Assembly: GCA_963664015.2 (NCBI GenBank) | Contig: CAXXLF010000002.1 | Span: 608,001 to 672,000, forward strand | Origin: Candidatus Binatia bacterium | Lineage (GTDB): Bacteria; Desulfobacterota; Binatia; UBA9968; CAXXLF01 | Length of the DNA stretch: 64,000 nucleotides | Direction: 5' to 3' | In this document: positions 1 through 64,000 of the stretch, one piece after another | Position numbering within the stretch: position 1 is the first letter of the stretch | How the letters are laid out: each line of letters starts with the position of its first letter | Translations under genes and position numbers: made by a program | Notes under the pieces: generated by a model | What the model was told of the DNA's origin: nothing | Databases searched by the model: none | Seen by the model: only the letters and a program-made list of their open reading frames with translations

Positions 1-255
1 TTTATCGATGGTGACACGGCTGATGGTGAAATAGACACGGTTAAGCCGGAAAGATTCCTTCACGCGCCGCGCAAGCTCCATATGGGCAAAAGTCGGTGGA
101 TTAAAAGAACCGGAAAGGACGCCCACGGCCCCCTTTGTTATGCCCAGGGGCTTATCCGAAATTAGCGCATGGGGCGAGGCCTCCGCATCGAGACCTTCAA
201 GGACCTCCCGGAATTTAAAGAGACGCTTTAGATCGTATAAGTTGTCGGCTGCCAT
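1..255 (-). CDS. Nucleotidyltransferase (NadD/NMNAT-like, HxGH superfamily), N-terminal part; runs off the window edge
   Basis: Manual translation from ATG at 255: MAADNLYDLK...GVLSGSFNPPTFAHMELARR...; the SFNPPTxAH motif is typical of NMN/NaMN adenylyltransferases. Not in the ORF track. Confidence 0.75.
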   Translation of the reverse strand, partial: MAADNLYDLKRLFKFREVLEGLDAEASPHALISDKPLGITKGAVGVLSGSFNPPTFAHMELARRVKESFRLNRVYFTISRVTIDK

Positions 256-370
256 TTTCTCAATCGTTGTGGGATATTAACGTCTGAAGCCTACAGCATT
301 CATTTAATTGTTTAAAGGATTATTTATTGTCTTGAACCGAATTACGGACTAGGTTAAAAAATACTTAACC

Positions 371-1981
371 TTGCAAGTTTTACTTCCATCACTAAAAGCG
401 TCAGGCTTAACCCTCTTGGCCCTCTCTGCCCTGCTCTTTCTGGGCGCCTGTGGCCCTGACCCGCACCAAACCGGCGAGAGCATCTTTCGCGTCAACCTCG
501 GTACGGAACCGCCCAGCCTTGACTGGTCCCGTGCAACGGATCACGTCTCCTTCAACGTCCTGGTCAACCTGATCGTCGGTCTCACAGAATTTGACCGTGA
601 GCTCAAGCCCGCGCCTATGGTAGCGAGGTCATGGGAATTCGTCGACGGAGGGAAAACAATCCTATTTCACCTGCGCGACGACGTCCGCTGGAGCGACGGG
701 AAGACGGTTCGGGCCCAAGACTTCGTTTATTCCTGGCGCCGGCTCTTGAGTCCGGAAACCGCCTCCGAATACGCTTATATCCTTTTCGACATCGTCAACG
801 CCGAGGAATACAACCAGGGAAAAATTGCCGATCCCGCACTAGTAGGCGTTGCGGCCCGGGACGACTGGACGCTGGAGGTGAATCTCAAGGTCCCCGCACC
901 CTATTTCCTGGCCATCACCACCTTTGAGGTCACATTCCCTCAGCGCGAGGACATCGTCAAACAGTTTAGCGAGAGCTGGACTACGCCGGGTAAAATCGTA
1001 ACCAATGGCCCCTTCCTTCTCGATACCTGGAGACACGAAAACGAGATCCAACTCACGGCCAACCCGGATTTTTTTCTCGGCAAACCGGCCATCGATCGAA
1101 TCCAGATGACCATGGTCAGTGAAAAGACCACCGCCCTGGCCATGTACGAAAGGGGCCAGCTCGACTTCATCGAAAACAAGAGCATCCCGATCTTCGAAAA
1201 ACGCCGAATCAGAGAACGCCCCGGCTACCGGGTGGTCCCCCAGCTCCGGGGCTACTATTACGGATTTGCGACCCACCTGAAGCCCTTTGACGACACGCGC
1301 GTGCGCCGGGCCTTCGCTCTCGCAATCGACGAGCGAGTTTTTCCCAAGGTCCTACACGGCGACGAGCGCCCGACAAAGTCCTGGATCCCACCCGGCATGC
1401 TCGCCTACAACCGGGAGATCGGGCTCTTGTTCAATCCGGCGGTCGCACGGCGTCTGCTCGCTGAAGCAGGCTATCCCGGTGGCATTGGGTTCCCCGATGT
1501 TACCCTGGGATACAATACGGACGAAACCCACAAAACGGTGGCAGAGGCGGTTCAAAGCATGTGGAAAAAGAATCTGGGTGTGCTGGTGCAGCTTGAGAAC
1601 CAAGAGTGGAAGGTCTACCTCGACAAGTTACGCCGGGACCCGCCCCATATCCACCGTTTGGGCTGGGGCGCCGACTACCCAGACCCGCACAACTTCATGA
1701 ACCTGTTCACCTCCACCAGCGGCAACAACAACACACGGTGGAAAAGCAAACGCTACGACGCTTTGGTGGAACAGGCAGCCCGGGAGCTGGACCCTGAGAC
1801 GCGGATAAAACTATACAATGATGCGCAACGTCTTCTCTGCGAGACCGATATCCCCATTGTGCCCCTGTTCGTGACCACGGAGACCACGGTGTTGAACCCG
1901 CGATTCATCGGGCTGGAGTTAAACTCCATGGCAAGGCTCATGCTCCGCGACGTTCGCCTCAAGGAACCCCCTACCCCCTAG
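371..1981 (+). CDS. oppA: Oligopeptide ABC transporter substrate-binding lipoprotein
   Basis: Lipobox LGAC; EPPSLD, WSDGKTVRAQDF, NGPFLL and GWGADYPDP family-5 SBP motifs. Confidence 0.92.
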   Translation: MQVLLPSLKASGLTLLALSALLFLGACGPDPHQTGESIFRVNLGTEPPSLDWSRATDHVSFNVLVNLIVGLTEFDRELKPAPMVARSWEFVDGGKTILFHLRDDVRWSDGKTVRAQDFVYSWRRLLSPETASEYAYILFDIVNAEEYNQGKIADPALVGVAARDDWTLEVNLKVPAPYFLAITTFEVTFPQREDIVKQFSESWTTPGKIVTNGPFLLDTWRHENEIQLTANPDFFLGKPAIDRIQMTMVSEKTTALAMYERGQLDFIENKSIPIFEKRRIRERPGYRVVPQLRGYYYGFATHLKPFDDTRVRRAFALAIDERVFPKVLHGDERPTKSWIPPGMLAYNREIGLLFNPAVARRLLAEAGYPGGIGFPDVTLGYNTDETHKTVAEAVQSMWKKNLGVLVQLENQEWKVYLDKLRRDPPHIHRLGWGADYPDPHNFMNLFTSTSGNNNTRWKSKRYDALVEQAARELDPETRIKLYNDAQRLLCETDIPIVPLFVTTETTVLNPRFIGLELNSMARLMLRDVRLKEPPTP

Positions 1982-2065
1982 ATTCTGGCCGATAAAATGT
2001 TCAACAAAATGACGTTCAAACCTTTTCTTCTATTTTCTCCGAACTTGGCGTCCATTGGGACTTTA

Positions 2066-2106
2066 CCCCTCGATTCCCCTCGGGGTCCTGAGGTTCTCGA
2101 AGGGCG
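2066..2106. repeat. Short REP-like imperfect palindrome between oppA and oppB
   Basis: ccctcga...cctcggggtcctgagg...tcgaaggg with self-complementary arms. Confidence 0.35.
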
Positions 2107-2185
2107 CGAGTTATCATATTTTCGAATCTGTAATCTAAACTTCAACCGGAAACTTCAAATACCTTTGCCTAGAAATTAGTACCGA

Positions 2186-3103
2186 ATGGGCCGATTCATA
2201 CTCAGGCGCCTCTACCACGGTCTCGCCGTCCTATGGGTGGTCGCCACGCTGACCTTCATCCTCATGCACATCACCCCCGGAGGCCCCTTTGACCGGGAGC
2301 AACGCCTGCCACCTCAGATCATGGCCAACCTGCAGGCCAAGTATCACCTCGACAAACCCCCGTGGCACCAGTACCTGCTCTACCTGCACGGCCTGGTCCG
2401 CGGCGATCTGGGACCTTCGTACAAGTACTTGACCCGAACCGTCACGGACATTGTGGCTTCGACCCTGCCGGTCTCGGCACTCCTTGGCGCTCTCGCCCTG
2501 GCCTGCGCCGTAATCATCGCGCTACCCACAGGGCTATTGGCGGCCTATTACAAAAACTCCTGGGTGGACCGCTGGTGTTTGTTCCTGGCGACCCTCGGAA
2601 TCTCACTGCCCAATTTCATTCTCGGTGCGCTTTTAATTTGGCTCCTCTCACTCCAATTTGGTTGGTTTCAAGCGGGGCGATGGGGTCCTATCTCCAGTAT
2701 GGTTCTGCCGACCCTAACTCTGGGGGCGGCTCCCGCCGCCTATCTGTCTTACCTGCTCCGGTCCACATTGATCGAAACTCTCGGGGAGGACTTTATCCGC
2801 ACCGCGCGGGCCAAGGGCCTCAAGGAAAAAGTCGTCCTTTTAAAACATGCGCTTCGCAACTCGATCAATCCGGTCCTGACCGTGATGGGCCCCCTCCTGG
2901 CGGCCCTGGTGACTGGTTCCTTTGTCGTCGAATACGTGTTTGCCATTCTCGGTATGGGGCGGTTCTTCATCACGGCGGTAACGGATCGGGATTATCCGAT
3001 GATTATGGGGGTCACCCTCGTGTACAGCACATTACTGGTGGGGGCCAACCTGATCGTTGATTTGCTCTATTCGGTCGCCGATCCGCGAGTTAAAATCCGT
3101 TGA
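2186..3103 (+). CDS. oppB: Oligopeptide ABC transporter permease
   Basis: PGGPFD, GDLGPSY, RTARAKGL...KHALRN, RDYP motifs. Confidence 0.93.
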   Translation: MGRFILRRLYHGLAVLWVVATLTFILMHITPGGPFDREQRLPPQIMANLQAKYHLDKPPWHQYLLYLHGLVRGDLGPSYKYLTRTVTDIVASTLPVSALLGALALACAVIIALPTGLLAAYYKNSWVDRWCLFLATLGISLPNFILGALLIWLLSLQFGWFQAGRWGPISSMVLPTLTLGAAPAAYLSYLLRSTLIETLGEDFIRTARAKGLKEKVVLLKHALRNSINPVLTVMGPLLAALVTGSFVVEYVFAILGMGRFFITAVTDRDYPMIMGVTLVYSTLLVGANLIVDLLYSVADPRVKIR

Positions 3104-3113
3104 GAGAAAGGGC

Positions 3114-3977
3114 ATGAAAGAAGAGAATTTACTAAAAACTTTGTGGCAGGGGTTGCGCCGGAACCAGGTGGCCTTGGGCAGTCTGGTCTTCATCCTGGCA
3201 ATGGCCGTGGGTAGCGCGCTCGTTTCTTTGCTCTCCCCTTACAGCTCGGGAGGGTTCGACGAGGCCCATATCCTCGAAACCCCCAGCCTCAGCCACTGGA
3301 TGGGGACCGACGGGTTGGGACGAGACCTGTTGACCCGGATCCTCTATGGTGCGCGGGTTTCCCTCACGGTGGGAGTGGGGACTACGGGACTCGCCTTACT
3401 CATGGGAACGATCTATGGCTTGATCTCCGGCTATGCCCGTCCCCAGGTGGATAACCTGCTCATGCGAATCGTAGACATCTTCTACAGCCTGCCGGACCTG
3501 CTGGTCTTCATCCTGCTCTCGCTGGTCCTGGGACGAAACGTCATGGGCCTACTTATATCACTGGGCCTGGTCACCTGGGTGCGACTTGCAAGGCTGACGC
3601 GAGGCGAAGTCTTACAGGCCAAGGAATCTATTTACGTGGAGGGCGCAAGGGCTATCGGTGCCAGCGGCACGAGGATCCTGTTACGTCACATTCTGCCCAA
3701 CATTATGGGTCCCATCATCGTAACCCTAACCTTTATGGTACCCGTCGTGATCCTCGCCGAGTCGACCCTGAGTTTTATTGGTCTGGGGATCAATGATCCT
3801 TACAGCCCGTGGGGAACGAGCTGGGGCACCCTGGCCCAGGACGGGTGGCGCGCCATGCGCACCTATCCCCACGTGATATTCTTCCCGGGACTGGCTATCT
3901 TCTTGACAATCCTGTCGCTCAATTTTCTCGGCAACGCCGTGAGAGACATCTTGGATCCGAGAGGTAAGTTACGATAA
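3114..3977 (+). CDS. oppC: Oligopeptide ABC transporter permease
   Basis: HWMGTDGLGRD, ARAIGAS...RHILPN, ESTLSFIGLG, DILDPR; start set at ATG 3114. Confidence 0.92.
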   Translation: MKEENLLKTLWQGLRRNQVALGSLVFILAMAVGSALVSLLSPYSSGGFDEAHILETPSLSHWMGTDGLGRDLLTRILYGARVSLTVGVGTTGLALLMGTIYGLISGYARPQVDNLLMRIVDIFYSLPDLLVFILLSLVLGRNVMGLLISLGLVTWVRLARLTRGEVLQAKESIYVEGARAIGASGTRILLRHILPNIMGPIIVTLTFMVPVVILAESTLSFIGLGINDPYSPWGTSWGTLAQDGWRAMRTYPHVIFFPGLAIFLTILSLNFLGNAVRDILDPRGKLR

Positions 3978-3995
3978 GTCGGTGGCGGGTTGCGA

Positions 3996-4874
3996 TCAAG
4001 CCCGATTGAAAGTAGGCGTCCGGCCCTGCATGAGAGTGGCTAGTGAAGCCGCATCGAAGCGCAAACCCACATAGAAAGAACCGAACAGGGCGTAAATGGC
4101 GCTGGCCTCATCAAAGCGCATCTCGTAAACGATTTTTTTGAACTGCAGGGGATCGTCAGCGAATAGATCGACGCCCCATTCCCAGTCGTCAAACCCCATG
4201 GAACCTGAGATGATCTGGGTGATCTTCCCCGCGTACATGCGCCCCACCATGCCATGCTCGTGGAGCATGCGCTGGCGCTCCTTCATAGGCACGGTGAACC
4301 AATTTTGGATCTCCCCCCGCTTGCGTCCCATGGGATAAAAACAGAGGTGCCGGCGGGTTGGGATCTTGGGCCAGAGCCGTGGTCCCTGCGCCTCCCTCTG
4401 TTCCGCCAGGGCCGCTTCCACCGCCTGCGCCCATTCGGGAGTACCGGGATTCACTCCCCTGTCCTTGAGTTCGGGATAGAGCCGCGCCGTCGCCTGGTAG
4501 AGACCCAGTTCCAGGACCGATAGGTATGAGGTTGTGGGCTCAAGGAACTCGGCAAATTTCAGATTGGCCAGGCTGAGCTCCGTTTCATTGATCGCTTCAA
4601 GGGTGCGCCGAAAATGGACGATCATCAGATCCCCCTTATGTCCCAGCAGGGAAAACACAGCGCTCTGTCCGTCCTCTCGCTGCTCCATTCCCTCGAGCGC
4701 GGCGCACGCCTCGCCGATGGCAGAATCCCTTTCTCTGAACGAGAGCGCCTTCCAGGCGGGCCAGTTAATACGAAACATCTGGTGCAGGATACTCCAGCCG
4801 TCCAGGGTCATAGGAACGCCGGGGAGACCGTCGTCGTTGACCTCTTGAGTTTTAGTGGCGTTTTCTCTTTCCAT
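3996..4874 (-). CDS. chdC: Coproheme decarboxylase (HemQ/ChdC, chlorite dismutase family)
   Basis: TLDGWSILHQ, HKGDL, FYPM-RKR, EHGMVGR-YAGK, GSMGFDDWEWGVDLF, YEMRFDEASA. Confidence 0.9.
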   Translation of the reverse strand: MERENATKTQEVNDDGLPGVPMTLDGWSILHQMFRINWPAWKALSFRERDSAIGEACAALEGMEQREDGQSAVFSLLGHKGDLMIVHFRRTLEAINETELSLANLKFAEFLEPTTSYLSVLELGLYQATARLYPELKDRGVNPGTPEWAQAVEAALAEQREAQGPRLWPKIPTRRHLCFYPMGRKRGEIQNWFTVPMKERQRMLHEHGMVGRMYAGKITQIISGSMGFDDWEWGVDLFADDPLQFKKIVYEMRFDEASAIYALFGSFYVGLRFDAASLATLMQGRTPTFNRA

Positions 4875-5017
4875 AGGTCCTTTTTCCCTGCCTCTCGATC
4901 CAAATCCCAAGAATCATTCCCCCTAATATGTATCGTGCCCCGCGCTTGTTTGCAATTTTACCTCTATTTCATTATGTGAGGAGACAATGCAGCTAAATCT
5001 CCTGCGCCTATCTTTAA

Positions 5018-6250
5018 TTGGAGCTCTGTTTTTTCAGGGCTTTTTTCCCCAGCTCCTCCCTGGCTGAGTCCAGTCCTGTCCAGGAGGTCGTTCTGGACAA
5101 CGGTCTCAAGGTCCTCCTTTTAGAGGACCATAAGAGCCCCGCCGTTACCTTTCAGGTCTGGTATCGGGTCGGCTCCAGAAATGAAAAGGACGTTAAGAGC
5201 GGCCTTTCCCACTTTCTAGAACACATGAGGTTCAAAGGGACATCCAAGATCGGCCCTGGCGAATTTATGAGGATCATCGCAAGACAGGGCGGCCGCTCCA
5301 ATGCCCTCACATTGCAAGACACGACGGTCTATTTTGCTACCATGAGCCGGGACAAGATTGAGTTCTGCGTTTCGATGGAAGCGGATCGCATGGTGCGGGC
5401 CTGCATGAATGAGGAGCACTTTGAGGCCGAGAAAAATGTCGTCATGGAAGAACGACGCCTTAGGACCGACCTTCCTCCGCCCTGTCGGTGGCCATCAACC
5501 CTGTCGCCGGAGGACCTCAAAAACTATTACCGAACCTATTACGCCCCCAACAACGCCTTTATAGTTGTCGTCGGAGATTTTCCGCCGTCGGCGATGCTAA
5601 CCCAGATCAAGGCGACTTTCGGCAAGATACCCCGCGGACCTACGCCCCCGAAGCTCCTTATCAAAGAAAGACCTCAAACAGGCGAGCGACGGGTTATTCT
5701 CAAAAAAGAGGCGGAACTTTCTTTTGTCCTCATGGCCTACCATGTACCTAATCTTCACAATCCGGACAGTTACGCATTGGATCTGCTGTCGGTGGTCCTC
5801 GCCGAAGGACGCAGTTCCAGGCTCCACCGCGATCTCGTCTACGGTCAACGCCTCTCTCGCAGAGTGGACGCCGGTTACGACGCTTTCGCTATCGATTCTA
5901 CGATCTTCTCGATCGAGGCTCAGGCCATGCCCGGGGAAGACCCCGCTGACGTGGAGCATGCTATCGATGAACTGCTGGCTAAGATTAAATCCGAACCCAT
6001 TACGGAACGGGAGCTACAAAAGGCAAAGAACCAGGTTGAGGCCTCTTTTGTTTTCCGCCAGAATTCCATCTTCGGCCAAGCCATGAGGATAGACCATCAC
6101 GAGATAACAGGGGGCTGGTCCCAAATAGACCGATATCTCGACGGGATAAGATAACTCACCGCAAACGACCTCATGAGGGTAACGCGAAAATACCTCCACT
6201 CGGATCGACGCACGGTCGGGATCATGATACCCACCCCACAGGCGGAGTAA
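5018..6250 (+). pseudogene. M16B zinc peptidase catalytic subunit, degraded
   Basis: HFLEH (HxxEH) motif. The segment after EERRLR looks deleted. Premature TAA at 6152-6154, after which the frame continues LTANDLMRVTRKYL...* to 6250. Confidence 0.8.
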
Positions 6251-7435
6251 TGAAAAAGATTTTCCCGGTGTGCCTGTTTCTGGCCCTCCCCCTAAACGCT
6301 CCCACGCCTTCCCTCGCAGGTCCGCGGGCTCAACGGACCGTCTTGAATAACGGCCTGGCCCTGTTGACCTCGGACCAAAGAAACCTGCCCATGGTCACAC
6401 TGGAACTGCTCATCAAGGCCGGCTCCCGCTACGACCCTGCGGGGCAGGAAGGCATCGCGAATCTCACCTCACGGCTTCTCACTTACGGGACCCGACAGCG
6501 CTCGGCACTCCAGATCAGCGAAGAGCTCGACTTTATCGGAGCCCGGTTACGAACCCGCTGTAGAAACAATCAGGTGACGGTCAACCTAACCCTGCTCAAG
6601 AAGGACCTCGACGTGGGGCTCCATCTGTTTGCCGAGATCTTGACCGATAGCATATTTCCTCCGAACGAAATCCAGCGACTCAAAAACTCCGTCGTTGCCG
6701 CCATCCAATCTAAAAGGGAAAACGCGAGGGCTATCGCACGGGAGACTTTCATAGCCACATTGTATCCCGACAGCCCTCACGGACGTCCCGTAGAGGGGAG
6801 CGAAGGGTCAGTGACCACCATTGATCGCTCCCACATTAAGAGTTTCTTTCAGAACTATTACCGTCCCAACCGTTCAATTTTAGCCGTGGTTGGAGACGTT
6901 ACCCGGGAAGAGATTGAAGAAAAGCTGAACCAGTCCATGAAAGGATGGAAAAAGGGGTCCCACCCCACCGACTCCCCCATCGCCATGCACCTGGCGTTGG
7001 CCACCACCATTCGAGTCGATAGACATCTCACCCAGCCCAACATCATGGTAAGTCACACGGGCATTTCCAGGGGGCACCCGGATTATTACGCCGTTTACGT
7101 GATGAACCACATCCTGGGTGACGGCGGCCTATCGTCACGGCTGGTCCATGCCATCCGCATCAAGCGATCCTTTGGCTTACTCCGTCCACAGCCGATTCGA
7201 CGCGGGAAAAGAGATGGGAACATTTCGCGTGAGGATGCAGACAAAAAACGCGACCGCCCAGGAAGCCCTGGCGGTCGCCCAAAAGGAAATCGAACGGATT
7301 CAGGCGCAGGGAGTTAACGAAGAGGAGCTGGGGGACGCGAAACTACCTCCACCCGAACGGGCTAACCACCGTCATCGTGGCCAATCTAGAAAAAGTAAGA
7401 TAAAACCCATGGAATTATATGGCTTAAAGTGGTAG
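6250..7435 (+). pseudogene. M16B peptidase partner subunit, frameshifted and truncated
   Basis: AGSRYDP...GIANLT and ILGDGGLSSRL in frame 1; LAYSVHSRF continues in another frame (shift near 7170); C-terminus lost. Confidence 0.8.
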
Positions 7436-7512
7436 GTTAGACTTCTTGGATCGGCCTTGACATCTCAGACGATCTGGAAAAAGCTGAACCAGCAAGCAGG
7501 AAAGGGGTCACC

Positions 7513-7896
<384 letters not shown>

Positions 7897-7974
7897 CGGT
7901 TTCGTCGCCTTTCCTATTTTAGTCCACGGTATCATCCCGACTTCCACAGGAAACGGGAGAAGGCCTCAAAGAAA

Positions 7975-9321
7975 TTGAGCGTGTCCACGAAAGAGAAAGC
8001 CCTCTCCATTGTTACGCGCCTACACGAGGAGGGGTATCTTGCCTATCTGGCCGGCGGCTGCGTACGGGACGGTCTTCTGGGTAAAGAACCCAAAGACTAC
8101 GACATCGCCACAGACGCGGAGCCGGAGCAGATCCAACACATCTTTCCTCAGACCCTTGCGGTAGGCTCTCAATTCGGCGTGGTTATGGTGATCCTGGATA
8201 GAGAGTCCTTTGCCGTAACCACTTTCCGCTTCGACGGGCCTTATCTGGACGGACGACACCCCAGTCATGTGCGCTTCGGCACCTTGGAAGAAGACGTGGC
8301 ACGACGGGACTTCACCATCAACGGAATGATGCTCGACCCGGAAGACAATCGGGTCATCGACCTCATTGGCGGTCAGATGGACCTGAAGCAAAGGGTAATC
8401 CGCGCCATCGGAGATCCCAACCAACGCTTCGAAGAGGACCGGCTTCGCATGATTCGCGCCATTCGTTTCGCGGCCGGTCTTAATTTCACCATCGAGGAGA
8501 AGACCCATGCCGCCGTACGGCAACAGGCATCAAAGATCACTCAAGTCGCATGGGAACGGATTGGCGACGAGACAACACGGGTGCTGACGGAAGGCGGGGC
8601 CAAGAGGGGCTTCGAGCTCATGAACGAGACCGGCCTGCTCAAAGTCTTGATGCCCGAAATCGAGAACATGAAGGGAGTCGAGCAGAGCCCCAACTATCAC
8701 CCCGAGGGAGATGTATTTTCCCATACAATGAATCTTCTCGGCCATCTGGACAATGCAACCGAAACCCTGGCCTACGGCTGCCTGCTCCACGACGTGGCCA
8801 AGCCCGTATGCTTCAAACGACGAGAGCATAAGATCACCTTCTACAACCACCCCAATAAGGGCGCCGAGATGGCCGTGGAGATGTTGAAACGCTTCAAGCG
8901 CAGCCGGAGCACTTGGGAACGTGTCGAGTACCTGGTGCGCAGTCACCTGCACTACACCCAGGCGCCCAATATGAAACTCAGCACCCTAAAGAAATTCCTC
9001 GGCGGAAACGGCATCGGAGAGCTATTGGAGCTATGCCGCATTGATGCCCTGTCATCCAACGATGACCTGCAGTATTACAATTTTTGCAGACAGAAGTTAT
9101 CAGAATTGAAGAGCGAAGAGATCCATCCTGAACCACTACTTCGCGGAAAGGATCTTATTGCCATGGGGTTTTCGCCCGGCCCCATCTTTCAGACTATCTT
9201 GAAGCAACTCGAAGAAGGCCAGCTCAACGGCGAGGTTCTCAGCCGAGAACAAGCACGGGAATGGGTCATCAAGCAATACGGAGTCCAGACAACACCCCCT
9301 CGTCAACCGGAGAAAGAATAA
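7975..9321 (+). CDS. cca: CCA tRNA nucleotidyltransferase with HD domain
   Basis: GGCVRD-LLG-EPKDYDIAT, RRDFTIN, EDRLRMIRAIRF, HPEGDV, LLHDVAKP. Confidence 0.9.
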   Translation: MSVSTKEKALSIVTRLHEEGYLAYLAGGCVRDGLLGKEPKDYDIATDAEPEQIQHIFPQTLAVGSQFGVVMVILDRESFAVTTFRFDGPYLDGRHPSHVRFGTLEEDVARRDFTINGMMLDPEDNRVIDLIGGQMDLKQRVIRAIGDPNQRFEEDRLRMIRAIRFAAGLNFTIEEKTHAAVRQQASKITQVAWERIGDETTRVLTEGGAKRGFELMNETGLLKVLMPEIENMKGVEQSPNYHPEGDVFSHTMNLLGHLDNATETLAYGCLLHDVAKPVCFKRREHKITFYNHPNKGAEMAVEMLKRFKRSRSTWERVEYLVRSHLHYTQAPNMKLSTLKKFLGGNGIGELLELCRIDALSSNDDLQYYNFCRQKLSELKSEEIHPEPLLRGKDLIAMGFSPGPIFQTILKQLEEGQLNGEVLSREQAREWVIKQYGVQTTPPRQPEKE

Positions 9322-9375
9322 CGGGAAGGATGTTGTTCATGAAAGTTTGGAAGCGGATCCGCCTAGGTTTTTCGT

Positions 9376-10176
9376 TTATTCGCGATGGGGGACCTTCAGG
9401 ACCAGACATTTGGCGCTGCCACCGGCCTTGATAAACTCGCTCAAAGGGGTCTCGTAGACGGCAAACCCCATGGCTTCCAACTTGGAGCGCACTTCAGGGC
9501 ACCCCTTGTTCATAACGACGTTGCCACCGTCCACGATCGCATTGCAGGCAAAATTTCCAGCCTCCGCCTCGGGAACCGGGATCAGCGTGGAGATTCGCTC
9601 TTCCATCACCTTAATCGCATAAGCGTCGAAGGCGCCCGGGTAGTACAGGGCGCGGTTCTCTCCCAGTGGACAAAAGCAGGTGTCCAGATGATAGAACCAC
9701 TCGTTGGTCAGTTCCAGCGACAGGACTTCGTGGTTGAGGATTTTGGCGATCTCCTCATGGGGCCGAATCTCCGACCGGATATGGTACCCCCCAAAAAAGG
9801 CATCACCGCACATCAAGAGATCACCCTCACCCTCAAAAGGACTCTCGGCGGGCAGGTTGAACATTTCGTAGCCTCTGACCTGGAACCAGTTCTCGAAATG
9901 GGGCGTTTCCCCGCGACGGACTTCATGGTGGAATTGGCTGACGATAAACTTGTTTTCCCAGACCATCCCGGCGTTGGCCGTAAAAACCATGTCGGGCAGA
10001 CCGGAGCGGGGCTCGACCAGGACCACATCCACACCGAGTTTATCCTGCAGTAGCCGATTCAGGCGCCGCCACTGATCCTTGGCAACGTCCGGGTTACTTG
10101 GCTGCTGGCGTCTCATCCACGGGTTGATCTCGTATTCGATACCGTAATAGATAGGCGGACACATTAATAACTGCAT
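9376..10176 (-). CDS. Amidinotransferase/dimethylargininase (pentein) family protein
   Basis: MCPP..Y.INPWM, PDMVFTAN, FEGEGD, YHLDTCF, KAGGSAKCL. Confidence 0.88.
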   Translation of the reverse strand: MQLLMCPPIYYGIEYEINPWMRRQQPSNPDVAKDQWRRLNRLLQDKLGVDVVLVEPRSGLPDMVFTANAGMVWENKFIVSQFHHEVRRGETPHFENWFQVRGYEMFNLPAESPFEGEGDLLMCGDAFFGGYHIRSEIRPHEEIAKILNHEVLSLELTNEWFYHLDTCFCPLGENRALYYPGAFDAYAIKVMEERISTLIPVPEAEAGNFACNAIVDGGNVVMNKGCPEVRSKLEAMGFAVYETPLSEFIKAGGSAKCLVLKVPHRE

Positions 10177-10420
10177 ATCAAAATCCCACTTATCCTTTGC
10201 TTTAAATGGATTTTAGTTTTCCACTTTAATCTCTTACCTTTTTACTTGCGCCTTAATACTTCCCCCTTTTTTAATATGCCTTACTTCACCGCCTGGCAAA
10301 TTCCCCCAGCTCGGCATGTGGCATTGATCGCCCAGAGGTGATGCTCATGCCCCTCACTGGCGCGAATCTTCTTGTCCAGATACACTCCGAGAGAGGTTAC
10401 ATAGAGCGTACAGGTGCAGT

Positions 10421-11398
10421 CTAGCGAAAGAGTGCCCGCGCGTTGCCGCCGAGAAGCTTTCTCTTCGCCTGCGGCGTGAGATTTGCCTTCTCAACGATGC
10501 GGACCGCATTGCCGAGCATACCGATGGTGGGATAGTCGCTTCCCAGAAGCACCTGTCCTTCCCCCATGGAGTGCACCGCAAAGGTGAGCTCCTCGGGAAC
10601 CCAGAAGGGCGGCGCCGTATCGATAAAGATCCTTTTACGATAGCGGTCAAAGAAATCCTTAGGGCGCTGATCCCAGAAAGAAGGATTAAGGCGGTTTTTC
10701 AAGGCAAAAAAAGCGCCGCCCATATGGGAGAATACGAAACGGAGATTCGGGAAGCGATCGAGAGTGCCGCTCAACATTAATCGGGTCATGTTAATGGTCG
10801 TGTCGATGGCACGGCCTAGATTTCTCGTCAGATTGTACTGCTCCATACCGTGGGGATGGGCCATGGGTAACTCGCCGGCCGGATGCACCAGGATTGGCAC
10901 ATCCAGGTCGGACACCGCTTTGTAGAAGGGGTAAAGCTTCCGGTCGTCCATGAGAGTCCCCTTGATATGGGTGTTCATGGCCACGGCTTTGAAGCCCAGG
11001 TCGACAATGGCACGTTTCAATTCCCTGCGGGCATCGGCGGCAAGTGGGGGCACATGGGCGACGGGAACGATACGGTCGGGGAACTGTTCCGTCGTCTCCG
11101 CCATAGCGTCGTTGATCGAACGGGCTGCCTTGATATTGACCCAATCGAGCCAGACACCGACATGCAGTGCAGCCTGGTCCACTCCCGCTCGATCCATGGC
11201 CTTAATCTGGTCATGCATGCTGGCCGTGATCGGGGGAGGAGAAAAGAGCTGAACACCTTTGCGTGTAATTCGAAAGCGTCCAGACTTCCACACGACTTTC
11301 TCACCCCATCGGGTATAGGGTTCCGGCCGCAAATATTGCCCCTGGGGCATCCAGTGATGGTGAACGTCAACGACGAGATGTTTTTTACTCATGATCAA
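10421..11398 (-). CDS. Amidohydrolase family 2 protein (ACMSD-like)
   Basis: DVHHH, PILVHP, SHMGG, LLGSDYP, GGNA. Confidence 0.87.
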   Translation of the reverse strand: MIMSKKHLVVDVHHHWMPQGQYLRPEPYTRWGEKVVWKSGRFRITRKGVQLFSPPPITASMHDQIKAMDRAGVDQAALHVGVWLDWVNIKAARSINDAMAETTEQFPDRIVPVAHVPPLAADARRELKRAIVDLGFKAVAMNTHIKGTLMDDRKLYPFYKAVSDLDVPILVHPAGELPMAHPHGMEQYNLTRNLGRAIDTTINMTRLMLSGTLDRFPNLRFVFSHMGGAFFALKNRLNPSFWDQRPKDFFDRYRKRIFIDTAPPFWVPEELTFAVHSMGEGQVLLGSDYPTIGMLGNAVRIVEKANLTPQAKRKLLGGNARALFR

Positions 11399-11425
11399 GC
11401 TCTCTCCTGCTCGGATCCCAAGAAC

Positions 11426-11871
11426 TCAGCTTTCGGCGAAAACCACAGCCTTTTTACCCCGTTCACCGATAATGACGGTCAGGAATTTGGTTAGGGATGT
11501 ACCCGGGTTTTTGTTGTTCACCCAGATTATACCGTATTCCAGGAGCCCCTGACCGGCCCGATATTCTGTCTGCCTACCATCGTCCATTTGGACAACGAGA
11601 ATCCCCTCAAGGACGTACAGATAGGTCGGGCCCGGATGGTAATGCCGGCCGGTCTCCCCCCCCGGTTTAATCTGGACCAGGTGCGACACAATCTGAGCGG
11701 CATGGTTTTAGGGTAAATGATTCTTTTTCCGCTCAGGGTTTCCCCATGCTGTGCCACGACGGTCGCCGAGAAGCGGTCATTGCCGATCTTCTTCCGTCTA
11801 TCGCTAGCCATAACCAGCGAGCAGGTGATCAGCAGGAGCAGAGCCCAAATTAAAATTCGAGAATCACCCAC
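11426..11871 (-). pseudogene. Secreted cupin-domain protein, frameshifted
   Basis: Signal peptide plus GETLSGKRIIYPK in one frame; PGGETGRHYHPGPTYLYVLEG in another; shift near 11690. Confidence 0.7.
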
Positions 11872-12117
11872 CGTCTTCCTTGCTACTGCAAACAAGTGGC
11901 TCTGTCTTTGTCGATTTACTCGATCCAATCCCAATTCTGAATTCCGCCCCGTTATATTAGCAAGATGGATTCTTTACCAATCGGTGTTTTAGGCCTCAGT
12001 TAAGATAGGCGTTTTTGAATACGCTGAAGAAGCGTTTGCTCAGCATAGTTCGACGTGAACGAGTCATTAGACCAAGTTAGGCGAATGTTAGCGCTGCCCC
12101 AAGGGATTGTAAAGAAA

Positions 12118-12138
12118 TTTTTTCAGCAAGTGGTCTAG
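12118..12138. repeat. Degenerate MITE/IS-like terminal motif (TTTTTCAGCA...CTAG)
   Basis: Similar to 12617-12635 and 54961-54979. Confidence 0.4.
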
Positions 12139-12182
12139 CGCAGACAGGATCGTAGATGGTAAACCCCGGTGCTCCTCCGCCG

Positions 12183-12545
12183 TCACTCGTCGCGGTGCAC
12201 GGCCTCCAGGGAAAAGGCCGGATGACACACGGCGATGTATTCGGCACCATCGGGGCCCGGGGTACTGTACTGAACCCATTCGCCGCGGGGCACGAGAAGC
12301 GCCGAGCCCGCCTTGATTTCAAGGAAGCCGTTTTCAGTTTTGATATGCAGCTCGCCCCGAATAACGACAGTGTATTCGTCGAATTCGGGACGCTGCCCCG
12401 GCTCGACCCATCCGCTGGGACTTTTCATTCGGGCAATGCTCAGCGCATCGGTCTTGGAGTTGACCCTTCCCACGTACTCTTCGATCACCTTGGGCTTATT
12501 GCCCGCGGAGGAAATAATGGACGGTTTATCAATCACAATAGGCAT
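12183..12545 (-). CDS. Cupin-domain protein (EutQ-like)
   Basis: GNKPKVIEEYVGRVN, SPSGWVEPGQRPEFDEY, GEWVQYSTP, PAFS. Confidence 0.85.
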   Translation of the reverse strand: MPIVIDKPSIISSAGNKPKVIEEYVGRVNSKTDALSIARMKSPSGWVEPGQRPEFDEYTVVIRGELHIKTENGFLEIKAGSALLVPRGEWVQYSTPGPDGAEYIAVCHPAFSLEAVHRDE

Positions 12546-12616
12546 GCTTGTACCTTTCCTTAGTCTGTTCGCTAAAATTCTTAAATGGAATCATACCGGC
12601 TTGTTGCATATGAGGC

Positions 12617-12635
12617 TTTTTCAGCAGCCCGCTAG
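12617..12635. repeat. MITE/IS-like terminal motif TTTTTCAGCAGCCCGCTAG
   Basis: Its CTAG overlaps the SDR stop codon; similar copies near 12118 and 54937-54979. Confidence 0.5.
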
Positions 12636-13387
12636 ATACCCCAGGCGCCGCTGAGATGAATGTTCGTCCCGTTCACGTAGCGAGACTCGTCGGATAGAAG
12701 GTAACGGACAACCGAGGCGGCGTCGTCGAGGGAGCCGATGTAGCCGGCGGGGATGCGTTTGGCCATTGGAGCCAGCTCGTCTGCGGGGGCGCTTCCCGAA
12801 TCGATAAACCCCGGCGAGATGGAGTTGACGGTGATACCATGGGGAGCCAGGAGCCGCGCCAGGGAGCGGGCAACGACGAGCACACCGACCTTGGAGATAT
12901 AGTGGGCAGTCAACTGGGGTTGGGCGATCAGCTGGTCCGCATTGGCCATGCTGAAGCACACTATCCTCCCCCACTTGCGCTGGATCATACCCGGCGCGAC
13001 CGCGCGACTCAGGTAAAAGACAGGATGCAGGTTGTTGTCGAACATGGAGTGCCAACCCTCGACGGTCTCCTCAAGCAGGTTGACCCGGTGATAGGGGCCG
13101 GCGCAGTTGATCAAGGCGTCGATCCGCCCCCATTGCCCTTCTACCTGCCGGACAAAGGCTTCGGCGGCAGCGGGGTTGGAGACGTCGCACTGGACCACCA
13201 TCCCCCGATTCCCTTTTTCCTCGAGAGCAGCGACGACCTCTTTCCCCTCCAGGGCGCTCGTCCGGTAGCAAAGGGCCACCGACCAGCCCTGGGATCCCAG
13301 ATCCAGGGCAACGGCCCGACCTATACCACGCGCCCCTCCCGTGATCAGTGCTACTCGCTCGCCCACATGCCCTCCTTCGGCGTTCAC
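12632..13387 (-). CDS. SDR oxidoreductase (possibly pteridine/dihydrofolate reductase-like)
   Basis: TGGARGIG, YISK (YxxxK-like), NSISPGFI. Confidence 0.88.
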   Translation of the reverse strand: MNAEGGHVGERVALITGGARGIGRAVALDLGSQGWSVALCYRTSALEGKEVVAALEEKGNRGMVVQCDVSNPAAAEAFVRQVEGQWGRIDALINCAGPYHRVNLLEETVEGWHSMFDNNLHPVFYLSRAVAPGMIQRKWGRIVCFSMANADQLIAQPQLTAHYISKVGVLVVARSLARLLAPHGITVNSISPGFIDSGSAPADELAPMAKRIPAGYIGSLDDAASVVRYLLSDESRYVNGTNIHLSGAWGI

Positions 13388-13407
13388 CCGCGGCCCAACT
13401 ACAACAG

Positions 13408-15645
13408 CTATGACGGCTCGGGAATGAACGGCTTAAACTTCTGGTACAACTCTTTGAGCTTGCCCATGTAATGCTCGACGTTTTGGTCCGGTTGCTTGGG
13501 GTCCCACAGAGAAACCAGCTTACTGTTCTCGCTAACCTTGACCTTCGCCGTCTTGCCGGTAACGTAGTAGGAGATTTGATCGCCCGGCTGGTAGGACCGC
13601 TCCGCTCTCAACGCCAGTTCGTAGGCTGCCGCTGCGTTTCGTTTTTTTGATTTGACCTTCATTTGATAATTATCGAGGGAGTCCTGCAGGGTCTCGGTCT
13701 TCATCAGCCGGGAGATATCGATACGGTGATTTTCCAGATCGTCCAGATACCGAACGTAAAGGGAATCGATCTTGTCACTCTCTCCCTTCAGCAATAAGTG
13801 CAGCATCTCCTCCATCCATTGCCGCTGGAACAACTCGAGACCTCGGGAGCGAAGACCCGAGCCCTTGATGAGCAACCGGCCTTTGGTATCGAGCAAGGCG
13901 TAGTTCTTCATCTTGTAGCTGAACATAGCCTCGTAACGGCCGTCCAATTCCAGCTCGATGCCCTCCGGGAGCGAGGCGGAAAGCTCATCTATCAGTTTTT
14001 CCTCATCGCCCTCGCTTTGGACCCCTTGCGGCGGCACGAAATAGATCCCGTCGGTGTCTATCTCAATGACCTGGGCCCCTTCTTTCTTTAGCGAGGCGAC
14101 GGCCGATTGAATGAGCTCCCTACCCTTGGCGGTAACCTGGTTGGCCGCTCCGTAGTCGTTGAAGTGGCCCATACTGAAACCGAGGTAACCATAGAAGGAG
14201 TTGATCAGGATTTTGAAGGTAGACTGGAGCGCCGAAAAATAAATCTGACCCTCCTGGCCCTCGGCCTCTCGGGCCATCTGCTTGGCCTTGACCCGGAACT
14301 CCCTCAAGTCGCGCAATAGGCCATGGGAGATCTTCAGCTCGTCCCGCTCCGGGGAAAAACCATAGGCAAGCATGATGGACGGGTAAAGAGAGGTCACGTC
14401 ACAGTGCAAGACATGTTTGGCCACACCCTGGAACTCGATCTCCGTGTACCCACCGACCACGTCCTTCCCTTGCTCTGGCTTGGGGATAGCATGACCCTGA
14501 TTGAGGTACTCCCGTAGAAAGAGAGAATTGATCTTGGTGGCGTTACCCCGCAGGGCGACGTTTTGATAGTTGTAGGGGAAGATCTGGGCCTCAACGAAGT
14601 AACTCTGGGAAAGCAGCTCCGAGATAGCCCGCGTTTCGCGCACATCGTCCAGGGCGTAACGAAAAAGCGTATCCGGATCGTTGTCGAAGTACCAGCTCGC
14701 CTTCTCGCCCGGGATATAGGTACGTTCAGGGGAGGCTACACCGAAGTGGCGTGCGATCTGCTTGAGGCCATACCCCGGAAGTTCCCGCGCGGTCACATCG
14801 TAGTGTTGGGCAAGGATCCAGGTGTCGATAATGTGGCGACCGTAGATCTCATACTTGCGATACGCAATCGCCCTTTCGGCGACCTGCATCCGTGAAGGGT
14901 GGCCTTTGAGAAGACTCTCGTCCCTTCCCAGGGTCAACTTGACGCCACACCGACGGGCCCGGGTCTCCAGGTATTCCAGATCGAAGCGGAAAAAGTTGTG
15001 CCCCTCAATGACATCCGGATCCCGTTCCTTAACCTCCCGGACCATCTGGTCGATCATCTCGGCCTCGCTGTGCTCCTTCCCCGATATGAGCCTCTCCCAT
15101 CCGGTAGAGTCCGACATGGCGATAGCCGTCACACGGTCCGTTTCCCGATGGGCATTGGGGAACTCGAAACCTTCCGCGCAGTAAGTCTCGATATCAATCT
15201 GCATGCGCTTGAGATCGCCGAAAGGCAATCCCAGAAAATGGGTTTTACCGGATTGCAGGAGATAGAGGTGGACCGGATCGTTGATATAAAGGTAGGGAGC
15301 ATCCGTGGCCGATGTCCCCCGGCCGGTTTTCTTCTGTAAATGGGACTTGGCCGACTCCAGCTCTTTGAGATCGGCGAACCGGATCAGGCAATTGAACGGT
15401 CCGCCGCCCTTCAGATGTTCGAGGTTGAAATCACCCTTGAAACCCTTCAACCACTTTTCGTCCTCCACCCAAAGAAACGGTTCGAAGGGAACCGTCTCAA
15501 ATCCTGTTGCCCCCCCCTTACGGGAATAAATTCGTATCCGATCCCCACCCTCGACCTCGAAGGCAAGCAGCCCCGGAGTGAAATCCCGGCCGAAAAGAAC
15601 TCTGTTCTGATGAAAGGGAAGATTCTGGCTCCAGTTTTGATCCAT
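13408..15645 (-). CDS. polB: Family B DNA polymerase with proofreading exonuclease
   Basis: ExoI DIET, ExoII HNFFRFD, ExoIII YALDD; polymerase motifs DVTSLYPSI, KILINSFYG, IDTDG. Start uncertain (ORF is open to 15792). Confidence 0.92.
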   Translation of the reverse strand: MDQNWSQNLPFHQNRVLFGRDFTPGLLAFEVEGGDRIRIYSRKGGATGFETVPFEPFLWVEDEKWLKGFKGDFNLEHLKGGGPFNCLIRFADLKELESAKSHLQKKTGRGTSATDAPYLYINDPVHLYLLQSGKTHFLGLPFGDLKRMQIDIETYCAEGFEFPNAHRETDRVTAIAMSDSTGWERLISGKEHSEAEMIDQMVREVKERDPDVIEGHNFFRFDLEYLETRARRCGVKLTLGRDESLLKGHPSRMQVAERAIAYRKYEIYGRHIIDTWILAQHYDVTARELPGYGLKQIARHFGVASPERTYIPGEKASWYFDNDPDTLFRYALDDVRETRAISELLSQSYFVEAQIFPYNYQNVALRGNATKINSLFLREYLNQGHAIPKPEQGKDVVGGYTEIEFQGVAKHVLHCDVTSLYPSIMLAYGFSPERDELKISHGLLRDLREFRVKAKQMAREAEGQEGQIYFSALQSTFKILINSFYGYLGFSMGHFNDYGAANQVTAKGRELIQSAVASLKKEGAQVIEIDTDGIYFVPPQGVQSEGDEEKLIDELSASLPEGIELELDGRYEAMFSYKMKNYALLDTKGRLLIKGSGLRSRGLELFQRQWMEEMLHLLLKGESDKIDSLYVRYLDDLENHRIDISRLMKTETLQDSLDNYQMKVKSKKRNAAAAYELALRAERSYQPGDQISYYVTGKTAKVKVSENSKLVSLWDPKQPDQNVEHYMGKLKELYQKFKPFIPEPS

Positions 15646-16201
15646 GTCGAGTTCCAAGCACATCCTATTCATTTCAATCCCGCAGGGCAACTTCCTTGCC
15701 CGTCCAGCAGCAACGAGAAATTGTATCAGGGAGCCCGTACCCTTCCAAGAAAATATAGGCTCGGGCCACGTTTTTTTTCTATCCTCTAACATAGGTTGGC
15801 TCTACGAGCGGCAACGCAGCCAGTCGGATAGTTCGCTACGAAAACTGTTGTGGCGGCGCCTGCGGTCATTACAAAGTGTTCAGCGCTTTTGAAAAGACCC
15901 CATCCACAACATTACATATAAGCGACAGGCTCCTGATTTATTAGAGCAATCGCCCACGCACCAGCAAAACATTTAGCCATTGCCCCTTGATCCAGACTAA
16001 TCGTTGGGATAAGAGGTTGCATTCTGATTTATAGACTAGAGGGACCCTGCTCGTCATCTATTTCTTGTTCGTTTTTCTCTTTGAGATTCGTCTCTATCCG
16101 GGGGTTGTAGCCCAGACTTTCCTTGATTTTTGAGGAGATAGCTCTCCCTCGACTTCTTCCGTGCTGGCAGAAACCGCTCCAAGTGTGATAAAAATAAGAG
16201 T

Positions 16202-16981
16202 ATGGACCCTGTGGAATACGAGAGTCGCCCGACAATGACGCGGCCGGTCTTGGTCATTGCCTTTACCGGTTGGAACGATGCGGGCAGTGCTGCCAGTATG
16301 GCCGTACGCTATCTCATCGAACAGCTCTTCGCAACTAAATTTGCCACAGTCGATCCTGAAGAGTATTACGACTTTTCTGTCCAGCGACCGCAGGTACGTC
16401 TCGGCAAAGGATCGCAGCGCCAAATCCAATGGCCATCGTATGAATTCTACCACGGGTCGGGTATGGGGGTGGAGCATGACTTTGTATTTGCGACCGGGCC
16501 CGAGCCCAACCTTCATTGGAGGGGGTTTTGCGAGTTGATTCTCCGTCTGGCACGGGAGTGGAAAGTCGAAATGATCGTCACCCTTGGGGCCTACCTGGAT
16601 GAGGGCCTCTACACCCGTCCGGTTCCGCTGTCCGGCTTTTCCACAAACAAGAAATTCATTAAAGAGCTGGATCTGATCCCCTCACGTTACCAGGGCCCGA
16701 CGGGGATAATCGGAGTTCTCGGCGATATGTGCCGCAAGGGGTCGATTCCCAACATGAGCCTGTGGGCCTCCCTCCCCCACTACCTGCCGCCTTCCCCCAA
16801 CCCCCGGGGTAGTCTGGCGCTGATCTTGCGGCTTACCCAATGGCTCGGCCTGCGTATCGACACGTCTCCCCTGGAACGAGCGGCGGGTGAATATCAAAAG
16901 AAAGTCAACGAAATCATTAACAGCGATCCCAATCTTTCAGCCTTTATTCACGAACTTAAAAAACACGAATTCGATCAGTGA
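16202..16981 (+). CDS. PAC2 family (proteasome assembly chaperone-like) protein
   Basis: AFTGWNDAG, YYDF...RP, GPEPNLHW, YQGPTGIIG, WASLPHY. Confidence 0.88.
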   Translation: MDPVEYESRPTMTRPVLVIAFTGWNDAGSAASMAVRYLIEQLFATKFATVDPEEYYDFSVQRPQVRLGKGSQRQIQWPSYEFYHGSGMGVEHDFVFATGPEPNLHWRGFCELILRLAREWKVEMIVTLGAYLDEGLYTRPVPLSGFSTNKKFIKELDLIPSRYQGPTGIIGVLGDMCRKGSIPNMSLWASLPHYLPPSPNPRGSLALILRLTQWLGLRIDTSPLERAAGEYQKKVNEIINSDPNLSAFIHELKKHEFDQ

Positions 16982-17679
16982 TGCTCTCTGTCTTGATGCC
17001 CGTCTACAACGAGGTCAACACGCTTACCGAAGCAATACGGCGAGTGCGGGGCGTCGATGTTCCAAAGGAGATCATTCTGATCGATGACGGGTCCACCGAT
17101 GGGAGCCGGGAGCTACTCGCCGGCCTTGAGAAAGAGCCCAAGGACCCGCAAAATCTGATAAAGGTAGTCTTCAAAACCGCGAACCAGGGAAAGGGCGCCG
17201 CGATCCGAACTGCTATCGAACATATCACCGGGGACGTGGTCATCATCCAGGACGCGGATCTCGAATACAACCCGCAAGACTACCCCAGATTGCTGGAACC
17301 CATCCAGTCAGGTGAAGCAGACGTTGTATATGGCACCCGCTTCTACGGTGGGGGCACCCACCGGGTCTTGTTTTTCTGGCACTCCGTCGGCAATCAAATC
17401 CTTACGTTGTTTTCCAACATTCTTACCAACCTCAATCTCTCCGACATGGAGGTCGGCTACAAGGCCATGCGCGCGGAAATCATCAGGAAACTCAACATCA
17501 AATCCAATCGCTTCGGAATCGAGCCTGAGATCACGGTAAAAGTGGCTAAAAAAGGGTACCGGATATACGAAGTCCCGATTTCCTATTACGGCAGAACCTA
17601 TAAAGAAGGGAAAAAGATCACCTGGAAGGACGGTTTTGCCGCTTTCTATTCTCTGATCAGATTCAAACTCATGGATTAA
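16978..17679 (+). CDS. Glycosyltransferase family 2 (polyprenol-phosphate sugar transferase-like)
   Basis: MPVYNE, DDGSTDGS, NQGKGAA, QDADLEY, FGIEPE, EGKKITWKDG. Confidence 0.92.
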   Translation: MMLSVLMPVYNEVNTLTEAIRRVRGVDVPKEIILIDDGSTDGSRELLAGLEKEPKDPQNLIKVVFKTANQGKGAAIRTAIEHITGDVVIIQDADLEYNPQDYPRLLEPIQSGEADVVYGTRFYGGGTHRVLFFWHSVGNQILTLFSNILTNLNLSDMEVGYKAMRAEIIRKLNIKSNRFGIEPEITVKVAKKGYRIYEVPISYYGRTYKEGKKITWKDGFAAFYSLIRFKLMD

Positions 17680-17801
17680 CCCGCTTCAATTGTTTTCCTC
17701 TGTCCCTCCCCAAAGGCTAAAATCCTGTCATCAGTTTAGCCCCTTCGTTACGAAAGCTGTTATCGCCCGGCGCCCTCCTGTTACCGTCTACCCACCTTTA
17801 T

Positions 17802-17827
17802 GGAATAAACAGCCTCGCCAGGGTGTT
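17802..17827 (+). promoter_or_regulatory. Putative ECF (ECF26/PrtI-like) autoregulatory promoter
   Basis: GGAATAAA-N15-GTT about 60 nt upstream of the ECF sigma gene. Confidence 0.45.
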
Positions 17828-17883
17828 CGTCCTTATATAGATTTGACGTCAAAGCAGGGTTAAACCCAACTATTTATAAGCTC

Positions 17884-18371
17884 GTGAAACCAACGGAGGA
17901 AATGATAGCACTGATCCCGCGACTGCGCCGATATGCGCGGACTCTAACCGGGAGCCGCGCTCACGCTGACGATTTGGTGCAGGATACGCTTGAGCGGGCC
18001 CTGGGCCGCTTCCACCTCTGGTGGCGGGGCAGCAACCTCCGTGCCTGGCTTTTTACAATTATGCACAACGTCCATGCGAACCACGTGAGGGCGCACCAGA
18101 AGGAGCAGAGGGCGCGCTCGAAGAAGACGAGCTACAATTATCCACGAGACCAACGCAGGAAGACCGGATAGAAATTCGTCAGCTCCAGATCGCGCTCAAG
18201 CAACTTCCTTCCGACCAACGAAAGGTGCTGCTCCTGGTTGGCCTCGAGGAGATGTCCTATCGCGAAACATCCACAGTCCTCAACATTCCGGTTGGAACTG
18301 TAATGTCCCGTCTGGCGCGAGGACGCGAAAGGCTGCGCACTCTCATGCGAGACGATCGCCCTATTCCCTAA
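17884..18371 (+). pseudogene. ECF sigma factor, frameshifted
   Basis: LRRYARTLT...ADDLVQDTLERA...LRAWLFTIMHN in one frame; region 4 (PVGTVMSRLARGR) in another; shift near 18110-18120. Confidence 0.85.
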
Positions 18372-18385
18372 CTCAAGGTGCTCAA

Positions 18386-19152
18386 ATGACCAACCGTGAA
18401 CCCCCCATTCTGGAAAGCGAGCTCCAAGCTTACGTGGACCGACAGCTGCCGGACGAGCGCAGCGCACAGGTCGAAGCCTACCTAGCCGCCAACCCTGAAG
18501 AGGGCGAGAAGGTGCGGTATTATCGGGATCTCAACGATTCCTTGCACACTCTTTTTGACCCCGTGCTGAATGAGCCCGTACCGCTAAAACTACATCCCGC
18601 ACGCGTAAAGCGAACGAATCTGGTCAAACAGTGCGCGCTTATAGTGTTATCCCTTTCACTTGGAGCTGCTGTGGGATGGAGCGCGCGAGGTTTTTTTATA
18701 AGCCTCTGACGGAAATCAACGGGTATAGCTGGCCCAGGTATGCCGCCATGGCCCACGTAGTTTATAGCCGAGAGAAGCGACATGCCATCGAAGTTATGGC
18801 TAATGAGGAACGGCATCTGGTAAGCTGGCTTTCAAAGCGGCTGGGGTTTGCCCTAAAGGTGCCGAACCTGTCGAGAGAGGGCTACGCGCTGGTCGGGGGC
18901 CGCCTGCTGCCGGGAGATCAGGGGTCTGTGGCACACTTCATGTACGAGGATTAAACTGGGCAGCGGCTCACCCTTTACGTGAGGACTGACATCAAAGGAA
19001 ATCCAACGACTGCTTTTCGGTTCTATGAGCAGGGCCAGGTTCGAGTCTTCTACTGGCTCGACGGTCCGGTCGGTTACGCCCTTTCCGGCAAGGCACAGAG
19101 AGATGACCTTTTACGGGTAGCAACAGTAATTTACCAAGAACAAACTAGCTGA
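18386..19152 (+). pseudogene. Transmembrane anti-sigma factor (RsiW/PrtR-like), broken
   Basis: LQAYVDRQL N-terminus; frameshift near 18700; HLVSWLSKRLG and LVGGRLLPG; TAA at 18952-18954; frame continues GQRLTLYV...FYWLDG..GYALSG to 19152. Confidence 0.85.
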
Positions 19153-19353
19153 TTTAAGGGGGGGGGTAAAGACAATGAGTTCCAACAAAGCTTTTCCGGC
19201 AACTCGGGGATTTTCTTGACTGTCGAATTTACGACTAAGTCTATGGCCAGTTTCAGGGAATTGGCCCGGATCTACTTGACAATAGATAGAATTTTACAGT
19301 ATATACACGGGGTCAATCGGGACAACAGGACCCGGATCAATAAGGAGAAAATT

Positions 19354-19827
19354 ATGAAGCTTATAAAATCATTTTTAACTTTAGTAATTGGACTATCTCT
19401 ACTTTCCGTTGCGCCGCCGACTTTCGGTCAGGACGACGTCATCAAGAACCGAAAAAAATTGATGAAGTCCAACGACAAGGCCGAAAAATCCCTCAGGAAG
19501 GCCGTGAAGGAAAAGGAAAAGGACTACGCCGCTATCAAGTCGAGTGCAAAGATAATCCTTGCCAATACGGGTAAGATCGAAGCCCTCTTCCCCAAGGGAA
19601 GCACATCCGATAAATCCAAGGCCACCAAGGCCATATGGGCGGACTTCGATGGATTCAAGGACAATATCGGGTGGTTGAAGACCTCCGCAAATGCGCTCGC
19701 CGCAGCCGCCGTTGCCAAGGATAACGTAATGGTCAACCTGGAATACAAGGCGGTCAAATCCGCTTGCAATCAGTGCCATAGATCCTTCAAAAAAGGCGGC
19801 CGTACGAAAAAGAAAAAGAAGAAATAA
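19354..19827 (+). CDS. Class II cytochrome c (c'/c556 family)
   Basis: Signal peptide, LFPKGS, AIWADFDGF, C-terminal CNQCH; AGGAG RBS before ATG 19354. Confidence 0.88.
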   Translation: MKLIKSFLTLVIGLSLLSVAPPTFGQDDVIKNRKKLMKSNDKAEKSLRKAVKEKEKDYAAIKSSAKIILANTGKIEALFPKGSTSDKSKATKAIWADFDGFKDNIGWLKTSANALAAAAVAKDNVMVNLEYKAVKSACNQCHRSFKKGGRTKKKKKK

Positions 19828-19877
19828 CGGCTAAGCAGCCTCAACCGCTGCCTCAATCTTCCGGCATACACGACCTC

Positions 19878-19934
19878 GGGTTCGGGACCACTCGTACTCC
19901 TTACGATGGGCCCGAACCCACCCAATTTTTATTT
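19878..19934 (+). terminator. Long hairpin downstream of the cytochrome gene, probable terminator
   Basis: gggttcgggacca/tgggcccgaaccc arms followed by a T-rich tract. Confidence 0.45.
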
Positions 19935-20214
19935 CCCCTTTACAGTTTCAAAAGACCACGTATCCTTACATAAACCCAGCCGGTCCGGTTGGCGGTCCAC
20001 CGATGGACGATATAGGTCTCCTCACCTTTCTGACCATGAACCGTTTAGGATTCGCTTCGTACTTATTCGCTAGGAAGTCTCCACTCGACAGCAAAATCAC
20101 CTGAGCCCATTGGCTGCTTGACAAGGCGGCAAGCGAGGCCTATCTAGTTAAAAATAGGCTTATAGGGTCGGAATGCGCATTCGGCTTCCGCGTAACATCT
20201 GAGGTAAATCACTT

Positions 20215-21138
20215 ATGACAAGTAAAATTCCAGTGGTGGATTTCGATGGTATCTGGTCTGACGATCCGTCCAGGCAAAAGGCGACTGCGGCTATGCTACG
20301 CCGGGCCCTGGAATCCTATGGTTTCTTGTACCTCAAGAACCACGGAGTCTCGCAGACTCATCTCGATGAGCTGTTTGAACAGTCACGCGTATTTTTCGCA
20401 CTTCCCCAGTCTGCGAAAGACGCCGTCAAACGAAAAGAAGACGGCACCAGCCGTCATGGGTACGAAGGAATCGGCGGTCAGTCCCTGGATGAACATTTTG
20501 CCGATCTGAAGGAGCTCTTTCATGGAGTTCCCCACGACGCAGATACTCAGCTTTGGCCGAAGGAGTTGCCCCGTTTTCGCGAGGTGGTACTCTCCTTCCA
20601 CCAAGCCGCGTCCGAGGCCGCGTACAAGTTTATAAGCGCCGCGGCCTTGTCATTGGGGCTACGCGAAGACTATTTTGCGTCTACCCACGACCGTGCGGAA
20701 GGTTCGGTTCGAATGCTCCACTATCCACCGGTTCAAGGGCCGGTCCAGCCGGGACAACTCCGTGCCGGTGCCCACACTGACTTTGGCGGTATCACCCTGC
20801 TGTTCAGCGATGACGAAAACGGATTGGAGATCCAGGGGCCCGACGATACCTGGTTACCGGCTCCCGCGCTGTCAGGAGCGGCGGTGATCAATACGGGAGA
20901 CCTGATGGAGCGGTGGACCAACGGTCAGTTTCGCTCCTCCCCGCATCGCGTTGTTGTCCCTGAAGGGCGAGCGACAAAGCGACATCGTTACTCTGTAGCC
21001 TTCTTTTACAGTCCCAACCGGGATGCCGTGATAACCTGCCTACCGCCTTGCCATAGTAAGGAGCACCCACCCAAATACCCGCCGGTCACCGCGGGGGAAC
21101 ATATCCGCGCCCGCGTTCAGGCTACACGTCCTTACTAG
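20215..21138 (+). CDS. 2-oxoglutarate/Fe(II) dioxygenase, isopenicillin N synthase family
   Basis: GFLYLKNHG, HYPP, AHTDFG (HxD), INTGDL, SPHRV, RYS. Confidence 0.92.
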   Translation: MTSKIPVVDFDGIWSDDPSRQKATAAMLRRALESYGFLYLKNHGVSQTHLDELFEQSRVFFALPQSAKDAVKRKEDGTSRHGYEGIGGQSLDEHFADLKELFHGVPHDADTQLWPKELPRFREVVLSFHQAASEAAYKFISAAALSLGLREDYFASTHDRAEGSVRMLHYPPVQGPVQPGQLRAGAHTDFGGITLLFSDDENGLEIQGPDDTWLPAPALSGAAVINTGDLMERWTNGQFRSSPHRVVVPEGRATKRHRYSVAFFYSPNRDAVITCLPPCHSKEHPPKYPPVTAGEHIRARVQATRPY

Positions 21139-21397
21139 ACGATCCCGAGGTTTGGAACCGCTCATCCAGGGCAACGGCCGTCTTGAGATGCCCTACCAGA
21201 CTCTTATGGCCACCGTGGCATCGAGCAAGCCGCCAGAAAAGTAGCCGCTCCGTGCTGGAGCGGGCCGTTGAAGTGACGTTGTTTCGGAGGCTGCAGCCTC
21301 CGAGGAACACGGCCAGAAATAGGGTAAAGCCGATTTGAATGATCTTGCGCGATTGAATATGATAGCAACAGCTAACAGGCCGAGAGGACATGCACAA
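21122..21397 (-). pseudogene. Lipoprotein N-terminal fragment
   Basis: Lipobox LGGC followed by VTSTARSSTERLL, after which the sequence looks non-coding. Confidence 0.35.
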
Positions 21398-21427
21398 GAA
21401 AATTGATTAAAGAGTAGGAGGCATCCT

Positions 21428-22501
21428 ATGGCTGAGCGTGAGATTGTTCGAACCAAAGCCCGTGAACCGGAGCTCCTCGAGACCGAATACGATCGGGTGG
21501 TGCACGACCGGGAGGTCCGCAACCAGCAGCAAGCTGAAGGAAAGGTCGTTATTCAGGCGAGCAAAATCCCATGGGAGCTCAACCGCCAGGGGCGGGTCAA
21601 GTTCATCATCAACGATCGGATATCCGAGAACCTGGCCGCACCCGGGTGGATGGTGTTTCAGCAGCTCATCCACAATCACTCGGGTATGCACCACCACCAG
21701 GGCGGCACTTTCATCTACGTCATGGAGGGCAAAGGCTACAGCACGGTGAACGGTGTACGCCATGACTGGGAGGCCGGTGACCTAGCCATCTTACCCATGA
21801 TACCCGGCGGCGTAGCCCATCAGCACTTCAATCTCGATTCCGGTGTTCCGGCCCTGTGGATGAGGGTAGGCTACAGCCTTCATAAAAACCCGGTGGTTGC
21901 CAACTGGATCGAACAGATCGAAGTCCATCCCGAATGGGCCGAAAAAAAGGGGATCAAGGATCGAAAAGTGGCCCCCCTAACCAACCACGCACGGACGACC
22001 AACGTCAGCGACTCGGCGCGGGGGAATACCCTATTCGATGCCTTGCTCAATACCCGTGATCAACAACGGGAGCGGATGAGGCACGCCCGGACGATTGTTC
22101 AAGGAAAATCGGTGGCGACGGAAATAAATCCCATGGGGATCTTTCGTTGGTATGTTCATCCTTCCATGAACGACGTCGCATGCCGGGCGCAACTGCTGTA
22201 CACGCAAGAGATCCCTCCCGGAAGTCGCTCCGGGAAGCAACTCCATCAAGGAGGCAGGTTCCACTACGTACTCGAGGGAAAAGGAATGACCATCATTGAC
22301 GGAGTTCGCCACAACTGGGAAAAAGACGACTCTATTCTACTCCCGATCAAATCCCACGGAGTGGAGCACCAGCATATCAACGACGATCCCAACAAACCTG
22401 CCAAGCTCCTGGTATCCGAACCTAACTGGGTCGACGTCTGGGGCGTGGATCTGGGATCGGGATTCGAGATGATCGAAGCCGCACCCGAGTATCGAGGGTA
22501 A
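21428..22501 (+). CDS. Tandem (bi-)cupin protein
   Basis: Two internal repeats: HHHQGG..YVMEGKG...RHDW...HQHFN and QLHQGG..YVLEGKG...RHNW...HQHIN. Confidence 0.82.
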   Translation: MAEREIVRTKAREPELLETEYDRVVHDREVRNQQQAEGKVVIQASKIPWELNRQGRVKFIINDRISENLAAPGWMVFQQLIHNHSGMHHHQGGTFIYVMEGKGYSTVNGVRHDWEAGDLAILPMIPGGVAHQHFNLDSGVPALWMRVGYSLHKNPVVANWIEQIEVHPEWAEKKGIKDRKVAPLTNHARTTNVSDSARGNTLFDALLNTRDQQRERMRHARTIVQGKSVATEINPMGIFRWYVHPSMNDVACRAQLLYTQEIPPGSRSGKQLHQGGRFHYVLEGKGMTIIDGVRHNWEKDDSILLPIKSHGVEHQHINDDPNKPAKLLVSEPNWVDVWGVDLGSGFEMIEAAPEYRG

Positions 22502-22541
22502 AGATGATTAGGGGGAATTTCCAAGAACACCGGGAGACAGC

Positions 22542-23339
22542 ATGTTAGATCTCTATCACAACGAAACCTCCGTCTGCGCAGCCAAAGTTCGCTTTGCCCT
22601 GGAGGAAAAAGGATTGGAGTGGACCGGACGGCATGTGGACATATTTGCCGGCGAGCAGCACACACCCGAATACCGAAAGGTCAATCCCCTTGAAGTCATC
22701 CCCACGCTGGTTCGGGACGGCGTCCCAATCATCGAATCGACCATTATCAACGAGTACCTGGACGACGCCTTTCCCCAGGTGCCGTTAAAACCCGCCGATG
22801 CGATCGAACGCGCGCGGATGCGGCTATGGACCAAGCGACTCGACGATTCGGTCCATAACGCAACCGGGATCGTCAGCTATTCCATCGCCTATCGGTTTTT
22901 TCAATTGGTCAAACCCAAGGAAGAGGTCGAGGCACTGCTAGACGGCATCCCCAACCCTGAGCGGCGGGAGCGCAACCGGGACCTGATCGATCGGGGACTG
23001 GACTCGCGTTTTTTCGCCGGCGCGTTGAAACGATTCGAACGTCTTTTGAGCGACATGGAAGCCGCACTGAAAGAGAGCCAATGGCTGGCTGGCAAGGACC
23101 TTTCGCTGGCCGATATCGGCTTCGCGCCATACCTCACCAGGCTAGAACGTTTGCAGCTCAGCCCCATGTGGGACGGCCTCCCTCACCTCGCCGGCTGGTT
23201 CGAGCGCATCAAGGCCCGTCCCGCATGCAAACGGGCCATCGCCGATTTTTACAACCTGGCCCCGAAATCCAAATCATTGCTCGAGGAGAAAGGGGCCGAG
23301 TCATGGCCGCGCATCAAGGTCATGCTTAAGCAAGGTTAA
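22542..23339 (+). CDS. Glutathione S-transferase family protein
   Basis: SVCAAKVR, NPLEVIPTL, ESTIINEYLD, SLADI. Confidence 0.9.
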   Translation: MLDLYHNETSVCAAKVRFALEEKGLEWTGRHVDIFAGEQHTPEYRKVNPLEVIPTLVRDGVPIIESTIINEYLDDAFPQVPLKPADAIERARMRLWTKRLDDSVHNATGIVSYSIAYRFFQLVKPKEEVEALLDGIPNPERRERNRDLIDRGLDSRFFAGALKRFERLLSDMEAALKESQWLAGKDLSLADIGFAPYLTRLERLQLSPMWDGLPHLAGWFERIKARPACKRAIADFYNLAPKSKSLLEEKGAESWPRIKVMLKQG

Positions 23340-23344
23340 GCCGT

Positions 23345-24091
23345 TCATCTGGAGGGGAGCCTGTGGTTCTTTCCCCAACCTCCAAAGAGCCCGATAAACG
23401 CTCCAAAGCATTTTTGGCTCAGACGCGTGAGCCGATGGATATGGGCCTTCGTATCCCGTCGAATACCCTCGACGGTAACCTTACCGCCCAGGCTTTCTAT
23501 CTCCTCCTTGAAGCTAGCCGTCTTAAGCCAACGCTCGATAAGAGGTTCGTCAACCTCGAGATGGAACTGAAAGCCATACACCTTTTCCCCCACTCGGAAG
23601 GCTTGATTGCTGCACGCGGGAGAGCTCGCCAGATGGACACCACCACGGGGTATCTCAAACGTGTCCCCATGCCACTGGAAGATCTTTTCCGAATCCTTAA
23701 AATGGGTCACCACCGGATCCGCACCGGCGTCATCGGCCCTGGAAACGTCATACCAACCGATCTCTTTTTCCCCATTCTTCCAAACACGGGAGCCCAAGGC
23801 CTTGGCGATCAGCTGTGCTCCTAGGCAAATACCCAAGACGGGGAAATCTCTCTGAATAGCTTCCTCAATCACGCGAAGTTCGGTAGTCAAGTGGGGGTGC
23901 TTGCGCGTTTCGCTAACGCTCATGGGCCCACCGAGGACGACCAGCCCGTCATAGCCTTCCAGTGAAGGCTCGGCATCCGGGTGGCGGCCGAAGTTCACAT
24001 AGCGAATACGAAACCCGGAACGCTTGAAGAGCGGATTGAGCGTTCCGAGAATCTCAAAAGGAACATGCTGGAAGACTAGCAGTCTGGGCAT
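23345..24091 (-). CDS. Class I glutamine amidotransferase-like protein
   Basis: LGGPMS, LGICLGAQL, QWHGD, QFHLE. Confidence 0.9.
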   Translation of the reverse strand: MPRLLVFQHVPFEILGTLNPLFKRSGFRIRYVNFGRHPDAEPSLEGYDGLVVLGGPMSVSETRKHPHLTTELRVIEEAIQRDFPVLGICLGAQLIAKALGSRVWKNGEKEIGWYDVSRADDAGADPVVTHFKDSEKIFQWHGDTFEIPRGGVHLASSPACSNQAFRVGEKVYGFQFHLEVDEPLIERWLKTASFKEEIESLGGKVTVEGIRRDTKAHIHRLTRLSQKCFGAFIGLFGGWGKNHRLPSR

Positions 24092-24198
24092 ACGATTGAA
24101 TTATACAATCTTAAATGGTCCGGGGGAACACCCCGAGCCTGAGGGCCTGTTATCTAAAACAACTCACCTTTGCCGATTCCTTTACCCCCCCCCTCCCC

Positions 24199-24624
24199 TC
24201 ACACGACACTCCACAAACGAGCCAGCACGAATAGACCGATCATAGAAACGACCACGGCTAACTTGGCTGCAGCGCCGATAGCAACGCCCAGGGTGCCCCC
24301 CAGTCCGGCGCGTCCCGCCGCGCGCAGGCTGCGCCATGCGGTAAGTTCGCCTATCACCGCGCCGATAATGGCCCGCTTAGAGGCGCCGAATCGGCCTGCA
24401 CCCAATGCAGTCGCGGCGAATTCAAGGAGGTAGGTTAACAACGCCATCGATCCAAGGACCGTTAACATCCACCAACCGACAAACAGGAAATCTTCTGCCC
24501 AGGCCGCCGCGAAAAGACCAGCAAACAACATGAGCGCACCCGGCAAGCCTGGAATCACCAGCCCCGCAAGGCCAGCCAAGGAAAACAGGAGAGCCAACAC
24601 CTACAAAGCGATGCTTGAGATCAT
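24199..24624 (-). pseudogene. DUF456-family membrane protein, broken
   Basis: MISSIAL*VLALL (TAG at 24601-24603); GLVIPGLPG, ALGAGRFGAS; apparent internal deletion. Confidence 0.7.
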
Positions 24625-24830
24625 AATTTAATTACACGCTACTAGTAATTAGCGACTGATTTAGTCGTAAATACTGATAATGGCAACTTGGGACATGAAG
24701 AGAACAGGTTGTATTTCAGTGGTTTATAGCTCAAAAGGTAGATTCTTTCGATATTTCCAGTACCTGATTCAGCCTCCTGGATCTCTTGCCACCGCATACC
24801 AAATTGCTATAACCGCCAACGGAGGCAACT

Positions 24831-25730
24831 ATGGAATATACCGCGCTTTTCACGAGGGCCTCAGTTGGATTTATCGTATTTCTATTGGCAACTTATTGGG
24901 TAAAACCAATTTATGCTGAGTATACTATCGTTATCAATAACAACGGACGCATCACAGTTGAAAAATATTGGGAAGAGCATGGGACGGTAAGATTTTGAGC
25001 ACTGGGTGGCGTGATTGGATTGGACAGGTAGAATATCGAAACCATCGTACCCGCAGCTCAATCGGAATCTCATGGTATCGTTATCGCTACTATCAAAAAC
25101 ACCGAAAACGTGGCGGCTGTGAAGATGGAGGCCTTTAATACGCCTGCCACACCTGTCGTCAGCCTCGCAGAAAATGACCTAGGCAGCTCGAAGGCCAAGG
25201 AAGAGCAGGAATTCCAGAAGCTCTACACAGAGAACCAGAATCAAATCAAAGCGCGGACTGAAGTCTATTGGGACATTACAAGAGGGACGAGCAGCCAGGA
25301 TCCCACGCTATTGAATTATCTTCGGGCAATAAACGGAAGGATCGAGGACATTCAATCCAGGCTCAAGGATTCTCAGCGCGCCCCCTCAAACTCCAGGGGA
25401 ACCGGAATCGTGAATCTGGAGGTAAATTCCCCATTTGCCGGCAGACGTACGACGATCGGCCTGCGCCATGGAGGGACCGTCCTGCCTGGACGGGTGAATG
25501 CCCGACCTTTTGATATCGCTCGTCATGGAAAAACCGATTTTCCCAACGAGGTCCGGCATCCCAAACGTGGTTTTGACACACAGCTTCCCGACTATACCTA
25601 CACCGAGAAAGAACTCAGTACTATGAGAAGCCAGCTCAATCTGTTGTATGAGGAAAGGGAAAGGCTGGTACAGGGAATGCGGGAGAAAGAGGTCTTTGCG
25701 GGATCCGTTCCATTTGAGGCTTATCCCTAG
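24831..25730 (+). pseudogene. Secreted hypothetical protein with two in-frame stops
   Basis: GGAGG RBS, ATG 24831, signal peptide, KYWEE motif; TGA at 24996 and TAG at 25029; in frame with ORF 25110-25730. Confidence 0.6.
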
Positions 25731-25790
25731 GCAAGCTACCGTCCCGACGGTGATTCATAGGAATCACGGGCACACTGCACACTTATCTCG

Positions 25791-26567
25791 TCATCTGTCT
25801 AGTGGAACTCTCTTCTTGGTCCACCGAACCTTCGTCTGGACGTTTCGATCATCTATAGACGGGATCCCGACGATCAAGCTGCGGTATTCGGCAATCACTC
25901 CTCCCGGTAGATCCTTCTGGCTAACCGACACCTTTCCCTGCCCGATCTTCATCCCACCGACCCGATGGATCTGATACTGAATCAGCACATTTTTCGCAGT
26001 AGCCCGCCCACGATTAAAAACAGCGCCCGACAGCACATAATGAGCCACTCTCACAGGGTCTGGAATTAGCCGCCTTGAAACGACGACCACGTCAGCATCG
26101 CCGGTTAACGGTTCTAGGGCATATGAACCACACAACGGCTTTCCTTCACGTAATCGATGGAGTCCGCTTTGGGAACCGTTGTCGACTCCGTCTTATTGCG
26201 GCCGATGATCAGGTTTCTAAACTGTTCGCAGGCTTCAAGATCGCTAAAACATCTATGATCTTTTTATCCGACAGTACAAACAACCACCGGGTGGCAAACG
26301 GGACCTGGCAATCGGCGAGGTTGGATCCGAGACTGCATCATTTCCTTTTTGTGTTTTTTCTAGGGCAGCTTCGGAACTTGGCTCCGAGCTGGTTTTGAGA
26401 CCCTTCACCTCTTCCACCTTGACTTCAGAAGTCGGTAAATTGGGAAAATGCAGCTGCCCCTTCTTGTCGGTCCATTTATTGATCTTCTGGGCCGAAACAG
26501 AGGTAACCAACAAGAAGACCAAAGCCCCAAGCATGATACTACAGGTGACCATGCTGAACTTAAACAT
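25791..26567 (-). pseudogene. DUF4124-type secreted protein, frameshifted
   Basis: Signal peptide plus KWTDKKGQLHF; downstream part (LSGAVFNRG..TAKNV) lies in another frame. Confidence 0.6.
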
Positions 26568-26653
26568 TTTTAATTATATTTCGTAATGCACCTTGGGGTC
26601 CAGAACTATTTGCCGGCTTGTCCAGCGGGAAAGGGAAAGACAGGATTAAAGAA

Positions 26654-27406
26654 TCAAACCCGTAGGGATTGATTCATCACCGATTCCATGAGCTCAATAG
26701 GAAGAGGGACGACGATGGTCTCATTATTTTCTCTGGCGATCTGTGAAAGAGCCTGCAGGAACCGGAAATGAAGCGCCATCGGTTGATTTGCCATGACTCC
26801 TGCAGCTTCGTTAAGTTTCTGAGCAGCCTCGAATTCACCTTGCGCGTGAATGACTTTAGCGCGTCTTTCTCTTTCCGCCACCGCCTGTTTCGCCATAGCC
26901 CGCTGCATTTCTTGCGGTAGATCTATGTCTTTGATTGCAACCTGTCCCACCTTGATTCCCCATGGGTCGGTCTGAACATCGACGATCTCCTGGATTTGAG
27001 CGTTGAGTTTCTCCCTCTGGCTCAAGATCTCGTCCAGTTCCGCCTGCCCGCAAACGCTGCGCAGAGTGGTCTGGGCCAATTGGGAGGCCCCGAAGAGGAA
27101 ATCCTCAACTTGGGTTAACGCCCGGTTGGGATCGAAGATACGGAGAAAGACGACAGCCGCCACCTTGACAGATACATTGTCCCGCGTAATGACATCTTGG
27201 GCTGGGACATTCAAGGTCACAGTTCGAAGATCGGTCCGGACCATCTTCTCAACGAAGGGTATAACAAAACTCAACCCGGGGCCTCGAAAGGAAACCAGTC
27301 GCCCCAAGCGGAATATAACCCCCCTCTCGTACTCTTTAAATATTTTGACCCCGCTCACGCCTATAATCAGAACGATAACTAGGATGCTAATAGCCTGAAA
27401 AGACAA
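26654..27406 (-). CDS. SPFH/band 7 (slipin/stomatin) protein
   Basis: EYERGVIFRLGR, QDVITRDNV, AQTTLRSV, PWGIKV, AMAKQA.AERERRAK. Confidence 0.93.
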   Translation of the reverse strand: MSFQAISILVIVLIIGVSGVKIFKEYERGVIFRLGRLVSFRGPGLSFVIPFVEKMVRTDLRTVTLNVPAQDVITRDNVSVKVAAVVFLRIFDPNRALTQVEDFLFGASQLAQTTLRSVCGQAELDEILSQREKLNAQIQEIVDVQTDPWGIKVGQVAIKDIDLPQEMQRAMAKQAVAERERRAKVIHAQGEFEAAQKLNEAAGVMANQPMALHFRFLQALSQIARENNETIVVPLPIELMESVMNQSLRV

Positions 27407-27701
27407 GAGATTCGTCTCCTTCTATCAATAAGCCAAAAAAGACTCGTTTACGTGAATCAAATGACCTGGGAGCAGAGGCATCCGCCAAGTCTTTGTAAAC
27501 CCCTAATTTCCAGTAGAATTAATTTCTTTTTACCATTAAATCCTTATTGCACGCAAATTGCAAACTAATCCTGAGTGCGGTTCCCATTGTGACTGGAACC
27601 AGGAATTCCAGAAAATCGCCCTGCACCCGCCAGAGAGTCGCTGGAGCCCCAAATGGGCTGTCACTGCATTAGCCGGTCAATCGTACAAATGGGGGGGGGG
27701 G

Positions 27702-27730
27702 TTGACACCGTCATGGTGACAAGATATAGT
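27702..27730 (+). promoter_or_regulatory. Sigma70 promoter for the RRM gene
   Basis: TTGACA-17 nt-TATAGT. Confidence 0.7.
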
Positions 27731-27931
27731 CACTTACCTACTTCAGTTTGAGGCCTTCTGAAAGAGGACAAAAATATGCGAAGGCCTGGACAGTCTCCCC
27801 TTGCGAAGCTATTCCTTCAGAACCAACCGACCAGAGCGTGACTCATCACTTATACGTCTGCATGTTCTTCTTCTACGTGGGGTAAGATTCTCAGGGTCAA
27901 AGACATTAACAATCTCTCTATGGAGGAGAAT

Positions 27932-28267
27932 ATGAGTAATAATAAATTATATGTTGGTGGATTGCCTTATGCGGTCACCGACGGGCAATTGCAGGAACTA
28001 TTTGCGGAGCACGGAACCGTTGAGTCCGCCAGGGTCATTGCAGATAAATTCACAGGTCAGTCACGGGGCTTCGGGTTTGTGGAGATGGGCACCGGGGACG
28101 AGGCCCAAAAAGCCATTCAGGCGCTGAACAGCACAACTCTTGAGGGGCGCACGTTGGTAGTCAACGAGGCCAAGCCCATGACGAGCCGTGATGGTGGTGG
28201 TGGTGGTGGTGGTGGTGGTCGCGGAGGCAGAGACGGTGGCGGCGGCAATGGCCGAAACCGTTGGTAG
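27932..28267 (+). CDS. RRM RNA-binding protein with Gly-rich tail
   Basis: RNP2 LYVGGL, RNP1 RGFGFVEM; (GGT)n run; GGAGGA RBS before ATG 27932. Confidence 0.93.
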   Translation: MSNNKLYVGGLPYAVTDGQLQELFAEHGTVESARVIADKFTGQSRGFGFVEMGTGDEAQKAIQALNSTTLEGRTLVVNEAKPMTSRDGGGGGGGGGRGGRDGGGGNGRNRW

Positions 28268-28288
28268 TCATATCAATCTAAAGTAAGC

Positions 28289-28326
28289 AAAAAGGGAGCA
28301 CCGGGTCGGGTTGCTCCCTTTTTTTG
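28289..28326. terminator. Bidirectional intrinsic terminator
   Basis: aaaaagggagca...tgctccctttttt. Confidence 0.85.
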
Positions 28327-28348
28327 TGTCCGGATGCCCGATCATGGG

Positions 28349-29509
28349 TTACATTTTTTTCGCCTTGAAATATTTTCTCGTAAACTTAAGGATAGGGGTT
28401 ATATCCATGTGATTGGCTTTGTCCGTCTCAATAGCCCGGATTCCCTTTACACGCCGGTTGTAAGACTTCACATCCTCCTTTGGTTTATCAATCCGTCTCG
28501 AGTCACTCCCGCGAATATTCTGATAGACCTCCTGGCCCTCTCGGGAGAGAAGCCAATTAACGGCAACACGGGCGGCATTGGGATGAGGGGCATTGCGAAA
28601 AAGCATGAGATTTCCTGAACCTGCACTTAGAATCGCTCCTTCCTTCTAAAGCTTTAGGCCCGAGCTAATCCACTGGAGACCCTTGCTTTTTGCGACGTGA
28701 AAGCCCGTCCTCTTTATGCCCGCAAAAAGGGACAGGGGAAACTTCCCTCTTGCCAGCCAGTCCGCTATCTGTCTGGTTTTACGGCTAGCAGTGATATCCA
28801 TTTCAGTGAAAAGTCTTTTTAAATACTTAGGGCCGAGATCGGGATGATTATACATAAAACGTAAGGGAGAAGAGACCGGGCCGCCCCAGGTTGGGTCCAA
28901 CGTAATTATCTTGCCCTTCCATTTGGGGTTCAGGAAGTCCCAGTACGACTTGATCTCACTGGGATTGACGAGGTTAGTGTTGTAGGCGTAATAGGCGTAG
29001 AGATCTCCGTTAAAGCTGAAAACATACTCGCCCTTTTCATCTATATACTTGTGGCTTCCGCCGAACCATTTAGACTGATCTTTCACTTCAGGCAGGGTCA
29101 GGGTCGGCTTGACCGGCGAGAAGGCCCCCCCCCCTCTATACAAGACCATATATGCCGTCGTGGCGCCCAGGATATACAGATTACCTATAAATTTGCCTGA
29201 CCTCTGTTCCATCATGATGCGGGAAGAGAGCCCGCTGGGGCCGGTAACGGAAACGACCTTGATTTTCGGGTATTTCTTTTGAAAGACCGCAAAGATCCGA
29301 TCCGTGTCACTGCCATGGTAGATAACGAGGCGTCCCTCCTTATTGGCGGCCGCGACGGTTTTCTCCCAGTCAGCCTGCCAATCAGTTTTGGGTTGGGCAT
29401 GAGCGACAGAGGTTAGGGTAAGACACAAGATCAAAAGATCGGATGTCAACCACTTAAGACTCCGCCACCCATAACCGAGAGACTTCCTGACGAGAAAGGA
29501 CTTTTCCAT
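28349..29509 (-). pseudogene. ABC extracellular solute-binding protein, broken
   Basis: WEKTVAAANKEG, YNTNLV, PKWKGKI; C-terminal APHPNAARV...LLSREGQ is split off in ORF 28349-28606. Confidence 0.75.
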
Positions 29510-29689
29510 CGTTGATTTCCTCCTCCCTGAAATTGAGCTATGCTACTAGTGGCAAATTAGGAGGAGACCGTCCCGATGTCAGGCCACGTTAACGTCGGCG
29601 CCGGGTGGCTTTCCTGCGGGCCAAGTCTCGGGGACATTTGAGAAGGAAAAACGCTATATGTTTCAGGGAGCGATAAGACGGATGGGCTG

Positions 29690-30022
29690 TTAATGACTGG
29701 GCGCGTCGTTTACGTACCGCCCCTCGCTAAACCGGGCAAAGTAGTGCCCCAGCAGTGGATGATCGATAACCTCACCTGTCGTGTCCGGTTCCAGGTTTTG
29801 TTCCGCAACGTATGTTTGATGGCTTCCTTTATTTACCAGCACATGATACCAGGGCTTATTTTTTGGCGGCCGTGACCGGGCAACGGTTTCGTACCACTCT
29901 TCAGTCAACTGAAATTCTGGATCGACATCAACAATGACGCCACGATAATCAAACAGCTTGTGGTGCACGACGTAGCCAACAGAAAACTTCGCAGTGGACA
30001 CTTCCGTTTGGGAATCACTCAT
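29690..30022 (-). CDS. hspQ: Heat shock protein HspQ
   Basis: KFSVG..V.H.LF.YRGVIVDVDP, PWYHVLV, TYVAEQNL. Confidence 0.92.
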   Translation of the reverse strand: MSDSQTEVSTAKFSVGYVVHHKLFDYRGVIVDVDPEFQLTEEWYETVARSRPPKNKPWYHVLVNKGSHQTYVAEQNLEPDTTGEVIDHPLLGHYFARFSEGRYVNDAPSH

Positions 30023-30321
30023 CCGATTTTGCCTCGCAACAAATTAATTCGCATAATTTATATCACCCTTTCCTAGAATTGCAACCAACCTAATTACCTT
30101 TCCCAGCACTAGAGAGAAATTGCAAAAACCGCAACCTTTCGAAAGGAGTTTCGTCGCATTCCCCCCTCAACGGGCTTGTCAGCACAGTCCGTCTTGACAG
30201 GCATGCCCTATGTGATAAGGGTGCCATGGTAAAGAGTCTCCCCTACGATTGATTACCCCCCTGCCCACTGACGTGAGAACGGACAGCGGGGGCACTGGAG
30301 GTTCCCCGTATTTAGAAAAAA

Positions 30322-30573
30322 ATGGATTTCCTCGACTTCATCGTATCAATAGCTGGTATTTGTGTATTGATCTATTTGGTTTACTACATCTACGCCCTTG
30401 TCTTTTGGGGCGACGCCGCAATAAGACGTAAAGACATTCGAACCACCGCTGTAATATTGGAAAATGGGATTGCCAAGTTATATCCCAATACCGGAAAGGG
30501 TCCAAGCCATTCTCACTATATCACCTACGAGTTCACAGACACACATGGACAAAGCGAACAAAGAAGAAATTAG
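30322..30573 (+). CDS. Small membrane-anchored hypothetical protein, possibly truncated
   Basis: N-terminal TM helix; HYITYEFTD..G. Confidence 0.4.
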   Translation: MDFLDFIVSIAGICVLIYLVYYIYALVFWGDAAIRRKDIRTTAVILENGIAKLYPNTGKGPSHSHYITYEFTDTHGQSEQRRN

Positions 30574-30783
30574 TAAGGTGGGATCATGCGCCGGCTAACG
30601 CTGATAACGGGATGCAGATTCCAGTGTTTTTTCTGCCGAGGCACCCCAACAGGAGCACGTTGGCGTAAGGCAATAGATCATACGGATCTCGTTTTGGCCC
30701 CGCTCTAAGCAATCCTAATCCAAGGTCCCCTGAGGGTCCCCTGAGACATCCCGTGTCGACATACTCAGTACCTGGGCAGATAA

Positions 30784-32083
30784 ATGAGCATGATAAGCGT
30801 AGCGGTAACAATGAGTAACATTGGCTTTCACTTCGGAATTGCATGCCTCGCCAGGCTTGCACTGGGTTGCGGATCATTGTCAAAGAAAGCCGCAGAATCC
30901 CGCGCTAATATCCACGACAAACCTCCAGCAGAACCGACGAGGCAAACCGATCAGGCCCTGCTGCGTGCGGCACAGGGCAGGAAGTCGAATTATGTGCGCG
31001 ACTTGGAGATGCTGGTAAATATCGATTCCGGCACCGATGACGCTAGCGTCCTGCCGCAGGTGAGCGACTTCCTGATGTTGCGGCTGAAGAACCTAGGCGC
31101 CACCGTGAAGATTTTACCTGCAACGCCGGCAGCCGGCAGAATGGTGCATGGAACGTTCCAGGAAACGGGCACCAAGGATATCATGCTACTGGCGCACTCC
31201 GATACCGTTTTCGGGAAAGGCGAGGCCGCCCGGAGGCTATTCAAAGTGGTAGGCAACAAGGCATTTGCTCCCAGCGTCGCCGATGCCAAGGGCGGTGTGG
31301 CGATCATCCTGCATGCGCTGAAAATCACGGGCCAGCAGGGTTTTAAGGACTATAAGACACTGACCGCCCTGTTAAATCCGGACGAAGAGAAAAGCTCACT
31401 CGGTTCGCGCGACACGATCCGTACCTTATCGGCCCGGCAGGACTACCTGCTGTCTTACAAACCGCCCGACGGGGAGCGTGTGATCGTGGCTACCAACCGG
31501 TATCGCCTACGTAAAGCTCACCGTGAAGGGCCGGGCTTCCCATGCCGGCGCCGCGCCGGAGAAGGGCCGTAACGCGGCCATCGAACTAGCATCCCAGATT
31601 TTACAGGTCAGGGACCTGGGCGATCCGGCAAAAGGCACCACCGTCAACTGGACTCTGATGCAGAGCGGCACTCGCGCCAACATCATTCCCGAATTGGCCT
31701 GCGCCACAGCCGATATGCGCCTTTCAGACGCCAATAAGACCATCAAGAAAAGATTCGTTCCCGAAACCGAAGTAACCATGAAAGTCGAAAACCGGCATCC
31801 ACCTTTCAGCAGAAACCCACAAAGCGACCGACTAGCCACACTGGCCAATCAGGTTTATCAGGAGCTGGGCAAGTCCATCGAGCCCGTCGCGATGCGCTAC
31901 GGCACCGACGCGGGATTTGCCTACCATCCGGGCAAAACGAAGCCCGCCGTCTTGGAGGGCCTGGGCATCGTCGGCGGCCGCTTGCATTCGTTGGATGAGT
32001 GGGCAGATTTGGATAGCGTGGTACCGCGCCTGTACATGACGGTTCGCATGCTGGAACTACTTGGCAAGATGGATACTGATTAA
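30784..32083 (+). pseudogene. M20 glutamate carboxypeptidase (CPG2-like), frameshifted
   Basis: LVNIDSGT, AHSDTVF, DAKGG, PDEE; frameshift near 31500; GRASHAG, GTDA, GLG..GG.LHS.DE. Confidence 0.82.
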
Positions 32084-32116
32084 GTTAATACCCTCCTGAA
32101 ACTCATGTAGCGATAG

Positions 32117-32824
32117 TTATTCAAGCCACTCGATAAACTTCGATCTCGGCCATGGATTATCCATCCAGGAAGTGTCCGGAAGTGGTAGGTCGTTCGCATT
32201 TTGGACAGAGAACCATCCGGTTTGCAAATCAAATTGACTGATCGAACCCCGTTTTGTTACCCATCGGAAGGTGTTTTGTTGCTCCATCGTGACTGCTACA
32301 TCCAGTGTGGTTTTACAATCCTGTGCTACATAATCCCAAACACGCTGGAATTCGCCGTCTCTCCAAAGCTGAGGGGCCATCGAACCGTCAACTCCCGATA
32401 ATTTACCCTCAAGGCCAGCTCCTTTCGCGGCGGCATTGAGGCTCACAGCGAAACCTCTTAAACAGAACACTTGAAACATCATATCGACGTGGCCAAGAAC
32501 AAGTTGCTTGCAAGCATCGAAACGGTCCGATTCTTCTGCAAGTATATTGAAGTCGAACCCCGACCCGTTCCACGTGACAATGGTGTATCCCTCGTTCGAT
32601 CGGTTCATCAAAAAATCAACAAAGTTGGAAAGGTCGTCCCGGGTCATTTGGGCGGCAGGTGTTTCGTCCGGATTGGTTGAATAAAACAACTGGGGCGTAT
32701 CTTCATCCGATGCCAACGTCGCGGTACAACAGATTCCTAGAGGACGGTGTGACATTAGGTCTCCCGCATCTGCTGGAAGGATCTTCGCCGTTTCAATATC
32801 AAAAGCAAGATATTTTCGGTCCAT
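32117..32824 (-). CDS. Stand-alone RNase H-like (DEDD) 3'-5' exonuclease domain protein
   Basis: AFDIET, VTWNGSGFDF, HVDMM, YVAQD. Confidence 0.8.
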   Translation of the reverse strand: MDRKYLAFDIETAKILPADAGDLMSHRPLGICCTATLASDEDTPQLFYSTNPDETPAAQMTRDDLSNFVDFLMNRSNEGYTIVTWNGSGFDFNILAEESDRFDACKQLVLGHVDMMFQVFCLRGFAVSLNAAAKGAGLEGKLSGVDGSMAPQLWRDGEFQRVWDYVAQDCKTTLDVAVTMEQQNTFRWVTKRGSISQFDLQTGWFSVQNANDLPLPDTSWMDNPWPRSKFIEWLE

Positions 32825-33489
32825 ATTTCGATTCTCATCCATTAAAAATGAAGAAGTTTCGCTTTGCGTAATTAATCCTTATAGCAGAAACAAGGTTAGA
32901 ACTAAAAGCATAGGTTGTCAGTATTCCGAAGCGCTTGATCAGAAATCCCATTGGGGAGTGGGTCAGGGTGACCCCTTACTTCCCCGCGGTCTATAACACT
33001 GGCTGATACTTCCGAACTGACCCCTTCTTGAATTCGATCGGCGGAATTGCAACACGCTCGCCGACCTTCCTCACTTCTTCGAGAACAAGCGTGAAATTCC
33101 TATCAGGAGCGGCAGAGGTGTTAAACCAGAGCATTAAACAGGTCCGCGAACGGAACTGGACCGAACCTTGAGATATCCTCACCTGGAGGCGTTGCGACAC
33201 CCAACCGCACGAGGACCCGACGGCTCGCGGATTCACACGTAATAGATCGGGTCCCCCATAACTCGATAGGCGCACCACCTCGCCACCGCCGAACCTGAGG
33301 ACCACACGACTCAGATCAAAGGAAAAGGATTCGTCCCTGCACCCCACGGGGAACAGCAACTGGCACGCTGACTTCGTACGCGAAGAACCCGCATCCCTGG
33401 AGCTGGATGGCGAAGCATATAGTCAAAATGAGAAAGGCGCGCATGCTGTGAACCTACCATCCGCTGTGTCTTGGCAGCTCGACTGCCTT

Positions 33490-33575
33490 TTCCCCATCCA
33501 CCAAGATCGTCTTATTTTAGCGCTGAAACAAATGCCCGCCCCGTCCACGCCGCTTGTTGATCAAACCCGTGTAAC
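33490..33575 (-). mobile_element. REP-associated tyrosine transposase (RAYT) fragment
   Basis: Manual translation YTGLINKRRGRGGHLFQR*NKTILVDG resembles the RAYT N-x3-R-x-GHLFQ...ILVD segment. Confidence 0.55.
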
Positions 33576-33584
33576 GAAAGCAAT

Positions 33585-33775
33585 GCGCCCGGTCATGAAA
33601 GTGGCGCGGTTAGGCATGCGAATGGGAGTGGCGGTGTAAAACCGATCGAATCGTGTACCTCGCGCAGCTAGCGCGTGATGTTCGGGGTTCACACCACCGG
33701 GTTGCCATAACAAACCAGATGATCGGCACGATGTTGATCGGTAATGATGAAAATAAAATTGGGGCCATTGTCCAT
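33585..33775 (-). pseudogene. Sulfatase N-terminal fragment
   Basis: MDNGPNFIFIITDQHRADHLVCYGNPVV*TPNI...LAARGTRFDRFYTATPIRMPNRATFMTGR; contains a stop and a frameshift, and the CxPxR Cys is now Arg. Confidence 0.75.
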
Positions 33776-33976
33776 GGCGCTGGATTCCTTCCGTGAGATC
33801 CCTTTATCACAACTGACTTCCGTTGCAACGCGCTTCGGCTTAAGGTATTGGCAGGTGAATGAATGATAATGATAGAAATTCGCGTGGTTTGGGGTCAGAC
33901 TTCTATATCTCGACTTTCTTGCAGGCCTTAAAGGCCCGCGCCTCGGTTATTCCGACTACAAGACTAAAAGGTCTTA

Positions 33977-34330
33977 CTAAGCAGCGCATTTGAAGGCGTT
34001 TTTGTTGATTTCCAGTTTATTGCCGAGCCAGAGGGAGCGGACCGTGTGGTCCCCGTAGCCGTCGCCGGAGTTGGTGCTGGGGTGGACGAGAACGTCCAGG
34101 TTCTCGCGGTTAAGCATCAGCCAGCGGACGATTTCGGAGAACTCACCCGGCATAAACTCTACCTGGTACATCCCTTTGGTGTGCGGGCCTACGGGATCGT
34201 CGTGCCAGCTGCCCAAAACCGCATCGAACTTTCCCAGGCCCTTGCGTACCCGTGCCGCCACCTCACGGGTGGCGGAATCGTAGTAGACATGGGCGTGGAA
34301 CTTGCTGATCTTGGCGGGATCGTTTTCCAT
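33977..34330 (-). CDS. DOPA 4,5-dioxygenase family protein
   Basis: FHAHVYY, PVGPH, WLMLNR, VLVHP, DH..RSLWLG. Confidence 0.88.
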   Translation of the reverse strand: MENDPAKISKFHAHVYYDSATREVAARVRKGLGKFDAVLGSWHDDPVGPHTKGMYQVEFMPGEFSEIVRWLMLNRENLDVLVHPSTNSGDGYGDHTVRSLWLGNKLEINKNAFKCAA

Positions 34331-34358
34331 CGGTCTTATCCTCTTTGGGGTCTTGCCC

Positions 34359-34817
34359 TTACCCCTCCGGTGACATACCCTTCTCATTCAGCTCTTTAAT
34401 CGCATCGGCTGTTTTCTTGAGGTAGGCAACCCCCATACCTTTGAGGACATTAGGCGCCTTGGTGAACTGGATACCCTCATAGGGAACCACTTCGATTCGA
34501 TTACCCCACGGGTCACGGAAGTTGAGCCTCTGGTCGAGAGGTTCGACCCCAAGCTCTTTAAGAGCGTCGCGTATAGGCTCCCGATCGTCTACGACAAAAC
34601 CAAAATGGCGCTTCGTATCGGGTCCTCCCGTCTTACCGAGGGTCAGCTGAATAAACTGATCGCCAAGGTCGATGAAGGCGTTGTGGTCGCCCTTACCCCG
34701 GAGCTTAAATTCAAAGATAGCGCCGTAAAATTCCAACGCCTTATCCAGGTCCCCTACTTCCAGAACCACGTGGTTGATTCCTAAGGCACGGGCCTTTCTT
34801 TTACCGGAGTTGCTCAT
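34359..34817 (-). CDS. VOC/glyoxalase family protein
   Basis: INHVVLEV.DL..ALEFY, HFGFVV, RDPWGNRIE. Confidence 0.88.
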   Translation of the reverse strand: MSNSGKRKARALGINHVVLEVGDLDKALEFYGAIFEFKLRGKGDHNAFIDLGDQFIQLTLGKTGGPDTKRHFGFVVDDREPIRDALKELGVEPLDQRLNFRDPWGNRIEVVPYEGIQFTKAPNVLKGMGVAYLKKTADAIKELNEKGMSPEG

Positions 34818-35149
34818 AAAGTGCCTCCTTTTACCTGGGCGATGGCTCACAGGCGACGCTCCCCAGTCCTGCGAGCCCTTTTATATCTTCTACAACATGT
34901 TGGCAAGACGGCGCCGGCACCATCGAACCCGTTTATTCTACCAGCTTCAGGATAACCTTTTTAAGCCGTCGATGCTGGTTGAACCGGGCAATGAAATCAG
35001 ATTTTCACGGGCCACCCTTGGCGCGGGCGACCTGTACGGGGGCCCGTTTATCCGCGGTGCTCCAGCGAGAGACCCCCGGTAACGTCAGGATCAGCGGGCT
35101 CCACCGTTCCCATGCCTGCCGCTCCGCCGGCGACCAGCCTTGCTGAGAT

Positions 35150-36536
35150 CTAACTCCCAATAGCCGAGCGGCCTCGCGCGACAGGATGCGGAGCCCCTTC
35201 TAGCGCTCGCCTCCGAAACGGTCTGCCAGCAGGCGTGAGATCTTGAGCCCAATGTTGCAAGGGGAAGTTTAGCGAGAGCGTGGAGCGGTGTCGAGGGTTT
35301 TTACCCATTTGCTGCAGCTCGGAGCGCAGGAGCGAACGTACTTGGGAATCCTCAGGTCGAAATCCAAGCTTGTAATAAAACCACCAGGCTCCCGAATGAA
35401 GCCCCTCGCTGTTGTCGTGACCGAGCTGGTAGGGATCAAGGGAAAAGGTCCGGGCGGCGAACAGATGATGGGCCACTGCCAGGGCATATCCGAATATAGA
35501 CGCGGCTTCGGCCCCCCCGGTAGGTCTCGAACACATTGAAATTGATCTCGGCGTAGTTAAAAAGCGATGTCGCACCAATGTAACCGATGGGCACACCGTT
35601 CTTGAGCACCAGGAAGCCGTATACGGCCTCCAACAGTTACCGGCGTCCGGAAATTTGTCCGATGCACGCAAACTGGAGGCCTTGACCGCAATCGACCAGC
35701 CTCACGCCGTTCTTGTCGCCAAAGGCCAAAGCGTCGATATGGCAGGCGTGGCTGATCATGGCCACGACTGCCATATCGATTAGCCGCCGGCCTTCACGAG
35801 GCGATAGCTTTCGTACCCCGACCGGAGGTTCTTAGGTTTCACGTCTCAGATCGGGGCGCACTCGGGATAGGGGCCGTTGCTGAGAAACTACAGGAACGCC
35901 GGCGAATTTCGCCACGGTACGATTCGGAGTGCGGGGACCGGACGCAAGCCGCATGGGAACATAGATTTCATCGTAGAGCTTTTCCTGAGCAAGGGATCCT
36001 GCCTTATAGGCGGCAAACCGAAGGACCAGAAAGGCAGCGTCTGTCTCGCCGGGCCCTTTGAGACGCTCGAGCCACTGCTCGGGTGAATAGTTCAACATTT
36101 CCAGGGAATAGATTTCAGAATAAGGCAGCAGGACAGGCAGCAGATCGACCAGCTTATTCTTGTTATCGAATACAACCCAGTCGATGGTAAGGTAATCAGG
36201 GAAGCGCCGGACCAACCAGCGGGCAGTGACCCAGAAAAACGAATAATAGATATCGGTGCCGGCGATGCCGGTGTCGGCAAGCGCGCGGCTAAATCTTTTC
36301 AGGTCACTGCGTTCGGATAACCCGGCGAGCATCCGCTCGACCAAGTCTAGAATCGACTTGTTGTCGGGATAAGCGTGGAGGAAGGAGAGCGTTTCGTGAA
36401 GCCGGTAGACCTCCCCTGCCTTCCCCAACCGCCGCTGACCTAGCTGCTTGAGCAGCTTTAGCTTACGCTCGGCGGCACCCTCGCCGTAAATGCTCTTTAG
36501 CGTCTCGAGCTGTTTCAGCAGAGATGAAGCATTCAC
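35150..36536 (-). pseudogene. Large hypothetical protein with multiple lesions
   Basis: ORF 35832-36536 continues past TAA in frame (EPPVGVRKLS...), hits a second TAA, then KNGVPIGY...NVFETYRG, then shifts frame in a G-run to YQLG..N.EG..SGAWWFYYKLGFRP. Confidence 0.7.
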
Positions 36537-36589
36537 GTGTTTACCCCCATCGGCGGTTCGGTCCCTCGCGTCAGGCCTTTTCGGCTTAT

Positions 36590-37567
36590 TTATCGTCCCT
36601 GCAACTCCCTGGCCATATCCTTGGCAAAATAGGTGAGAATGATATCGGCGCCGGCACGCTTGATGCAGAGAAGCACCTCCGCAGCAACCCTGGCCTCGTC
36701 GATCCAGCCATTCTTTCCTGCGGCCTTGATCATGGAGTACTCACCGCTCACGTTGTAGGCAGCTACCGGATAGCCGAACTTTTGCTTCACCCGATATATG
36801 ACATCGAGGTAAGCCATGGCTGGCTTCACCATAATGATATCGGCGCCTTCGCGGATATCCAATTCCACTTCTCTCAAAGCCTCGTCCGAGTTCGCCGGGT
36901 CCATCTGATACGAACGACGATCACCAAACTGGGGCGTGGACTCCGCAGCTTCACGAAAGGGACCGTAGAAACCAGAAGAGTACTTAGCCGCATAGGCCAT
37001 AATAGCCACGTGACTAAAACCGTTCTGGTCTAGGGTAGTGCGTATGGCCCCTACCCTACCATCCATCATGTCCGACGGGGCGACCATATCTGCCCCGGCC
37101 TTGGCGTGAGAGAGTGCCTCCTGAGCCAGAAGCTTGAGCGTGCTATCGTTGTCGACATCTCCCTCTTTGATCACCCCACAGTGCCCGTGGTCCGTATACT
37201 CACAAAGACAAACATCGGTGATCACAAGGAGCTCAGGGACTTTTGCCTTGATCTCTCGTATAGCCTTTTGCACCACTCCGCTGTCGGCGTAGGCCTCTTT
37301 TCCCAACGGGTCCTTTCGCTCCGGGATACCGAAAAGGATCACGCCCGGGATACCAAGCGATTGAACCTCCTGGCACTCTTTGACAATACGGTCCACCGAC
37401 TGCTGGGCAACCCCTGGCATGCTCTTAACCGGCTGGGTCTTGTTCTTACCTGAACAAACGAACAGTGGATAAATAAAATCTTTTGGATTCAGGACTGTTT
37501 CCTGAACCATCTCACGTAATCTCTCATTTCTTCGCAGCCTTCTTGGGCGGTATCTGGGAAATTCCAT
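36590..37567 (-). CDS. hemB: Porphobilinogen synthase (Zn type)
   Basis: [37 protein letters not shown]. Confidence 0.97.
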
Positions 37568-37583
37568 CAAACCCTCCAAGCCC

Positions 37584-39293
37584 TCACTGGGTTCCGACCG
37601 GCTTACTGCTGAAGTACTCGGCAATCGCCTGGATCAGCCCCGTCACCGTATACTCCTTGGCCACCACATCGACCCTCATTCCGTTCTCCTCTGCCGTTTT
37701 CCGAGTGATGGGACCGATACAGGCCACAGCAACGCCATTTAGAAGTTTTTTTCTATCTTTTTTGGGCAACGAGTCGAGAAAATGCTTCACCGAGCTGGAG
37801 CTGGTGAAAGTTACCATGTCGATCATCTTTTCATCCAGCGTTTCTCTGAGCCATGTGGCATTGCCCTTGACGGGAACCGTCCGGTAGGCCTGAACTACAT
37901 CGACCTCCGCCCCCCATTCGCGTAACGTTCTGGGCAAAACGTCACGTGCCACAGCCGCCCGGGGTAGAAGTAACTTCTTTCCCCGAACCTCTTCAGGTTT
38001 GACTCCATGCAATAGCCCCTCGGCTCGATACTCGGCAGGGATGAGTTCGACCTTTAACCCTTCGGAGGAAATCCTCTTGGCCGTCTCGGGACCTATGGCC
38101 GCTAATCGAATACCATCTAGATGCTCGACACTCCGGCCAAGATGCCTCAGACGATTCATAAATTCTCTTACGCTGTTGACACTGGTAAACACGATCCAGT
38201 CGTACTCCTTGATGCCCTCGATGGTCTTGTCCATCGGCACATAGCTTTCCGGCGGAACGATCTGGATAGTGGGGAACTCGATGACTTGAGAGCCAAGGGC
38301 CTCGACTCCGCGGACTAAGGGGCCCGCCTGGTCCCGCGGCCGGGTAATCATAATGCGTCGCCCGGACAGGGGCAGGAACCGGCCATTGAGCAGTTTGTCC
38401 GCTCCCGCCTGAAGCAACCGCCGCGCCAGACTTTCTCCCAACTCCTCCGCCTCCTCAGCCGCACCGGAAAGCTCATCTCTCAGTACCTGCTTTCCCTCGG
38501 TGTCGGCAACGATCCCGATGAGTCTCACATTGCCCTTCTCCGCATAGGCCAGTGCCCCAACGGGCACCTGACATCCTCCCCCGAGAGCCCTGAGAAAGGC
38601 CCGTTCGGCCAGGACCTCGGTAGCCGAAGGTTGGTGATGAAGAAACGCTATTTCCCCTACGATCGGACTTCCCACACATGTCTGCAAACCCAGAGCCCCT
38701 TGAGCCGCCGCGCTCACACAGATTTCGGGGGGGAGGAACTCATTGATCCGTTTCTCCTGCCCGATCCGTCTGAGCCCCGCTGCGGCCATGATCAGAGCGT
38801 CGAACTCGCCGTCGTCCAACTTCTTGAGCCTGGTATCCACGTTGCCGCGGACAGGAACGACTTCGAGGTCGGGACGGTGGTGGAGGATCTGACTCTGCCG
38901 CCGCAGGCTCCCGGTTCCGATACGCGAACCGGAAGGCAGATCCTTCAGGGCCACTCCGTCGCGGCTAACCAGCACGTCACGGGGGTCCTCACGCTGGGGC
39001 ACGGCAGCAATGGTGAGCCCGTCGGGTATCTCTGTGGGTAAGTCCTTCATGGAATGTACTGCGAGCTCAATATTCCCTTGGAGCAGGGCGTCCTCGATCT
39101 CTTTGACGAAGATCCCCTTTCCTCCGATAACTTGCAGGGGGCTGGAGAGAAACCGGTCGCCGCTGGTCTTGACCACAACCGTCTCGACTCGACACCCGGG
39201 TAAGTGTTTTACCAATTCGCCCTTGACCCAGTGGGCCTGAGCCAAAGCCAGGGCGCTTCCCCGCGTACCGATTCGAATGTTCCTCGTAGCCAT
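37584..39293 (-). CDS. hemC: Fused hydroxymethylbilane synthase / uroporphyrinogen-III synthase
   Basis: [36 protein letters not shown]; then HemD domain ITRP, FTSVN, IGPET, FTSSS. Confidence 0.95.
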
Positions 39294-39299
39294 TACCGC

Positions 39300-40592
39300 C
39301 TAATTCTCCTCATCTTCGTCCTTGTCATCGACGTCGAAGAGCTTCCTGAGCGTGTCCAGATAGATGGCCTCTTCCTCGGGCCGGGTCCGGATCCGAACTA
39401 GAGGGGAATGTAGGATCTTATTCATCATGGCCGAAGTCATATCCTCCAGGGCCTGGCGCTCACGGTCCGAGAGGTCCTTGAGGGTCGTGTTGAGAGACTT
39501 GATCAGCTCCTGCTGCCGGATATCCTCGAACCTCTGCTTCAAAGCCACGATGGTCGGCACGTGATCGAGAGAATCGAGCCAAAGAAAAAAACTCGTCACC
39601 TCTTCAGCTATGATCTCATCGGCCTTGACCGTCTCCGTATTCCGACCCTTTAGGTTCATTTTTGAAACCTCATCCAGGTCATCGATATGGTAGAGGTAAG
39701 CATTGTCGATCTCGTTGATAGCCGGATCAAAGTTCCGCGGCACACCGAGGTCAATAAAAAACATGGCTTTTTGCTTTCTCTCCTTCAACACTTCCGCTAC
39801 CATGTCCGCACCCAGGAGAAATTGAGGCGAATCCGTGGAGCCGATGACAACCTCGGCGAGCTTCAGGTAGCGTTGGTAATCCTCAAACCGAATGGGGCTT
39901 GCGTGAAACTCTCCGGCCAGCTGCACCGCACGTTCGAAGGTCCGGTTGGTGATCATGACGCTTCGGATACCGTTCTGGATCAGATGGCGAACCACGAGCT
40001 CTCCGATCCTGCCAGCCCCGATCACCATCACAGTTTTCCCGTCGAGCTTGTCGAAAATACGCTTGGCCAAATCCACGGCCACCGAACTCACCGAGACCGG
40101 ACGGATAGCAATACCCGTCTCACTGCGCACCCTCTTGGCCACCGAGAAGGAGCGATGAAAGAGGCGATGGAGAATATTTCCCACCGTCCCCACCTCCTGG
40201 GCCGCAACATAATAGGCTTTCAATTGGCCGAGAATTTGGGGCTCCCCAACAACCATGGAGTCGAGGCTAGCCGCCACACGGAATAGATGGCGCACGGCAT
40301 CCTCGTTCGAGTAGGTGTAGAGTTGGCTTTCCATCCGCTCCGGATCCTCAACGGACTCCTGTGCGGCGAGAAATCCCTTGATATCCTGTAGCACCGATTT
40401 TTCCGTTGGTGAGACGGTTAGAACCTCGACCCGATTACAAGTGGAGAGAAGGACCCCCTCCTCCACGGAGGGAAGAGAGATCAGCCGCTTGAGAGATTCT
40501 CTGAGCGCCGAATGATCGAAGGCCACCTGTTCCCGTAATTCGACAGGCGCGGTGTGATGACTGAGACCGACTATGGTGACTGTTTTTTTCAT
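39300..40592 (-). CDS. hemA: Glutamyl-tRNA reductase
   Basis: STCNRVE, SLDSMVVGEPQILGQ, GAGRIG, DLGVPRN. Confidence 0.97.
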   Translation of the reverse strand: MKKTVTIVGLSHHTAPVELREQVAFDHSALRESLKRLISLPSVEEGVLLSTCNRVEVLTVSPTEKSVLQDIKGFLAAQESVEDPERMESQLYTYSNEDAVRHLFRVAASLDSMVVGEPQILGQLKAYYVAAQEVGTVGNILHRLFHRSFSVAKRVRSETGIAIRPVSVSSVAVDLAKRIFDKLDGKTVMVIGAGRIGELVVRHLIQNGIRSVMITNRTFERAVQLAGEFHASPIRFEDYQRYLKLAEVVIGSTDSPQFLLGADMVAEVLKERKQKAMFFIDLGVPRNFDPAINEIDNAYLYHIDDLDEVSKMNLKGRNTETVKADEIIAEEVTSFFLWLDSLDHVPTIVALKQRFEDIRQQELIKSLNTTLKDLSDRERQALEDMTSAMMNKILHSPLVRIRTRPEEEAIYLDTLRKLFDVDDKDEDEEN

Positions 40593-40594
40593 CT

Positions 40595-41422
40595 CTACTC
40601 AAACCGACCGGCATGACGACCCGTAAAGACAAAGTCTCCCAAAAGGAAATAACTCAGCACCACTGCAAACCCCACGATGGTCCACAGGGCCGCCTTTTTT
40701 CCCCGCCAGCCACCAGTGATCCTGCCGTGCAGCAACGCCCCGTAGAGGAACCAGGTGATGGCCGAAGAAATCTGGCGCGGCTCCCACGACCAGTAGTCCC
40801 CCCAATAAACCCCGGCCCACAAACTGCCCGTAATGATCCCAAAGGTCATGAGTGGGAATCCCCAGATGAGGAAAATATAGTTAAGACGGTCCAACGTTTC
40901 CAGGGATGAAAATCGCTTGTGCAAAATCGTCCGTTTTTTGTTTTTCAGCTCGTATTCTTGAAACAGATAGACGACGCTCACACCGAAGGCCAAAGCAAAC
41001 ACGGCGTTACCAAGAAAGGCCAGGGTGACGTGTAGGGGAAGCCAATAGGTTTTCAGGGCCGGCGGGATCTCCGCGTCACCGGCACCCAACGTAAGGGCCG
41101 AAAGGCACATCAGAAAGGCCAACGGGGCGATAAAACAACCCAGAACCGTCAAACGGTACTTGAACTGAACCAGGATGTAGGTCCCCACCATGACCCAGGC
41201 TTTGAAGGAAAGCGCTTCCCGGAATTGGGTCAGGGCGGGAAAGCCAGCATGAAAGAAAATGACGGCGAGGGCCGTACTGTGAATGATCAAACCGATTAGA
41301 AGAATAAACGGGGAAATGCGCGAATAGGAGTCCTTGCCAACAAATAGGTAAAGAAAGAAGCTCCCCGTCGCTACGAGGTAAATTAGAACCGTAAGCTGGA
41401 GCAGGTGGATCGCCATAGGCAC
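40595..41422 (-). CDS. ccsA: Cytochrome c biogenesis CcsA/HemX-like membrane protein
   Basis: LHVTLA, GSLWA..YWG.YWSWEPR (WWD domain), GWRG. Confidence 0.9.
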   Translation of the reverse strand: MPMAIHLLQLTVLIYLVATGSFFLYLFVGKDSYSRISPFILLIGLIIHSTALAVIFFHAGFPALTQFREALSFKAWVMVGTYILVQFKYRLTVLGCFIAPLAFLMCLSALTLGAGDAEIPPALKTYWLPLHVTLAFLGNAVFALAFGVSVVYLFQEYELKNKKRTILHKRFSSLETLDRLNYIFLIWGFPLMTFGIITGSLWAGVYWGDYWSWEPRQISSAITWFLYGALLHGRITGGWRGKKAALWTIVGFAVVLSYFLLGDFVFTGRHAGRFE

Positions 41423-41480
41423 TTAACCATTATACCCTACCCTCGGTCTGGCTCAAATTCCATATTACCAATAACCCCAC

Positions 41481-42335
41481 TTATCGGGTCCGTTTGGCCT
41501 GTAAAACCACTCGGCCCCGAGCCCCCAGGGTCGCCAGCATGTGCCCCATCTTGGGGTGTTCGGGTTCCAGGTCGGTGCGCAAGCCGTATTGCTCAATGGC
41601 CTCTGTACAGATCGGCCCAATAGAAGCAATCAGGACATTGCCCATGGCCTGGCGCAAAAGATAATCCGTATTGTCCTGTTTAGCCAGGTCAAACAGGTGA
41701 AACACCTGTGTGGCATTGGTAAAAATCACGATATCGGCCTGGCGATCCAGTATCCGCTTCAATGCAAACCGAAGCGGCCCCGTGTCCTCAGGAAATGCCC
41801 AACGGTAGATGGGGACACGTAACACCTCAGCACCGCGCGCCTCCAGCCCGGCGATCAAGTCTCTGTTGGTCGCGCCGTACTCCTGCACCGCGACCCGTTT
41901 CCCCCGGACCTCTGCCTTGCTGTCCAATTCGGCCAGGACCTCGCGCCAGGTATTGGGCTCGGGCACGGTGATAGCGGGAAGCAGCCTCATTTCTTTGAGC
42001 ACTGCGGCAGGCTTCGGCCCCCGGGCCACAATGGCAGTCTTTTCCATGGCTGCTACGACCTTATTTTCCGAGAACTCGCCCGCAACCGCTTCGATGAGGG
42101 CCCGAGTTCCTACCCCGGTCATCAGGATTAAATAGTCGATGCTTCCCTTCTCGAGTTCCGTGATCAAATCGAAGGCACCGCGGTTTTCCTCAAGGGGGAT
42201 CTCCCGCATCGCGGGACCGATGAAAGGTTCGCCGCCGTAGTTTCGGATCAACTCGGCCATCTCCTGAGCCCGACGGCTCTCAAAGGAAACGATTCGCAGC
42301 CCTTCAAGGCTGGATTTGCGATCGGTCTCCATCAA
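41481..42335 (-). CDS. hemD: Second, stand-alone uroporphyrinogen-III synthase
   Basis: SFESRR..EM, MTGVG, ARGPKP, VPEPNTW, YRW, SIGP, HPKMG. Confidence 0.85.
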   Translation of the reverse strand: MMETDRKSSLEGLRIVSFESRRAQEMAELIRNYGGEPFIGPAMREIPLEENRGAFDLITELEKGSIDYLILMTGVGTRALIEAVAGEFSENKVVAAMEKTAIVARGPKPAAVLKEMRLLPAITVPEPNTWREVLAELDSKAEVRGKRVAVQEYGATNRDLIAGLEARGAEVLRVPIYRWAFPEDTGPLRFALKRILDRQADIVIFTNATQVFHLFDLAKQDNTDYLLRQAMGNVLIASIGPICTEAIEQYGLRTDLEPEHPKMGHMLATLGARGRVVLQAKRTR

Positions 42336-43770
42336 ATGGTCTTTCTCTTTCTACGGCACTGACAAGTTCATCAAACCAGCAAAGCTCATCCCTCAAGAGG
42401 ACCACCGCTCCGATAACCGCGAGAACCGGCGTCTTTATCCCTATAGACCGCTCACAAATACTGCCCAGAGTGCCCGTGACGGTTTCCTGCTCGTGGGTCG
42501 TTCCCGAACGAATCAAGGCAATGGGCGTTTCCGGACCTCGGCCATGGCCCAGGAGTTGGGCCACAATGTGGGGCAGATTACTGAGTCCCATGACAATGAC
42601 GAGCGTATCCACGGCTGACGCCAAGCCCGACCAATTGATCGACGGTTCACTTTTAATGGCCTCGTGTCCCGTGATCACTGCAAAGGATGAAGAGACCCCT
42701 CTGTAGGTCAGTGGAATACCAGCATATGCAGGAACGGCCACGACCGAAGTGACGCCCGGCACGATCTCGAAAGGAATGCCGGCCTTTGCTAATGCCAGGG
42801 CTTCTTCACCACCGCGCCCAAAGACGAAGGGATCCCCCCCCTTGAGACGGACCACCCGGTTCCCCAAACGAGCCTGGGAAATGAGAACGCGGTTGATCTC
42901 TTCTTGAGGAAGCAGGTGGTGCCCCGCTTCTTTGCCGACAAAAATAATTGTCGCTACGCTGCGACACCGCTGGATGAAATCGGGGTTAACCAGGCGGTCG
43001 TAAACGACCACATCCGCATTACTCAACAGCTCCCGGGCCCGCACCGTCATGAGATCCGGATGGCCCGGCCCTGCACCGACGAGGTAAACCATGCCCAATG
43101 CCGGCTTAACCAAACGCTCCCCTTTCTCCTGTCCTTCCGACTGATAGCTCTGCCTCAGTTGTTTACGGAGTAGGATTTTTGCCTCACCATGCTTTCCCTC
43201 CCGGATCAGGCGGCGCATGTCGCCCTTCAAGGCCTTGCCCCAGGCCGCGGCACTAGGCACGGGTAAGTCGTTGCTTAGCTCCTGACGCACCTCAGCCGCA
43301 ATACGCGTGATGTCGGCGTACTCACGGCCGATCGTCTCCTCGAGCTCTTCCCTGACTACCTTGGAAAACGCAGGGCTTTTCCCTCCGGATCCCACGGCAA
43401 CCGTCAGATCACCCCGCTTGAGAACCGACGGGACAATGAAATCGCAATGGCGAGGATCATCCGCCACATTGACCCATACACCCAGCTTTCGTCCTTCCTC
43501 GGCGACGGATTCATTGACACGCTCGTCACCAATGGCAACAAAGGCAACCTCATACCCTGCCAGGTCACCCGACCGATAACCGCGCGCCTCGTATCGGATC
43601 TTCCCCTCGTTAAGCCACAACCGAAGCTGTTCCGTAATGTCGGGACTGATAACGGACACGCTCGCACCCGCATCAAGGAGGCTTTCCACCTTGCGCTCAG
43701 CGACGGCACCCCCTCCAAGCACCAGGCAAGGGCGTTTCGACATATCGAGAAAGACCGGATAGTATCCCAT
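42304..43770 (-). CDS. cysG: Siroheme synthase (dehydrogenase/chelatase + SUMT)
   Basis: GGGAVAERK, NVADDP..CDF, GKSP; LVGAGPG, RLKGGDPFVFGRGGEE. Confidence 0.95.
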   Translation of the reverse strand: MGYYPVFLDMSKRPCLVLGGGAVAERKVESLLDAGASVSVISPDITEQLRLWLNEGKIRYEARGYRSGDLAGYEVAFVAIGDERVNESVAEEGRKLGVWVNVADDPRHCDFIVPSVLKRGDLTVAVGSGGKSPAFSKVVREELEETIGREYADITRIAAEVRQELSNDLPVPSAAAWGKALKGDMRRLIREGKHGEAKILLRKQLRQSYQSEGQEKGERLVKPALGMVYLVGAGPGHPDLMTVRARELLSNADVVVYDRLVNPDFIQRCRSVATIIFVGKEAGHHLLPQEEINRVLISQARLGNRVVRLKGGDPFVFGRGGEEALALAKAGIPFEIVPGVTSVVAVPAYAGIPLTYRGVSSSFAVITGHEAIKSEPSINWSGLASAVDTLVIVMGLSNLPHIVAQLLGHGRGPETPIALIRSGTTHEQETVTGTLGSICERSIGIKTPVLAVIGAVVLLRDELCWFDELVSAVERERPFDGDRSQIQP

Positions 43771-43815
43771 GAGTTTTCTTACGCTAAGACTGAAAAGCTC
43801 TGTACCATCTTAATT

Positions 43816-43844
43816 TAATTATCTTTTGCGCTACCCGGTGTCAA
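43816..43844 (-). promoter_or_regulatory. Putative sigma70 promoter for cysG
   Basis: TTGACA-17 nt-TAATTA on the minus strand. Confidence 0.45.
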
Positions 43845-43895
43845 CTCGCAACGAATTGTAGGGACGCAAGGAGCGAAAAGCACAGTGCCGAATTC

Positions 43896-44678
43896 CTAGA
43901 AAACGAAACGGATCCCTACGGCAAAAAGACAGGCCGCCAGAATCGGCCTGACCACTCGGTCGGGCAAACGGTTTCCAAGATGACTACCCAGATAGGTCCC
44001 CGGCAGGGCGCCAATAAGCAAAGCGCCTAACAATGCGTAATCCACGTTGCCGATCTGCAAGTGTCCCAATCCGGCAATGGCCGTCAAAGGAACCGCATAG
44101 GCCAGGTCAGTCCCTGCAATGGCGATGATGGGGAGCCTGGGGTATAAAAAGAGCACCATCGCCGCACCCAGAACACCGGCACCCACAGATGACAAAGTTA
44201 CAAGGATTCCAACGATTACCCCCGCCAGAACGGTAAATAGCCCTCGGTGATGACGAAAAACTCCCGTAATGGAATTGAGAGTATTGGATTTTTCTGAAGG
44301 GTGCCCTGCGGACTTAAAGACGAGCACTATGGAAGTCAGTATGAGGGCAACGCTCAACACCAAGGTAATGAAGCGATCGTAATCAATCCCCAGGGACATG
44401 AGTTTTTTCAAGAGAAAAACCGTGAGGATAGCCGATGGTACGCTCCCGGCAGCTAACAGGCCGACAATGTTCCAACGAATCGACCCGTGACGACTATGAA
44501 CCCAGACTCCAGCACATTTGGTCACTGACGCATAGAGCAAGTCTGTACCTACGGCAATCGAGGGAGAAACCCCAAAAACCAGCACGAGAATCGGTGTCAT
44601 CAGGGAGCCACCACCCATCCCCGTCAGACCAATGAGTATGCCAACTGTGAAGCCCACTAAGGGGAGTGCAAAATCCAT
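43896..44678 (-). CDS. TauE/SafE sulfite exporter family protein
   Basis: GLTGMGGGSLMTP, AVGTDL, SSVGAG, GTDLAYA. Confidence 0.9.
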   Translation of the reverse strand: MDFALPLVGFTVGILIGLTGMGGGSLMTPILVLVFGVSPSIAVGTDLLYASVTKCAGVWVHSRHGSIRWNIVGLLAAGSVPSAILTVFLLKKLMSLGIDYDRFITLVLSVALILTSIVLVFKSAGHPSEKSNTLNSITGVFRHHRGLFTVLAGVIVGILVTLSSVGAGVLGAAMVLFLYPRLPIIAIAGTDLAYAVPLTAIAGLGHLQIGNVDYALLGALLIGALPGTYLGSHLGNRLPDRVVRPILAACLFAVGIRFVF

Positions 44679-44884
44679 TTTCGTTATCCATCTCTACGTT
44701 CATACCACGCTTCTTTGATTCCCTGATCATGATCGCGTTGCCCGCTAGGCTCAAGGAGCCCAACCTAACTATGAGCCGGGGTCCAGGCTGAGAAACTCCC
44801 GACCTTATCTTGCTTATCTTGCCACGGGAGTCCAGCCGATCACCGAATTTTACTGTTTAACAGGAACCTGAACCGTCAACCATG

Positions 44885-46078
44885 TCACGCTAGATCCCCC
44901 GTACGGGTCCAATCGGACAAGATCTTATCAACTTCGGGGCGAGTAAATTCCTCAGGCAACGGATCGCCACTGCCCAGAAGTTCCCTTACCCGGGTACCTG
45001 ATAGCGCTACCCGATGAGAGGCATCGTGAGGACAGGTCTTAGCTGAGGCAACAGCACCGCAACGGCGGCAGAAAAACGTCTCAGAAAAATAGAGCGGTGT
45101 GATATCCAACTCGGTGCGCTCAAATTGGCCGAAAAGATCCCATGCGTCGTACGGGCCGTAGTATCCCCCGAAACCGGCTGCATCACGCCCCACGATAAAG
45201 TGAGTGCAACCGTAGTTTTTCCGCACCAGGGCATGAAAGACGGCCTCTCTCGGCCCCGCGTAGCGCATGGCACCGGGGAAAACCGACAGCATGGCACGTT
45301 CTTTGGGAAAATAGTGTTCGATCAACACTTCATAACAACGCAGACGGACATCCGACGGGATATCGTCCAGCTTGGTTTTCCCGACCAGAGGATGAATTAA
45401 CAGACCGTCCATCAGCTCCAAGGCACATTTCTGGATATACTCGTGAGAGCGATGAATCGGATTACGGGTCTGAAAGCCAACCACCGTACGCCAGCCTATC
45501 TTCTTGAAAACGGCTCGGTTTTCCACGGGGTCAAGCCTGTAGGCCTCGAAGGCCCTCGGCAACTGAGGTCTCTCGAGCAGGTTGATCCTGCCGCCAAGAA
45601 GGACATCCCCGCGTTGGTGAAGATACCAGACCCCCGGATGGCGATCCTCGTCCGTCCGATAGACCTCCATGGCCTCTTTTCTCTTGTCGTAGGCAAAGAT
45701 CTCGTCCAGCTTGAGAATACCGACGGTTTCTCCCGTGGAGTCAAGAAGCGCCACGTCCTCCCCTTCGCGAAGCTCTTTAGCCTCTTCCGAATCTACGGCC
45801 AGGGTGATGGGCAGGGTCCAAGGCAAACCCGATGAGAGGCGCATATCATTAATAACCCCCTCGTAATCCTTCTTCCCCATAAACCCTTCCAGTGGGCTGA
45901 CGGCCCCGATAGCCAACAGCTCGAGATCGGAAAAGGTTCGCGCGTTCAATGCAACCTTCTTCAACTCCTTGGCCTTGGCCTTGACCTCTTCCCGCTCCTG
46001 ACCGCTTAAAACTCTGTTGACTAGAGACCCGCCGTGGGGGCGGATCTGTCCGACTCCATAATCTTCGGTATTCATCAT
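44885..46078 (-). CDS. sat: Sulfate adenylyltransferase
   Basis: PHGGSLVNR, SPLEGFM, FQTRNPIHRSHE, MRYAGPREA, HFIVGRD, CxxC/CPH. Confidence 0.96.
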   Translation of the reverse strand: MMNTEDYGVGQIRPHGGSLVNRVLSGQEREEVKAKAKELKKVALNARTFSDLELLAIGAVSPLEGFMGKKDYEGVINDMRLSSGLPWTLPITLAVDSEEAKELREGEDVALLDSTGETVGILKLDEIFAYDKRKEAMEVYRTDEDRHPGVWYLHQRGDVLLGGRINLLERPQLPRAFEAYRLDPVENRAVFKKIGWRTVVGFQTRNPIHRSHEYIQKCALELMDGLLIHPLVGKTKLDDIPSDVRLRCYEVLIEHYFPKERAMLSVFPGAMRYAGPREAVFHALVRKNYGCTHFIVGRDAAGFGGYYGPYDAWDLFGQFERTELDITPLYFSETFFCRRCGAVASAKTCPHDASHRVALSGTRVRELLGSGDPLPEEFTRPEVDKILSDWTRTGDLA

Positions 46079-46086
46079 TGACTCCT

Positions 46087-46812
46087 TTAGGCAGATTTGA
46101 CGTGAAGCCCGCATTCCTTGGACTCAGGCATTTCCCACCACCAGCGGCCGGCGCGAACGTCCTCGCCGGGTTGGATCGCCCGCGTACAGGGCGAACATCC
46201 GATGCTGGGGAATCCACGGTCATGAAGCTTGTTGTAGGGCACATCGTGTTCGTGGATATAGTCCCATACTTGTTTTTCACTCCAATCGCCAATGGGGTTG
46301 AGCTTGATGATCGAACCATGGGCCTGATCGATCTCGATCTTATCCGTTTGCGTGCGAGTCATAGCCTGTTCGCGCCGCAAGCCCGTAATCCAGGCCTTGA
46401 GATCCTTGAGGGCGCGATTCAAGGGCTCTATCTTTCGGATACCACAGCAAAACTTCCGACCGTCGATGCTTTGCCGGAAGGAATAGAGGCCCTGTTCTCT
46501 CTCCAGCTTCTCCACCGCGGTAGCGTTGGGAAAGTAGACTTCAATTGAAATGCCGTACTTCTCCCGCACCCCTTCCATGACCTCGTAGGTCTCTTCATGG
46601 AGACGACCGGTGTCGAGGCTAAAGACTCGAAAGTTGGGATCCAAGCGCCAAAGCATATCAATCAGGACAACATCCTCGGCTCCAAAACTGGAGGCCAGTG
46701 CCAAATCGCCGGAGTATTCCTTCAACGCCCAACTCAGAAGCTTCTCCGCGCTTTGGCTTTCGAATTCCTGATTTAACTGATCAATGTTCAATGCTGGTGT
46801 GGTCGATGACAT
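46087..46812 (-). CDS. cysH: Adenylyl-sulfate (APS) reductase, CysH family, Fe-S type
   Basis: LDTGRL, CCGIRK, TGLRREQ, SIGCSPCT, RAGRWWWE, ECGLH; start set at ATG 46812. Confidence 0.95.
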   Translation of the reverse strand: MSSTTPALNIDQLNQEFESQSAEKLLSWALKEYSGDLALASSFGAEDVVLIDMLWRLDPNFRVFSLDTGRLHEETYEVMEGVREKYGISIEVYFPNATAVEKLEREQGLYSFRQSIDGRKFCCGIRKIEPLNRALKDLKAWITGLRREQAMTRTQTDKIEIDQAHGSIIKLNPIGDWSEKQVWDYIHEHDVPYNKLHDRGFPSIGCSPCTRAIQPGEDVRAGRWWWEMPESKECGLHVKSA

Positions 46813-46852
46813 CTTTTTCCCCCTCTCTCTTATTGTAATTTTTGACTCATTT

Positions 46853-47437
46853 TTAATTAGTTCTCGCGGCGCCCAGATTTTTGAGCAGCGTCGCAACGTC
46901 AAACCGTGAGCCGGCTGCGATCCGAACGGCAAAACGTTGCCTGGGATCAAGGTCAGGCTCGAGTGCGAAATCGGTCTCGCCGTATACGTTCTTGGCCAGA
47001 GCATCCAGACCGGAACGAACCGCCTGAAAGGTTTCTTCCGTGTTGGGTGAAAGCAGCCGGTCGTTGATCAGAAACAACATTTCCCCGCCCAAGAACTTGA
47101 ACTTCCCTTGAAGCGACGGTTCCGTTTCGATTCTGCAGCAGGTTTCCAGAGTCGATGCCAATACGGTCCGTAACTTCTCCAGAGTCGTACCACTGAGGGG
47201 TTGCTTTTGATTGTAGAGCAGCCCCAGCCGGTTCCCGGTCTGATCGATGCTGATATTGGCCTCGTGGGCGAGCAGCAAGACCCCGGGCCCCGCGTGCATA
47301 TGGCTGTAGTCCGCCACGTCGTGAAAGTCTCCGTCGGTCGCCTGTATCCAGGAATGGAAGATCGGGATAAAGGCAGACATTGGGACGCCATCGGGCTCAG
47401 CGACAAAGATCTTGAAATTTATTTTTTGAACGTCCAT
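46853..47437 (-). CDS. Hypothetical protein within the sulfite reductase operon
   Basis: Intact ORF tightly placed between sir and cysH; FHSWIQ, DVADYSH..AGPG.LL.AHEAN. Confidence 0.8.
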   Translation of the reverse strand: MDVQKINFKIFVAEPDGVPMSAFIPIFHSWIQATDGDFHDVADYSHMHAGPGVLLLAHEANISIDQTGNRLGLLYNQKQPLSGTTLEKLRTVLASTLETCCRIETEPSLQGKFKFLGGEMLFLINDRLLSPNTEETFQAVRSGLDALAKNVYGETDFALEPDLDPRQRFAVRIAAGSRFDVATLLKNLGAARTN

Positions 47438-47451
47438 CGTTCGTGATCCGA

Positions 47452-49725
47452 TCAGGGAGTCGACTGAGCGCCCATGAGGCGTCCATAGCAACTATGGGCG
47501 GCGTCAATGAACAACTGTGCCTCTTCTATTCGTTGATGGGCCAGGTCTTGGGTCGTCTTTCCGTTACCTCCATTTTTCTTCAACGATTCGTCGGCCATAA
47601 AAAGAAAATCCGCAAACTTGCTACCGGCATACTTATCATGGAACACCTTGGTATCGTAAAAACGCGCGCGAAATTCGGCGAGGATCGTCTCCGGATCGTC
47701 TGGGATATCCGCATATTGGGTCTTGATGAGCCCCTGGGCCGCGTGCAGCATGGAGCGATACGCCGTCTGTACTGCCTTTCCGAAATCACAGTTGTCGAGC
47801 ATTATCTGTGACTCGAATAGCTCGCGCTCGCTGCCTGCAAGGGTAAACTGTGCCTGGGAAACGACCTCTCCCGCGCATTCGCCGATTCCCATGTCTTTGA
47901 GCGTGAACTCCCGCGGATCGCCCCAATCGCTGTAATAGGAGGGGTCCACGTCATGGGAAGGGACACGGGTCAGGTCTTCCAACAGACGCTTGACCTCCAG
48001 CTTGCCGATCCTGCTGATGAAGTCCTGAAAGCTCTCCCCCTTCTCCCGCTCCCGAACAAAACGCTCGGTAACCCGTGTAACCACATCCGGTACGCGCTTG
48101 GAAGGAATCGCCCCAACGGCAAGCCCATAGGAGCCCCCATTGTCTTTCCATTTGCCGCCAAGAACCACTTGAAAATGAGGCACCGTATAGGAACCGATAT
48201 TCCGGCTGATTCCATAGAAACCGATGTCGGCCACATGATGCTGGCCACAGGAATTGAAGCAGCCACTGATTTTGATTCGCAGCCCCTTGACCGCCTCGTC
48301 AAGCTCGAGGCTCTTTTCGCCCAACCGGGTGCGCAACTCTTTGGCTAGCCCCCTGGAAGAAGCAATGCCCAACTTACAGGTATCGGTGCCCGGGCAAGCC
48401 GTCACGTCCACAATCGTTCCAGCATTGGGCTGTCCTAGTCCGATCTGGCAAAGGGCCGAATAGAGCTCGTGAAGATCGGATTCGGTGATCCAACGGAAGA
48501 TGATATTCTGTTCTACTGTCGTGCGAATGGTGTCCTTTACAAAACGACGGGCAATGGATGCGAGGCCACGAAACTGGTCGGCGGAAAGATCCCCTAAAGG
48601 CAGAGTCACAGTGGCTACGACATAACCCGCCTGACTCTGATGATAAACATTGGTCGCAGTCCACGCCTCGAACCCATCCGGAGGTGTGGCTCCATTCATG
48701 GTCACACCTTTTTTCAAAGGCTCTTCCGTCGGCTCGTTGACCGTGGCAAGAAAGTCCGTCCAACGGGGATCCGGTGTCAATTTGCCGCGCTCCTCCAGGA
48801 CGAGCTTGCGGAACTCCTCGATTCCAAGCTTAGTCACCAGGAACTTCACCCGGGCACGGGCCCGGTTACGCTTTTCGCCCAGGCGGGCAAAAACCCGAGC
48901 CATCGCTTGCGCGACGGGCAATAGCTCCTCTTCCGGCAGGAACTCATCAAAGAGCTTGGCCTGATGGGGAACAGCACCCAATCCTCCGCCAACATAAAAC
49001 TCGAAGCCGCGGCGTTCCGTACCACCGACGACTTTCGTCTTAGCGATTGCCCCCATATCATGCATGCTGGTAAGGCCGCACGCCTCCCCTTTACAACCGG
49101 AGAAGGCGATCTTGAATTTCCTGCCAAAGTCCTGCGTATCGGGATGGCCCAGCAAGAAGTTGGAGCAAGCCACCGCATAGGGAGTCACATCGAAGACCTC
49201 ACTATTGCAAACTCCCGCGATCGGACAAGCAGTAACGTTGCGAACGACGTTACCGCAAGCCTCCCGGGTAGTGATACCAACGGCAGCAAGGCGGCGCATA
49301 ATCGTCGGCGTGTCGTCAATATGAATAAAATGGAACTGAAAGTCCTGACGGGTCGTCACGTGAGAAACCCCATCCGAATACTCCTCGGAAAGGTCTGCCA
49401 GAACCTCCATTTGCTCCGGATTAAGACCCCCAAAAGGAATCTTGATACGCATCATACCCGGCGCGTCCCACACGGTTTCGGGGCCCTTGGTCAATCCATT
49501 GGATGGAAGTTTTAATTGCTGTGTCCTTGTTCCGTCGTTCCTCTGGCCGTTATCGTAGCGCTGCCCGTAAACACCCCGGCGCAACCGAGTCTCTGCAAAG
49601 ACCTTCTCCTCGATCTTTCCTTGCTTGCGAAGCTCGATTTGGGTCTCAAAGATATCGATCTCACGGGCCAATTCCTGCGGCATCCGATCGGCAAGCTTTT
49701 CTTTCCAGCTCAGAAGATTACCCAT
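47452..49725 (-). CDS. sir: Siroheme nitrite/sulfite reductase with C-terminal extension
   Basis: RLRRGVYGQR, TTRQ, RNVTACP, RKFKIAFSGC, ACPGTDTC, SGCFNSCG. Confidence 0.92.
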   Translation of the reverse strand: MGNLLSWKEKLADRMPQELAREIDIFETQIELRKQGKIEEKVFAETRLRRGVYGQRYDNGQRNDGTRTQQLKLPSNGLTKGPETVWDAPGMMRIKIPFGGLNPEQMEVLADLSEEYSDGVSHVTTRQDFQFHFIHIDDTPTIMRRLAAVGITTREACGNVVRNVTACPIAGVCNSEVFDVTPYAVACSNFLLGHPDTQDFGRKFKIAFSGCKGEACGLTSMHDMGAIAKTKVVGGTERRGFEFYVGGGLGAVPHQAKLFDEFLPEEELLPVAQAMARVFARLGEKRNRARARVKFLVTKLGIEEFRKLVLEERGKLTPDPRWTDFLATVNEPTEEPLKKGVTMNGATPPDGFEAWTATNVYHQSQAGYVVATVTLPLGDLSADQFRGLASIARRFVKDTIRTTVEQNIIFRWITESDLHELYSALCQIGLGQPNAGTIVDVTACPGTDTCKLGIASSRGLAKELRTRLGEKSLELDEAVKGLRIKISGCFNSCGQHHVADIGFYGISRNIGSYTVPHFQVVLGGKWKDNGGSYGLAVGAIPSKRVPDVVTRVTERFVREREKGESFQDFISRIGKLEVKRLLEDLTRVPSHDVDPSYYSDWGDPREFTLKDMGIGECAGEVVSQAQFTLAGSERELFESQIMLDNCDFGKAVQTAYRSMLHAAQGLIKTQYADIPDDPETILAEFRARFYDTKVFHDKYAGSKFADFLFMADESLKKNGGNGKTTQDLAHQRIEEAQLFIDAAHSCYGRLMGAQSTP

Positions 49726-49756
49726 GATAAATTCTCCTCATAGGCGATGAATTAAT

Positions 49757-49784
49757 TAATTCCTGAGTTTTTTTATCGGAATTA
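49757..49784. promoter_or_regulatory. Inverted repeat upstream of sir, candidate repressor operator
   Basis: TAATTCC-N14-GGAATTA between a minus-strand TTGACA (49822-49827) and the sir RBS. Confidence 0.5.
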
Positions 49785-50023
49785 TCCATTAATATAGGTT
49801 TTTATCGCTTACAGGCGCCTATGTCAACCCTATTCAACAAATTTCAAGATCAATGTCAAGGGACAACTTATACAATCGGAAAAATCAGTTATAGCAAAAT
49901 GGACCTAATAGGGCAATATTAGTGGGAAAAGATGCCTACTCCCCAAAAGAGACGTGAACTATTGGGTAAAAGGGAGAGATTCAGAAGCCGAATTCTGGAG
50001 GGTCTTGACAATTTAGCTGGGAA

Positions 50024-51250
50024 TCAGGGTTTGGGAAGCTTAAGCTGCTGCCCAACCGTAATCAAGTTAATGTTAGAAAGTCCGTTGATACTCTGGATTT
50101 CACGAATGGAAATTCTATAGGCCATGGCGATGTGTGATAGGGTCTCACCCCGTGCCACTCGATGGTTAACCCAAGGACCATTGACGACCCTCTGATGGGC
50201 CTCGGCAAAGATCTCAATTTTTTCCGATGGAATCTTGACCCGATACCATTTGGGGATGAGCCTGATATTTCGACTCAATGCAGGGTTCCAACTCAAGAAC
50301 TCGCGGCGGGACACCACAGCAAAGCGAAGCAGGACGGATAGGGCTATGGGCTGATCCAATTTCAGCTCCTGAAAATTCCTCGGTAGATCGTATTCAATCT
50401 CTGGAAAATACTCTCGATCCCGGAGCGCCACCTCTACTGCGGCCACAAACTCCGCATAAAAGTTTTTCGACGCCACTCCGAACCGACGACTCTTATCGTG
50501 TTTAATGAGATCGGTGAGATCGCCGGACCCGACACGCATCACGGCTCGTTGAATTCCAGCCCTTCCGTGATTGTAAGCGGTGATAGCCAGAGGCCAGTCG
50601 TTAAACATTTCAAAGTTTTCTTCCAGCAGGCTAGCCGCCGCCCGGGTGGATTCCAATGGATCCTTCCTCTCGTCCACGGTGGAAGTTATACGGAGGTAGC
50701 GCTTCCCGGTCCGGCGCATGAACTGCCAAATGCCGACAGCACCAGCACGGGAGCGGGCATTGAGCTGAAAGGAGGATTCGATTAGTGGCAAGTAGGCAAG
50801 CTCAACCGGAAGTTCTCTCTTGCGGAAAATTTCCTGCATCTGGTCCAGATAACGCTGGGATTGCTGCAAACCCGAGATAAAACGTTCCTTGACCCCCCGT
50901 TGAGCCATTACCCGGCGTACGGATTTTAGACCGTGCTCGTTAGCGATCCTTTTTCTCTCTCTTCGGATGAGCGAGCGCAATCGACGACTTTTACCGATGT
51001 TCACTACCTTATAAATCTTAGATTGATCTTTAGAATCGTAGAAAACGATTTCCGACCTGCGGTAACGGGTAAAAATTTGCTTCCAGAACTCAATCGCAGT
51101 GTTAAGACCGGCAGGGACGGGAAAGGGATGACCGTTACGCGCGACAGATTTCCCCGCCTGGAAATCTTGGGCGCCTACAAGATTTAAGGGAAGGAAAGAT
51201 AGGGCCAACAAACAAAGACCCAAGTTTCTACAAATTACACCTTTGACCAT
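50024..51250 (-). CDS. Lytic transglycosylase (MltD-like) with LysM domain
   Basis: IESSF, AGAVGIWQFM, DERKDP, ITAYNHG; LysM HRVARGETLSHIA. Confidence 0.9.
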   Translation of the reverse strand: MVKGVICRNLGLCLLALSFLPLNLVGAQDFQAGKSVARNGHPFPVPAGLNTAIEFWKQIFTRYRRSEIVFYDSKDQSKIYKVVNIGKSRRLRSLIRRERKRIANEHGLKSVRRVMAQRGVKERFISGLQQSQRYLDQMQEIFRKRELPVELAYLPLIESSFQLNARSRAGAVGIWQFMRRTGKRYLRITSTVDERKDPLESTRAAASLLEENFEMFNDWPLAITAYNHGRAGIQRAVMRVGSGDLTDLIKHDKSRRFGVASKNFYAEFVAAVEVALRDREYFPEIEYDLPRNFQELKLDQPIALSVLLRFAVVSRREFLSWNPALSRNIRLIPKWYRVKIPSEKIEIFAEAHQRVVNGPWVNHRVARGETLSHIAMAYRISIREIQSINGLSNINLITVGQQLKLPKP

Positions 51251-51499
51251 GGTAGAGACAGGAGGAAAACTTAATAAAATCATAATAACCAGTCCACCAT
51301 TTTGGGTCAAGCCAAGAGAGACATTCAAAAGTCTTTCTCAAACTATTCGCATCTAGCACAAAAATCAAACCATGGCTTTTTCGATCCTCCTTCACGATCG
51401 AAAAAGCGATTGACTGGAAAGCCCCATCTCCCAGTGCGGCATTGCCTATTGCACTGCGAGATGGTAGAAGAGGCAAAATCATTTGCGAGGTAACCGGCA

Positions 51500-52060
51500 A
51501 TGGAACTTTACTCAGCTACCACCTGACCGTTTGCGCACAGGACTAGGATTGTCCTCGCCGAAAAGCAGTTACCTTACAAACTCATCGAAATCGACCTCAA
51601 ACGTAAACCCAAGGCCCTTTGGCAGAAGAACCCATACGGTAAGGTCCCCGTACTCATAGACGGGGATACGGTCGTTTACGAATCTGCTATCATCAACCAA
51701 TACCTTGAGGAACGGTACCCCCAAAGCCCTCTGATGCCTAAGGACCCCGCTCAAAGAGCCAGGGCAAGGATCTGGATCGACTTCTGCAATTCCCGCCTCC
51801 AACAGGCCGCCAGTGACTTTCGTCACAACAGGGAACCGGAGAAGGCGCAAAAAAGATTGGATAAAGACCTGCACACCTTGGACCAGGAGATGAGCCACCG
51901 AGAGTATATCGCCGGTGCTTATTCACTGGGTGATATCACCTACACCCCTTTTTTCTTGCGCCAGAAACAATATAAAATCTCCATCGGCGACGACATGCCG
52001 CATTTAAAAGCATGGATGAGCCGCATCATGGACCGGCCCGCCGTACGTTCTACTTTGTAA
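51500..52060 (+). CDS. Glutathione S-transferase, probable selenoprotein (in-frame TGA read as Sec)
   Basis: GAGG RBS, ATG 51500: MELYSATT(TGA)PFAHRTRIVLAEK...NPYGKVPVL...ESAIINQYLEE, in frame with ORF 51734-52060; the TGA sits at the CPF/CPY Cys position. Confidence 0.85.
51533..51558 (+). promoter_or_regulatory. Candidate bacterial SECIS hairpin
   Basis: AGGAC (51539-43) pairs with GTCCT (51551-55), loop UAGGAUU; GCG/CGC lower stem; upper stem starts 13 nt after the UGA. Confidence 0.6.
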
Positions 52061-52517
52061 CCGTTGCCCCCGCCAGGGGGGTAAATGTACCGAGACGCCA
52101 CGCTTCAGTCCCCCAATCGACCCCCTCAATTTCGGGACCGAAACAGTACGGGTCCTCTCAGTCTAATTAAGAACACTACACACCTTATTTAACAGGAACG
52201 TGCAATGGGTGGGGGAACAGTCGGATCAGGAACCACTGATGCAACCAGAAGATCGCTTGACTCAACATGGTTGATAAAAAACGGTTACGATTAATGTCAA
52301 TCCGGATCCACACGCCAATTAGGACAAGCCCGGTAGGGATTTACCGGTCTGTTCTTTGCGAGATTTGGAACATCTATGCCCCTTTTCTGAGTTGTTCATC
52401 ACAAAATCGGAATTGGATGGCGCGTTTTAGACTAGGGCTGGCAACGGGAGCAATCGCGTTGGAATAGCGACGTATTGGGAGTGTGCTAAGGGAATTGACG
52501 CAGGAACAATGGGAGGA

Positions 52518-53951
52518 TCACGATTTTCCGAAAGGATTCGAGCGGGAAGGTAATGGGGGCGCACCGGTGGGTAGGAATTCCTCAAGGCGGACGGTATCCC
52601 CTCCCATAGGGCTCAGGCGTTCGAATTCAAGACGCTTTGCAGGATCGCACTCCGGCGGTTTGGTGGCATCGATCATGACCTTACCTCCGATTCGGTGCCA
52701 CCCAGGACTTCCCGGCGTTCCCACCTGGCGGCACGATGGGTCCATAGCGTGAATCTTAGTACCGGAAATCACGGTGATATCCTCTTCTGGATCGACCCGG
52801 GTCGAGATTGCCCACAACACGTCGGCGTAATTGAAGATGTCCACGTCCTCATCGACGGCGATGGCGACTTTGGGGTGCTGGTACTCTCCGGAAAGGGCCG
52901 CCATAAGCACGTTTTTTACCTCGCCGTAATACCGCGGGGTCATCTGGATCACAACACCGAATATGCCCGGTAGCACAAGCACGTTCTTGATGTTGGCAAA
53001 GCCCCCAACGGTCCGGATGCGGCGCAAGATCTGTCCCGACATGGGGACCTTATGGTACACGCAGCCCTCGACTTCGGCCCCGTTTTGAATGTTCTTAAAG
53101 ATGGCGTCGTTACGCATCGTAACCGCGTTGATCTTGAGTACCGGGTTTTTACCGGAACCGGCGAGGTAGTAGTCCTGGAACTCGCTAAATGGGCCTTCCT
53201 CTTCCCGCACGTTGGGTAGGATCTCCCCCTCGATAACAATCTCAGCATTGGCTGGCACTTCGAGATCCACCGTCTCGCACTTGACCAATTCAACGTCCTC
53301 CTGAAGGAGGGCTGAGGCCAATTCCAATTCATCCACCCCATAATCCGTCGTGGTGGCCGCGGCAAAGTAGTACATCGGGTGATGTCCCACCATGATCGCC
53401 ACTGGCATGGGCTTATTCTCCTTTTCGTACTGTTGGAAATTCATCCAGTTATGCCTTGGGTATAAAAGCACCCCGGTCTTTCTAGGCCCCTTTAACTGTA
53501 GCCGGTGAAAGCTCATGTTTCTCGCACCCGTGATCGGGTTTTTGGAAATCATCAATCCGGAGGCAATGAAGGGCCCTCCGTCTCTCTTCCCCGCCTGATG
53601 GATTGGCATCTTGCTGATGTCGACGTCATCGCCCAGCATGATTTTCTCTTTGACCGGGCCCGTATTGACCATGCGCAGAGTACCCGGTTGGGAAATCCGT
53701 CGCACGAATTCGGGAACCATTTCGTCTCTATGACAATCAAAGGCCAATGGTGCCATCTCTACGTTACCCGGAGCCTGGCCTAGACATCGCCAACCGGGAA
53801 ATCCGGTCAGATTATCGAAATACAGGGCACGAGCCCGTGCCTGCCACAACAAGGCTCCCATCTGCGTTCGGGGGTCCACTGGCTTGCTGATCTGCGCCAA
53901 AACACCCGCCGTTTCCAATTGATCAATCCACGTTCGCATATCTTTTGCCAT
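52518..53951 (-). CDS. UbiD family prFMN-dependent (de)carboxylase
   Basis: DGGPFI, SFHR, VPANAEIVIEG, EGPFSEF, VDEDVD, WAISTR, IDATKP. Confidence 0.92.
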   Translation of the reverse strand: MAKDMRTWIDQLETAGVLAQISKPVDPRTQMGALLWQARARALYFDNLTGFPGWRCLGQAPGNVEMAPLAFDCHRDEMVPEFVRRISQPGTLRMVNTGPVKEKIMLGDDVDISKMPIHQAGKRDGGPFIASGLMISKNPITGARNMSFHRLQLKGPRKTGVLLYPRHNWMNFQQYEKENKPMPVAIMVGHHPMYYFAAATTTDYGVDELELASALLQEDVELVKCETVDLEVPANAEIVIEGEILPNVREEEGPFSEFQDYYLAGSGKNPVLKINAVTMRNDAIFKNIQNGAEVEGCVYHKVPMSGQILRRIRTVGGFANIKNVLVLPGIFGVVIQMTPRYYGEVKNVLMAALSGEYQHPKVAIAVDEDVDIFNYADVLWAISTRVDPEEDITVISGTKIHAMDPSCRQVGTPGSPGWHRIGGKVMIDATKPPECDPAKRLEFERLSPMGGDTVRLEEFLPTGAPPLPSRSNPFGKS

Positions 53952-54098
53952 ATGAAACCTCCGATCGGCTGAGTGCTTTCCTCAAGTCACTCCATTGATG
54001 TCACGCGCACTCGCCCATGGAACCAACCATCTTAAATTCCAAGAGTTGTCTTAAGCCCACTTTAGACTGAATTTCGCAAGATGGTTTTCAGCCGCACA

Positions 54099-54719
54099 TC
54101 AACCTCTAAACCCGGTCATATACGGGAGTTTATAGGCCACTTCCTTTACCTTTCCCAAATTGCCTCGCAACAGCGATGTCGAATCCCACGCCCCGGTCGT
54201 CAGGGCATTACGATGGGTTTCTGGTAGATCTATTGAAATCTCCTTCCCATTGTAGGACAGGATTTTGGATCGGAGATCAACGGTAAAAGAAGTGTCCGAG
54301 GCGCTTTCCACAGTTTGCATCAACTCACCAATCGCCTCTGGGGAAACCATGACCGTAGGAATCCCCAGCATGATACAATTCCCCGCAAATATGGCGGCGA
54401 AGGACTCACCGACGATGGCGTGAATCCCAAAGCGAAGAATGGCCTGTGGGGCGTGCTCACGGGATGATCCACAGCCGAAGTTTTTGTTGACGAACAGGAA
54501 CGAGGCCCCTTTGTACTTTTCATCGTTGAAAGGGTGGCTTTTGGGGGTTCCCGATGCATCGAACCTCTCATCGTAGAAGGGATATTCGCCCATTCGCTCA
54601 AAGGTCACCTCTTTTAAATAGCGCGCCGGCAAAATACGATCCGTATCTATATCATTGCCGCGTACAGGAAGGGCAGTTCCGCTGATGCGGGTTACTTTGG
54701 GGTCACTTATGGCACTCAT
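54099..54719 (-). CDS. leuD: 3-isopropylmalate dehydratase small subunit
   Basis: DIDTDRILPARYL, NFGCGSSREHAPQA, SFAAIF. Confidence 0.93.
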   Translation of the reverse strand: MSAISDPKVTRISGTALPVRGNDIDTDRILPARYLKEVTFERMGEYPFYDERFDASGTPKSHPFNDEKYKGASFLFVNKNFGCGSSREHAPQAILRFGIHAIVGESFAAIFAGNCIMLGIPTVMVSPEAIGELMQTVESASDTSFTVDLRSKILSYNGKEISIDLPETHRNALTTGAWDSTSLLRGNLGKVKEVAYKLPYMTGFRG

Positions 54720-54740
54720 CTAACGCCTCCTTACGCCTCC

Positions 54741-54979
54741 CAACAGGCTACTTAAAAGACACTCAAATGCTAACAGCCTGCTTCAAGCCGGCGATTTCAA
54801 AAGTTGCGGTTGATCGGCCGGGGAATTCTTCCGCTCAGAGCAAAATCACTCCAATGTACCGCTTAAGTACGCCGACCCTCATCAATTTTTGGCACGCCGT
54901 TCGGCTGAGCTAGGTCGAGACCTCGCCTCTGAGATCTTTTTGACCAGCCTGCATCCTGATTTTTTCAAAATCCTGCTAG
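54741..54979. mobile_element. Degenerate MITE-like element(s) between leuC and leuD
   Basis: CAGGCTACTTAAAAG at left; TTTTTGACCAGCCTG and TTTTTCAAAATCCTGCTAG at right; internal GTAC-N7-GTAC; CTAG overlaps the leuC stop. Confidence 0.55.
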
Positions 54980-56373
54980 TTGTATTGCCGCACGTCCACT
55001 ACCTTGCCGTTCAAAGCGGCGGCAACGACCATGGCCGGGCTCATGAGCAGGGTGCGCCCGCCCGGACTTCCCTGCCTACCAATGAAGTTACGGTTCGACG
55101 ACGAAGCACAGATTTCTCTTCCGTTCAATTTATCGGGATTCATGGCAAGGCACATGGAGCATCCGGCTTCCCTCCAATCAAATCCCGCATCTCGAAAGAT
55201 TCGATCCAGCCCTTCTTTTTCGGCCATGGACTTGACCTCTGCAGAGCCCGGCACCACCAGTGCCCGGACATCCGAGTGGACCCTCTTACCGGCAGCAACC
55301 TTCGCAGCGATGCGCAGGTCGCTGAGCCGCGAGTTGGTACAGGAACCGACAAAGGCCACATTAATAGGCGTCCCCATTATGGGGCTTCCAGGCTGCCACC
55401 CCATATGTTTGTAGGCGAGTTTGGCCCCCTCTGGATCGGAGAAATTCTCGGCTAAGGGAAGCTTTTCAAATATGCCTACCGCCTGTCCCGGGTTAATTCC
55501 CCAGGTGACTGTGGGCTCTATCTGCGCACCCTCAACATCAACGACGTCGTCGTATCGGGCATTGCCATCGGAAGTCACCGACTGCCAGTAAACGACGGCC
55601 TTTTCGAATTCGGCGCCCTTGGGGACATACTTTTTGTCTTTCAAGAACTGAAAAGTTGTCAAGTCCGGATTGACATAACCGATCAGGGCACCTCCCTCAA
55701 TGCTCATATTACAGAGAGTCATACGCTCTTCCATATTCATCTTCTCGATGACCGGACCGCCGTACTCGTACGCAAACCCCTTTCCTCCCCCAACCCCCAG
55801 TGTACGGATTATGTAGAGGATCACGTCTTTGGCATAAACCCCTTGGGCCAGACCGCCATTGACGTTGATTCTGCGCACTTTTAGTTCATCCATGGCGAGG
55901 GTCTGCGTCGCAAGCACATCACGGACCTGGCTCGTGCCTATGCCAAAGGCGAGGGTCCCGAAGGCCCCGTGGGTACTGGTGTGGCTATCACCACACGCCA
56001 ACGTCATCCCCGGTTGGGTTAACCCCAACTGGGGCCCGATCACATGGACAATCCCCTGATTTTCGCTATCCAGTCCAAATAATTCGATTCCAAACTGACC
56101 TGTGTTTTTTTCCAGCGTTTGCGTCAATTCCTCGGCTTGGGAATCCTGGAACGGGCGAGAACGGTTATCCGTGGGAACAATGTGGTCGACGGTAGCAAAG
56201 GTCCTCTCGGGAAAGGCAATATCCAATCCCTTTTCACGTAACATGTCGAAGGCGGGTGCCGTCGTAATTTCATGGATTAGATGGAGTCCGATAAAGATCT
56301 GGGTTTGACCGGTGGGGAGCTTGTCCACCGTGTGGGAGTCCCAAATTTTATTATACAAAGTGTGCTTTGCCAC
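54976..56373 (-). CDS. leuC: 3-isopropylmalate dehydratase large subunit
   Basis: [47 protein letters not shown]. Confidence 0.96.
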
Positions 56374-56621
56374 GTTTACATCCCTCCCTAGAGAAGCATC
56401 CTAGCTTTCTACGCCTCCGACTTCAAGCATGACGAGGACTTCTCCATGACTCAGCGCTCAATCATCTGCTGATCAGCGGCCTGCTTTCACCCGTCCTGCC
56501 CAGATTTGGCCAATTACCCTTGAAGAAATAATATTTCCAATGTGTTAGACCAATCAGCAAGAACCGACACTTAAGCTTTAAAAGAGCTCAGTATCTTGCT
56601 TATTATACCTGAAGCAAAGGC

Positions 56622-56885
56622 ATGATGGCCCTTGCCACTGCCCGACAGTTCAAGCCCGATTTGATCCTGCTTGACGTGGTCATGCCGGACATCGACGGCG
56701 GTGAAGTCGCCTCTACCATCATGGCCGATGAAGAGATCAAGAATACACCGATCGTGTTCTTAACCGCAGCAGTTGGAGAAGACGAAGAAGGGGTTATATC
56801 GGGTTATCCCTTTATGGCCAAGCCGGTCAATTCGGACGATATGATCGAGCGAATCGAGAAACGCCCTATGAAATCAGTCGCTTAA
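56622..56885 (+). pseudogene. Receiver domain lacking its N-terminus
   Basis: PDLILLDVVMPDIDG, FLTA, KPV are present; first beta strand and acidic pair are missing. Confidence 0.65.
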
Positions 56886-57278
56886 CGCCCAACCCAGACG
56901 TCCCGATCACACCCTCAACGGTTCAGTCCATCGTCCCTCAATAGAAACAACGGTTTCCACCGCCGGAAGTCTAAACATCAGGTTATCTCAGAATTTTCTG
57001 TCGTTCGCCACACACCCTGAGACTTTTCCTTGCACCATTCGCCTGACTTAGGTAGGCTTAGGCAACGTAAAATTCATAGTGCGCATGGGTTGTCTAGCTA
57101 CAGCCTCTCCTTCTGCGAAGGATCCATCTCTTGCCCGAACAGGTTTCGAGATTCAGCTTCATGAGAAGTGTTCGTCCATCCGGAAGCGGATTGGTCACAT
57201 GACGGCCCCCTCGAGTATTTATCAAATAGAGTGCCACGTCAGTTGACCAGTTAAAGGAACAGGGAGGTCGGACCGTTC

Positions 57279-58310
57279 ATGGGACAGGAAACGAATTCAC
57301 ATATTTTTTCTCGCAAGCAACAGGATTGGCACTTGGTCGCCCCGTCCATTTGGGCCATGAACGGACAGCCGGCGGCACAGGACCCAGCTCTCGCTCTTTT
57401 AAAGACCCTTTTCGACCAACCACCGTGGTTGCAGGCCTTTCACCTTTACGACGAGAAGGGATCCCATCTGTTCGAACAGATCTGCGAACTCCCCGAATAC
57501 TATCCGACACGGACGGAAGAATCGATTCTGGAGCAACAAGCGGCGAAGATCATCGGCCTGGCACCGGTGGAATGCATCGTCGAGCTAGGTGCGGGTTTTT
57601 CTAAAAAGACCGTGCACCTGTTGAGAGAACAAACGCGCCAAAGGCAACGGGCCATCTTTGCGCCGTTGGACGTGAGCATTACCGGGCTGGAGGTTTCGAG
57701 AGACGCCGTGGAAGAACAATTTCCACAATTGACCTTCCAAGGGATTCAATCACTGTTTGACCAGGGAATTGCGTGTATCGATAAGGAACTGCCAACTCTC
57801 TTCGTCTTCCTGGGCAGCACGCTGGGAAACTTGAGTCAACCGGAGTTTATTCAGTTTTTTGAACACCTTTCCGATTCCATGGGGCCCCATGACTTCCTCT
57901 TGCTCGGAGTCGATCGAGTCAAAGACACGGATGTGCTGAGCAGGGCTTACGACGATTCGCAGGGGATTACCGCGGCTTTTATTCTCAACGTCTTTGACAA
58001 TATCAACCGCCTACTCAACAGCAACTTCGATAGGAGCAAGATGAAGTTTGATTCCAGGTACAACTCGGACCGACAACGGATCGAGATGTCGTCTATCGCC
58101 ACCAGCACACAGGAAATTCACTTCCCAACCCGCGGGGCATCCTTTAAATGGACCGAGGGGCAAAGGATCCTGGTAGAGATCAGCCGGAAGTTCATTCCTT
58201 CCGCTCTATCAAAACAGCTTCAGTTCTTCGATTTAGAATCTGTCGGCCATTTCACGGATCCCAAGGAGTGGTTTTCACTTCTCCTGTTGAAAAAATCCCT
58301 GACCACCTGA
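57279..58310 (+). CDS. egtD: EgtD-like amino-acid N-methyltransferase (Methyltransf_33)
   Basis: YDEKGS.LFEQICELPEYYPTRTE, ELGAG, GSTLGN, AYDD.QG.TAAF, RIEM, EISRKF. Confidence 0.85.
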   Translation: MGQETNSHIFSRKQQDWHLVAPSIWAMNGQPAAQDPALALLKTLFDQPPWLQAFHLYDEKGSHLFEQICELPEYYPTRTEESILEQQAAKIIGLAPVECIVELGAGFSKKTVHLLREQTRQRQRAIFAPLDVSITGLEVSRDAVEEQFPQLTFQGIQSLFDQGIACIDKELPTLFVFLGSTLGNLSQPEFIQFFEHLSDSMGPHDFLLLGVDRVKDTDVLSRAYDDSQGITAAFILNVFDNINRLLNSNFDRSKMKFDSRYNSDRQRIEMSSIATSTQEIHFPTRGASFKWTEGQRILVEISRKFIPSALSKQLQFFDLESVGHFTDPKEWFSLLLLKKSLTT

Positions 58311-58395
58311 TTTGCGTGGGTGACCCCATTCACCCCTTTGGGGATTTCGACATTCGACGACTCTTTCTAGGACAGAGGATTCCCAAACCGCTTTT

Positions 58396-59820
58396 ATGAC
58401 CCGAAGGTGGTTCATATTTTCTTTTGTAGGCCTGGGTGTATTCCTTACCACCAGTGGCTTGACCATCGTTAACGTCGCGCTTCCTTTCATTACCGAGGAC
58501 TTTGGCTCTGATATTCGCAGCGCTCAATGGATCCTGCTGGGTTATCTCCTGGCCACATCCAGTACACTGATCAATTTCGGCAGGCTTGGGGACATGGTGG
58601 GTAGTTTACGGGTCCATACCATCGGATTTGTGATCTTCATTGCAACCTCCATCCTCTGCAGCCTCGTCACTTCCGTAGAGATGCTCATCGCCTTTCGCGT
58701 AGGCCAAGCCCTGGGAGCCTCTATGATCATTGCCACCGGTCCGGGTATCATCACTGCATCATTCCCACCCGAACAAAGAGGGAAGGCCGTCGGATTGCAA
58801 GGAATCGTGGTGGGCACGTCTCTCTCCCTTGGTCCGACTTTGGGAGGACTCTTGACTGGGGTGTTTGGCTGGAGATCGGTCTTTTGGTTCAACGTTCCCG
58901 TTGGCCTGCTGGGTCTTCTCATGAGCACCTTTATTAAAGGACCGGCAGAAGAGCATAAGAAGGTTGAGATCGATATCCCCGGCTCCCTCCTGTTCTTTGC
59001 TGCAATCGCCTGTCTCGTCTTGGCCACCCACCGGTCAGGGGACCTAGGTTGGTCTTCTCCAACGATCGTGAGCCTCATGGCTTTTTCTGTTCTGTTGAGC
59101 CTGGCATTCGTTCAAGTTGAGCGGAAGAAATCCAACCCCATGCTTGATCTGACCCTGTTTAAAAACCGGGTCTTCACACTCGCTCAGTTAGGAAACTACC
59201 TCAGCAACATGACCATGTTCAGTGTCTTGTTTCTCATGCCCTTCTATCTGGTTCAGATTCGTCAATCCTCTGCCGAGACTGTAGGACTTTTACTGCTTCC
59301 CCTACCGCTCACCATGGTGTTCGGTGGCCCGATTAGCGGCTATTTGACCGATCGTCTGGGGACCAAGTGGCTATCCATATTAGCCATGGGCTTTCTATGC
59401 GCCGGTTTACTTTCCCTCTCGACTTTAGAACGGGACTCGTCCGCCGTCGGAATCATGGTGCGGTTGATCATCCTGGGCACGGGCCGTGCGTTCTATCGCT
59501 CTCCCAACCTGACCGCAATTCTCAGCTCGATTACTAAAGACCGGCTCGGGGTAGCAGGGGGAATTTACGCCACCATGCGTCACCTGGGAAATATCTCGGG
59601 GGTTGCCCTATTGGGAAGCTTTTTCAACGTGCGCGTGGCCCATTATCTCCAAGTTGCCGATTTGAACCAAACCCTGAGAAGCGCCTCATCCCTGGATGCC
59701 TTCCGCGAAACCTTTCTCCTCGGGCTGTGCGTCGGTCTCCTTGGCCTCGTCCTGGCAACATTCCAGAAAGAACTCAAGACCACCGGGACATCCTCCGAAC
59801 CCACCACCGCCAAAAACTAG
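58396..59820 (+). CDS. MFS DHA2 (EmrB/QacA-like) efflux transporter
   Basis: IVNVALP, GRLGDMVG, FPPEQRG, GPTLGG..T..FGWRSVFWFNVPVG. Confidence 0.9.
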   Translation: MTRRWFIFSFVGLGVFLTTSGLTIVNVALPFITEDFGSDIRSAQWILLGYLLATSSTLINFGRLGDMVGSLRVHTIGFVIFIATSILCSLVTSVEMLIAFRVGQALGASMIIATGPGIITASFPPEQRGKAVGLQGIVVGTSLSLGPTLGGLLTGVFGWRSVFWFNVPVGLLGLLMSTFIKGPAEEHKKVEIDIPGSLLFFAAIACLVLATHRSGDLGWSSPTIVSLMAFSVLLSLAFVQVERKKSNPMLDLTLFKNRVFTLAQLGNYLSNMTMFSVLFLMPFYLVQIRQSSAETVGLLLLPLPLTMVFGGPISGYLTDRLGTKWLSILAMGFLCAGLLSLSTLERDSSAVGIMVRLIILGTGRAFYRSPNLTAILSSITKDRLGVAGGIYATMRHLGNISGVALLGSFFNVRVAHYLQVADLNQTLRSASSLDAFRETFLLGLCVGLLGLVLATFQKELKTTGTSSEPTTAKN

Positions 59821-59889
59821 GATAGCAATGGCGGTTTACCATGGTCTTTTGAAAGCATGGATGAGAACCCGGGGGTTCGATGATAGGGG

Positions 59890-60287
59890 CTAGACGGTGC
59901 GACGATCAGCCGATTGGAGCTGGGACAGCACAACCCCGATGTAGGCCAGCAACAGGGCCGAGTAATTAACAGCCATAAACCAGCCTGTGGCCCAGGAGAT
60001 GCCCCTCACATAGGGAGTAGTGAGAGGCCAAAGATAGGGCGTGGGAACATAGGCCAGGCTATGGGTAAAGTTATAGACATAGAAAACGAAATCCGGCAAA
60101 ATGTCCAGGGCAGGCGGCCCAGAGACCCGGCCCAGTATCCGTTGCCCGATCCACTGTGGATGGATAATGCGGAAGAGACCAAAAGAGAAAAGATCCGGCG
60201 CCCTCCTCACGACGACAGCGGTCATGAATCTCTTCCTCCCCTGGGTCGAGACCCCCCCCCACCCCAAAGGCCATGTGCCAAGACATC
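59890..60287 (-). pseudogene. Membrane-bound metal-dependent hydrolase-like gene, degraded
   Basis: DVLAHGLWGG in one frame, shift at the C/G run near 60252, then APDLFSFG...YNFTHSL; no clean start. Confidence 0.5.
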
Positions 60288-60304
60288 CTTGGAAGTCTTA
60301 ACCC

Positions 60305-61093
60305 TCAGCGTGCCTTCTGGCTGAACTTGAAGTCAACCTTGGCTTTTCCATTGGGATCCACCGTGACCCTTTGCACTTGCTTACCCAAGAACTCGTGCCA
60401 CACCTCCAGGTTATAAGCCCCAGGGGGGACATCCGTCAGCTGAAAACCGCCGCCTCCCCCAGTAACAGCGTAATAGGGATGATCGGACACAAAAATCCAC
60501 GCGTTCATCCAGCTGTGCACATCGCATTTGAGCGATATCAACTCCTTCTTATTAAAGACCTCGGTAATCTTCTTGCGGTATTTTGGCTGTGCTCGATTGA
60601 AGGGACTGTTCTTCTCACTAAAAGAGTGAACGTTGTGCAAGACACCATCACTATTGAGGATTTCCAAGGTCGTTCCCACGGGGAAAGCCAGCACATGGGG
60701 GATGTACTTGCAGCCCTTTTGATCCAATACCGGAGTAACGGGTCCCATGCTCTTACCGCTCTGGATATCCGTGATACGAACCACGGCACCCTGGACCCCG
60801 CCGCCGGAGCCTAGCACCAGGGATGGATCCGGTTGACTCTGACCACAGGCTTCCTTGTCCTTACTTACCGCAATCGAAGCTGCCTTCCACGTCCCGTTGA
60901 AAATAACCTTACCGGCGATCGTTCCGCCGTCACGCACGGCTACCGTCTGATAACCCTGCGGCTTTTCAAACGCACCGGTTGATGCGGGAGTTAGGCTCTT
61001 GTCGGGCGGAGATTCTTTTTTATCCCCCGAGCATCCCCAGAAGACAATGGCCACCACTAGCGCCGGTCCCAACCAATTCAATCTAACCTCCAT
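60305..61093 (-). CDS. Lipoprotein with cupredoxin-like core and carboxypeptidase-regulatory-like domain
   Basis: Lipobox FWGC; DQKGC.Y.PH, LHNVH, CDVHSWM; HPYYAVT...DVPPG.Y...WHE. Confidence 0.8.
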   Translation of the reverse strand: MEVRLNWLGPALVVAIVFWGCSGDKKESPPDKSLTPASTGAFEKPQGYQTVAVRDGGTIAGKVIFNGTWKAASIAVSKDKEACGQSQPDPSLVLGSGGGVQGAVVRITDIQSGKSMGPVTPVLDQKGCKYIPHVLAFPVGTTLEILNSDGVLHNVHSFSEKNSPFNRAQPKYRKKITEVFNKKELISLKCDVHSWMNAWIFVSDHPYYAVTGGGGGFQLTDVPPGAYNLEVWHEFLGKQVQRVTVDPNGKAKVDFKFSQKAR

Positions 61094-61372
61094 TTCCCCT
61101 TATCCTCCGATTCTCCACGGACATACAGTGAAAGTCAACCGGTCAGGATTGTGCTTGGTGGATACAACGTGTATCATCGAATAAGCTATCAACATATATA
61201 CGTAAAGCACTTTGGTACTGGCCCTTTTTCACTCTAGTAAATATAGACTCGCCTTAGTCCCTATCCCATGCGCAGCCCCATCAAAAAACGGGGCCAATCG
61301 ATTCATAATTCCCAACCCTATGTTCGCAGGTTCCGAAAGACACTGATAATATTGGATCCGGATTAACGACCC

Positions 61373-62656
61373 ATGGTAGCGAATTTTTTTTACGGCTACG
61401 TCATTCTGGCCCTTTGCTTTCTCAACATGATTTTTCAGCGTGGGGTCATCGGAGCCTTTGGCGTGTTCTATGTAGCGCTATTGGAAGAGTTCCAATGGAC
61501 TCATAGTTCGGTTGCCACCATCGCCTCGGTCAACGCTCTGGTCTATGCCCTGGTTTGTCCGCTCGTAGGCTGGAGCTTCGACCGTTTCGGCTCGCGAATA
61601 TTGATGCCCTTGGGGGCCCTTTTGATTGGAATAGGGCTCATCCTCTCGGGTCTGAGTCATTCAATCTGGGAACTCTATTTTTCCTACGGAGTCCTGGCCG
61701 GAATCGGCCAAGCGGGGTTGGGATTTGTTACCCAGAGCGCTCTTATCTCTCACTGGTTCGTCCAACGCAGGGCTACCGCGGTCGGAATTGCGGCCATGGG
61801 GATGGGATTAGGGGTCTTGATCATCGTCCCCCTTGCCCAGATCCTCATCGACCAAATGGGGTGGCGAATGGCTTTCATGGCGCTCGCCGGATTGGGCTTA
61901 TGCGTCGTTGTACCCGCCAATGCCATCTTTCAGCGCCGGGATCCAGAAGACGTGGGTCAAAATCCAGACGGTGCTCCATCCGTCCAAATCCATGAAACCG
62001 GTCCCAAACGGGCTAGCGACCCCAGCCATCGCCAGTGGACCATGGGCTCCGTCTTTTGTTCCTTTCCCTACTGGGCTCTCACGATCAATCACCTGGGCCT
62101 GGGATTTGGCAATGCCATGTTCTACACCCACGTTGTGGCCTATCTGGTCCACCAGGGGTTCGACAAGCTCCTAAGCGCCACCATAGTTGGTCTGATTGGA
62201 TTGACGCGTTTCGGAGGTACCGTACTGTGGGGATTTGTCTCTGATCGAATTGGCCGAAGCAAGGCTTACGCTGTGGCCATCGCCATCAACACAGTTGGGC
62301 TTCTATGTTTATTGGCGATTAGCTCTGATTCCCCCTACGTCTTGGCCTATGCCTTTGCCATCCTTTTTGGAATCGGCCACAGCGCTAGCAATCCCACCTC
62401 CGCAGCTGCAGTCGCCGACATCTTCTCCGGCAGCAGAATTGGTACCATCTTCGGTTTTCTCGAAATCAGTTTCGGCCTGGGGATGGCCTTGGGGGCATGG
62501 CTGGGAGGATACGTCTACGACATCACGGGATCCTATCGCTGGGCTTTTATCGTCGGGCTTCTCTCCTTCGTAACCTCATATCTGGCCATTCAGTTGAGCA
62601 TGGCATGGAATGATCGGAGCTTGGCCCGCCTGAGAACGGGCAAGTCTCCAATTTAG
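61373..62656 (+). CDS. MFS transporter (OFA/monocarboxylate-like)
   Basis: About 12 hydrophobic segments; DRFGSR, HWF..RRATAVG, SDRIGR, YDITGSY. Confidence 0.9.
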   Translation: MVANFFYGYVILALCFLNMIFQRGVIGAFGVFYVALLEEFQWTHSSVATIASVNALVYALVCPLVGWSFDRFGSRILMPLGALLIGIGLILSGLSHSIWELYFSYGVLAGIGQAGLGFVTQSALISHWFVQRRATAVGIAAMGMGLGVLIIVPLAQILIDQMGWRMAFMALAGLGLCVVVPANAIFQRRDPEDVGQNPDGAPSVQIHETGPKRASDPSHRQWTMGSVFCSFPYWALTINHLGLGFGNAMFYTHVVAYLVHQGFDKLLSATIVGLIGLTRFGGTVLWGFVSDRIGRSKAYAVAIAINTVGLLCLLAISSDSPYVLAYAFAILFGIGHSASNPTSAAAVADIFSGSRIGTIFGFLEISFGLGMALGAWLGGYVYDITGSYRWAFIVGLLSFVTSYLAIQLSMAWNDRSLARLRTGKSPI

Positions 62657-62814
62657 GAACCCATAGGTTCAAATCTTGGATGACCTTGTCCGCTCGCTGT
62701 GAAATTGCCCCCCAACGTTTTTTAACGATTCCTTGACAGGGTTGGGACCATTTTGATAGGAATAGCCGCTATAATCTCATTACAGTAACACTAAGACTTG
62801 AGGAGGAATTGCCC

Positions 62815-63834
62815 ATGAAACGGTTAATTAGCATAGGGACGGCACTGTTTTTACTCATTTCCGCACAGGTTGGATTCAGCCAGGATGCGGAATTGGCAAA
62901 GGCCAAGGCTTTTTACAAAGGCAAGACCATTGTCTGGATGATTGGCTCTACACCCGGCGGCTCCGTCGACCGCCTTTCCCGGCTCGTGGGGCCCTTTCTG
63001 GCCAAATACACGGGCGCCAGAATCATCCTGCAAAACCGGCCCGGAGGCGGAGGCACTTTCGCCTTCAACTATCTTTATAACAAGGCCAAGAAGGACGGCT
63101 TAAGATTAGCATTTCATATTGGTTCGACGCAGGCCCTGAACATCGTCAGCGACCAACCGGGCATCAAGTTCAAACTCGACGAGCTGTCCTTTGTGGGAGT
63201 GGTCAGCCCCACAAATCTAACCTTCATGGCTTATACTAAAAGATTCAAAACCCTCGACGATCTCAAACGGGCCAAGAACATAAAGTACGGGTTCACCAGG
63301 CCTGGCGGCAATGTGCATTTCAATGGTGTTGCCCTGAGCAAGATATTGAACCTGGATTTCAAATTCGTCTCGGGTTATTCGGGAAGCTCCGCTGTACGCC
63401 AGGCGATCCTGAGCGGCGAGGTTGATGTCACGATGTTCCCCGCATCCTCCTACGTCTCGGCCATCAAAGAAGGGATCGTCACCCCCCTGCTTACCGTTGG
63501 GCACAACCGCCATCCTGCGGTGCCGGACATCCCGACTCTGAATGAACTGGTTAAAGAGATCCCTAAGCCATTCAATGCATGGATCGACATCGGTCGTGTG
63601 GGTTGGTTCCTCGCAGGCCCACCGGATTTGCCCAAGGATCGGCTCAAACTTCTGAGACTGGCCCTGAAGAAATCCCTAGAGGATCCGGAACTTTTGAAAA
63701 AAGCCAAGAAGCAGCAATTCTTGATCGCCTACCTCGAACCTGGGAAGGCCCTGAAAATTGCCAAGGACTTCATCAACATGTCTTCAAAGGATAAGGCTGA
63801 ATTGAAAACGATGCTCAAAGGCGGACGAAGATAA
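62815..63834 (+). CDS. Tripartite tricarboxylate transporter (Bug/TctC) substrate-binding protein
   Basis: FYKGKTI, PGGSVD..SR, NRPGGGG, GYSGS, GEVD, PDIPTL. Confidence 0.88.
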   Translation: MKRLISIGTALFLLISAQVGFSQDAELAKAKAFYKGKTIVWMIGSTPGGSVDRLSRLVGPFLAKYTGARIILQNRPGGGGTFAFNYLYNKAKKDGLRLAFHIGSTQALNIVSDQPGIKFKLDELSFVGVVSPTNLTFMAYTKRFKTLDDLKRAKNIKYGFTRPGGNVHFNGVALSKILNLDFKFVSGYSGSSAVRQAILSGEVDVTMFPASSYVSAIKEGIVTPLLTVGHNRHPAVPDIPTLNELVKEIPKPFNAWIDIGRVGWFLAGPPDLPKDRLKLLRLALKKSLEDPELLKKAKKQQFLIAYLEPGKALKIAKDFINMSSKDKAELKTMLKGGRR

Positions 63835-64000
63835 CTCTGCGTTATCACCCAAGCCAAGCAATACCCAACCGGTATGAACGAAATTCAGGTTCCATTGGAT
63901 CTTTCCAATCCTTGAAGGCGTAACATACCGTATCATGTTGGATAAATATTGAGATGTCGGTCTGGGAAGCATCTTTCACCGGGCTAATGAGTGTGCTCGC

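Follow-up and report, generated by a model that had tools for sequence, protein, structure and literature searches.

The closest described systems to the protein examined in this study are the omega-class glutathione S-transferases (GSTs), the SspA-like proteins, and a small set of GST-like selenoproteins reported from environmental sequence. Omega-class GSTs have an N-terminal extension of approximately 20 residues and carry their catalytic Cys early in the N-domain, where helix 1 begins; in human GSTO1, the Cys of the CPF motif is presumably Cys32, the catalytic residue that enters a mixed disulfide with glutathione. In SspA, a P-H-P motif is needed for RNA-polymerase binding. A GST selenoprotein family with four sequences, assigned to COG0625, was listed in an analysis of the Sargasso Sea in 2005 (PMC1088965), and the GST row of the GOS analysis of 2008 gives 12, 8 and 1,036, which are probably the selenocysteine (Sec) sequences, a second count, and the Cys homologs, respectively (PMC2398784). 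A 2026 review lists a 'GST-like protein, PF13409' and describes the functions of such proteins as largely uncharacterized (PMC13188914). As they appear in these entries, the published GST-like selenoproteins have a GST fold (COG0625/PF13409), one TGA-encoded Sec, and a downstream bacterial SECIS, as does the gene described here, and are known from sequence only. An earlier sequence-only reading of this locus had stated that Sec-containing GSTs were already reported from environmental sequence, which the entries in all three sources bear out.

Judged by those entries, published records of the GST selenoprotein family go back to 2005 and the present gene belongs to a known enzyme type. However, the published marine set is small, with Sec as the rare form, while in the lineage studied here the Sec codon is found in 87 of 88 distinct coding sequences (CDS) and in 79 of 80 metagenome loci; this comparison is one of table rows rather than of sequences. 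A search of the literature for a printed record of a Sec-GST in the Binatota/Candidatus Binatia lineage returned none, and supplements may list such sequences. What the current study appears to add is that Sec is the rule in this lineage, with the gene predicted in 38 of the 40 sampled genomes of one uncultured order, that the putative SECIS is embedded in a constant set of codons, and that a probable Cys revertant shows its decay.

The window, meaning the whole stretch of DNA that was analysed (64,000 nucleotides, C2:608001-672000), belongs to a host genome of 3.5 Mb in two contigs, rated 97% complete. Within it, a frame opens at ATG 51500 and runs to a TAA at 52058-52060, comprising 186 codons with a single interruption, a TGA at 51524-51526 (codon 9). 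The features of the gene are as follows:

51487..51490, + strand: Shine-Dalgarno-like GAGG, 9 nt upstream of the ATG (read from the sequence)
51500..52060, + strand: complete CDS of a predicted GST-like selenoprotein, 186 residues plus TAA (frame, Pfam)
51506..51730, + strand: N-terminal thioredoxin-like GST domain, residues 3-77 (Pfam GST_N_3, 1.4e-23)
51524..51526, + strand: TGA as predicted selenocysteine, codon 9, U-P-F motif (conservation, alignment to the Cys of CPF)
51538..51556, + strand: putative SECIS hairpin in codons 13-19, HRTRIVL (fold, frozen synonymous sites)
51827..52039, + strand: C-terminal helical GST domain, residues 110-180 (Pfam GST_C, 9.8e-11)

When the TGA is read through, the frame gives a product of 186 residues, MELYSATT-U-PFAHRTRIVLAEK..., without a further stop, in which Pfam finds both the N- and C-domains of a GST together with the single Sec codon. 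Translation and Pfam therefore confirm the earlier description of a 186-codon GST frame that opens at ATG 51500 behind an RBS-like GAGG and holds one TGA; equally, the automatic ORF listing does report only the C-terminal part of 108 aa (51734-52060), as had been noted. Each ORF in that listing begins at the first ATG, GTG or TTG after a stop, and since this one starts at 51734, no such codon lies in frame between the TGA and that position. Purine-rich GGAG/GAGG-like stretches precede the start in many, not all, of 30 orthologous loci. The window protein retains all 55 columns that are invariant in a 12-sequence alignment (A1), in which K48-V49-P50 and E61-S62, which we take to be the cis-Pro and Glu-Ser glutathione contacts of GSTs, are likewise invariant, and it sits on a long end branch of the tree (0.51). 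TGA terminates six of the nine long ORFs around the GST gene and is thus an ordinary stop in the host genome. Contigs from three runs (X1, X4 and X6) have no listed difference at the TGA; X1 and X4 are near-identical to the window over the whole stretch and may be where its DNA comes from, so that the clearly separate one is X6, a contig of 146 nt that another study obtained from a seawater metagenome; the strain variants in the X6 run (five synonymous and four non-synonymous changes) are too few for a test. An RNA-library contig covers 51729-51939 only, with six differences, ending short of the TGA, and may be DNA carry-over. On the comparative evidence presented below, 51500-52060 is a real, intact gene for a predicted GST-like selenoprotein with a TGA-encoded active-site Sec, and not a pseudogene.

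The nearest solved structures by sequence are the SspA-like chains 6v91, 4qq7 and 4hoj (E about 1e-33), followed by human GSTO1 (PDB 1eem; E 6e-27); all four align the Cys of CPF with the TGA (residue 32 of GSTO1 by the printed numbering). The GSTO1 alignment extends over window residues 2-184 and includes an A-x-R-T-R-[IL]-V-L stretch common to both proteins, with Sec in the window protein where the omega-class enzyme has the Cys of its CPFA motif. The two proteins differ in length (241 versus 186 residues): the GSTO1 chain enters the alignment at residue 25, and the window protein, which is bacterial, is without the N-terminal extension and has only eight residues before its Sec. SspA-like/RegF proteins of the Burkholderia and Neisseria type, represented by the three chains above, share the start M-x-LYS-x-TT-CPF, again with Cys against Sec, and are approximately 20 residues longer than the window protein.

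These likenesses raise the possibility that the product is a Sec protein acting as an SspA-like, RNA-polymerase-associated regulator, possibly a redox-sensing one, rather than an enzyme. The best solved-structure matches are indeed of SspA/RegF type (E about 1e-33; profile 1.3e-42) and the top NCBIfam match is SspA; however, that match, to the SspA equivalog NF007016, scores 109.3 bits, below its cut-off of 314, and the P-H-P of SspA homologs reads P-Q-S in the window (family consensus P-Q-x, with no residue reaching 50% at the third position). In addition, neither flanking gene matches an SspB family in Pfam, and the retention of a costly Sec would argue for catalysis. We therefore regard a purely regulatory role as unlikely, and the reading preferred here is that the gene encodes a selenoenzyme.

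For a selenoenzyme of this kind, the Sec machinery was found in the host genome. It comprises a selA match (1.6e-156, C2:1306765-1307862), a selB wing domain within a frame of 648 aa that closely follows selA, a selD match (1.5e-111, C2:1311134-1312057) that itself has one in-frame TGA, and a tRNA-SeC(tca) at C2:1322535-1322629. selA was also found in 38 of the 40 related genomes; G021 had none and G005 had a weak match (5.4e-4), and both of these carry the TGA form of the GST gene and are many-contig assemblies. Because nearly all of the relatives have both, the co-occurrence of selA and the TGA form is uninformative. Genes for glutathione synthesis are present in the host genome, with gshB over its cut-off and a GCS2-type ligase. 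Three GST paralogs examined in the same genome (C1:75363, C1:1006107 and C2:377763) have Ser at the aligned place; these Ser-type paralogs cannot act as a control for codon use, and two were taken as outgroups only.

Among the 40 related genomes, which represent 10 genera in three families of one order, 38 contain an ortholog with exactly one TGA and 49-66% identity, and no such ortholog was found in G018 and G025. In all 30 of the loci fetched, the TGA is codon 9, preceded by an M-[KR]-L-[YFL]-S start and followed by P-[FY]-A-H-R-T-R. When one genome per species was scanned, the best 80 of 577 relatives comprised 79 with TGA and one with TGT; together with the first 30 loci, these 80 make 110 loci and 88 distinct CDS, of which 87 have TGA at the same codon and one has TGT. 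When metagenomes were scanned with P0003, a Cys-form protein, as the seed, TGA was again present in 79 of 80 loci and TGT in one. The record titles of the relatives are mostly those of 'Candidatus Binatia bacterium' or 'Deltaproteobacteria bacterium' MAGs. Ahead of the TGA, Leu3 does not vary in the protein yet is written with all six Leu codons, which indicates that the first eight codons are translated in the GST frame.

The same gene is poorly represented in protein collections, where 119 of the best 120 matches start downstream of codon 9 and span 58-94% of the query; the sole full-length match among those 120 is P0003, the Cys form. Listed cluster members are mostly 91-168 aa long, those with names being mostly called 'glutathione S-transferase', and four of those listed have at least 186 aa. 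Since gene callers shorten the relatives to fragments, the active site of the whole family is missing from databases.

The hairpin in the window consists of AGGAC (51539-51543), a loop TAGGATT (51544-51550) with GG at 51546-51547, and GTCCT (51551-51555). The sequence-only reading had placed this AGGAC/GTCCT stem from the 13th nt after the TGA, and its position stands; the 'bulged U' suggested with it is unsupported, as the fold is a plain 5-bp stem, with 8 bp in most relatives. A 63-nt fold has an energy of -13.0 kcal/mol, which 31 of 200 shuffles equal or surpass (z -1.05), so that the hairpin by itself is no more than chance. Because the lone hairpin is unremarkable, the window taken by itself does not tell a selenoprotein apart from a nonsense mutation, and the significance of the hairpin comes from the relatives. 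In most of these, the stem has 8 bp, begins 11 nt after the TGA, and encloses a 3-nt loop GG[A/C], with a core of about -10 kcal/mol, compared to -7.3 kcal/mol for the 25-nt core in the window. The window hairpin is the weakest of the ortholog set, with a mismatch (U-U) close to its loop and C-C as the outer pair. The mismatch results from a T in place of A at 51544, which is common to the window and the other four sequences of its family, while the outer pair (51538/51556) is C-C through a C instead of G at 51556 and is C-G in most relatives. Given this poorer hairpin, Sec insertion may be less efficient in the host organism, although the weak points of this copy do not outweigh the Sec machinery, the conserved TGA and the frozen hairpin codons.

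The bacterial SECIS model, as given in a figure legend of the 2026 review, calls for a 3-9 nt loop, a 4-16 bp stem, G in the first two loop positions (criterion ii), a spacing of 16-37 nt, and an MFE of at most -7.5 kcal/mol (PMC13188914, Fig. 2 legend). Set against the limits in that legend, the window hairpin is in range for its stem (5 bp), loop (7 nt), spacing (17 nt, the loop lying 17-19 nt from the UGA) and 63-nt fold energy (-13.0 kcal/mol). It appears to depart from the model in criterion (ii), as the first G of the predicted 7-nt loop UAGGAUU is third rather than first or second, and its 25-nt core, at -7.3 kcal/mol, lies slightly above the energy limit. Most orthologs, with their 8-bp stem and GG[A/C] loop, have a G first followed by another G, in keeping with the legend. 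Columns 21 and 27 pair in 60 of the 66 distinct ortholog segments (59 A-U and one U-A), and since the 22-26 pair inside them is invariant, those 60 segments have a 3-nt loop that opens with GG.

A strict bSECIS-like hairpin scan of our own behind the TGAs in the window did not pick up the GST hairpin, because its continuous-stem rule forbids the U-U mismatch; the five read-through frames that it did find, none of which has a Pfam match, are a measure of background only. Rfam, searched with 51400-51700 at E up to 10, yielded only three matches, all at chance level and none of them to a SECIS family.

In the 87 Sec forms, the top-codon fractions of the hairpin codons are 0.93 (CAC), 0.99 (AGG), 0.91 (ACA), 1.00 (AGG), 1.00 (GTC) and 0.91 (CTG), giving a mean of 0.96 for these six. 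The 52 conserved degenerate codons outside the hairpin average 0.58, and none of them ranks as high as any of the six (Mann-Whitney p 3.6e-5); because the comparison is made within the same sequences, kinship weighs equally on the two groups. At Arg14 and Arg16, 173 of 174 codons are AGG, while elsewhere in the same genes AGG accounts for 77 of 1160 Arg codons. Covariation is weak since the stem hardly varies: 97.7% of cells are paired, and double changes occur in two pairs and three cells (C-G to U-A at the outer pair, and A-U to U-A beside the loop). The case therefore rests on synonymous-site conservation instead, and by that measure selection acts on the hairpin at the RNA level, and does so in the TGA forms only.

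A natural control that tells more than the covariation is the single TGT form (L078, with a CDS identical to that of L116), which keeps the residues HRTRIVL and spells them CAC AGA ACA CGA ATC GTC CTG, and its core folds at -2.3 kcal/mol, without the hairpin. Compared to the nearest Sec form (L076), with which it shares 93% protein identity, 5 of 21 hairpin nt differ, against an overall divergence of 13%. The tree was made by a quick method from 66 of 151 distinct proteins (the rest being subsampled out) and rooted with two Ser-type paralogs of the window genome; in it, the Cys form nests in starred sets of four and six rows, all other rows of which are Sec (SH-aLRT 97 and 100). This placement points to a recent Sec-to-Cys change, apparently followed by loss of the RNA constraint, with one lineage counting as one event. 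The Sec form and its recent Cys revertant, at 93% identity, would offer a natural pair for asking what selenium buys a GST fold.

The sequence-only reading had proposed a selenoprotein, to be judged by the state of the TGA and the hairpin in relatives, by the residue aligned with the TGA, and by the presence of selA, selB, selC and selD. The proposal is supported: all four genes were found in the host genome; the TGA is widespread among relatives (30/30, 79/80 and 79/80 loci) rather than unique to this strain; the residue aligned with it is the Cys of CPF in omega-class GSTO1 and the SspA-like chains, and TGT encodes it in one Cys ortholog; and the hairpin is conserved, with synonymous sites frozen across 87 sequences and the hairpin gone in the one Cys variant.

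The same data bear on whether the gene could be functional with a UGA that does not encode Sec, either because a near-cognate tRNA (Trp or Cys) reads through it or because translation ends after eight residues and the protein made is a downstream-initiated fragment. Public gene callers do start the protein downstream (108-177 aa), and selenium insertion is deduced from sequence. However, a re-initiation product from 51734 would lack the N-domain entirely, and with it the conserved VP and ES positions, and read-through by another tRNA would leave unexplained why the synonymous sites of the hairpin are frozen only with TGA. Moreover, the position is the Cys site of Cys-type GSTs, in a genome that has a selenocysteine system and many further genes with TGA at Cys-type positions, and we consider a UGA without Sec very improbable. 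It is scarcely credible that the gene is a pseudogene, a Cys-type GST broken by one TGC/TGT-to-TGA mutation, for although TGY to TGA is one step, the window hairpin is weak and not significant alone, and the protein branch is long, the TGA lies at the same codon in 87 of 88 distinct CDS and in 79 of 80 loci from metagenomes, at protein identities as low as about 52%, the frame is free of further stops and of frameshifts, every invariant column of A1 is retained, the genome has the Sec machinery, and Leu3, before the TGA, is under protein-level constraint.

Taking the observed gene structure, TGA conservation, TGA-tied RNA constraint, and Sec and glutathione-synthesis genes together, we consider it very probable that the gene is intact and monocistronic and encodes a selenoprotein of 186 residues with a GST fold, which combines SelB recoding with Cys-type GST catalysis. 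Translation would begin at ATG 51500 and reach the UGA at 51524-51526, where the hairpin at 51538-51556, inside the codons for HRTRIVL, would recruit SelB with Sec-tRNA(Sec), as we infer from the bacterial Sec pathway, and selenocysteine would be inserted at codon 9 in place of termination. The Sec would then occupy the position of the CPF Cys of omega-class and SspA-like GSTs. Its selenolate could attack a glutathionylated or disulfide substrate to give a Se-S mixed intermediate with glutathione, which a second glutathione would resolve. The Cys-type mechanism outlined here is that of the omega-class GSTs, and by analogy with it the most likely chemistry would be of thiol-transferase, deglutathionylase or reductase type rather than conjugation. 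The sequence-only reading had likewise suggested a thiol transferase or deglutathionylase.

It is possible, although we would lean somewhat against it, that these proteins form a distinct omega/SspA-like GST lineage in which Sec would be ancestral and almost obligatory across an uncultured order, with Cys reversion rare and followed by SECIS decay; this would be the first predominantly-selenoenzyme GST lineage, with a reaction ill-served by Cys. If this is true, the reaction may be, for example, peroxidase-like or fast deglutathionylating, and the lineage would lie in an unusually large thiol-oxidoreductase selenoproteome. In addition, the compact putative SECIS, with its 8-bp stem and GGN loop in the codons for HRTR[IL]VL, could serve as a system for SelB recognition outside model organisms.

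The gene neighbourhood is without a functional clue. The GST gene stands alone, with a divergent SLT/LysM transglycosylase gene upstream and a convergent UbiD-family decarboxylase gene downstream, and the SLT gene is kept beside the GST gene in one neighbouring genus only (four loci, amounting to two distinct places, among the 109 loci L007-L115). No conserved partner gene was found among these 109 loci, and a promoter and terminator scan gave results at background level.

The host genome as a whole suggests a large predicted selenoproteome, and a selenoprotein-rich genome of this kind would be relevant to redox and trace-element ecology in an uncultured lineage.

The suggestion comes from the AhpC-TSA family, of whose 20 matches in the host genome 11 have an in-frame TGA (10 with one and one with two). 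Several of these TGAs lie in U-x-x-C or T-U-x-P-F contexts and have a hairpin 11-14 nt downstream with (A)GG(U) or AGUU in the loop.

In the organism's own genome, selA, selB and selD are clustered, with tRNA-Sec approximately 10 kb beyond the cluster, and selD itself (within C2:1309634-1313557) contains one in-frame TGA (motif KAAG-U-AAK). Outside the window, 11 of the 20 matches to the AhpC-TSA family in this genome carry an in-frame TGA. Ten of these lie at the following positions, and the eleventh is on C1:
C1:255118-255504
C1:855686-856063
C1:940192-940638
C1:1071952-1072326
C2:322616-323068
C2:587757-588155
C2:1090539-1090832
C2:1193985-1194380
C2:1218197-1218538
C2:1919639-1919968
Many of these TGAs occur in a U-x-x-C or T-U-x-P-F context, and many of the matches have a hairpin 3' of the TGA whose loop contains GG(U). 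Judging from these sequences, the thiol-oxidoreductase selenoproteome of the organism is probably unusually large.

Among related genomes, G029, G019, G013, G033 and G014 each contain two TGA-form copies of the GST gene, and the genome bearing the only Cys-form copy (L078) also carries a Sec form on a second contig (L070). These two contigs belong to one MAG record set. A TGA-form GST is likewise present in both G005 and G021 (loci L013 and L016); despite this, a search of G021 for selA found none, while G005, rated 100% complete in 240 contigs, gave a single weak selA match (5.4e-4). The selA results in these two genomes reflect an assembly gap or are otherwise anomalous.

Within the window, the following neighbours of the Sec-GST gene are intact ORFs, four of which end in a TGA stop:
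47452-49725 (-), nitrite/sulfite reductase (NIR_SIR)
52518-53951 (-), UbiD-family decarboxylase
54099-56373 (-), aconitase-family large and small subunits
A scan of the whole window for bSECIS-like hairpins 3' of a TGA selected five read-through frames:
8376-8693 (-), no Pfam match
12080-12436 (-), no Pfam match
38743-39237 (+), no Pfam match
43217-43576 (+), no Pfam match
54265-54573 (+), no Pfam match
Lacking Pfam matches and having low-complexity translations, these are taken to be chance occurrences.

Directly after the Sec-GST TAA, positions 52061-52090 hold an inverted repeat rich in G+C (CCCCCGCC / GGGGGG region). It has no T run, and the terminator scan made no call on it.

A 211-nt seawater metatranscriptome contig matches window positions 51729-51939, the C-terminal half of the Sec-GST gene, with 6 differences, which indicate that its source is a related strain. 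Contigs from X6, a seawater DNA sequencing run, represent a strain with five synonymous and four non-synonymous differences in this gene.
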